Position numbers and translations under genes: made by a program | In this document: positions 1-30,884 of the stretch, one piece after another | How positions within the stretch are numbered: position 1 is the stretch's first letter | Layout: every line of letters starts with the position of its first letter | The notes under the pieces: generated by a model | The model's database searches: none | Told to the model about the DNA's origin: nothing | Seen by the model: the letters and a program-made list of their open reading frames with translations, nothing else | DNA from: a virus | Taxonomy: Duplodnaviria > Caudoviricetes | Length of the DNA: 30,884 nucleotides | IMG/VR virus record: IMGVR_UViG_3300011335_000737 | Span: 1 to 30,884 of that record | Reading direction: 5' to 3' (one strand)

Positions 1-175
1 GTCGGCGCGTCAATCAGCACCGATGAGTATGTGAGATCGCGACCCGAAATGTGCTGCATTCGGATCGATGGAATGTCGAGCAGCGCTGAGCCGCTGAATC
101 CTGCGGTTGCGCTAATCTGAGTCGCCAGCAGCGTCGTCGTCGGGTAGGTCGTGAACGACAGTTGCGTCGCGAACG
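1..175. repeat. Terminal direct repeat, copy 1 (circular overlap with 30710-30884)
   Basis: 1-175 matches 30710-30884 except at positions 127, 137 and 149; implies a 30,709-bp unit genome. Confidence 0.97.
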
Positions 176-527
176 CAGTACCAGCGCTCGACATTCGGTA
201 AAGATGCAAATGCTCATCGTGAACGGTGACGCTCGATGCAACATCAGATGCAATCGTGGAAGCGACCGTGAGAACGCTATTCGTACCAGTGCCGATGAAG
301 CGGACATTTGTAACGGGCGAATGCTTCAAGACAAAGCGCTCCGCGCCCCAAGTGTCTTTCCATTCTGTCTGAGCGCGGCTCAAAAACTCGCGACCGCAGT
401 AACTCTCAATCTTTGCCGACGCGCGATCGATCGACGCTTCAAGCAGTGTGTCATAGGTCGAGATCGTGATCCCGAGCCACGCCTTGAGTTTCGCGAGAGT
501 CGTAAGTGCGTAAGTATCAACCGCCAT
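1..527 (-). CDS. Head-tail adaptor/connector protein, 5' part (continues across the join into 30709..30421; 271 aa total)
   Basis: Not in the ORF track. ATG at 527 reads MAVDTYALTTLAKLKAWLGITISTYDTLLEASIDRASAKIESYCGREF..., the typical HK97 gp6/SPP1 gp15-like N-terminus; open to base 1 and in frame with 30421..30768. Confidence 0.88.
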   Translation of the reverse strand, partial: MAVDTYALTTLAKLKAWLGITISTYDTLLEASIDRASAKIESYCGREFLSRAQTEWKDTWGAERFVLKHSPVTNVRFIGTGTNSVLTVASTIASDVASSVTVHDEHLHLYRMSSAGTAFATQLSFTTYPTTTLLATQISATAGFSGSALLDIPSIRMQHISGRDLTYSSVLIDAP

Positions 528-756
528 TTTGTTCCTCGGGTATGCGCTTCGATGCTTTCATCGGCTTGCGTGGCGGGTCGGTTGAGTTTGCAAAGAGCGG
601 CGAAGCCGTAACGATGCGTTGGAGATGCCCAGACTTCACGAGCGGCGCTGCGATATCCGAGTCGATGTTGATGCGCGTCCCAACGCGAAGGTCGCGCCGC
701 CCATTGTGCGGGTCGTAGATCGAACACGGCTTCAGCACGATCAATAGGTCATGCAT
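517..756 (-). CDS. Small hypothetical protein in the head module (79 aa)
   Basis: MHDLLIVLKP...; start moved to ATG 756, overlapping both neighbours; basic low-complexity tail as often seen in the small gene before head-tail adaptors. Confidence 0.65.
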   Translation of the reverse strand: MHDLLIVLKPCSIYDPHNGRRDLRVGTRINIDSDIAAPLVKSGHLQRIVTASPLFANSTDPPRKPMKASKRIPEEQNGG

Positions 757-1871
757 GATTCTGGTCGCCCTTCCTTGTGGTAATCGCCTACATACTGATG
801 CACGCGCGAGAGATCGTCCTTCGCCCAAGTGATGACGAGTTGCAAGTGTCCGATGCGTACCTTCGGACTCAAGCAGATTCGATGTCCCGCGTCTTGGAAC
901 TTGTGCCAGAAGTAAATATCGTCGTCAACGCGACCTTCCTCCCATTGTCCGTTGGGAGACGGCACGCCAAGAAACCATGGCTTCGGAAGTTCAGCAAGCG
1001 CCGAGCATCGGATCATCGTCAAGCCGAAGTGACCGTTGCGAATGTCTACGGCATCAGCGTAGAAATCACTAGACTTCACTGTTTGCACGCGCTGGTTGTT
1101 CTTCGTCACCATGTTCACCAAGACGCTGTCGCGGTCGCGCCCGATTTGCAGTGGACAGAGCGCGCCGATATCGGGATTGTCTTCCATGATTTGCCAGAGC
1201 CGCACGACATCGCGGTCGTCGAATATCGAGTCGTAGTCAATCGTCAAGATGTACCTGTCGCCTGCGGCGACTCGCGCTTCCATCAAGCGTTGAAGGCATT
1301 GACCCCAGAACACGCCCGTCGATTTCGTGAACGGCATTTGAAGATTGCTGCAAACATTCAGCGTATGGCTAAAAGTATCTGTCCACGCGATGCGAGGGAG
1401 AGACATAATCGCATGAACGCCTTTCAGCGGAATCGTCGGCGCTGGGCGTGAGCGCTTGACCGCGCGCACCGTCACGCGATTCGGAATCTCTGTCCACGAC
1501 AGTGAATCAATGCCGCCGATGATTTCAAAGCCAGCCGCGTTCAGAAGGTCGCAGACCTTCGAGCGATTGAAGATCGCGCGATTCTGTCCCTGCTCGCCAC
1601 AAAGCATCTTCTCGGGATCGCCTTCGCCGCTTTTGTAACTCTCAACGACTTTGTCGAAGTCGGTCACTGAGAGAATCAGCGATCCTCGATCTTTGAGTTT
1701 CTCGCCAATGGCGCGAAGAGTCGCTAGCGATTCGTGATGCGGAACTAAGTCGAGCGTCCCGCGAAGGTCGATGCCGTCAACGCTTGCAGGCGCGAACGAC
1801 CCGTCCTTTAGTATGGCGCTTAGTTCCGCGAGTGTGTTTGCCGTGAGTTCGTGCGGTGTGTCAGTGTTCAT
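741..1871 (-). CDS. Fusion of a degenerate SAM-methyltransferase-like domain and a GT-A (GT2-like) glycosyltransferase (376 aa)
   Basis: ATG 1871 follows GGAGA. C-terminal half has YILTIDYD (DxD), GHFGLTMIR, LPKPWF and DDDIYFW...RIGH. N-terminal half aligns by eye with the methyltransferase at 10162-10644 but lacks its DIGAG motif. Confidence 0.8.
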   Translation of the reverse strand: MNTDTPHELTANTLAELSAILKDGSFAPASVDGIDLRGTLDLVPHHESLATLRAIGEKLKDRGSLILSVTDFDKVVESYKSGEGDPEKMLCGEQGQNRAIFNRSKVCDLLNAAGFEIIGGIDSLSWTEIPNRVTVRAVKRSRPAPTIPLKGVHAIMSLPRIAWTDTFSHTLNVCSNLQMPFTKSTGVFWGQCLQRLMEARVAAGDRYILTIDYDSIFDDRDVVRLWQIMEDNPDIGALCPLQIGRDRDSVLVNMVTKNNQRVQTVKSSDFYADAVDIRNGHFGLTMIRCSALAELPKPWFLGVPSPNGQWEEGRVDDDIYFWHKFQDAGHRICLSPKVRIGHLQLVITWAKDDLSRVHQYVGDYHKEGRPESCMTY

Positions 1872-1898
1872 ATGTTCTCCGCGCGGCATACTAACTAC

Positions 1899-1935
1899 AA
1901 AAGCAAAGGGCGCAACGCCTTTCGACGCTGCGCCC
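1899..1935 (-). terminator. Intrinsic terminator after the capsid/cement genes
   Basis: Minus strand GGGCGCAGCGTC-GAAA-GGCGTTGCGCCC (12-bp stem with two G.U pairs, GNRA loop) followed by TTTGCTTTT. Confidence 0.85.
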
Positions 1936-1956
1936 CAAGGGAGAAGAGATGGTGAC

Positions 1957-2391
1957 TTAGATTCCGAAAGCGGTGTGCGCTCCAGCATCGGTAGCGCTGC
2001 TAATTCCGTCCTGCGGGTAACTAAGATCGGCGGCGAGAGTCAGTGCAAAGTTAGTTGCACCAATACCGCAAGTGACCTTGAGATATCGCTTTCGACCGCG
2101 AAGGTCGATGTTGTACATCGTCTTCGCAACCGAAGTGAGATTGGTTGTCGTCAACGGTGTGTAGTCCGTTCCGTGAACAAGACCAGGAATAGCAGCAAAT
2201 CCCGATCCACTGGTGTCGCTTTCTTGCACTGAAGAGTTTGTCGCAGCAGTATGAATTGCCGTCGTTGCTTCAGAGAGAAGGAACACTCGGGCAAACGAAA
2301 AGCCCTTTGTGTCAAACTCTGCGGTGATTGTCGAGACTCCCGTTGTGCTTGCGGTGACCGCGCCTACAACGATTTTTGAATTACTACGCAT
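1957..2391 (-). CDS. Capsid cement/decoration protein, Bbp16-like (copy A)
   Basis: Directly after the major capsid gene; beta-rich 144 aa with DTKGF, QESD and KRYLKV, resembling BPP-1 Bbp16-type cement proteins. Confidence 0.7.
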   Translation of the reverse strand: MRSNSKIVVGAVTASTTGVSTITAEFDTKGFSFARVFLLSEATTAIHTAATNSSVQESDTSGSGFAAIPGLVHGTDYTPLTTTNLTSVAKTMYNIDLRGRKRYLKVTCGIGATNFALTLAADLSYPQDGISSATDAGAHTAFGI

Positions 2392-2411
2392 GGTGATTCC
2401 TTTCTTTCTGA

Positions 2412-3770
2412 TTAGATAGTGAACTTGACAAGCGCACCAGCAGCGGACGCGCTGCCAACATTTGCGCAGACGATGTCGAATCGCTGAGTGCCACGAACGA
2501 CGCGCTCGTCCTGCTCGAATGCATTCAACGCGGAATCGCTGAACGCGACGCTCGTTGCGCGGCGATCACCAAAGTAGCAACCTTGCGTCAAGTCACCGAT
2601 GTATCCGATGACCGCGCCATCGGAATCCGCTGGAACTGCAATCGCCTGCGAAAACTCAACAGGATATCCCGCAAACTTTGGTTGAGAAATCCCGCTTGAA
2701 AGTTCCGCAGCGGTCACGCCGCCAGCGCTGATAGCAAGACGCTCGAAGATCGAGTGATATGTTCCCTTGTTGCAGAAGATCTTGATGTTCTGCTTTTGCG
2801 ATGCCCACGCTGGAAGTTTTGCAAACGCAGCAGACACATCCGCAACCGCGACCGATGCCTTGGCTGTCACTGCGGTTGTTGAAATCTGATAGGTCGCGTC
2901 GCTCAACGCAGTCGCAAGACCGACGATGCCGCCGTAGGTTGAAGTACCCGTGCCGTTGAATCCGCAATCGTCTTCCTTGAAGGCGAACGAGTACGCGATT
3001 TCCCCTGCGATTTGGTCGCCGATGTTTGCGACTGCGTCTTCGAGCAGTTCGTTGGACACGGTCGTCAGCGCCATCAACTTCTTGGCGACGAGTTGCACCG
3101 AGTCAAAGGTCTGCGTTGATTCCGTGCCTGCTGCAATCTCCCCTACGAAGTACGCGGTGAGACCGCTTGCACGCTTCGCGATGCGAAGTGTGTCGCTACC
3201 CATCGGGAAGATGCGAGCGTTGCGACGGAACACGCCGTACTCTTCACGCAGCGAAACGAGTTCGTTTTCAAACTCATCAGGCACCAGGAAACCGCCTGTG
3301 GTGTTGACTGATTCACTGTGCGCCTTCTGGCGAAGCAGCGAGATCCCGTTGTTCGCGCAGAACTGCGCAGACTTCGTATGTCCCATTGCCGCCATGCAGA
3401 ACGAACCGAATCGGTAGGCGCTCTCTTTGTTCTTCAGGTGCTTGAGCGAGCCGTACATCTTGACTGTCGGCATCGGCGCCTGAGCGGTGACGGCGAACTT
3501 CGTTGATGCGATCTGCTCCGCAAGATTCTTGCGGACGCTCGATGCGACTTTCTCTTCGAGATCGTTGTTCATGGTTGCTTCTTCTGGTGCTTGCGCAGCC
3601 ATTGAGATCGTGACATCAAGCATCGCTGGATCAACAGCGACACCGTCCATATCGACGATCAAGTAGTTGTCGAGAATAAGAGACTTCTGGGCGAGAACGC
3701 CAGCCTCTCCCTTAAGACTTCCAGCGCGCGTGAGCGCAGACTTGAAGCCTTCGAGATTCATTGTTTTCAT
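2412..3770 (-). CDS. Major capsid protein, HK97 fold
   Basis: TTGGFLVPDEF, FDSVQLVAKKL, VSNELLED and FEQD..VVRGTQRFD motifs; follows the prohead protease. Confidence 0.95.
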   Translation of the reverse strand: MKTMNLEGFKSALTRAGSLKGEAGVLAQKSLILDNYLIVDMDGVAVDPAMLDVTISMAAQAPEEATMNNDLEEKVASSVRKNLAEQIASTKFAVTAQAPMPTVKMYGSLKHLKNKESAYRFGSFCMAAMGHTKSAQFCANNGISLLRQKAHSESVNTTGGFLVPDEFENELVSLREEYGVFRRNARIFPMGSDTLRIAKRASGLTAYFVGEIAAGTESTQTFDSVQLVAKKLMALTTVSNELLEDAVANIGDQIAGEIAYSFAFKEDDCGFNGTGTSTYGGIVGLATALSDATYQISTTAVTAKASVAVADVSAAFAKLPAWASQKQNIKIFCNKGTYHSIFERLAISAGGVTAAELSSGISQPKFAGYPVEFSQAIAVPADSDGAVIGYIGDLTQGCYFGDRRATSVAFSDSALNAFEQDERVVRGTQRFDIVCANVGSASAAGALVKFTI

Positions 3771-3851
3771 GGTAAATCCGTAGATAAAGATCTACTCGTC
3801 TTTTCTTCAAGGCTCCAGTTCAGGCGATTGCCGTGCTGCTAGCCGCAGAAA

Positions 3852-4520
3852 TCAGAGATAGATAGAACCTTTAGCACGCGCGATTTCTCGCGCGACGATT
3901 CCGTCGAGATCAATCGACCGCTTGCGCTTTGTAGAACAGTCGGTCGATGGCACGCTTACGGAAACTATGACGCGTCGCGGCGCTTCAACGCCGAAGAACT
4001 GCTTCGCTGCAACAGGCGAAACGATGCCCTTGCGTATTGCGGTGATGAGCGCGTCGGGATTTGCTTGCAGCGGCGCAAGCGATACTTCGAGCAACTTCCA
4101 TCGTGAGAAGATGCGCGTTGTTTCCTCGCCGTACTTCTTGCGGTCTACATCGGTCGCAGCGCGCACGCCGCCAGTCTCGGGTATGTACCCAACGCTCACG
4201 GCTGAAACGATTCCTTGACCGACGAGCGCGGCTGCGACTTCGGGAAAGAACTCGCCGACATACCCTTCGGGTTTTACGGCAAAGACGAAGTCGCCGACGA
4301 TGTCACGGTCACGGCGCTTGAGACCGCTCGATCGTCCGACGGGTCGCGCGTAGTCGTGATTCCAAAACAGAACAGGGTTGCGCTCGAACTCTTTCGAGTT
4401 CATGCCGCTGGGTATCAAGACTTCGCCGTCGCGGTCGAGCGTCTCGGCGCTGATGATTGCCGTGAATCCCTTTGCGGTTCCTGAGATTTCGGCGGGTAGT
4501 GCTTTGCGGATCATGTTCAT
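3852..4520 (-). CDS. HK97-family prohead protease
   Basis: DRDGEV, NPVLFWNHD, SVGY and LLEVSLAPLQANPDA motifs; ATG 4520 after GGAGAG overlaps the portal stop. Confidence 0.92.
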   Translation of the reverse strand: MNMIRKALPAEISGTAKGFTAIISAETLDRDGEVLIPSGMNSKEFERNPVLFWNHDYARPVGRSSGLKRRDRDIVGDFVFAVKPEGYVGEFFPEVAAALVGQGIVSAVSVGYIPETGGVRAATDVDRKKYGEETTRIFSRWKLLEVSLAPLQANPDALITAIRKGIVSPVAAKQFFGVEAPRRVIVSVSVPSTDCSTKRKRSIDLDGIVAREIARAKGSIYL

Positions 4521-7438
4521 AGTGTCTCTCCTTCTGGAGTTGTCCACGCATCGTCATTCGCGCCAGCCGCATCGAGACGAGCGGTGATGTCTGCGTAGTC
4601 GCTTGATATCTGAGGCTGAAGCGAGCATCGGCAATGCGGATGCAGCGGCGGAGCGCCGATGTCTTCGTAGTCAAGCACGAACTCGCCGCCGTCTGCGCCT
4701 GTGAGTACGGTTCCTTTGGTGAAGAACGAGTCTTCGAGACCGACGGCGTTCTTAGAGAACTCATCGCTCACCGCTTCGCAGAACTCGCACGGATCAGGCG
4801 CGAGAAGCCAAGTCTTTCCCTCGATGATTCCGCTCGACTTCCACGCTTCAAGTTCTCCAGCGCGCGCGGCGCGTTGCGATTCCGTGCGAGCGATCATCAA
4901 CGCGCGCTTGCGCGTCGAGCGCACTTCGTCACCCGCTTCTCCAGCCCATGCTTGCACTTGCTTCGCGATCTCTTGCACTCCGAATCCTTGCTCGACTCCC
5001 TCGCCAATGATCTTCGAGACGCGCACTTCGAGATACTGCTTCACGCCCTTCACGACTCCGCGCGACAGACGAACCGACTCGGTCTCGGTGTACGCTTGAA
5101 TCTCTGGGCGCTGCGGATTGAAGTCTGGAATCCCGACCGCAAGTTTGTTCACGGTGTCGAAGCCGACCTTGATTCCCTGCGCGAGTGATGCTTGAAGGTA
5201 CGGGCGAAGTGCGTTAAGCAGTTCGCGATCCCAACGCACTGATCGAAGCAACTTCTCGATCTTCGTGGTGAGCGCTGCGTTCGGCTCGGTCGTCGCGTTC
5301 AGTTCGTTGAGGACTGCGTTGATTTGCCGACGAAACACTTTCTCCACCGAGTCGGAAAACTTGCCCTCGTCTTCGGTGATGTCGTCGAACTCGCGCTCGG
5401 CATCTTTGCGCGAAGCCTTCGTCCACAACTCCGACGCGAACGACTTGTTGCCTGCAACGCAACCGCAGCCGCTCAAACTTTTCTGCTCTCTCTCGCGGTC
5501 AAACTCTTCGACCTTTGCGCGCGCCCACGCGAAACCTTCATCGCCGCCCCAGCCGTTCCACGCTTGCCATCCCTTCCCCTGATCGTCCCATGTTTCTCCG
5601 CTCTTGTCGATTTCGTGGCGCTCGAAGAACGAGACCATGCGACGAATGGTGTCTTTGGAAAGGTTCTCTCGGTTGATGAGATCGCGAGCGCGAGCGATGC
5701 CAACTGCGGTCATCCCGCGTTGAGACTCGGGCTTCTCAGCGCGGACATCAAGCGCGCGTTGTGCGTTGTCTGCGACGGTCTGTGGAGGTTTGGTATCGAC
5801 CGCCTTTGTCTCGATGGAAGCGAGAGAGAGAGACGGCGCGAAAGCCTTGACCGCAGGCGCAATCGCAACGCCGACGAGCGGAGCGAAGATTGCGTCAATT
5901 GACGCAGGCGCGACAATCGGAAACGCGACGCGCGCGATTTCCCTCGCAGACTCAAGCGGGAGCGCTCCTGCTTTGACTTGTTCAACCATATCGACGAGCG
6001 CTGCGACCTGCGCAGTCTCTAGCGCGACAGGCGCAGGCGCGGCGATCTCGGGAGCCGCCGTGACCGCCTGCGGCGCTTGCGCAACTGGCTTGGCATCTTG
6101 CGCAGGCACAATCATCGAAGGCGCTACGGGCGCAGGTACGCCGCCCAGCGGCTGACCGTTGACGAGCAGTGCGTCGGCGGCATCGCTGTCGATGCGTTCG
6201 TGACCTTCTTCGGTGCGCGCTTCGTTTGCCGTGCGCCAACCGCCGACGACCGCCGTGCGTCGCTCTTCAAGCGCGAGCCGCTTGTCCTCTGCGACAGGAT
6301 TGTCGTACGCAAGGAACGCGTCCTCGCCGATGCCGAACAACGGGACGAGATTCTGGTTTAGGATCTCTTCGTCCATGCGCAGCATCGGAAGAATCGTCGT
6401 CTCTTTCCACGACGCGAAGCCAACGCTCGCGCTCGCGAGATTCGGATCGTTCGCTTTCAACATTGAAACGGGAACGCCGAAGATCGCGGCGATTTCCTCA
6501 ACGACATTCTCGCGACCTGCAAGGTCTTTCGGCGGGAATGAAAGCGGCTTGAGATCGACTTCGGCTGTCGCCGTAAGGAAGCGCCCAGTGCGACGCGAGC
6601 CGCGCAACTTCTCATCGATCTGCGCTTCAAGTCGGTCGAGTTCCGCTGGCGACGCGTCGCTCTTCACCGTAAGCAGATAGTCGGGTCGCGCTTTGTTCTC
6701 GAAGAACGACAAGTCCATATCGTGCATGGCTGCGTTCATTTGCACGACTCCCCAAGCCGCTTCAACTTTGCCCAGACCGTAGTAAAGGTCGGCAGGATTT
6801 GGGCGCTTGAAGTGAATCACTTCGTCGGGCGCAAAGATCTTGCGCTGCTCGCGCGACGCGCCGTACAAATAGGCTTCAATAAACTTCTCTTTGCTGGGGA
6901 CGATCTCGACATACTGGCTCGGCATCGTCCAAAGTTGCACTGGGCGATTGAGTTTCGCATCCATCACGGGATGGATGTACGCGTTGCCCGTGAGTTCCGT
7001 ATACAGCACGCGCAGAATCGTTGCGTCGTATCCGTTCTGATACGGGTTCACCTTCGACAGCAACTCAAGCAGCGGATGCGAGTCGGTGACGACTTCGTAG
7101 TCGTCCGCGTACTCCGCGACTTTGCGCATCGTGAACACGCTCGGGCGCTGCGCACTATCGCCAGCGAGAAACGCTTTCGTCTGTCGCGAAGCCTTGCGAG
7201 TGTTCCAGAGTTTGTAGCCAGTGCTGCGGTTCTTCACGTAGAGACGCAGCGGAGTCGATGCGACCGCGACTGCGTTGAGATTTGCAGCGGCGTAAATCCA
7301 AGATCGGTACGCGTTGATCGCGTGCAACTGCGAGAACGATTGCCGCTTCGCGTCTTGACCGCCAGAGAGAAGAGAGACGGACGAACGAATCCAACGCTCG
7401 GAAGTGAAGGCGGCTTTGACGCGTGCAACTAGATTCAT
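4517..7438 (-). CDS. Portal protein fused to an unknown domain and a MuF/SPP1 gp7-like head morphogenesis domain (973 aa)
   Basis: Portal motifs ELTGNAY, EVIHFK, IAAIFGVP and TANEAR; Pro/Ala linker; C-terminal IARTE...KTW...CEFC...PPLHPHCRC typical of MuF. Confidence 0.9.
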   Translation of the reverse strand: MNLVARVKAAFTSERWIRSSVSLLSGGQDAKRQSFSQLHAINAYRSWIYAAANLNAVAVASTPLRLYVKNRSTGYKLWNTRKASRQTKAFLAGDSAQRPSVFTMRKVAEYADDYEVVTDSHPLLELLSKVNPYQNGYDATILRVLYTELTGNAYIHPVMDAKLNRPVQLWTMPSQYVEIVPSKEKFIEAYLYGASREQRKIFAPDEVIHFKRPNPADLYYGLGKVEAAWGVVQMNAAMHDMDLSFFENKARPDYLLTVKSDASPAELDRLEAQIDEKLRGSRRTGRFLTATAEVDLKPLSFPPKDLAGRENVVEEIAAIFGVPVSMLKANDPNLASASVGFASWKETTILPMLRMDEEILNQNLVPLFGIGEDAFLAYDNPVAEDKRLALEERRTAVVGGWRTANEARTEEGHERIDSDAADALLVNGQPLGGVPAPVAPSMIVPAQDAKPVAQAPQAVTAAPEIAAPAPVALETAQVAALVDMVEQVKAGALPLESAREIARVAFPIVAPASIDAIFAPLVGVAIAPAVKAFAPSLSLASIETKAVDTKPPQTVADNAQRALDVRAEKPESQRGMTAVGIARARDLINRENLSKDTIRRMVSFFERHEIDKSGETWDDQGKGWQAWNGWGGDEGFAWARAKVEEFDREREQKSLSGCGCVAGNKSFASELWTKASRKDAEREFDDITEDEGKFSDSVEKVFRRQINAVLNELNATTEPNAALTTKIEKLLRSVRWDRELLNALRPYLQASLAQGIKVGFDTVNKLAVGIPDFNPQRPEIQAYTETESVRLSRGVVKGVKQYLEVRVSKIIGEGVEQGFGVQEIAKQVQAWAGEAGDEVRSTRKRALMIARTESQRAARAGELEAWKSSGIIEGKTWLLAPDPCEFCEAVSDEFSKNAVGLEDSFFTKGTVLTGADGGEFVLDYEDIGAPPLHPHCRCSLQPQISSDYADITARLDAAGANDDAWTTPEGETL

Positions 7439-7440
7439 GT

Positions 7441-8622
7441 TCAGATGACTCGCATGAGTAAGGGTCTCCGTGATCTTCGCGCGAGAACCGCGAGAGCAAG
7501 CGCGCACACTCCGTCGTCGTGTCCGACCGTCGCTTCATACGCGACCGCGCCTCTTCCTCCATATCGGAATCCGAACGACTCTAGTTCAGCGCGAAGCCAT
7601 CCGTCAGGGAAGCGGATCTCGCGCGTTTGGATCGCAATCTGAAGACCTTCCATGAGTTGCTGCTTGCTTGGCTGCGTGAACTTGAAGCCTTCAGCCTTGC
7701 GACAAACTTTCTTGATGTCCTCGACAATTGGATCGCCAACGCCTGTCGAATCTATCTGCGCTGGCTTGTCGCCGATCATCTTTGCGAGCCGCTCGCGTGT
7801 GACCGTCCACGGCGCTTGCCATCGTTCAGCGCGACATACGCGCCCTTCGGCATCGAGCGCGATCGCGACCGACCAATCGACGGACTTCGCGAGATCCACG
7901 CCCCAGCACTCTGGATCGGCTGCGGAAATCGGCGCGATGCATTCGCGAATTGCATCGATGCCGAACGGGTTTCCGCCGTCTTCAGCGGGTATCCCTTCCA
8001 TCTCCTGCTTGAACACCGCGTCGGGCAACATCTTGCGCGCCATCTCTATCTCGTCTGCGCTCATCAGCGGATTCGACGCGCTACCCAAACGAAACGCGCG
8101 CCAGTTTCCCGAGTCGTCCGTCTCCGCTTGCAGGTAGAGCCGATGGAAATCGCCGCAGCCTTTCGGGGTTCCAAGAAACAGCGCGCGTCCGCGACGGTCT
8201 GCAAGCGTCGGGTAGATCGAAGCACGCCACGCGTTAAGCAGGTCGGGCGCGAAGCCTGCTTCGTCGATGATCACCAGGTCGTACGACCGACCGCGTCCGC
8301 TGTCTGCATCTTCCAGCGTCCAGAAGTCGATCGTGCCGCCCGTCTTAAACTCCATGCGCTTCTCGACGCGATCAATGCGAGTCGCGATCGGTTTCAACGC
8401 GCGCTCGAAATCTCGCATCGGTTCTGCGAGAAACTTGTAGGTCGGCGCGAACCATCCGACGCACTGCTTCGCGATGATCGCGTCGATGCTGAGTTGCTGC
8501 GCGAAGGTCGTCTTTCCCCAGCGTCGCCCGATTTCAAGCACGCTGAAGCGCGCGAGACTAGAGAGTACTTCGAGTTGCGAAGCGTGAAGCACCGACTCAA
8601 TCGACGGTAGACGGATCTTCAA
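7441..8622 (-). CDS. terL: Terminase large subunit
   Basis: Walker A GRRWGKTT, Walker B LVIIDEA, FLGTP, nuclease GVDLA and HDDGVCALA; probable TTG start at 8622 overlapping the terS stop. Confidence 0.93.
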   Translation of the reverse strand: MKIRLPSIESVLHASQLEVLSSLARFSVLEIGRRWGKTTFAQQLSIDAIIAKQCVGWFAPTYKFLAEPMRDFERALKPIATRIDRVEKRMEFKTGGTIDFWTLEDADSGRGRSYDLVIIDEAGFAPDLLNAWRASIYPTLADRRGRALFLGTPKGCGDFHRLYLQAETDDSGNWRAFRLGSASNPLMSADEIEMARKMLPDAVFKQEMEGIPAEDGGNPFGIDAIRECIAPISAADPECWGVDLAKSVDWSVAIALDAEGRVCRAERWQAPWTVTRERLAKMIGDKPAQIDSTGVGDPIVEDIKKVCRKAEGFKFTQPSKQQLMEGLQIAIQTREIRFPDGWLRAELESFGFRYGGRGAVAYEATVGHDDGVCALALAVLARRSRRPLLMRVI

Positions 8623-8954
8623 TTGAGCAAGCGCGGCAAGATGCGCTCGATCTCGACGATCTCGTCGCGGTGCGTCTCCTCGATGCGATCCTTCTGTCCG
8701 AGGATTTGTTTTCCAAGCCAAATCATCATGGTCACATTGCCTTCCTTCGCCTTCGTCCATTGCAAGCGTCGCAGGCTCACGCGCATCCGCGCAGCGCCCG
8801 AGCGAAACGCTTCGCGCATATCTGCGCGCTGTTGGAACTGGCGAGCCGAGCAACCAACCAGCACGCCGATTTCGTCCTGCGTGCAACCGATCGCGGCTGC
8901 GGCTTCGACTTGCTTGAGGTCGTAGACTTTTTTGATGCGTCCGAGTTGCGCCAT
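8619..8954 (-). CDS. terS: Terminase small subunit
   Basis: HTH-like GCTQDEIGVLVGCS and AKEGNVTMMIWLGKQILGQKD; immediately upstream of terL. Confidence 0.8.
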   Translation of the reverse strand: MAQLGRIKKVYDLKQVEAAAAIGCTQDEIGVLVGCSARQFQQRADMREAFRSGAARMRVSLRRLQWTKAKEGNVTMMIWLGKQILGQKDRIEETHRDEIVEIERILPRLLN

Positions 8955-8957
8955 GCA

Positions 8958-10172
8958 TTACACCGTTTCGAGTGTTGCTTTCTTGCCCGTTAGTTTTTCC
9001 CAGCGCGCGACGATGACATCGCAGTACTGCGGAGAGATCTCCATTCCGTAGCACTTGCGGTTGAGTTGTTCTGCGGCAATGAAAGCAGTTCCAGAACCAG
9101 CATAAATATCAGCAACCGTATCGCCCGTCTCGCTGTTGTTGCTGTAAGCGTTAGCGTAAAGGGCGACTGGCTTCATTGTTGGATGGATATTACATTTTTG
9201 CTCTCGGTCTATCTCCCAGATACTAGTTCGATGCTCTCCAGCCATCACTTTTTTGTGTTTTTTGCACCATGTAAAAAGTATTGGCTCATGTTGGTAGTCG
9301 TAGTCAAGTCTTCCCATTGAGAATGTCGGCTGGTTTTTTTTCCATATCAGCACGTGCCTTGGTCGAAGTCCCGCCTCTTGCATCATCATCATCATCATGC
9401 TTAGTTCTCCACCCTGTGGAGCAGTGACAAACAATGAGCAATCTTCAGCCATGATGTTTTTTCTTAGCGATATAAATGCAGGCAATAGCATCGCCTTAAG
9501 ATCATCTGGCTTCATATCGTCTGATTCAATGTTTTCTAAACATATTCCAGCCTTTAAAAAACTGTTCAAAAAACGATTTTTTGCGCCTAACGAAACTCCA
9601 TACGGTGGATCAGTAAACACGCAAACCGCGCGATTGCCGCGCATCAACCGCGCGACATCATCAACGCTCGTCGAGTCGCCGCACATCACGCGATGATCGC
9701 CAAGCAACCACACATCGCCGCGCTTCGTGATCGCGACTGCTGGCGGCTCTGGTACTTCGTCCTCGATGACTTCGTCAGGCGCAAGCAGCGCGTCGATGTC
9801 CGTTTCGTCGAAGCCAGTTGCGAGCGCGAGTTCCTCGTCTTCGATTTGCAGCGCAGCCAGTTGTTCCGCGAGCGAGCCTTCGTCCCACTCTGCGAGTTCA
9901 GCCGTGCGATTGTCGGCGATGGCGTACGCATTCGCTTCGCTTCCCTTGAGCGGCGAGCGCACGATGGCGATCTCGGTGTATCCGAGTTGCTGCGCAGCCA
10001 TCAGCGTCCCGTTACCTGCGCGCACGATGCCGTTCGCGTCGACGACGATCGGCTTCTGCTGCCCGAATCGCTTGAGACTCGCGATGATCGATTGAATGTT
10101 CTTCTCGGGATGCTTGCGCACATTCGCGGGATCGAGAGAGAGAGAAGCAATCGGGACTAGTTCACTTTGCAC
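8958..10172 (-). CDS. ParB-like N-terminal domain fused to an N6-adenine/N4-cytosine DNA methyltransferase (beta class)
   Basis: FGQQKPIVVD...AGNG...ADNR ParB domain, then DPPY, HPTMKP and DIYAGSGT in beta-class order. Confidence 0.92.
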   Translation of the reverse strand: MQSELVPIASLSLDPANVRKHPEKNIQSIIASLKRFGQQKPIVVDANGIVRAGNGTLMAAQQLGYTEIAIVRSPLKGSEANAYAIADNRTAELAEWDEGSLAEQLAALQIEDEELALATGFDETDIDALLAPDEVIEDEVPEPPAVAITKRGDVWLLGDHRVMCGDSTSVDDVARLMRGNRAVCVFTDPPYGVSLGAKNRFLNSFLKAGICLENIESDDMKPDDLKAMLLPAFISLRKNIMAEDCSLFVTAPQGGELSMMMMMMQEAGLRPRHVLIWKKNQPTFSMGRLDYDYQHEPILFTWCKKHKKVMAGEHRTSIWEIDREQKCNIHPTMKPVALYANAYSNNSETGDTVADIYAGSGTAFIAAEQLNRKCYGMEISPQYCDVIVARWEKLTGKKATLETV

Positions 10173-10644
10173 GGTGCGCCTCCATGTTCAAACTACACCA
10201 GTGTCGCGAACAGTTTGCGCCTTCAGCGCCGACGATTTGCAAGCGATCAAAGCCCGACTCTTCAAGCAAGCCAGCCAACTTCGACGCAGTAAAAATCGCG
10301 AGATGTATGTCGTGATTGTCTATGTGACCGCCCATGATGTAGCGTTCGAGTTGATTGTCTTCGAGACCCGACAGCATCGCGCCGACGATCTTTGCGAAGT
10401 CTGGAACAGCGACATAGAGCCGACCGTCTGGCTTGAGTACGCGGTTCCATTCGACGAGCGCGGCTTCCGTTTGGAAGTACGAAATGTGTTCGAGTACATG
10501 AGACGCGCGGATCTCATCGACGCTCTCATCCGCGAGCGCGGAGAGGTCGCGACAGTCGCGACCGTCTTTGATGTCCCAAGACGACCAGCCATCTTCGAGC
10601 GCGCTACCTGCGCCGATGTCGATGCGAACGAGTTGTTCTTCCAT
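10162..10644 (-). CDS. Class I SAM-dependent methyltransferase (small-molecule/glycan type)
   Basis: RIDIGAG, SVDEIRASHVLEHI and RVLKPDGRLYVAVPD motifs. Confidence 0.88.
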   Translation of the reverse strand: MEEQLVRIDIGAGSALEDGWSSWDIKDGRDCRDLSALADESVDEIRASHVLEHISYFQTEAALVEWNRVLKPDGRLYVAVPDFAKIVGAMLSGLEDNQLERYIMGGHIDNHDIHLAIFTASKLAGLLEESGFDRLQIVGAEGANCSRHWCSLNMEAHRAK

Positions 10645-10649
10645 GCTTT

Positions 10650-11024
10650 CTACTCTCCGTTGTTCGCGAGGATCTCGTCCGCGCGCGCGGATCCTAGCAG
10701 CCCGAACGAAACTAAGTACGCCATGCCGCTGACCGTCGCTGGGTCGTCGCTGATGATCTCTTGCGCGGCTTGCGCGAATGTGAGGAAGCGCAGCGTGGTC
10801 GCGTCGGTCTTCGCGGCTGCGAGAATGCCGTCAAGTTCGGCGGTCGTGAATCGATTCAGGAACTGGTACGCCGTCCAGCGCTGCGCGACAAACTCCCAAC
10901 CCGTGTAGTACGCGCCGACGCGCGCATTCATGCCGTCGAGTACGCGCACGCAGTCCGCGACTGGGTCGCTCGACTCGATGAGTTCAACGACGATCGAAGA
11001 TGCATCGAGTCGCGCGTAGATCAT
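10650..11024 (-). CDS. Hypothetical protein, possibly a fibre-associated chaperone
   Basis: 124 aa, coupled (ATGA) to the upstream lectin-like gene; FLNRFT.AE...GLL...RADEIL pattern recalls small fibre-adjacent phage proteins. Confidence 0.55.
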   Translation of the reverse strand: MIYARLDASSIVVELIESSDPVADCVRVLDGMNARVGAYYTGWEFVAQRWTAYQFLNRFTTAELDGILAAAKTDATTLRFLTFAQAAQEIISDDPATVSGMAYLVSFGLLGSARADEILANNGE

Positions 11025-11716
11025 CGAGTCACCGCCATCTGAAAGTCTGCGTAGTCAACGATGATCGCGCGCGACAAAGTGCCTGCGTTCTTGACGATTT
11101 GAACAAGGAACCCAGTGACATCGACAACAGGATCGATCGGAAGATTTCCCGAGCCGCTTATTTCGCCGACATACGCGCCGTTGATGTAGAACTGCGCGAG
11201 CGTAGATGTCGCGTTGATGCAGCATTCAAGGCGATACCAAGTCGAGACCGCGACCGTCACGCCGCTATCGACGGACTCAGTAAGTCCAGTGCTTGAGCAG
11301 ATGCTATAGAGTTGCCAATTTCCCCTGTTGATATTGTCGCGATAGCGGAACATTACCGCGCTTTGCCCGTTGATGTTGTTGAGCAGGTCGTTGAATCCTG
11401 CGATGACTGCGTAGCGGTTTGTCGCATCGCTCAACGCTGATGGTGTTTGCAAGATCGTCGTGAATGTGATCTCGCCATTTGCCATCACGACTTGATTCTG
11501 CAACTGCGAGCAGATTGCCGAGCGTCCCGTTGTGCTTGTCCCTGTTGCAGCCGTTGCGAATCCGTATCGATTGACGAAGGTTCCGACGCTTGTGAATACG
11601 ACAGTGCCGCCGCTCAGTGCCGTCGTGAAATCGCCAGCCGCTTGCATCTCGCTGCGCACCAGGATTGATGTCGCTGGGTCGAGTCGGTCGCGTAGTGGAG
11701 GGTAGGTTGTAATCAT
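11021..11716 (-). CDS. ConA/LamG-like beta-sandwich protein, probably virion-associated
   Basis: Thr/Gly-rich, beta-rich 231 aa with STWYRLE...AQFYING...VG motif. Confidence 0.55.
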   Translation of the reverse strand: MITTYPPLRDRLDPATSILVRSEMQAAGDFTTALSGGTVVFTSVGTFVNRYGFATAATGTSTTGRSAICSQLQNQVVMANGEITFTTILQTPSALSDATNRYAVIAGFNDLLNNINGQSAVMFRYRDNINRGNWQLYSICSSTGLTESVDSGVTVAVSTWYRLECCINATSTLAQFYINGAYVGEISGSGNLPIDPVVDVTGFLVQIVKNAGTLSRAIIVDYADFQMAVTR

Positions 11717-12045
11717 GCTTCGCCGTCTCGCTTGCGGTTGCAGTTGCAGTGCGCGAGTTCGATTGCCTGCGCGTCGATCGCTGCGTTGAGAACTCGATTC
11801 TCTGCGAGCAGATGATCGAGCGTCTTCTTGATTGCGCTTCGCGAAAGTTCGCTTCGTAGTCTGTCGATTTCGTCGGCGGCTTGCTTCGTCATGCCGTGCG
11901 CCAGTTCGCGCGCGATTGCGTCGGCTGTCGTGTTCGCGCGCCAGTAGCGAATCGTGTACTCGATCATGCCTCCATCGACAGTCGCCGTGACAACCGCCAT
12001 CTTGCGAAGCAGCGCGGTGATGTCATCGGCTTGATTTGCGATCAT
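11713..12045 (-). CDS. Hypothetical coiled-coil protein
   Basis: MIANQADD... after AAGGT; contains AADEIDRLR; stop overlaps the next start. Confidence 0.6.
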   Translation of the reverse strand: MIANQADDITALLRKMAVVTATVDGGMIEYTIRYWRANTTADAIARELAHGMTKQAADEIDRLRSELSRSAIKKTLDHLLAENRVLNAAIDAQAIELAHCNCNRKRDGEA

Positions 12046-12304
12046 CGTATTTACCTTTTGCGCGCGCGAATCCTTCGCTCGCTTCAAAGTCTGCGAGTAC
12101 CTGCGGATGCACGCGACGCGCTTTGGTTTCGGGAAGCGTGAAGCCAAGCAGCCTACCCGAGTCAATCCATCGCGCGATCAATCGTTGAGTCACGCCGAGC
12201 CGCTTCGCGCAGTCGCCAGTAGTGAGCCATACGACGGGCGCGAGTTTGCTCGCGTCTATCGCTGGCTCTACGCGAGGAATGCGCGAGCGCGCTAGCGTCA
12301 TCAT
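12023..12304 (-). CDS. Excisionase/MerR-like helix-turn-helix DNA-binding protein
   Basis: WLTTGDCAKRLGVTQRLIARWIDSGRL...RRV; ATGA coupling at 12301-12304. Confidence 0.8.
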   Translation of the reverse strand: MMTLARSRIPRVEPAIDASKLAPVVWLTTGDCAKRLGVTQRLIARWIDSGRLLGFTLPETKARRVHPQVLADFEASEGFARAKGKYDDRKSSR

Positions 12305-12534
12305 CCACCGTTGCCGATCGCTTCCATAAACGAAGGCGGCACGCAGTACCAACCTTCGGGAATCGTCACGGCGTTCTCGCTGAGTCGCCATTCACCATCG
12401 ACCGATGCGTACACCGTTCCGCGCACTTGACCGATGCGAATCGGTGACGACTCATTTACTAGGATGGTTCTTGAGCAGCCAAAGCCGCAGGCGAGTACCA
12501 GCGCGGCGCAGATCATCAGGCTTGCTTGTCGCAT
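12301..12534 (-). CDS. Small lipoprotein, candidate o-spanin (Rz1-like)
   Basis: Signal MRQASLMICAALVLACGFGC with lipobox-like Cys; overlaps the upstream membrane ORF in another frame; lies in a holin-like cluster. Confidence 0.55.
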   Translation of the reverse strand: MRQASLMICAALVLACGFGCSRTILVNESSPIRIGQVRGTVYASVDGEWRLSENAVTIPEGWYCVPPSFMEAIGNGG

Positions 12535-12619
12535 CTTTCGCAACGCTCCCGCGCTCAATGCGCTTGTCGAGCCATGAGAAGAGAGCGAGCGCAATTTGAG
12601 CGACGATTCTTTCGAGCAT
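12452..12619 (-). CDS. Small membrane-anchored protein, candidate i-spanin (Rz-like)
   Basis: MLERIVAQIALALFSWL... after GGAGG; 3' end overlaps the lipoprotein gene by 83 nt. Confidence 0.45.
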   Translation of the reverse strand: MLERIVAQIALALFSWLDKRIERGSVAKDATSKPDDLRRAGTRLRLWLLKNHPSK

Positions 12620-12624
12620 TTCAT

Positions 12625-12843
12625 TTAGCCTCCATCGTTGTTTTTCTCTTCGAGTTTGCGGCGAAGCCAAGTGATCTCTTCAGCCGCAAGATGTAGTTCG
12701 CGCTTGATGTCTGTCCAGAACGAGAACATCGGCGCATCGTGCAACAGGCGCAGACGCTCGACGCGCCCGAGCGTGTGTTCCATCTTCTCCATGTAGTGCT
12801 GGCTCACGCGAGACCAGCCATCGTCTCCATCGGGCGCGTTCAT
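12625..12843 (-). CDS. Hypothetical protein (72 aa)
   Basis: ATGA-coupled to the upstream holin-like gene and fills the gap exactly. Confidence 0.6.
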   Translation of the reverse strand: MNAPDGDDGWSRVSQHYMEKMEHTLGRVERLRLLHDAPMFSFWTDIKRELHLAAEEITWLRRKLEEKNNDGG

Positions 12844-13037
12844 TTCGCGCCTGCGGCTTCGCTCGTCACGCCGTTGTCGCGAGCGAAGAAACCGATCCCG
12901 ATCGCGGCGAGCGCAGCGAAGACTGCTTCAATGCTGAACACCGTCGCGGGATCATTGTCGAGTAGCGCCGACGCTTGAAGCGATAGGATCGAGAGACCGG
13001 CGAGAACACCGACGGTAGTTGTCTTCCATGATTTCAT
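12840..13037 (-). CDS. Holin-like two-TM protein
   Basis: MKSWKTT start, two hydrophobic segments, FARD tail; 65 aa. Confidence 0.65.
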   Translation of the reverse strand: MKSWKTTTVGVLAGLSILSLQASALLDNDPATVFSIEAVFAALAAIGIGFFARDNGVTSEAAGAK

Positions 13038-13300
13038 TGGTAGTCTTTCTTTTTGAGTTCTGCGAGACCGTGCTTCGCAAGGTCAATTGTGAGATGGCTC
13101 AACGCATCCGCGATCTTCTCGACAGTCACTTCGAGTCTACGAATCCTATCGGCTGATTGAGTGCGGTCGGCTTCGAGCAGCGTCTGAATATGTCGCAAGT
13201 CGGTGCGAAGACCGTACATCTGACCGAGCAGCCAGACGACCGCGCCGATACTAGGGAACAGCACGATACCGACGATCTTGAGGACATCTTCAATCGTCAA
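13034..13300 (-). CDS. Single-TM plus coiled-coil protein (lysis-cassette type)
   Basis: TTG start 6 nt after GGAGA; IVGIVLFPSIGAVVWLL followed by a heptad-like region. Confidence 0.6.
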   Translation of the reverse strand: MTIEDVLKIVGIVLFPSIGAVVWLLGQMYGLRTDLRHIQTLLEADRTQSADRIRRLEVTVEKIADALSHLTIDLAKHGLAELKKKDYQ

Positions 13301-13643
13301 CGGATTTCTCCAAAGCAGAGACTCTACGCGATAGGGCGCGCAGGTCGCTAAGCGCGACGAGTAGATAGAAATCGGTGTCTCCATTCTCGCGGAGCAGCAC
13401 GACAGGGACATCTCCTGGTTTCGCTGCGTCAACAGCGGCTTGTTCGTAGAACCGCAAGCAGGAATGCGCGGCTCGCGACTTAACTTCAAAGTGAACGCCG
13501 TCGAGCGTCGTAGTTAAGTCGGCATCGCCAGCGCCGCCGCAGTACTGGACGCTGCGCCGCGCTTCAATGCTTAGCCAGTAGTTAAGCGCCTTCGCGGCTT
13601 CGCGTTCCATGCGCTTACCTTTTTGTTTGCTGAGTGATCCCAT
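13290..13643 (-). CDS. Holliday junction resolvase-like PD-(D/E)xK nuclease
   Basis: SKQKGKRMERE...GDADL...HFEVK, the Hjc-like phage pattern. Confidence 0.82.
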   Translation of the reverse strand: MGSLSKQKGKRMEREAAKALNYWLSIEARRSVQYCGGAGDADLTTTLDGVHFEVKSRAAHSCLRFYEQAAVDAAKPGDVPVVLLRENGDTDFYLLVALSDLRALSRRVSALEKSVDD

Positions 13644-13650
13644 TCTAAGC

Positions 13651-13661
13651 ACTCTATCGGC
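13651..13661 (-). promoter_or_regulatory. Candidate promoter (GCCGA-TAGAGT), possibly leaderless, at the start of the late block
   Basis: CCGATAGAGTG is identical to the -10 region at 21662-21672; 7 nt separate TAGAGT from ATG 13643; no -35 match. Confidence 0.5.
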
Positions 13662-13701
13662 AAACGCCTACTTTTTATAGAGCCGATGGAATGTAAGTTC
13701 C

Positions 13702-13932
13702 CTATCTTGCGAAGCCCGAACATAGTTCGTTAAGACCGATATGGGATTCATGGAGCGGGAAGCCATGCCCGATGAACACGCGCGCGACGGTCTGCGCGTT
13801 GAGCGCGATGCGTACGCGGATCTTCGCCGCTTCGATGTCGTTGCGACCCAGCGCGATAGCCGTCGCGTGGATGCGTCCGCGCTTCTCATGCCGCGCGAAG
13901 CCGCGAACGATGTAAGTCTCGGGCGCGCTCAT
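13702..13932 (-). CDS. Hypothetical protein (76 aa)
   Basis: MSAPETYIV...; ATGA-coupled to the upstream ORF. Confidence 0.55.
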   Translation of the reverse strand: MSAPETYIVRGFARHEKRGRIHATAIALGRNDIEAAKIRVRIALNAQTVARVFIGHGFPLHESHIGLNELCSGFAR

Positions 13933-14078
13933 CTTCGCGCCACGCTGGCGACTCTGTCCGCGAGAGAGCAGATAGAGAGATAGAGCGTGAGACCCACGAC
14001 GGTGAAGAGAAAGCACACTTCGCGCATGAAGATGAGCGCCGCGCTCTCGTCAGGTCGGTCGTCGTAATCGTCGTTCAT
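13929..14078 (-). CDS. Small single-TM protein (49 aa; not in ORF track)
   Basis: MNDDYDDRPDESAALIFMREVCFLFTVVGLTLYLSICSLADRVASVARR; GGAGG upstream; ATGA overlaps at both ends. Confidence 0.65.
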   Translation of the reverse strand: MNDDYDDRPDESAALIFMREVCFLFTVVGLTLYLSICSLADRVASVARR

Positions 14079-14305
14079 TGTGTCGCCTCCTTGAAGCAAT
14101 CCCACCCTCGCCGTGCGGCGTGTTCAACCCTCAGAGTCGAGAGGCGAACATTCGATCCCAGCAGAGACAGGTTTTCTGCCGTTCTCTCACACACTTCACG
14201 CCGCGCTTCGTCGCGCTCGCTAATCGCTTCGTCGCGCTCTTTAATGATGTTTTCGGTAACGGCTAATAGGTCACCTAAGCGGCGCATATAGTCATGAACA
14301 TTCAT
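14075..14305 (-). CDS. Hypothetical protein, ERD.ARR..C...WDCFK family copy 1
   Basis: ERDEARREVC...RGWDCFKEATQ; paralogous to 14302-14565. Confidence 0.7.
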   Translation of the reverse strand: MNVHDYMRRLGDLLAVTENIIKERDEAISERDEARREVCERTAENLSLLGSNVRLSTLRVEHAARRGWDCFKEATQ

Positions 14306-14565
14306 GGTGTCGCCTGCTTGAAACAATCCCAGTTTCTTTCGTCGGCAAAATCGCGCATAAATAAATCGCGCCCACGATCAATACTCCAGTCGTCGGGGGT
14401 CGCGAATATATCCCAACCGCCCGTAGCCAACGCACCGCACGCTAGCCGCCGCGCAGCGTCGCGCTCTTTGGTGACCTGTTTGAGTTCACCCTCAAGCCGA
14501 GCGGCTTCCGTGTTTGCCGCAAAAATTGCGCTGATCATTTCATTGTGTGTCAATGGTTTGGTCAT
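14302..14565 (-). CDS. Hypothetical protein, ERD.ARR..C...WDCFK family copy 2
   Basis: ERDAARRLAC...RNWDCFKQATP. Confidence 0.7.
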   Translation of the reverse strand: MTKPLTHNEMISAIFAANTEAARLEGELKQVTKERDAARRLACGALATGGWDIFATPDDWSIDRGRDLFMRDFADERNWDCFKQATP

Positions 14566-14611
14566 GGTCTCAATCTTCCATCGATGTTCTCCTTGGCGCG
14601 TGAGTTAATGC

Positions 14612-14791
14612 TCACGGCTGGGGATCCAACCATTTATTAAAGCACAATGCGCACTTCTTGCAAGCATCCCAACACTTCGTGAGGTTGTCCTCATTCGGGC
14701 AGTCATCACAGATGCGAACCGTCCTACCGCAATTGCAGGTGTGCTTGGTGACTTTGTCATTGGGGATATCCCCGTGGTCGTAAACCTTCAT
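14612..14791 (-). CDS. Cys-rich small protein (59 aa)
   Basis: GGAGG upstream; CNC, CDDC, CWDAC, CALC. Confidence 0.6.
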   Translation of the reverse strand: MKVYDHGDIPNDKVTKHTCNCGRTVRICDDCPNEDNLTKCWDACKKCALCFNKWLDPQP

Positions 14792-14843
14792 ATCGTGCCC
14801 TCCTTTGTTGGTGGCGCTTGGCGCGAATAGCGCTCGTTCGCGC

Positions 14844-15056
14844 TCATCGCTCTTCCTTCCTCTCGATGCGCGGAAGCCCGAGCAGGTCGTCCGCTGCATC
14901 TTCCGCAGCGTGGAGCCGCGCGAACGATTCGCGCGTCGTCAACTCAAGATTGCAAAGTTCGCGATCCGCGAGTCGGTACGCCATCAGAACATCGCGATAG
15001 GTCGCGATGTTCGCGGCAAGACGCGCGCGCATTTCTTCCATTGAGTCAATCTGCAT
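14844..15056 (-). CDS. Hypothetical protein (70 aa)
   Basis: TGATG coupling with the upstream gene; helical composition. Confidence 0.55.
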   Translation of the reverse strand: MQIDSMEEMRARLAANIATYRDVLMAYRLADRELCNLELTTRESFARLHAAEDAADDLLGLPRIERKEER

Positions 15057-15271
15057 CAGACGACCTTCCCTTCTGCGTACTTCGTCGGCTGCGGAACATA
15101 CTCAACGGGCGCAATCTTGCCGCAAGCCATGCATTTCAGTTGCGGGATGACCTGAGCGTGGAAATACGCATCGTCATACCCGTTGCGCTTCACTTTGTCG
15201 CCGCAATGCTCGCAAATAAACATCGCCGTAAAGTCGCGTCGGTGCTGGCTGATCATTGTCTCAATCCTCAT
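15056..15271 (-). CDS. Zinc-ribbon protein (71 aa)
   Basis: RRDF...CEHCG...GYDD..FH...CMACG; preceded by the start-associated hairpin. Confidence 0.75.
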   Translation of the reverse strand: MRIETMISQHRRDFTAMFICEHCGDKVKRNGYDDAYFHAQVIPQLKCMACGKIAPVEYVPQPTKYAEGKVV

Positions 15272-15285
15272 CGTCTCTCGATTCT

Positions 15286-15299
15286 GCGGCTCATGCCGC
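15286..15299 (-). promoter_or_regulatory. Start-associated hairpin (GCGGC-ATGA-GCCGC)
   Basis: Followed by AGAATCGAGAGACG-ATG. Confidence 0.7.
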
Positions 15300-15300
15300 G

Positions 15301-15693
15301 TTAAGTTGCCTGCCATACGCGAGCGTTCCGACCGCTGCGCGTCTTTCGTTTCGCCGTCGCGATCACCGCGCCAGAGTTCATCAAGCCATTGATGGCGGCG
15401 CTAGCCGATTGATGCGTGAGGTTAAGCGCGATCTCGACTTCATCGCAGGTTGATGGATTCTCGCGAATGTACGCGAGGATTCGCGCAGGCTGATCAGCGA
15501 GACGCTGCGCGTACGCTTCGTCCTGCGTTGCCCATCGCGTCTCCTGGTGCTGCGTTGACCTTGGAGGATCGACCGTCGCGAAGCGCGCGTTGGGCAACGC
15601 GTTCTTCGATATAGATTGTGGGCTTGGAAGATTTGCAGCGAAGAGCGGCGAGGCGCTCCAATCGGGTTTCGTCGCGTAGTTTTTGTCGCTCAT
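15301..15693 (-). CDS. Winged helix-turn-helix DNA-binding protein
   Basis: RILAYIREN.STCDEVE.ALNLTHQSASAAINGL...G...RKTRSGRNARVW; start uncertain. Confidence 0.75.
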   Translation of the reverse strand: MSDKNYATKPDWSASPLFAANLPSPQSISKNALPNARFATVDPPRSTQHQETRWATQDEAYAQRLADQPARILAYIRENPSTCDEVEIALNLTHQSASAAINGLMNSGAVIATAKRKTRSGRNARVWQAT

Positions 15694-16087
15694 GTAGCGC
15701 CCGAGCCTTCTCTATTAATGCAGATTTCTCTGCTTTGCGTTTGATGTCTGCTGCTCTGTTCTTTATTTTCAAGCGGTTCAATTCGTTCTCAGCACGATAA
15801 AACATCCCGCGCAGTTTTTGTAATTGCTTGTCGTGCGCTTGCACTAGGTCGCGCCATCCGTTCGGCTTGCTCCATGTTTCTGCGGTCAAGCCGTAGCGCG
15901 CGAGTAAGGCGTGCGCTTGACGCAGCAGGTCTTCAAGTTCCCTGTTTTTCTCTTGTGTTAACCGCAGGTTTTCGCGCGTTGAGCGCAGGTCGATGACATC
16001 GAACTTGCGCCGCTCGTTCTCAATCAACGGCGCAAAAGACCGCGCGAAGGCGGCTTCCTGTTCTAGTCGTGTTTTGTTGTCGCTCAT
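15494..16087 (-). CDS. Hypothetical coiled-coil protein (197 aa)
   Basis: MSDNKTR... after GAGGAG, ATGA-coupled; the last 200 nt overlap the wHTH ORF. Confidence 0.55.
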   Translation of the reverse strand: MSDNKTRLEQEAAFARSFAPLIENERRKFDVIDLRSTRENLRLTQEKNRELEDLLRQAHALLARYGLTAETWSKPNGWRDLVQAHDKQLQKLRGMFYRAENELNRLKIKNRAADIKRKAEKSALIEKARALHERQKLRDETRLERLAALRCKSSKPTIYIEERVAQRALRDGRSSKVNAAPGDAMGNAGRSVRAASR

Positions 16088-16281
16088 TCGCTGCGCTCCT
16101 CTACGGTTTGCGCGACGGCTCGCGTGATGCGAACCGACTGATCGAAGCAGAACGCGACCTTGATTTTTGCATCGTTCGGAACGCGCTTGATGGTCACCGT
16201 TCCGATTTCCACGCCGCCGATGGCAAGCGTAATTTCGTCGTCTTCGCGCATATTGCGAAGTATGCATCCTCGTTTTTTCAT
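16084..16281 (-). CDS. Divergent CsrA/RsmA-like RNA-binding protein (65 aa)
   Basis: GGAGG upstream; CILRNMREDDEITL...GTVTIKRVPNDAKIKVAFCFDQSVRITR follows the CsrA pattern (LILTRRVGETLMI...VTVTVLGV.GNQVRIGVNAPKEVSVHR) in size and strand spacing. Confidence 0.55.
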   Translation of the reverse strand: MKKRGCILRNMREDDEITLAIGGVEIGTVTIKRVPNDAKIKVAFCFDQSVRITRAVAQTVEERSE

Positions 16282-16550
16282 ATCGCCTCCATGCTGGCGC
16301 GACTCCCAGCGTCGGTCGGCGCGAAGCCGACCGACGCGCTGAGGAGACGAGCATCCGCATCCTGCGGGTTCAGCGGGTCGCAGTGTACTCGCACGCGATA
16401 CGCGCACGCGCGGCGAATCCACATGAGCGCGCGCGCTTCGTCCAGCGTCTGCGGAACGGTTCGCTCGGCGAGCGACGCGAGACCGTCGCAGACGCGAGAC
16501 GAGAGATGAGGTCGTCGGTCGGTTCCTGATGCTTTTGCGTGGTCAATCAT
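16278..16550 (-). CDS. Hypothetical protein (90 aa)
   Basis: MIDHAKASGTDRRP...; stop overlaps the CsrA-like start. Confidence 0.55.
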   Translation of the reverse strand: MIDHAKASGTDRRPHLSSRVCDGLASLAERTVPQTLDEARALMWIRRACAYRVRVHCDPLNPQDADARLLSASVGFAPTDAGSRASMEAI

Positions 16551-16770
16551 TGTGTCGATCCTCCCAGTATCGGATGGCGTTCTCGTTCGGGTCGTTCTCA
16601 AAGTTACTCGGGCATGGGTCGCTGTGGCTAATCTCTCGACTGAGCCTAGGCAAATCAAAAACATCGTCGCACTTTGCGCACATATACGAACGACCGACGA
16701 ACTCAACCTTGCATTGGCAGCAAGTCTTGAGCGGTCGTCGGTCAGTTCCTGATGCCTTCTCGTTATTCAT
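16543..16770 (-). CDS. Zinc-finger-like protein (75 aa)
   Basis: CCQC...CAKC; shares N-terminal KASGTDRRP with the next gene. Confidence 0.6.
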   Translation of the reverse strand: MNNEKASGTDRRPLKTCCQCKVEFVGRSYMCAKCDDVFDLPRLSREISHSDPCPSNFENDPNENAIRYWEDRHND

Positions 16771-17228
16771 TGCGCGCCCCTAGCCTGCGCTAGCGCGCGC
16801 TCGACCGCCGCCGTCGCAGCCGTCGCCGCTGCGCCTTCGGCGATGGCGCTCGCGAGCGTCGCGTCCTGTACGATGTCGTACGCCGCGCGATACGCGGCGA
16901 TTTCAGCAGCCGCATAGGCTGCGTCATAGACCGCGTCGCGAGTCGCTTCCGCTAGCGGCTGCGCCTGCGCTAGCGCGCGCTCTCCTTCAGCGGTCAAGAC
17001 GATCTCGCCGTCGTCGTTCAAGTCGCGCTGCGATGCCGCGAGAAGCAGCGTCGCGAGACGGTCGAGACTCGCTGCGGCTTCGCGCAACTCCTGAAGACCG
17101 CCGTAGCGACCGAGTTCTTCGCGCTCCTCAATCTGGCGATCGATCTCCTGCGCTGCGCCGATGGCTGCGCGCGCGGTCGTGATTGCGTCTGAGAGAGAGA
17201 GAGAGATTGAAACGGTCGGCTGGCTCAT
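16767..17228 (-). CDS. Ala-rich hypothetical protein (153 aa)
   Basis: Start within repeat copy 1; internal ERALAQA duplication; (GA)8 tract near the 5' end. Confidence 0.65.
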   Translation of the reverse strand: MSQPTVSISLSLSDAITTARAAIGAAQEIDRQIEEREELGRYGGLQELREAAASLDRLATLLLAASQRDLNDDGEIVLTAEGERALAQAQPLAEATRDAVYDAAYAAAEIAAYRAAYDIVQDATLASAIAEGAAATAATAAVERALAQARGAQ

Positions 17229-17319
17229 GGTGTCTCATTTCTGCGGCATCGTGCCGCGTCTGTGCTGATCATGCGGAGTGCATGGCGAGAGAGCGCAGGG
17301 TAGCGCTCGCTCACCGCGC
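17216..17319 (-). repeat. ~105-bp intergenic direct repeat, copy 1 (long hairpin + linker + start hairpin + RBS + MSQP)
   Basis: Near-identical to 17791-17895. Confidence 0.92.
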
Positions 17320-17329
17320 ATTCAAGCGA

Positions 17330-17803
17330 TCACGCGCTCGCCCAGCAGTCCACATGATCGCCGCGCACTATCGCGGTAAATACTCCAGTGCCGCCATCAT
17401 GGCGAGCCGCTTCAATGCTCGCCGCGAGGTCGGCGCGCGTTGCGCGTCGCAACTCCACGCCGTCGATGTAGCGATAGAGCGTCGGTCGAGCAGACTGCTC
17501 ATCGCTGTACGCTTCCGCGCGCAGTTCCATCCACGCGATGGTCGCTGCGTTCGTCGCCGTGATCCCTCGCGGGAGTTTGCCGCGCAGCAGTTGCGTCGCC
17601 ATTCGGCGCGCGCTGGCGCGTCCGTGATTAAGCGCGGCAATCGCGTGGATTCCGTTGCAGGTCGTGCCATTCACGGAGTAGTGATACGACGCGAGATCAG
17701 TGAGTACCAGCGCCTGTCCCTTGATGGTGATCAATCCGATTTCGCGTGCGTCGATTCGTGCGGCTTGCGTCTTGCAGTTTGGTGATTTTTTCGGCTGGCT
17801 CAT
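17330..17803 (-). CDS. Hypothetical protein (157 aa) flanked by the two repeats
   Basis: True start MSQPKK at 17803 inside repeat copy 2. Confidence 0.65.
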   Translation of the reverse strand: MSQPKKSPNCKTQAARIDAREIGLITIKGQALVLTDLASYHYSVNGTTCNGIHAIAALNHGRASARRMATQLLRGKLPRGITATNAATIAWMELRAEAYSDEQSARPTLYRYIDGVELRRATRADLAASIEAARHDGGTGVFTAIVRGDHVDCWASA

Positions 17804-17895
17804 GTTCGTCTCGTTTCTGCGGCATCGTGCCGCGTCTGTGCTGATCATGCGGAGTGCATGGCGAGGGAGCGCATCGCTGCGCTCCCTCACCGCGC
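17791..17895 (-). repeat. ~105-bp intergenic direct repeat, copy 2
   Basis: Contains GGTGAGGGAGCGCA-GCGA-TGCGCTCCCTCGCC and GCGGCACGATGCCGC. Confidence 0.92.
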
Positions 17896-17897
17896 GC

Positions 17898-18143
17898 TCA
17901 CGCGTTAAATAATTGGTCGCCAGCGTGCGCTTTATCGTACGCACGATCAAGCGCACGCTGAAGCGTGAGACCGAGATCTTGCGCGAGGTCAAGGTCGATG
18001 TGCTTGAGCGAAGATTGATCGCGACGAAGTTCAATCGAGATGATTCGATTGAGTTCAATGATTTGCTTGAGCGCGTTCCGCAGAGCGACGCGGTCTGCAA
18101 GGCTGGTTGTTGCGGCTGGTGTGGTGGTATTTGATGCGGTCAT
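17898..18143 (-). CDS. Hypothetical protein (81 aa)
   Basis: MTASNTT... after the start hairpin and GAGAC. Confidence 0.65.
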   Translation of the reverse strand: MTASNTTTPAATTSLADRVALRNALKQIIELNRIISIELRRDQSSLKHIDLDLAQDLGLTLQRALDRAYDKAHAGDQLFNA

Positions 18144-18160
18144 TCGTGGTCTCGATTTCT

Positions 18161-18175
18161 GCGGCATCGTGCCGC
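18161..18175 (-). promoter_or_regulatory. Start-associated hairpin (GCGGC-ACGAT-GCCGC)
   Basis: Identical to 17243-17257 and 17819-17833; followed by AGAAATCGAGACCACGA-ATG. Confidence 0.8.
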
Positions 18176-18214
18176 GTTAATTCTTGTCTCGCGGAGAGCG
18201 TCTCTGCGATGGAT

Positions 18215-18244
18215 GTAGTATCGACTATCCGCGCCAAGATGCAA
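18215..18244 (-). promoter_or_regulatory. Candidate promoter TTGCAT-N18-TACTAC
   Basis: Shares GCTNTTGCATC-N14-CGATA with 21663-21692; intergenic and AT-richer. Confidence 0.55.
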
Positions 18245-18299
18245 CAGCATATATCGAGATTCCGTAAGATTGTCCGTATTCCTGATACTATCGGGCTCT

Positions 18300-18866
18300 C
18301 TATTGATCCTGCTTGCGCTTCGGAGGCGCGGAAACCCTCGACGAGTACCAAACGGAAGCCGAACACTCGATCCCTGCAAGGTCTGTTCGGTTCCTGTTCG
18401 TGCAAAGATCGCTCACCGCGATCAAGTAGGCGCGGCTCCATTCGTCGCGCGAGTCTGGGGCGCGCTCCCAGCCGACGCGATAGAGCGCCGCGAGGATCTC
18501 CGACACCAACTGCGGCTCGGCTGCGTCGATCTCCGCGCGTCGCGCCGCCCAGTCTGCGGCGACGGTTGCCGCCTCGACATCGAGCGCGACCGCGCGATCG
18601 TTCGACGACGCGACGCGACGCGCGCTCTGTTCGCGGTCGTCGTTCTCCGTCGTCAATTTGCCGTAGATTTCAAAGTATTTCGCGGGAATAAATCGACCGC
18701 GCAGACCGCCGTACTGGAGCGCGTATTGATCGAGCGCGTTCATGCAGACACTCAAACGCAAGCCAGCGATGCGCGACTTCGCGAGCGCGAAAATATCTTC
18801 GTCCATTTCGCCGCGAAAGAGTTTGCGCACGCGCGCGACAAACTCAGCAAGTTCGGGCGCGTTCAT
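18300..18866 (-). CDS. Hypothetical protein, possibly helicase-loader-like (188 aa)
   Basis: Helical N-terminal ~70 aa ending in RFIP resembles phage loader/inhibitor domains; weak evidence for function. Confidence 0.55.
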   Translation of the reverse strand: MNAPELAEFVARVRKLFRGEMDEDIFALAKSRIAGLRLSVCMNALDQYALQYGGLRGRFIPAKYFEIYGKLTTENDDREQSARRVASSNDRAVALDVEAATVAADWAARRAEIDAAEPQLVSEILAALYRVGWERAPDSRDEWSRAYLIAVSDLCTNRNRTDLAGIECSASVWYSSRVSAPPKRKQDQ

Positions 18867-19183
18867 GGCTTCGCCTTCGGTGGATGTTCGCGCGCGAGCC
18901 GCTGAATCATTTCGACATAGGACGCAATGCGTTCGGCTTCATCGATCGCCGCTTGCGCGAATGCTTTGCGCTCGCGCTCTTGCGACTCATCCCATCGCGC
19001 CTGTCTTTCGGCGGCTTGCCTGAGCCATTCCGCGCTCGGCGGCGCTGGCGGCACTTCGTCGAACTCGTCGGGCGAGCGTTGGCACGATGTATCAAACGCG
19101 TGCGAGAGTGCGTAGGTGAGATCGTTCGCGCTGCGTAGCACATCGGTACGCTCGCGCATTCTGTTTTCGGTTTCGTCTTGCAT
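18863..19183 (-). CDS. Hypothetical protein (106 aa)
   Basis: MQDETENR after GGAGACACCT; ATGA-coupled downstream. Confidence 0.6.
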   Translation of the reverse strand: MQDETENRMRERTDVLRSANDLTYALSHAFDTSCQRSPDEFDEVPPAPPSAEWLRQAAERQARWDESQERERKAFAQAAIDEAERIASYVEMIQRLAREHPPKAKP

Positions 19184-19195
19184 AGGTGTCTCCAT

Positions 19196-19214
19196 GCGCA
19201 GCGTCATGCCGCGC
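19196..19214 (-). promoter_or_regulatory. Start-associated hairpin variant (GCGCGGC-ATGAC-GCTGCGC)
   Basis: One G.U pair on the minus-strand RNA; 12 nt before ATG 19183. Confidence 0.65.
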
Positions 19215-19223
19215 GCGGAAATC

Positions 19224-19634
19224 CTAGCAGATCACGCGCACAGTTGCATTAGCATCGGAATCGATCGATACGCCGTCAATCGGATCGTGGAGTTGCGTGT
19301 GGATTGAAGTTCGACCCGTTGTCCCCTGCGTTTCGGAGACCTTCAAGTAGCGCTTTTTGCCGAGCATTGAAACCTCGAAGACGACCTTCGCGCTGGTCGT
19401 CACATTCGTCGCGGTGCTGGGAGTCCAGTCGGTTCCCGTCACGCAATTTGGAATCGCGACCCAAGTTGAGTTGTCGTCGGAATGCTCGATTTTTGTAGCG
19501 GTTGTCGCCGCGCTGTTGTTTGAGGAGCAAACAGAAATCGAAGCAAAACGAAAGCCTTGCGTGTCAATCGATGCAGTGCAACTGACGGCGCTCGCTTCAG
19601 CGAAAGCGAAACCGACATTTTGATGTGAGCGCAT
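19224..19634 (-). CDS. Capsid cement/decoration-like protein (copy B, paralogue of 1957-2391)
   Basis: MRS start, DTQGF, EHSD, AIP..V.GTDWTP.T.TN.T..AK, GKKRYLKV and P.DGVS all match copy A. Confidence 0.78.
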   Translation of the reverse strand: MRSHQNVGFAFAEASAVSCTASIDTQGFRFASISVCSSNNSAATTATKIEHSDDNSTWVAIPNCVTGTDWTPSTATNVTTSAKVVFEVSMLGKKRYLKVSETQGTTGRTSIHTQLHDPIDGVSIDSDANATVRVIC

Positions 19635-19647
19635 ATTTGATCCTTGC

Positions 19648-19884
19648 AAAAGAAGAGAGAGAGAACGACTAGCAGACTGCTAGAGAATGATCGGCAATTC
19701 GAGCAGCCACATCTAGTCGCTCTCTCTCTCTTCTCTCTCGCTGGTTCGCGCGGTCGATCTATCTCCGCTCATCGATCACGCATCGCAGCGCGGTTCACGC
19801 GAGCGATCGCAACGCAGAGGAGAGAGAGAGATGTATCTAGCGCACCAGACGATCGGATCGAGAACGATAGGCAAACGCGATAAG
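19648..19884 (-). ncRNA. Candidate structured leader or small RNA
   Basis: No credible ORF; 22-bp inverted repeat 19651-19672/19713-19734 whose single mismatch is G.U on the minus strand; extra complementary CU tract at ~19817-19831; directly downstream of a promoter match. Confidence 0.45.
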
Positions 19885-19888
19885 GGGG

Positions 19889-19918
19889 GTTCTAGGGGGG
19901 AAATAGGTATTCTGTCAA
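19889..19918 (-). promoter_or_regulatory. Candidate sigma70-type promoter TTGACA-N18-TAGAAC
   Basis: Perfect -35 with A-tract upstream; lies after a terminator. Confidence 0.65.
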
Positions 19919-19957
19919 GCGATTTTTCCTATGAAATCTCAAGATAGCGTAAATGGA

Positions 19958-20011
19958 TATGCACTTGAGCGATGCATACTTATGCAGTATGCAGAAAGTT
20001 TATGCAGAAAG
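19958..20011. repeat. Clustered TATGCA / TATGCAGAAAG short repeats
   Basis: TATGCA four times plus ATGCATA; TATGCAGAAAG twice, in an AT-rich intergenic stretch. Confidence 0.65.
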
Positions 20012-20026
20012 ATGGCGTATCAGCGC

Positions 20027-20063
20027 AAAAACGAAACAGCCGCGCGGTTTTGCCGCGCGGCTG
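20027..20063 (-). terminator. Intrinsic terminator
   Basis: CAGCCGCGCGG-CAAAA-CCGCGCGGCTG then TTTCGTTTTT, just after the 20078 stop. Confidence 0.9.
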
Positions 20064-20077
20064 ATCGACTCGCGAAA

Positions 20078-20452
20078 CTAACTTCGGCTTGCGGCTTGAC
20101 CGCGCCAACAAAGGATCATCCCGACGCTGAGCGCGCATAGGTCGAAGCGTAGCGCAGGAGTTACGCACTCCCACCGCAGACGCGCAGCGCGAACGCGACG
20201 CGCCGAAATCCCAAGCGTCACGGCGAGCGCGTCAGGGAGCGGCGAGAGATGCCCAGCGCGAAGGTCGTAGCAGAGACCGACGCGCAGGAGCCGACGAACA
20301 CCGGGAGGAGTTCGGTCGTCCGTCGCGAGAATCTTCGCGCACTGCAAGATCTCGCTCACTTCGTACGGGCGAAATACCGTCGGGTCTTCGTCCTCTATTC
20401 CGATCTGAGATCGGATAGAAGCCACGCCGACTGGGTCGAGTATGTCACGCAT
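20078..20452 (-). CDS. Hypothetical protein with HTH-like segment (124 aa)
   Basis: [18 protein letters not shown]; start after GAAGG overlaps the recombinase end. Confidence 0.55.
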
Positions 20453-21524
20453 ACGCGCCTTCCTCTCTCACGCCGACGATGATCAGTTTCGCGCCGCGAC
20501 GCTCGCAGACACAATTAGAAATCAAACCAAACGCTTGGTTCGCTTCAATGCCTGCGGCAATCGCCTCGTCGATGATCGCGAGCGGCGCGTACCCGTCTTG
20601 ATCGACGCGCCAGACGCGCCGCCCTTGCGCGTTTGTCACGACGCTGATCTTCGCAGCGCCATCGATGGCGATGACTTCGACATTCTCGCGCAGAGATTCC
20701 CGAGGGTCAATTGCAGCCGAAGGCGCTGGCGTTGCGACGGGAGCCGTGTTGAACTGGTCGCGCGCCGTCATCTGATCCACATAGACCGTTAGCGCGTTCG
20801 GTGCGTCGACTCGTTGCGCGAGTTGCTCGGCTCGAATTGCCGCGCAATCATCCGACGCGGCAAGCGCTTCGACTGGCTTCGATCGCTTGCGCGGCGCAGG
20901 CGCAACCGCCGGCGCAGGAACAGGCGCAACCGCCGGCGCAGGAACAGGCGGCAACACCGCGACCGACTCGGACGCGGCTTGCGCCATTTCCTCGCCCGTG
21001 TAGAGTCCGCTGAGTTCCGCAGGAAACGCCTTGCGCAACGCAAGCGCCTCCGCACATTTCGCGAGCATGAGCGACGGCATCTTCGCCCACAATCCCGACG
21101 GGAAGCCGTCTTTCCTGGTCTGCTGATACTCGCGCATGAGAGCGAGACCGTAGCACGCTTCGCGGAAGTTGCGCCGATGCACACCGACGCGCGCCGCAAC
21201 TGGCGGCGCAACCGCGAGCCAGACATCGAGCCAAACGCCATCGGCTCCGCACCATTGCGGCGAAGTCTGTCCCTCGTAGTCTCCGCTTCGCTGCGCGATC
21301 AAGCGAAACCCGTCAATGCTGACCTGAGTCTGCATCACTTCGCGGCTCTCTCGCGAGTCCCAGCGCTTCACTGCGAATATCTGGCGCGCAAACGGGTCGA
21401 GTCCTGTGCGATCACAAACCGCAGCGAATAGCGCGAGTTCGTCGCGCGTCGCGCCTTTGCAAAGCGTCTGCGCGATGAGGTCTATCTTCTCCTGCGTCAA
21501 TTTGATGATGGCGAGTTCACTCAT
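20445..21524 (-). CDS. bet: Bet/RecT-family single-strand annealing recombinase
   Basis: [46 protein letters not shown] and GLYT.EEM motifs; Pro/Ala linker with a 24-nt tandem repeat. Confidence 0.92.
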
Positions 21525-21621
21525 TAGAATCGCCTCCGATCGCGCGGACGAGCGCAACGATGGCGAACGGTGACGCAACTACGGCGAGTTGCACAATCTG
21601 AGATACGATATCCAATGTCAT
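21517..21621 (-). CDS. Small single-TM peptide (34 aa; not in ORF track)
   Basis: [34 protein letters not shown] after GGAGACACC; first ORF after the candidate early promoter. Confidence 0.65.
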
Positions 21622-21637
21622 GGTGTCTCCAATTTCT

Positions 21638-21656
21638 GCGCGGCATCATGCCGCGC
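21638..21656 (-). promoter_or_regulatory. Start-associated hairpin (GCGCGGC-ATGAT-GCCGCGC)
   Basis: Followed by AGAAATTGGAGACACC-ATG. Confidence 0.75.
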
Positions 21657-21662
21657 GGTGAC

Positions 21663-21692
21663 ACTCTATCGGATCGATCGCAATGGATGCAA
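21663..21692 (-). promoter_or_regulatory. Candidate early promoter TTGCAT-N18-TAGAGT
   Basis: At the tail/early-gene boundary; matches elements at 18215-18244 and 13651-13661. Confidence 0.6.
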
Positions 21693-21991
21693 TAGCAAAA
21701 ACCGAGAAAGTTCCTAAAGCGCAGAATCGACGAGTGCGAAAGCATCTCCACGCGTGCATCCTCGCGCTGCGGCTGCGCAATCTCGGCGCAGGCTTCGAGC
21801 CGCGCCCAGCGTCACGCACGATCTCTCTCATCTATCCGACTTGGGAACTGCTCGACGCGCTCACGCTGGCGCTCGATCTCTGCGAGGAAGAAAGCCTTCG
21901 CGTGTTAGTTTCGCAGGCGCGCACTGTCACGCTTAAGAACTTAGTTACGCAATCAGACCATCTGAAATCGTCTCTGAGCCAACATAGTTAG
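21683..21991 (+). CDS. Possible divergent regulator-like protein (only plus-strand candidate)
   Basis: Fills a gap with no convincing minus-strand ORF; PTWELLDALTLALDLCEEE resembles the end of XRE-type HTH domains. Confidence 0.3.
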   Translation: MDAIAKTEKVPKAQNRRVRKHLHACILALRLRNLGAGFEPRPASRTISLIYPTWELLDALTLALDLCEEESLRVLVSQARTVTLKNLVTQSDHLKSSLSQHS

Positions 21992-23321
21992 CAGGCAAAC
22001 TAAGTCCCTTGTGGTACATACCAAAGAGCCTATCGAACGCGGCTGCAATTAAGCCTTCGTTGTTGTTCGTGAAGTTATATCGCGCGTTGTCGTCGGCGTA
22101 CCAGTCGGCGCTACCAGCAACAATCGCAAGCGAAGCGCCGCCTGAAGCGATCGGCATCATCTCCGCAATGACGATTTCGTCAATATAGAAAGCAGCAACT
22201 GCGACCGCGACCGTCGTTTCAATCACGATATAAGTGTCCTGCGGAATGACGCGCGGAGACCTAATCATTGCCGAGTAAAGTTGATACGAAGTTGTCGCCG
22301 CCGCGATACTTAGTTCGTTCTTAAAGAGCGCGCTGTCGAGGATCGTACCTGCTGAATCTTGGATCGAGACGACAACGGTTCCCGTCGCGCCTGCGTCCTT
22401 CATGCCTGCGAACGAGATCACATAGGGACGATCAGGCGTGAGCCGACCGAGTGTTCCCGTCGAGACTCCCATCTGCTGGCGAATGCGGAACACGGAACCC
22501 GTGACATTTAGTTTGAGCGCCTTAGTTCCGCGAAAGATGTTCGTCGTCTCGGTCGTGAACTCAGTACCAGCCGCGCCGCTCACGACGGTGAAAAGATCAG
22601 GCAAGTGGGAGGTCTGGTCTTCAAGATCGGTGTTCGAGCAAATGTTCTGCGCGCGGTTGCCATTGTCAACAGATGCAGAAATTGAACTCATACGCATGAG
22701 CGTTCCGCTACCCGCGGGGAATCGATAGTCAAGTTCCGAGTACGACGGCTGTCCGCGAATCTCAAACACTTCCGCGCCGCGCGCGACGCTGTAGTTCTGC
22801 GCGTCTTGCACGCAGCGCGCCTCTACCATTTCGGTTCGGATGTTTGGGAAATCCGCAGTAGAGCCGAGCAGGATGTTTGGCGCGTCGAACGAATACAAAA
22901 ACTTCCCGTTGCCGTTGTTCGAGCCGCCGACAGAGAGAGCAGACTTCGTGATCGTCGTTCCGTCAATGGTCTCAGTGTCTGCGTCCATCTCGCGAATCAG
23001 CCAGACGAGCGCGTCGGTCAACGCCTTCCGCGCCATCGCGTTCGTCGTTGAAGTCTGCGCAACCGCGAAGCACATTTCAACTAGCGTCTTCTCGGCGGCG
23101 GCGCGAACATCGTTGAGAACGCCGCCAGTCTCCGAGATGCGACCTTCGATGTTTCCGCTTAGACCATCGATCATCCACGAATCAGCCGACGAGTATTCGC
23201 CTTGCACATTCGCGAGCAAGGTTTTCAAGTTAGTTTGGTGCGTGCGCACCGCGTCCATCATGTAGATGAGCGCGCCAAGTCGAGTGAAGAGTCCGTTCGC
23301 GCCGTCGTAGGTAAGTGCCAT
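21945..23321 (-). CDS. Putative virion structural protein, tail-end module (458 aa)
   Basis: Last gene of the tail block; helical N-terminus and beta-rich carbohydrate-binding-like C-terminal region. Confidence 0.65.
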   Translation of the reverse strand: MALTYDGANGLFTRLGALIYMMDAVRTHQTNLKTLLANVQGEYSSADSWMIDGLSGNIEGRISETGGVLNDVRAAAEKTLVEMCFAVAQTSTTNAMARKALTDALVWLIREMDADTETIDGTTITKSALSVGGSNNGNGKFLYSFDAPNILLGSTADFPNIRTEMVEARCVQDAQNYSVARGAEVFEIRGQPSYSELDYRFPAGSGTLMRMSSISASVDNGNRAQNICSNTDLEDQTSHLPDLFTVVSGAAGTEFTTETTNIFRGTKALKLNVTGSVFRIRQQMGVSTGTLGRLTPDRPYVISFAGMKDAGATGTVVVSIQDSAGTILDSALFKNELSIAAATTSYQLYSAMIRSPRVIPQDTYIVIETTVAVAVAAFYIDEIVIAEMMPIASGGASLAIVAGSADWYADDNARYNFTNNNEGLIAAAFDRLFGMYHKGLSLPANYVGSETISDGLIA

Positions 23322-23323
23322 AG

Positions 23324-23581
23324 TTAAGCCTTTCCATCTCTATCGGAGAACGGCACGGCTGCGTTGAGCGCGGCGCGACGCTGGGCGCAGCCGCCACAGC
23401 CGACCTTCCGCGCAACGGCATCGATGCCCGTCGCAACTGCAACCGAATGCACGACATCGCCGAGACCGCGCGACGAGCCGCGATACTCCGCGCACGATGC
23501 GCAGCGCGCTGCGTCGGTTGTGCCTGCTACGACAGGATGAACGCAGGAATCAGGCGAAGCAAGGTATCGGCATTGCATCAT
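23324..23581 (-). CDS. Cys-rich small protein (GLGD...CGGC..RR..LN)
   Basis: 85 aa, six Cys; ATGA-coupled to the upstream Cys-rich gene. Confidence 0.7.
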   Translation of the reverse strand: MMQCRYLASPDSCVHPVVAGTTDAARCASCAEYRGSSRGLGDVVHSVAVATGIDAVARKVGCGGCAQRRAALNAAVPFSDRDGKA

Positions 23582-24411
23582 GGTGGAAGAATAATCGGCG
23601 TAACGAGGTATGTGGTTTCTACGGTGTCAAACTGAACCCATGTACAAAGGTTTCCATAGAAACTGTAAGGCGGTTGCGTGAGGTCTGGGTATTCAAAAAT
23701 GCAGGCGCTTACAATTCCGAACGGATTTGTTTCAGTAATGGTGTTTGCATCAGTGCAATAGTAAATATAATCCTCAAAGCCATTTCCGCTTACTTGAGAG
23801 AATGCATTGTTTAGAGAGAAGTCGGCGAACGGCGCAGCGGTTGTACTTGAAACTCCCAGCACATCAAAATCCATTGGATTGATACTCCACGGCGTTTGAG
23901 ATTGCCCGTTGCACGGGTCGCTATATGTTTCGATTCCAACAAGCGGAACGAGCGTCGCCTTGTTCCAATCAAGAATGCTTCGATCAAGCGCGCCAAGCGA
24001 TCCTGAGCAAAACATAATGAGATCGACACTTCCCGAAGCGGTTCGGATTATTGTTGCAAACGCTTCACGATTGCAGCATCCTCCGTTGGGTGGACAACCA
24101 ATCATCCCGCAGTATGGAGGTTCGGTGTATTCGGTTCCTGCTGGTCGATTTACTGTGCGCTCTTCTTGTCGCACTGTCATCGTCGCAGTGCCTGTCATTT
24201 GAAGTTGATTGACCGTTCGTACAAGACCGCCTACCAGTAAAACCGAAAAAGAAGAAACGATAATTGAATCGCCGCCTGAGTAAGTCAGTCGAACTGTAGA
24301 CACATAGGAAACTTCGACTGACGCTGAGAGCGGCGCGTATCGAATCCAATCAACGCAGACACCGGGAGCAACAATGCAACAGCAACCCGTAGATGCCGCG
24401 TCTACGCTCAC
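23578..24411 (-). CDS. Cys-rich low-GC tail-end protein, candidate receptor-binding protein (277 aa)
   Basis: GCCC N-terminus and CGMIGCPPNGGCC; 47/120 GC in 23701-23820. Confidence 0.6.
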   Translation of the reverse strand: MSVDAASTGCCCIVAPGVCVDWIRYAPLSASVEVSYVSTVRLTYSGGDSIIVSSFSVLLVGGLVRTVNQLQMTGTATMTVRQEERTVNRPAGTEYTEPPYCGMIGCPPNGGCCNREAFATIIRTASGSVDLIMFCSGSLGALDRSILDWNKATLVPLVGIETYSDPCNGQSQTPWSINPMDFDVLGVSSTTAAPFADFSLNNAFSQVSGNGFEDYIYYCTDANTITETNPFGIVSACIFEYPDLTQPPYSFYGNLCTWVQFDTVETTYLVTPIILPP

Positions 24412-24773
24412 TCCTCGATCCCATGCACGGCAACGGCAACGACCGACGCGGTTGAAGCGTAGATCGTCAGGCGATCGCCGCTGTTGAGATAGCGCTTCGA
24501 GTCATCGACGGTCGTTGAAGCAGCACGAAGCGCAATGTCGTAGTAGAGCGCGTTCGTTGCGCCTGCGGTTTCATTTGGGCTGGTGTGGAACACGCGCAGA
24601 GAAACGGTTCCCGTGTGTGTGTTGCACATCGTAATCGACTCAACGGTTGCGCTCTTTCCGTGTGGGCATTCGTAGATGATTGTGTTCGCGACCTTCGCTA
24701 GCGCAGCCGCGAGACGACGCGTCGGACGAGCAGATCGGTTTAGTGTGTTGATGTTGTTGGGTAGCGCGCTCAT
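24408..24773 (-). CDS. Small beta-sandwich virion protein
   Basis: TIIYECP...SITMCN...NALYYD...YLNSGDRL...VHGIE pattern; tail module position. Confidence 0.65.
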   Translation of the reverse strand: MSALPNNINTLNRSARPTRRLAAALAKVANTIIYECPHGKSATVESITMCNTHTGTVSLRVFHTSPNETAGATNALYYDIALRAASTTVDDSKRYLNSGDRLTIYASTASVVAVAVHGIEE

Positions 24774-24775
24774 GT

Positions 24776-25492
24776 TTACGGGCACTCAAATATGTAGCCA
24801 TTAGGAACTGAAAAGTAGTTTTTGTTGTTGACGCTCATGCACGCGACGACCGTATCGACCTTGATCGCAACGCGAGTAGAAAGAACACCAGGAGGAGGAT
24901 TTGTTCCAACTCCGATTTGTCCTCCATCCGTGGGATTCTCGCAGCCGTTGTATGCCGTGACAACACTTCCACCGCTCCAACTATTGGTTCCCGTGTTAAA
25001 CTCCGCGTTCGATGCGACCGTATACGACCACATTCGAGCGGCGAAAATCACAGTCGAGCCAGTAACGCGACCCATGAAAACATTTGCCGCGGCCGCCGTA
25101 GCAGCGCCGCCGCACTCGCGAAAGTAAAGCGAACCATCAATCGCGTTGTGTCCAAGCACTGCTACAACAGAACCAACCGACGATGCCGAGCCGACAATTG
25201 GTGTTGCGTATTGTCCACCGACTTGCCCGTTCGTGCTTTTAACTCCACCGCTCACCGCCACAAATGCTCCAGCGGCAACAGATGAAAGCGATACCTCTTC
25301 GAAGGAAGAAACAGCAGTTGCGCCAGTACCCGAGACTGTAAGGATTCGCGCGAGGAACACCGTACCGATGCGATACGGATTGCCTGCAATCGATTGCATC
25401 GCTTCGGGCTTCTCGATGCGGTCGAACGCCTCATTGAGATGCGACCACTCAAGCGAACCCATGCGACCAGAGTTGAAGCGTGGAAGCGGCAT
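24776..25492 (-). CDS. Putative tail-tip protein (238 aa)
   Basis: Gly/Ser/Thr-rich; third gene after the tape measure. Confidence 0.6.
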   Translation of the reverse strand: MPLPRFNSGRMGSLEWSHLNEAFDRIEKPEAMQSIAGNPYRIGTVFLARILTVSGTGATAVSSFEEVSLSSVAAGAFVAVSGGVKSTNGQVGGQYATPIVGSASSVGSVVAVLGHNAIDGSLYFRECGGAATAAAANVFMGRVTGSTVIFAARMWSYTVASNAEFNTGTNSWSGGSVVTAYNGCENPTDGGQIGVGTNPPPGVLSTRVAIKVDTVVACMSVNNKNYFSVPNGYIFECP

Positions 25493-25494
25493 TG

Positions 25495-25857
25495 TTAATC
25501 GGCGAGGATGAAGTACTGAAGGTTGACGGCTGCGGTGTTTGCGCGAGCCGACGGCGCGTTAGTTCCGAGCCGACAAATCGCGCACTCGCCTGCTTTGAGT
25601 TTAAGAAACGCAACGAAGGTTCCCGTACCCGTGCCGATCTCGACATAGTTTGTCGCGTCGGTATTGCGGAAGTACGCGTATCCGCTCGTCGTCACATCGG
25701 TCACGCCGAGAAGTTCGCCAGCGGTTCCGATTGCTTGCACTCCGCCAGCAGCGTTCGTACCTGTCATCGTCACACTCTGCGTTCCCGGGTTCTCAGTGTG
25801 AACCAAGTAGGTTTTCGCAACGCTCAACTTGAGATTCAATGTGATTTCATTTGCCAT
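25495..25857 (-). CDS. Small virion structural protein (120 aa)
   Basis: Beta-rich, GYAYFRNTDATNYVEIG...LKAGE; tail module. Confidence 0.65.
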   Translation of the reverse strand: MANEITLNLKLSVAKTYLVHTENPGTQSVTMTGTNAAGGVQAIGTAGELLGVTDVTTSGYAYFRNTDATNYVEIGTGTGTFVAFLKLKAGECAICRLGTNAPSARANTAAVNLQYFILAD

Positions 25858-26672
25858 CAGAAGTTCTCGCTCAGTGTGTTGAAGTCGTAGAAGGAAGGGA
25901 ACGGCTGGATGTATTCGACATTCGACGCGCGGTGAACTTGCTGCGCGTCGGGCGCTGTCTCGACCTTTCCGAGTTGATTGCGTCGCGCGCTTTGCAGCAT
26001 ATGGAACACTTCATCTTGCCTGAACTTGTGCGTGATGCTGAACTTCTCAAGACCGACGCGCGATGCACTCGCGCCCGTGTACAACACTTCGCCTTTGACC
26101 GCGCCTTGAAACGGCGTGAGATTCCGCTTGCCGCGAGCCGCGCGGATACCTTGACTTCGAGCAGGAAACGACGCAGCCGAAACGGTTTCTTTGATTGTGA
26201 TGTCCGACATACGAACAAGAATCGAAAGCGGCTCTCCTGCTTTGTCGATCTTCTGACCGCCAACATCTCCACCAGAAGTAACAGGGATACCAGCGCTATG
26301 TGAACTCGATGAAGTTCCCGTGCGCCATATGTCGCGGAACTCGATTGCGTAGTCAATCGTGATCTCGGTGTATCCCTCTTCTTGTGGAAGGAACTCGTTC
26401 GGCTCGCTGTTCTCGTAGTTCACCGTGAACTCCCAAGTGTTGCGCGAGCCTGCAAGATGCGCGATTGAATACGACACCGCGTACACGACCTTCTCTTCAG
26501 GAAACTTGTCGCCGATCGCGGGAAGCGTCACGCCCATTTGATCGCGAATGATCGACGGCGTTTCAATCGGCGTGACATCGTCCCACACCGTGAACAATCG
26601 CGACGCGGTTTTCTTGCCGCCCGAATCCGAGAAACCGCGAGTCTCTTGTTTTTCGTAGAACTGAAATGCCAT
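25857..26672 (-). CDS. Putative distal tail/hub protein (271 aa)
   Basis: Directly follows the tape measure; function from synteny only. Confidence 0.6.
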   Translation of the reverse strand: MAFQFYEKQETRGFSDSGGKKTASRLFTVWDDVTPIETPSIIRDQMGVTLPAIGDKFPEEKVVYAVSYSIAHLAGSRNTWEFTVNYENSEPNEFLPQEEGYTEITIDYAIEFRDIWRTGTSSSSHSAGIPVTSGGDVGGQKIDKAGEPLSILVRMSDITIKETVSAASFPARSQGIRAARGKRNLTPFQGAVKGEVLYTGASASRVGLEKFSITHKFRQDEVFHMLQSARRNQLGKVETAPDAQQVHRASNVEYIQPFPSFYDFNTLSENF

Positions 26673-27754
26673 TAGTTGAATCCCATTCCAACGAAGGCTT
26701 TACTCGTCGCCTCAGTTGCGTTTGCGATGCGCTGGTCAACGCTCTTTTTCTCGCTGTCTGGGTACGCGTCGAACTTGAACGAGCCGAGCGCAGTCGCGCC
26801 GTTGCCAATCGTGGCGGCGTTGAGCGCTTCTGCGGCGCTCGCAGCCGCAGCGTCTGCCGCAGCCGCGTCTTCCATGAAAGCCTTCTGCGCGTCTGCCTGC
26901 GCGTTGGCTTTGTCGTTGGCAAAGTTCAACTCTTCTTCGAGCAAGTCGCGCGCGGTCGCTACGCGCTTCTCCTCGGCGGCTTGCGCTTTCGCTTGCTTCT
27001 CGACTTCGTCGTCGATCTTCTTTGCCTGAAGCAGACTCTCTTTATCATTCTCGGCTTGATACTTTGAGTTCAACTCAATACCCATGAGATCGACGCGCTT
27101 GCGATGGTTGCCCTCGATCAATTTGCGCTCGGCTTCGGTTGACGCTTCCGCAAGTTCGAGATCGGTCTTCGTGCGAAGTTCCTTCTCTTTCTCTGCGTTC
27201 TCTATCGTCATCGCGAGCCGCTCGTTACCTTGCGCGCGCGCGGCTGCAATGGCAAGTTGCGCATCGAGCGCAGCAGACTGAACGCCGCCAGTTGCGAGCG
27301 TCTCGCGCGTCTTTGTATCTTCAGCAAGTTGCGCAAGCATTGCAGGCATTCGCGACTTGAGCGCCGTCATCTTCTCTTCGACCGCCTTTTCCATTTCGTC
27401 CGCGTCTGAGATTGCGTCGCCGATTGCGTTTCCGATCGCGCCGCCCAAGCGATACGCCGTGCCAATGACGGGTAACGAGTTCGCGAGACCTTCAAGACCG
27501 CCGACGAAACCCTTCTCGCCGCCGATGTTGATTGCTTCCGTGAGTGACTCCGCAATTGCAATCGGCGAAAGGATCTTCATACCCTTCGACGCGATTTGCG
27601 AAGTCGAGTCTTGCATCCAGTTGTTGAACTTGCCGCGAAATCCCTTTGCCGCGTTCTCGCCTTCGGATTTTGCGTTGTTGACAACTTCCGCGAGTTGCTT
27701 CTTGAAGCCTGCGATCTCTGCTTGGATTTGAACTTCGAGCGTTGCTGCAATCAT
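26672..27754 (-). CDS. Short tail tape measure protein (360 aa)
   Basis: IAATLEVQIQAEIAGFKKQL N-terminus, Ala/Glu/Lys-rich helical body, follows the chaperone pair. Confidence 0.75.
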   Translation of the reverse strand: MIAATLEVQIQAEIAGFKKQLAEVVNNAKSEGENAAKGFRGKFNNWMQDSTSQIASKGMKILSPIAIAESLTEAINIGGEKGFVGGLEGLANSLPVIGTAYRLGGAIGNAIGDAISDADEMEKAVEEKMTALKSRMPAMLAQLAEDTKTRETLATGGVQSAALDAQLAIAAARAQGNERLAMTIENAEKEKELRTKTDLELAEASTEAERKLIEGNHRKRVDLMGIELNSKYQAENDKESLLQAKKIDDEVEKQAKAQAAEEKRVATARDLLEEELNFANDKANAQADAQKAFMEDAAAADAAAASAAEALNAATIGNGATALGSFKFDAYPDSEKKSVDQRIANATEATSKAFVGMGFN

Positions 27755-27957
27755 TGCGACTGATCCTCGACATAGCGACGCATCCAACCGCTGTCGCGCT
27801 CGCTGTCCTTCTCATCGGCTGAACTCCCGTTCACGGCGAGTCTCAAGTGCGCTTCAAACTCCGCGACCGTAAGGTCAAGTGGGTTCCCCAGACCCGACGC
27901 AACTCGCGCGATCAAGTGCGCTTCATTGATCCAATTGCGGATCACTCGCGGCTTCAT
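27751..27957 (-). CDS. Tail assembly chaperone, frameshift extension (lambda T-like)
   Basis: In the -1 frame after GGGAAAA; PLDLTVAEF motif. Confidence 0.75.
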   Translation of the reverse strand: MKPRVIRNWINEAHLIARVASGLGNPLDLTVAEFEAHLRLAVNGSSADEKDSERDSGWMRRYVEDQSQ

Positions 27958-28367
27958 CCAGCCGCGAGTTTTCCCGCGTCATTCTCGTCACTCTGCGCGG
28001 CGTTCTCGTCGAACTCCACGCCCATGCAGCGACAAGCCACACGCCCCAACTCAACGCTCGATACGCGCGATGCGAGCGTCTCGGCGGCTTCCATGCCTAC
28101 CGACTTTGCGACGATCTCCAGCGCCATTGACGGCTTGAAGATCGACATGAAGAACGAACCCAGACCTTCAGCGTCGGCGGTCGCTTCGGCGACGAACTTC
28201 GCGCGCTCATTCCTGGTGAGTTCGAGACCGTCGCAGTCTCTCGCAGCCTTTGTCCGACATCGCTCAATGTGTAGGTTGTGAAGCGCGATGCGCTCGCGGA
28301 CTGTGAGCGGTCGTAGTTCGACTTCAACGCCGCCGATGATTGAGAGAAAAGAAGCAGAGAGATTCAT
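27954..28367 (-). CDS. Tail assembly chaperone (lambda G-like)
   Basis: ELRPLTVRE; slippery site near the 3' end; between tail tube and tape measure. Confidence 0.78.
   Translation of the reverse strand: MNLSASFLSIIGGVEVELRPLTVRERIALHNLHIERCRTKAARDCDGLELTRNERAKFVAEATADAEGLGSFFMSIFKPSMALEIVAKSVGMEAAETLASRVSSVELGRVACRCMGVEFDENAAQSDENDAGKLAAG
27969..27975 (-). other. Programmed -1 ribosomal frameshift site G-GGA-AAA
   Basis: GCG GGA AAA CTC; a -1 slip reads GGG AAA ACT CGC GGC TGG ATG AAG into 27751-27957. Confidence 0.8.
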
Positions 28368-28642
28368 CCGAGATTAAGCCTTCCGACAAGACTGAGGAAC
28401 GGATCGTCGTGCGCAAGCGTTTGCAACTTTGCCGACGACGAGACGCGACGAACTGAAGCGTCGGCGACATTGTCTGGATGGATCTTGTCCACATTCAGCG
28501 CGATGCGCAGCGCGTCCATGTCGCTCATGCTCGACGGACTTACGCGACGATTGAAGACGCGCCCGTCTCGAAGTGCAAGCGTGACGATCCAGTCGTCATC
28601 TGACGGCGCGAAGATTTGAACGACGGAATTAATCGTACTCAA
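28364..28642 (-). CDS. Hypothetical protein between tail tube and chaperone (92 aa)
   Basis: TTG start 4 nt after the tube stop; ATGA-coupled downstream. Confidence 0.65.
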   Translation of the reverse strand: MSTINSVVQIFAPSDDDWIVTLALRDGRVFNRRVSPSSMSDMDALRIALNVDKIHPDNVADASVRRVSSSAKLQTLAHDDPFLSLVGRLNLG

Positions 28643-28646
28643 GAGA

Positions 28647-29105
28647 TCAGGTCAACCATGTAAGCACAGGCGCAGTGCCGCCGCCGTTGGCAAAGTTTGC
28701 GGTGACGGAAGCATCGCCGCCCTTGTCGCTTGAGAACGCAAACGAATCAAAGACTACGCCTGCAACAATCATTGCGCCGCTTGTTGCAGCCGCGCTGGTT
28801 CCATACAGTCCGAGCGTAAGTACTACGCTTTCCGAAAAGTTTGTTCCCGTGCCGTAGTTCGTCTTTATGCCGTAGAAAAGATCGGTCGTTACGGTCGAAG
28901 TCGTTGTGCCGACGATCATCATGCCGCTCAGTGATCCCGTGAGATCGAGAAACCCAAGGCGCTTGCGCCGCCCAGCGTCACCGAACGCAGTCACATCGAA
29001 TGACTGTCGGAAGAGTGAAGCCGCGTAGGATTTCACTTTGATTTGATCGGTTCCCGCAACGGAAACGAAGCCATCGGAACCAAGAACATATGTCGTCGCA
29101 GCCAT
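28647..29105 (-). CDS. Major tail tube protein
   Basis: 152 aa; FDVTAFGD...GFLDLTGSLSG; follows the tail terminator. Confidence 0.78.
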   Translation of the reverse strand: MAATTYVLGSDGFVSVAGTDQIKVKSYAASLFRQSFDVTAFGDAGRRKRLGFLDLTGSLSGMMIVGTTTSTVTTDLFYGIKTNYGTGTNFSESVVLTLGLYGTSAAATSGAMIVAGVVFDSFAFSSDKGGDASVTANFANGGGTAPVLTWLT

Positions 29106-29118
29106 TGTGGAAACCCTT

Positions 29119-29511
29119 TCAGAGTTTGAAGCCTACAGCCTTGTATCGGTCGGACATTGTCCATCCATCATCAACGAAGGTCGGAGTACCTGCGCTCGTG
29201 CGGATGAAAGTCACGCGGTCGTATCCCGTCGCAGTCAGCACCGTCGCAAGCGCGGTCTCTAGCGCAGTGCTGAATCCGTGAAGCGTGTATCCGTTCGTGG
29301 AGTCTGTAAAGAAGTCGAACACGAACGCGACTTCGACGCGCTCCGAAGTGCCGAAGATCGGCAAGATTGCGACGCTCTCCGCGCGATAGACCATGAGCGG
29401 AAGCGCAAGGTCTGCGGCTCCCTGGTCAAGTGCGATGCGACTACCAAGCGATGTCGCAAGACCCGAAGCAAGGAGACGAATCTTGAGCGCGTCGAGAATT
29501 GCTTTGCTCAT
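29119..29511 (-). CDS. Tail completion/terminator protein
   Basis: AILDALK.RL...LGSRI...LPLMVY; synteny. Confidence 0.72.
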   Translation of the reverse strand: MSKAILDALKIRLLASGLATSLGSRIALDQGAADLALPLMVYRAESVAILPIFGTSERVEVAFVFDFFTDSTNGYTLHGFSTALETALATVLTATGYDRVTFIRTSAGTPTFVDDGWTMSDRYKAVGFKL

Positions 29512-30017
29512 TTGGGTTTGCCTAAGTACTTCGCAATCGCAGTCGCAAAGATGTTTTTGACTTCTGGTTTGAAGATCTTCAACGCAGGCAAAATATACGG
29601 GCGCGGTCGAATGCGACGAGTCCCGTACTCCATGAACGGCGCGTAGAAAAGATTTGATCCGTACTGCAAGACGGTTCGCGTCGGACTTGCGCGAACTACT
29701 TTCGCGTATCCCATTTTAGTTACGCCGACCGTTCGACCAACTGAAGACGACATCCACGACGAGCGCAGGTCGCCAGTGTTTGCGGCTGGCGGTCGGTTCG
29801 GCGAAGACGCTTGATGGTATCCCCTCGCGCGTAAGTTCCGCCCCTTCTTCTTAGCCTTAGCAACGCGATAGATTCGACCCGTTCCCTTTTTGGACAGACC
29901 TTCGCGAATGACTCTTGAAAGTTGCGCTTGGCAAATGTTGAGCGCCTCAACAATGCCTTCGTTGATTTTGTTGTTGACGAACTCTTCGTCGAAGTTAAAC
30001 TTTGCGAGACCGCTCAT
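29508..30017 (-). CDS. HK97 gp10-like neck protein
   Basis: PAANTGDLRSS and YAPFMEYGTRRIRPRPYILPA. Confidence 0.85.
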   Translation of the reverse strand: MSGLAKFNFDEEFVNNKINEGIVEALNICQAQLSRVIREGLSKKGTGRIYRVAKAKKKGRNLRARGYHQASSPNRPPAANTGDLRSSWMSSSVGRTVGVTKMGYAKVVRASPTRTVLQYGSNLFYAPFMEYGTRRIRPRPYILPALKIFKPEVKNIFATAIAKYLGKPK

Positions 30018-30424
30018 TCTGCGCCCAGTCCTAGTGTGATTGTCGGCGACACTTGCACCGCGTCTACCACCGTTAAGTTCAAGTGACGCGCAAAGCCAGC
30101 GCCTCGCCCGATCTCTGCTGGATTAGTGCGACCGACGACGCGCCAACGGTCAGTGATTCCACCAGCAACGCCGACTTCGTAGAGTTCGTCGTCGATCTCG
30201 ATGTCGTCGATGTTGCCTGAAATGTAAATCGTCGCAGCCGTGCGCGAGTTCATGCGACCCTCGAACACATCTTGTGACTGTCCGTTTGGCTGGATGAAAC
30301 ACTTACCGAGTTCCGTCACGCGGTCGTATGTGCGAACCGCGCCAGCGTCGGCGGCGACGCTCATTGTCGGCTTCCATAGGTAGAGCGATACGCCGAACTG
30401 CTCAATGATGCGCTCAATGCTCAA
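30014..30424 (-). CDS. Head closure protein (SPP1 gp16-like)
   Basis: 136 aa beta-rich, CFIQP; between adaptor and gp10-like gene. Confidence 0.7.
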   Translation of the reverse strand: MSIERIIEQFGVSLYLWKPTMSVAADAGAVRTYDRVTELGKCFIQPNGQSQDVFEGRMNSRTAATIYISGNIDDIEIDDELYEVGVAGGITDRWRVVGRTNPAEIGRGAGFARHLNLTVVDAVQVSPTITLGLGAE

Positions 30425-30884
30425 CGCACTCTCCGATACTGCTTGAGCATCTCTTTCTCTTCTGCGTCGATCTCCATCGATGTCTTTGTCGAGTACGAAT
30501 ACCCGCCGAGACTCTCGCTCGTCACGCCTGAATCTTTCAGACGCGAGTTAAACATCCGCGCAGCGATGTTGATCGCGCATTGCTCTACATCGTATGGAGT
30601 CGTCGCATAGCCAGCGGTGTAGTCAACGAACACCGAGCGATACTGGCGCAGCGTCGAGCCGTAGACGATGCCCGTTTCGGTGTCGAGTTGGTAGTCGTAG
30701 AGCGACTGCGTCGGCGCGTCAATCAGCACCGATGAGTATGTGAGATCGCGACCCGAAATGTGCTGCATTCGGATCGATGGAATGTCGAGCAGCGCTGAGC
30801 CGCTGAATCCTGCGGTTGCGCTAATCTGAGTCGCCCGCAGCGTCGCCGTCGGGTAGGGCGTGAACGACAGTTGCGTCGCGAACG
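30421..30884 (-). CDS. Head-tail adaptor/connector protein, 3' part (start at 527 across the join)
   Basis: VDYTAGYATTPYDVEQ, SESLGGYSYS and LKQYRR motifs. Confidence 0.88.
   Translation of the reverse strand, partial: FATQLSFTPYPTATLRATQISATAGFSGSALLDIPSIRMQHISGRDLTYSSVLIDAPTQSLYDYQLDTETGIVYGSTLRQYRSVFVDYTAGYATTPYDVEQCAINIAARMFNSRLKDSGVTSESLGGYSYSTKTSMEIDAEEKEMLKQYRRVR
30710..30884. repeat. Terminal direct repeat, copy 2
   Basis: 172/175 identical to 1-175. Confidence 0.97.

Follow-up and report, generated by a model that had tools for sequence, protein, structure and literature searches.

Start-codon-proximal RNA hairpins and a divergent CsrA-like protein in the early region of a small tailed phage: a possible translational regulon

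The window, i.e., the whole stretch of 30,884 nucleotides analysed here, comes from a small, uncultured tailed phage. Its early region carries on the minus strand a RecT-family annealase gene, several small ORFs and the gene of a CsrA-like protein (Table 1). An earlier note on this DNA had described six minus-strand hairpins with a conserved stem and loop. All six are found, every one between ORFs, and the measured gaps to the ATG lie within the 12-17 nt that had been announced. The strict form of the pattern is matched exactly by five of them and by none in each of 100 shuffles. As also described, one copy (hairpin 2) has a G·U pair, the stem is extended in two (hairpins 1 and 2), and a stem of at least 5 pairs with this loop occurs nowhere in the window outside 15286-21656. 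The sequence GAGAC follows each of the six hairpins, through AGAA in five; since it also precedes hairpin-less starts at 4518, 12819 and 14563, it is an RBS-type signal and not part of the hairpin identity. A further member of the family, absent from the earlier note, is hairpin 7. All seven hairpins have a short C-G-closed stem and a loop beginning with A; GGA is found in the loop of hairpin 7 and in none (0/6) of the others. No window hairpin is terminator-like on the sense strand, no sponge-RNA-like cluster of motif hairpins was found in the window, and an Rfam search over 13000-23000 gave sub-threshold matches only, none at the gathering score.

Table 1. Features of the early region, in order of decreasing position.
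Feature	Position	Strand	Characteristics
Predicted promoter P1	21663..21692	-	-35 TTGCAT, 18-nt spacer, -10 TAGAGT
Hairpin 1	21638..21656	-	loop AUGAU; longer stem; 16 nt ahead of 34-aa ORF
34-aa ORF	21517..21621		behind hairpin 1; overlaps RecT start
RecT-family annealase	20445..21524	-	Pfam PF03837, E 2.5e-30; in unit headed by hairpin 1
Hairpin 2	19196..19214	-	loop AUGAC; one G·U pair; longer stem; 12 nt ahead of next ORF
ORF behind hairpin 2	18863..19183		overlaps 188-aa core gene
188-aa core gene	18300..18866		function not assigned
Predicted promoter and separate 5' hairpin, upstream of hairpin 3	18239..18244 (-35)	-	-35 TTGCAT; predicted from sequence
Hairpin 3	18161..18175	-	loop ACGAU; 17 nt ahead of ORF 17898-18143
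Cassette copy 1 (97 nt)	17808..17904		holds hairpin 4
Hairpin 4	17819..17833	-	loop ACGAU; 15 nt ahead of ORF 17330-17803
Cassette copy 2 (97 nt)	17232..17328		holds hairpin 5
Hairpin 5	17243..17257	-	loop ACGAU; 14 nt ahead of ORF 16767-17228
90-aa ORF	16278..16550	-	tail reads through structured leader; ATGA overlap with CsrA-like start
-10-like hexamer TACACT	16382..16387	-	predicted internal promoter, 14 nt ahead of hairpin 7
Hairpin 7	16355..16367	-	4-pair stem; canonical CsrA-type loop AGGAU; 83 nt ahead of CsrA-like start
Rest of leader	16286..16349	-	comprises the four following features
Anti-RBS	16341..16349	-	
GC stem	16309..16337	-	11 pairs
Decoy	16303..16307	-	GGGAG
RBS of CsrA-like gene	16286..16290	-	GGAGG
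CsrA-like gene	16084..16281	-	65 aa; divergent CsrA-family protein, proposed reader; profile and fold search
Hairpin 6	15286..15299	-	tetraloop AUGA; 14 nt ahead of next ORF
ORF behind hairpin 6	15056..15271	-	71 aa, zinc-ribbon-like, phrog_14808

Hairpins 4 and 5 lie in the two copies of a duplicated cassette. An outer helix predicted at hairpin 2 would cover the RBS. The +1 of P1 is predicted from its sequence to be the first base of hairpin 1, for which a homologous site is present in relatives. The -10 of P1 is kept across 13 aligned leaders, and P1 scored below the threshold of a generic promoter scan.

The hairpin family is conserved among tailed phages of about 30 kb that form one clade and swap genes between hairpins. 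Chance pattern matches without related genes were discarded (L002, L004, L006, L007, L009 and L010, 6/17; L049, L052, L053, L057, L058 and L060, 6/16; L041, L153 and L171). Loop-plus-RBS candidates with four of four Watson-Crick pairs amount to 82/194 in early regions versus 0/41 on the structural side. Each stem position shows 4-10 pair types, with compensatory changes, and the closing C-G pair and the A and G of the loop are constant. The non-Watson-Crick stem pairs comprise 7 G·U, 1 A·C and 4 others, and this excess of G·U over A·C indicates that the element is RNA. The closing G lies 14-26 nt from the start codon in 92/94 sites. It had been suggested that the element acts as RNA rather than DNA, and the covarying stems, the G·U bias and the restriction to the sense strand bear this out. 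A palindromic DNA operator for a phage HTH protein would account for the perfect inverted repeats (6 bp on either side of 3 nt) that four window copies form, for the HTH-like ORFs of the phage and for the many sites just downstream of -10 boxes. However, it appears very improbable, given arms that vary freely with compensation around a fixed asymmetric centre of 4, 5 or 6 nt, the G·U pairs, and sites that all lie on the sense strand before an RBS.

The loops fall into classes: over the 94 sites, 30 are canonical GGA, 52 xGA, 5 GGY and 7 other. Thus, about a third correspond to the canonical CsrA site A(N)GGA(X), and the first G is changed in most others. At homologous positions, some loops are canonical and others changed. 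The loops are therefore CsrA sites in which one G differs, in line with the earlier note, which had seen in them the CsrA site minus one G. Loop class is concordant inside genomes (0.84 versus 0.53, p 0.0002), also between unlike stems (83/97 pairs), and the sister lineages L113 and L114 differ in class. Concordance per genome together with differences between sisters points to a trans-acting reader. GGA and non-GGA loops are mixed in 6/24 lineages.

A part of the family is found close to predicted transcript starts, and 5' hairpins are known to protect transcripts. The hairpins could thus act in cis as 5'-terminal stem-loops that shield early transcripts or processed ends and set translation strength, the CsrA-like protein doing other work such as binding host mRNAs or forming inactive heterodimers with host CsrA. 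In line with this, 28/94 sites lie 6-13 nt past a -10-like hexamer (control 1.6%), 19 of those no more than about 3 nt from the predicted +1, hairpin 1 begins at such a predicted +1, and the 6 nt ahead of stems are 73% A or C. Furthermore, the residue equivalent to CsrA Arg44 is lost in 7/24 of the phage proteins, and a plasmid CsrA homolog is described as forming heterodimers with host Rsm proteins (PMC9928087). However, 66/94 sites have no such hexamer at that distance, and a stabiliser needs neither a fixed C-A-N-G loop start nor a fixed distance to the start codon, nor CsrA-consensus loops in a third of sites, nor loop classes common to unlike stems. This explanation is considered unlikely.

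The CsrA-like character of gene 16084-16281 had been proposed from the sequence alone. The ORF and the kinship were right, but the protein itself gives no match to PHROG CsrA nor to Pfam PF02599 (at E 0.1 or in the genome search, the curated cut-off being missed), and relatives and a fold search were needed. The Pfam family is matched by 4 of 19 homologs (best E 1.6e-5) and by 27 of the 50 profile matches scanned, 21 of which are above the cut-off, showing full-length homology to bona fide CsrA. Comparison with CsrA by hhalign gives 98.6%, a value that is partly circular because the compared sequences had been picked by that profile; a larger profile found no CsrA in the PDB by sequence. A first structure model, built from 8 near-identical rows, had no CsrA match. 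The better model (pLDDT 81.5) supports the CsrA fold, its best 12 Foldseek matches all being CsrA/Rsm (probability 0.82-0.99, E only 0.15-0.88). The homodimer prediction scores 0.39 against a mark of 0.42. The C-terminal helix H1 is not predicted in the better model; RsmN too is without it (PMC3791407). Arg54 aligns with CsrA Arg44 at the end of strand 5, a column with Arg in 17/24 lineages, and Arg9 and Asp47 stand in the columns of hydrophobic residue 4 and of Pro37. The hydrophobic residue under the first G of GGA is replaced by Arg in 20/24 lineages. The gene differs from its nearest relative by 15 synonymous and 4 non-synonymous codons. No cultured relative was found: the capsid reaches about 25% identity and the CsrA-like protein has no counterpart.

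A hairpin of the family sits in the leader, directly ahead of the CsrA-like gene, in 23/30 lineages (background 5.4%), together with the anti-RBS in 20/30 (background 0.7%). This homologous site is canonical (AGGAY or ANGGAN) in 14/23 lineages, the window included, and altered at the first G in 9/23; its canonical loops fit the A(N)GGAX pattern described in PMC4005645. A TAnnnT hexamer precedes it by 9-16 nt in 21/23 lineages. The 90-aa ORF reads through the leader in 22/23 lineages and stops at most 8 nt from the next start in 20/23, and from this arrangement the two genes are predicted to be translationally coupled. Locking of the RBS of the CsrA-like gene by the anti-RBS is predicted. No thermodynamic switch linking hairpin 7 to the RBS was found: RBS accessibility stays the same in 17/17 leaders when hairpin 7 is forced. 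RNAalifold on 17 leaders recovered hairpin 7 alone because the sequences of the long stem cannot be aligned. Most copies of hairpin 7 (20/23) share a reading frame in which going from AGGAY to AYGAY exchanges Gln and His. Protein coding as the origin of the hairpin was rejected: it persists in other frames (L095, L128) and outside the ORF (L020), and its copies also tolerate stem changes that alter residues. In five lineages, the 90-aa ORF still has the structured leader behind it, but the gene that this leader heads is a different one, the CsrA-like gene being 0.4-3.7 kb downstream; the leader is thus tied to position and not strictly to the CsrA-like gene.

The expected co-occurrence of gene and hairpins is seen, the phages of 32/32 well-covered loci encoding a CsrA-like protein. 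Inside one clade this is weak evidence, because two other early genes are as common (31/31 relatives, and 30/31 for the 188-aa core gene). Furthermore, a second phage group with one hairpin has no CsrA-like gene on contigs that end 1-4.5 kb downstream, which counts against reading by this protein. Another phage protein, for instance the 90-aa ORF product or a universal early protein, might read the hairpins, which could then serve as a boxB-like signal for antitermination or processing. The structured leader that stays with the 90-aa ORF, the two near-universal early proteins without assigned function and the closeness of many hairpins to transcript starts, where nut sites also lie, would agree with this. 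Such a reader is quite improbable, however, as the scan of early ORFs revealed neither an N-like nor another RNA-binding family, every copy keeps a fixed distance to the start codon, and the loop set overlaps the CsrA consensus with a CsrA-fold protein at hand.

The reader could also be a host protein, most simply host CsrA, the loop class following the host lineage and the phage paralog modulating or antagonising it. Among named proteins, those closest to the phage protein are CsrA proteins of the Phycisphaerales, which keep Arg44; the leader hairpin is canonical in most lineages; and some phages have a single hairpin together with a weak CsrA-like candidate or none at all. However, textbook CsrA proteins need GGA in the loop, which is missing from the six reported window hairpins and present in only 30/94 sites. 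The characterised CsrA/Rsm proteins described in PMC4005645, PMC9928087 and PMC7652899 have this same need. The motif is not enriched as a regulon in 301 genomes of the Phycisphaerales, the likely host order (5 matches, none a hairpin, versus 3 in the control), and no related prophage was found in 401 genomes of that order. A host reader is thus rather improbable. A changed anti-Shine-Dalgarno in the likely host as the source of GAGAC was rejected, an ordinary one being present in five genomes. Two relatives, on contigs of 7-10 kb, were binned with unrelated taxa, probably by mistake.

The hairpins before start codons and in the leader of the phage's own CsrA-like gene suggest that the phage likely controls its own protein synthesis. 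The reading that we favour, with a probability of about 60%, is that the phage protein binds the loops with relaxed recognition of the first G and throttles early translation, including its own. A CsrA-like dimer would bind loops A(N)xGA(X), x being free, the Arg at the hydrophobic position presumably relaxing recognition of the first G of GGA, and non-GGA loops would escape host CsrA. By analogy with the glgC hairpin, binding 14-26 nt before the start codon would exclude the ribosome. As the protein accumulates, translation of the hairpin-led early genes and of its own unit would be damped. The sign of the control is probably repression. Both 5'-end protection and activation are known for CsrA, and either is possible instead, particularly in the leader of the CsrA-like gene, where the anti-RBS would lock the RBS.

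Several points count against the favoured reading, among them the unchanged RBS accessibility when hairpin 7 is forced and the leaders that head another gene. The four lineages that keep hydrophobic residue 4 (L107, L128, L014 and L119) all go with non-GGA loops, L033 has GGA loops only and yet lacks the Arg44 equivalent, and PMC4005645 describes the core bases as read by the protein backbone and not substitutable in the CsrA fold. The earlier note had proposed an altered, private specificity independent of host CsrA. Most loops are indeed non-GGA, but some lineages mix loops, the window keeps a canonical AGGAU, and no protein column explains loop class. Candidates for a single class-setting residue gave no alignment column separating GGA from xGA lineages (permutation p 0.21), and covariation of GGA in the RBS with GGA in the loop was not significant either (p 0.24 by site, 0.14 by genome). 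Relaxed recognition is a better fit than a specificity switch. It is less probable, though worth considering, that there is a rapidly evolving RNA code specific to each lineage, in which the protein would favour one loop class (AYGAY, AAGA, AYGAA, AGGUC or GGA, depending on the lineage) and all early leaders would change in step, so that the regulon of the non-GGA lineages would be invisible to host CsrA and rival phages.

The phage system resembles CsrA/RsmE repression at hairpins ahead of the Shine-Dalgarno sequence (E. coli glgC; RsmE-hcnA and RsmZ loops, PMC4005645, PMC7652899): a small beta-rich fold and short C-G-closed hairpins whose A(N)GGA(X)-like loop lies beside the RBS. As in csrA autoregulation, the unit that encodes the regulator has a site in its leader. 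However, most phage loops are non-GGA, with the first G replaced, and the RBS is not part of the loop. The protein falls short of the Pfam cut-off, carries Arg at position 4 and lacks Pro37 and a predicted C-terminal helix. Unlike in the Csr system, no sponge RNA was found in the regions searched. CsrA-family proteins are encoded by other mobile elements, namely phages (csrA alleles in 30/2517 genomes, PMC7366521) and a plasmid (RsmQ, PMC9928087). RsmQ is described as binding canonical GGA and rewiring the host, and the phage alleles have no assigned targets in the available part of PMC7366521, whereas the candidate targets here are the phage's own genes, mostly with non-GGA loops. In T4, RegA represses the translation of many phage mRNAs and gp43 represses its own through an upstream hairpin (PMC3014915), as is proposed here; however, their folds are unrelated to the CsrA-like protein, and RegA sites are unstructured and A+U-rich. 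The PeSL cassettes of T4-type phages are likewise repeated regulatory cassettes between small accessory genes, but their stem-loops are described as terminators joined to promoters (PMC2839356), whereas the phage hairpins have no U-run, a conserved loop and a position at the RBS.

These phages offer a natural set of ready protein-RNA pairs for testing whether and how the CsrA fold changes specificity: a given hairpin position has GGA in some of them and a non-GGA loop in others, and two dozen divergent CsrA-fold proteins accompany the hairpins. Recognition of GGA by CsrA is described in PMC4005645 as fixed by backbone contacts; a lineage code, if true, would mean CsrA-fold proteins with natural non-GGA specificity, contrary to this fixed-motif view. 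If the protein does not bind, the hairpin family would still be an undescribed conserved RNA element with a reader to be found. If the favoured reading is true, it would assign a function to the csrA alleles of phages, which so far have come to light in surveys only, and the family could supply small orthogonal translational repressors.

The six hairpins of the window were all found as the earlier note had described them: their distances from the start codons agree, as do the flanking AGAA and GAGAC, the G·U pair and the longer stem of two copies. They stand above chance, five of them matching the strict pattern versus 0 in 100 shuffles. Relatives were gathered in two independent ways, by hairpin and by the neighbouring gene of 458 aa. 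The latter anchors 67 loci, which include the window and are not independent of one another; in these, 155 motif-loop hairpins precede starts in 354 kb of early sequence versus 6 in 635 kb of the structural side. Among 24 lineages, one taken for each distinct CsrA-like protein, candidates chosen by loop, RBS and start only have four Watson-Crick pairs beside the closing pair in 82 of 194 early cases but in 0 of 41 late ones. Sites with three or more pairs number 94, a few of them probably chance matches; they display 4-10 pair types per position, and their non-standard pairs are G·U in 7 cases, A·C in 1 and other combinations in 4. This variety of stem pairs and the excess of G·U over A·C bear out the RNA role suspected at first; by this comparative evidence, the element is an RNA hairpin and not a DNA operator.

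A search demanding the first A and the third G of the loop sorted these 94 loops into 30 with GGA, 52 A-H-G-A-(N), 5 A-N-G-G-Y and 7 others; dropping this requirement brought up no family of pentaloops without G3. According to PMC4005645, a CsrA site reads A(N)GGAX within a closing C-G pair; N and X may be absent, and the core bases admit no substitution. The canonical loops of the family (AGGA, AGGAY, ANGGA and ANGGAN) cover this set. At one homologous site AGGAC, ACGAC and AUGAC alternate, which fixes the register: the relaxed base is the first G. Loop class agrees within genomes at 0.84 versus 0.53 by chance (p 0.0002), and in 83 of 97 pairs of copies with unlike stems. It is unlike between well-supported sisters of the anchor-gene (458-aa) tree, which may not be the tree of the early modules as these may recombine, and classes are mixed in 6 of 24 lineages. 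The most deviant class, an AGGUC loop with the RBS GGAGUC, is seen in L023 and in the first leader of L096, and the CsrA-like gene of this lineage follows a resolvase-like gene.

Features of the window and of related loci
Feature	Location	Strand	Remark
Hairpin 7	16355-16367	-	Missed by the earlier note; canonical loop AGGAU
Duplicated 97-nt cassette	17232-17328; 17808-17904		Copies 90% identical; 12-14-pair GC hairpin before motif hairpin
Motif-like loop AUGAU	17395-17401	-	4-pair stem, inside 3' end of ORF 17330-17803; no start codon behind
phrog_5707 gene, early-region copy	19224-19649	-	
phrog_5707 gene, copy after capsid gene	1957-2391	-	
Non-coding stretch	19635-19920	-	Long AG/CT inverted repeats and C-run after TTGACA box (19913-19918)
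ORFs among structural genes	741-1988; 8958-10172; 10162-10644	-	By eye, methyltransferase or glycosyltransferase and ParB-methylase-like
CsrA-like candidate of phage G001	L045:994-1218	-	Very divergent
AGGUC hairpins	L023:7530-7565; 10485-10525		
Canonical AGGA hairpin	L099:16650-16690; L126:19270-19312; L140:3120-3155		Overlaps 3' end of CsrA-like gene and heads next gene

The 65-aa window protein has no CsrA match in Pfam or PHROG, and 4 of 19 homologs match Pfam CsrA. A seven-homolog profile finds 213 proteins, PF02599 being matched by 27 of the 50 top ones scanned (21 above cut-off). Foldseek with a model from a 19-row alignment returned CsrA/Rsm chains in all top 12 rows, with weak E-values; a first, shallow model gave no CsrA/Rsm match, and sequence profiles against the PDB were weak in one search and without CsrA in another. 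Arg44 (CsrA/Rsm numbering) is conserved in 17 of 24 lineages, the window included, residue 4, the packing surface for the first G in RsmN (PMC3791407), is Arg in 20 of 24, and the Pro37 position is Asp in the window protein. With 15 synonymous versus 4 non-synonymous differences, the gene is under purifying selection.

Of the 32 loci whose early region covers 7.5 kb or more, 31 carry the gene there, and the 32nd has it when the whole contig is taken; several of the flanking ORFs are present in just 1-2 of 31. As two other early genes are equally widespread, co-occurrence by itself says little. Beyond this clade, phage G001 carries one hairpin, nearly identical to hairpin 5; its CsrA-like candidate, an Atlas lead, is weak (E 0.12) and has no match in Pfam. 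The phages G002, G802 and G804 have one hairpin, and no CsrA-like gene was found on their contigs, which end 1-4.5 kb downstream.

Folding of the 130 nt before each CsrA-like gene revealed a conserved leader, made up of a -10-like hexamer, a family hairpin (hairpin 7 in the window), an anti-RBS and a long GC stem, together with one or two GGAG elements. Of 30 lineages, 23 have the hairpin, versus a background of 5.4%; it comes with the hexamer in 21 and with the anti-RBS in 20 of 30 (background 0.7%). In 14 of 17 leaders the anti-RBS is predicted to be paired, either with the RBS or with a decoy; this run used a wrong upstream ATG in the window, for which a separate fold predicts pairing with the decoy. 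Forcing the leader hairpin did not change the predicted anti-RBS pairing in the 17 leaders. In 22 of 23 lineages the frame of the upstream 90-aa ORF stays open across the leader. Its stop lies at most 8 nt from the next start in 20 of 23, mostly as ATGA, an arrangement that suggests translational coupling to the next gene. In five of the seven lineages without a leader before the CsrA-like gene, the leader has kept its place after the 90-aa ORF and precedes another gene, the CsrA-like gene lying 0.4-3.7 kb further on (across a contig end, hence estimated, in L105). This control weakens a reading as autoregulation; the leader is thus the head of a unit containing the CsrA-like gene.

The window is a near-complete tailed phage genome (95% per the virus record) whose ends overlap; the minus strand carries all genes examined. 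One side holds the terminase, portal-like and capsid genes; RecT, a RusA-like nuclease, HTH-like proteins and small ORFs occupy the region of about 13 to 21.7 kb, called early from its gene content. The small phrog_5707 gene, which follows the capsid gene, has a second copy in the early region, as in L019, L050 and L062, and tandem copies adjoin the capsid gene in several relatives. The duplicated cassette is likely a site of recombination by which genes are shuffled, or one of processing. The non-coding stretch is possibly a replication origin or a structured leader; similar low-complexity repeats precede the 188-aa core gene in relatives, and Rfam gave only sub-threshold miRNA-type matches there.

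No cultured relative was found. The host likely belongs to the Phycisphaerales, because the nearest named relatives of the CsrA-like protein are found there and the extended -10 motif of their loci resembles that of the phage; no related prophage was found in 401 genomes searched, and this host stays a likelihood. In the csrA loci L069-L073, which come from genomes of the likely host order, a common -10 motif lies 6 nt ahead of an ATG; this suggests that the message is leaderless and that the promoter is of the phage's type. The proposal that the regulon is private to the phage holds in part: the motif forms no regulon in 301 likely-host-order genomes and none of the six loops contains GGA, yet host CsrA could bind hairpin 7. 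What had been observed holds, and its interpretation is supported in part.

Alleles of csrA are on record in 30 of 2517 phage genomes (PMC7366521), and the plasmid-encoded RsmQ binds canonical GGA (PMC9928087). A literature search, thin for subscription journals, found neither a CsrA-family protein with non-GGA specificity nor a phage CsrA regulon of the phage's own genes. Phage csrA is known, and what is new, as far as these searches reach, is the non-GGA loops changing in step per lineage and the structured, coupled leader.

Most likely, a dimer of the CsrA-like protein would bind the hairpin loops and block 30S loading at starts 14-26 nt away, like the block from a nearby hairpin described for glgC (PMC7652899). 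Several observations count against this model: no residue was found to track loop class, the most canonical-looking proteins accompany non-GGA loops, and one all-GGA lineage lacks Arg44. A -10-like hexamer precedes 28 of the 94 sites, which makes 5'-end protection by the hairpins a live alternative, either without the CsrA-like protein or with it, as for flhDC. Protection by 5' hairpins is known, as is lambda boxB. If loop binding by the dimer is the mode of action, the protein would most likely also control its own unit by feedback, like E. coli CsrA (PMC7652899). Recombination and further early functions would then be damped with a delay, similar in logic to the action of T4 RegA (PMC3014915).
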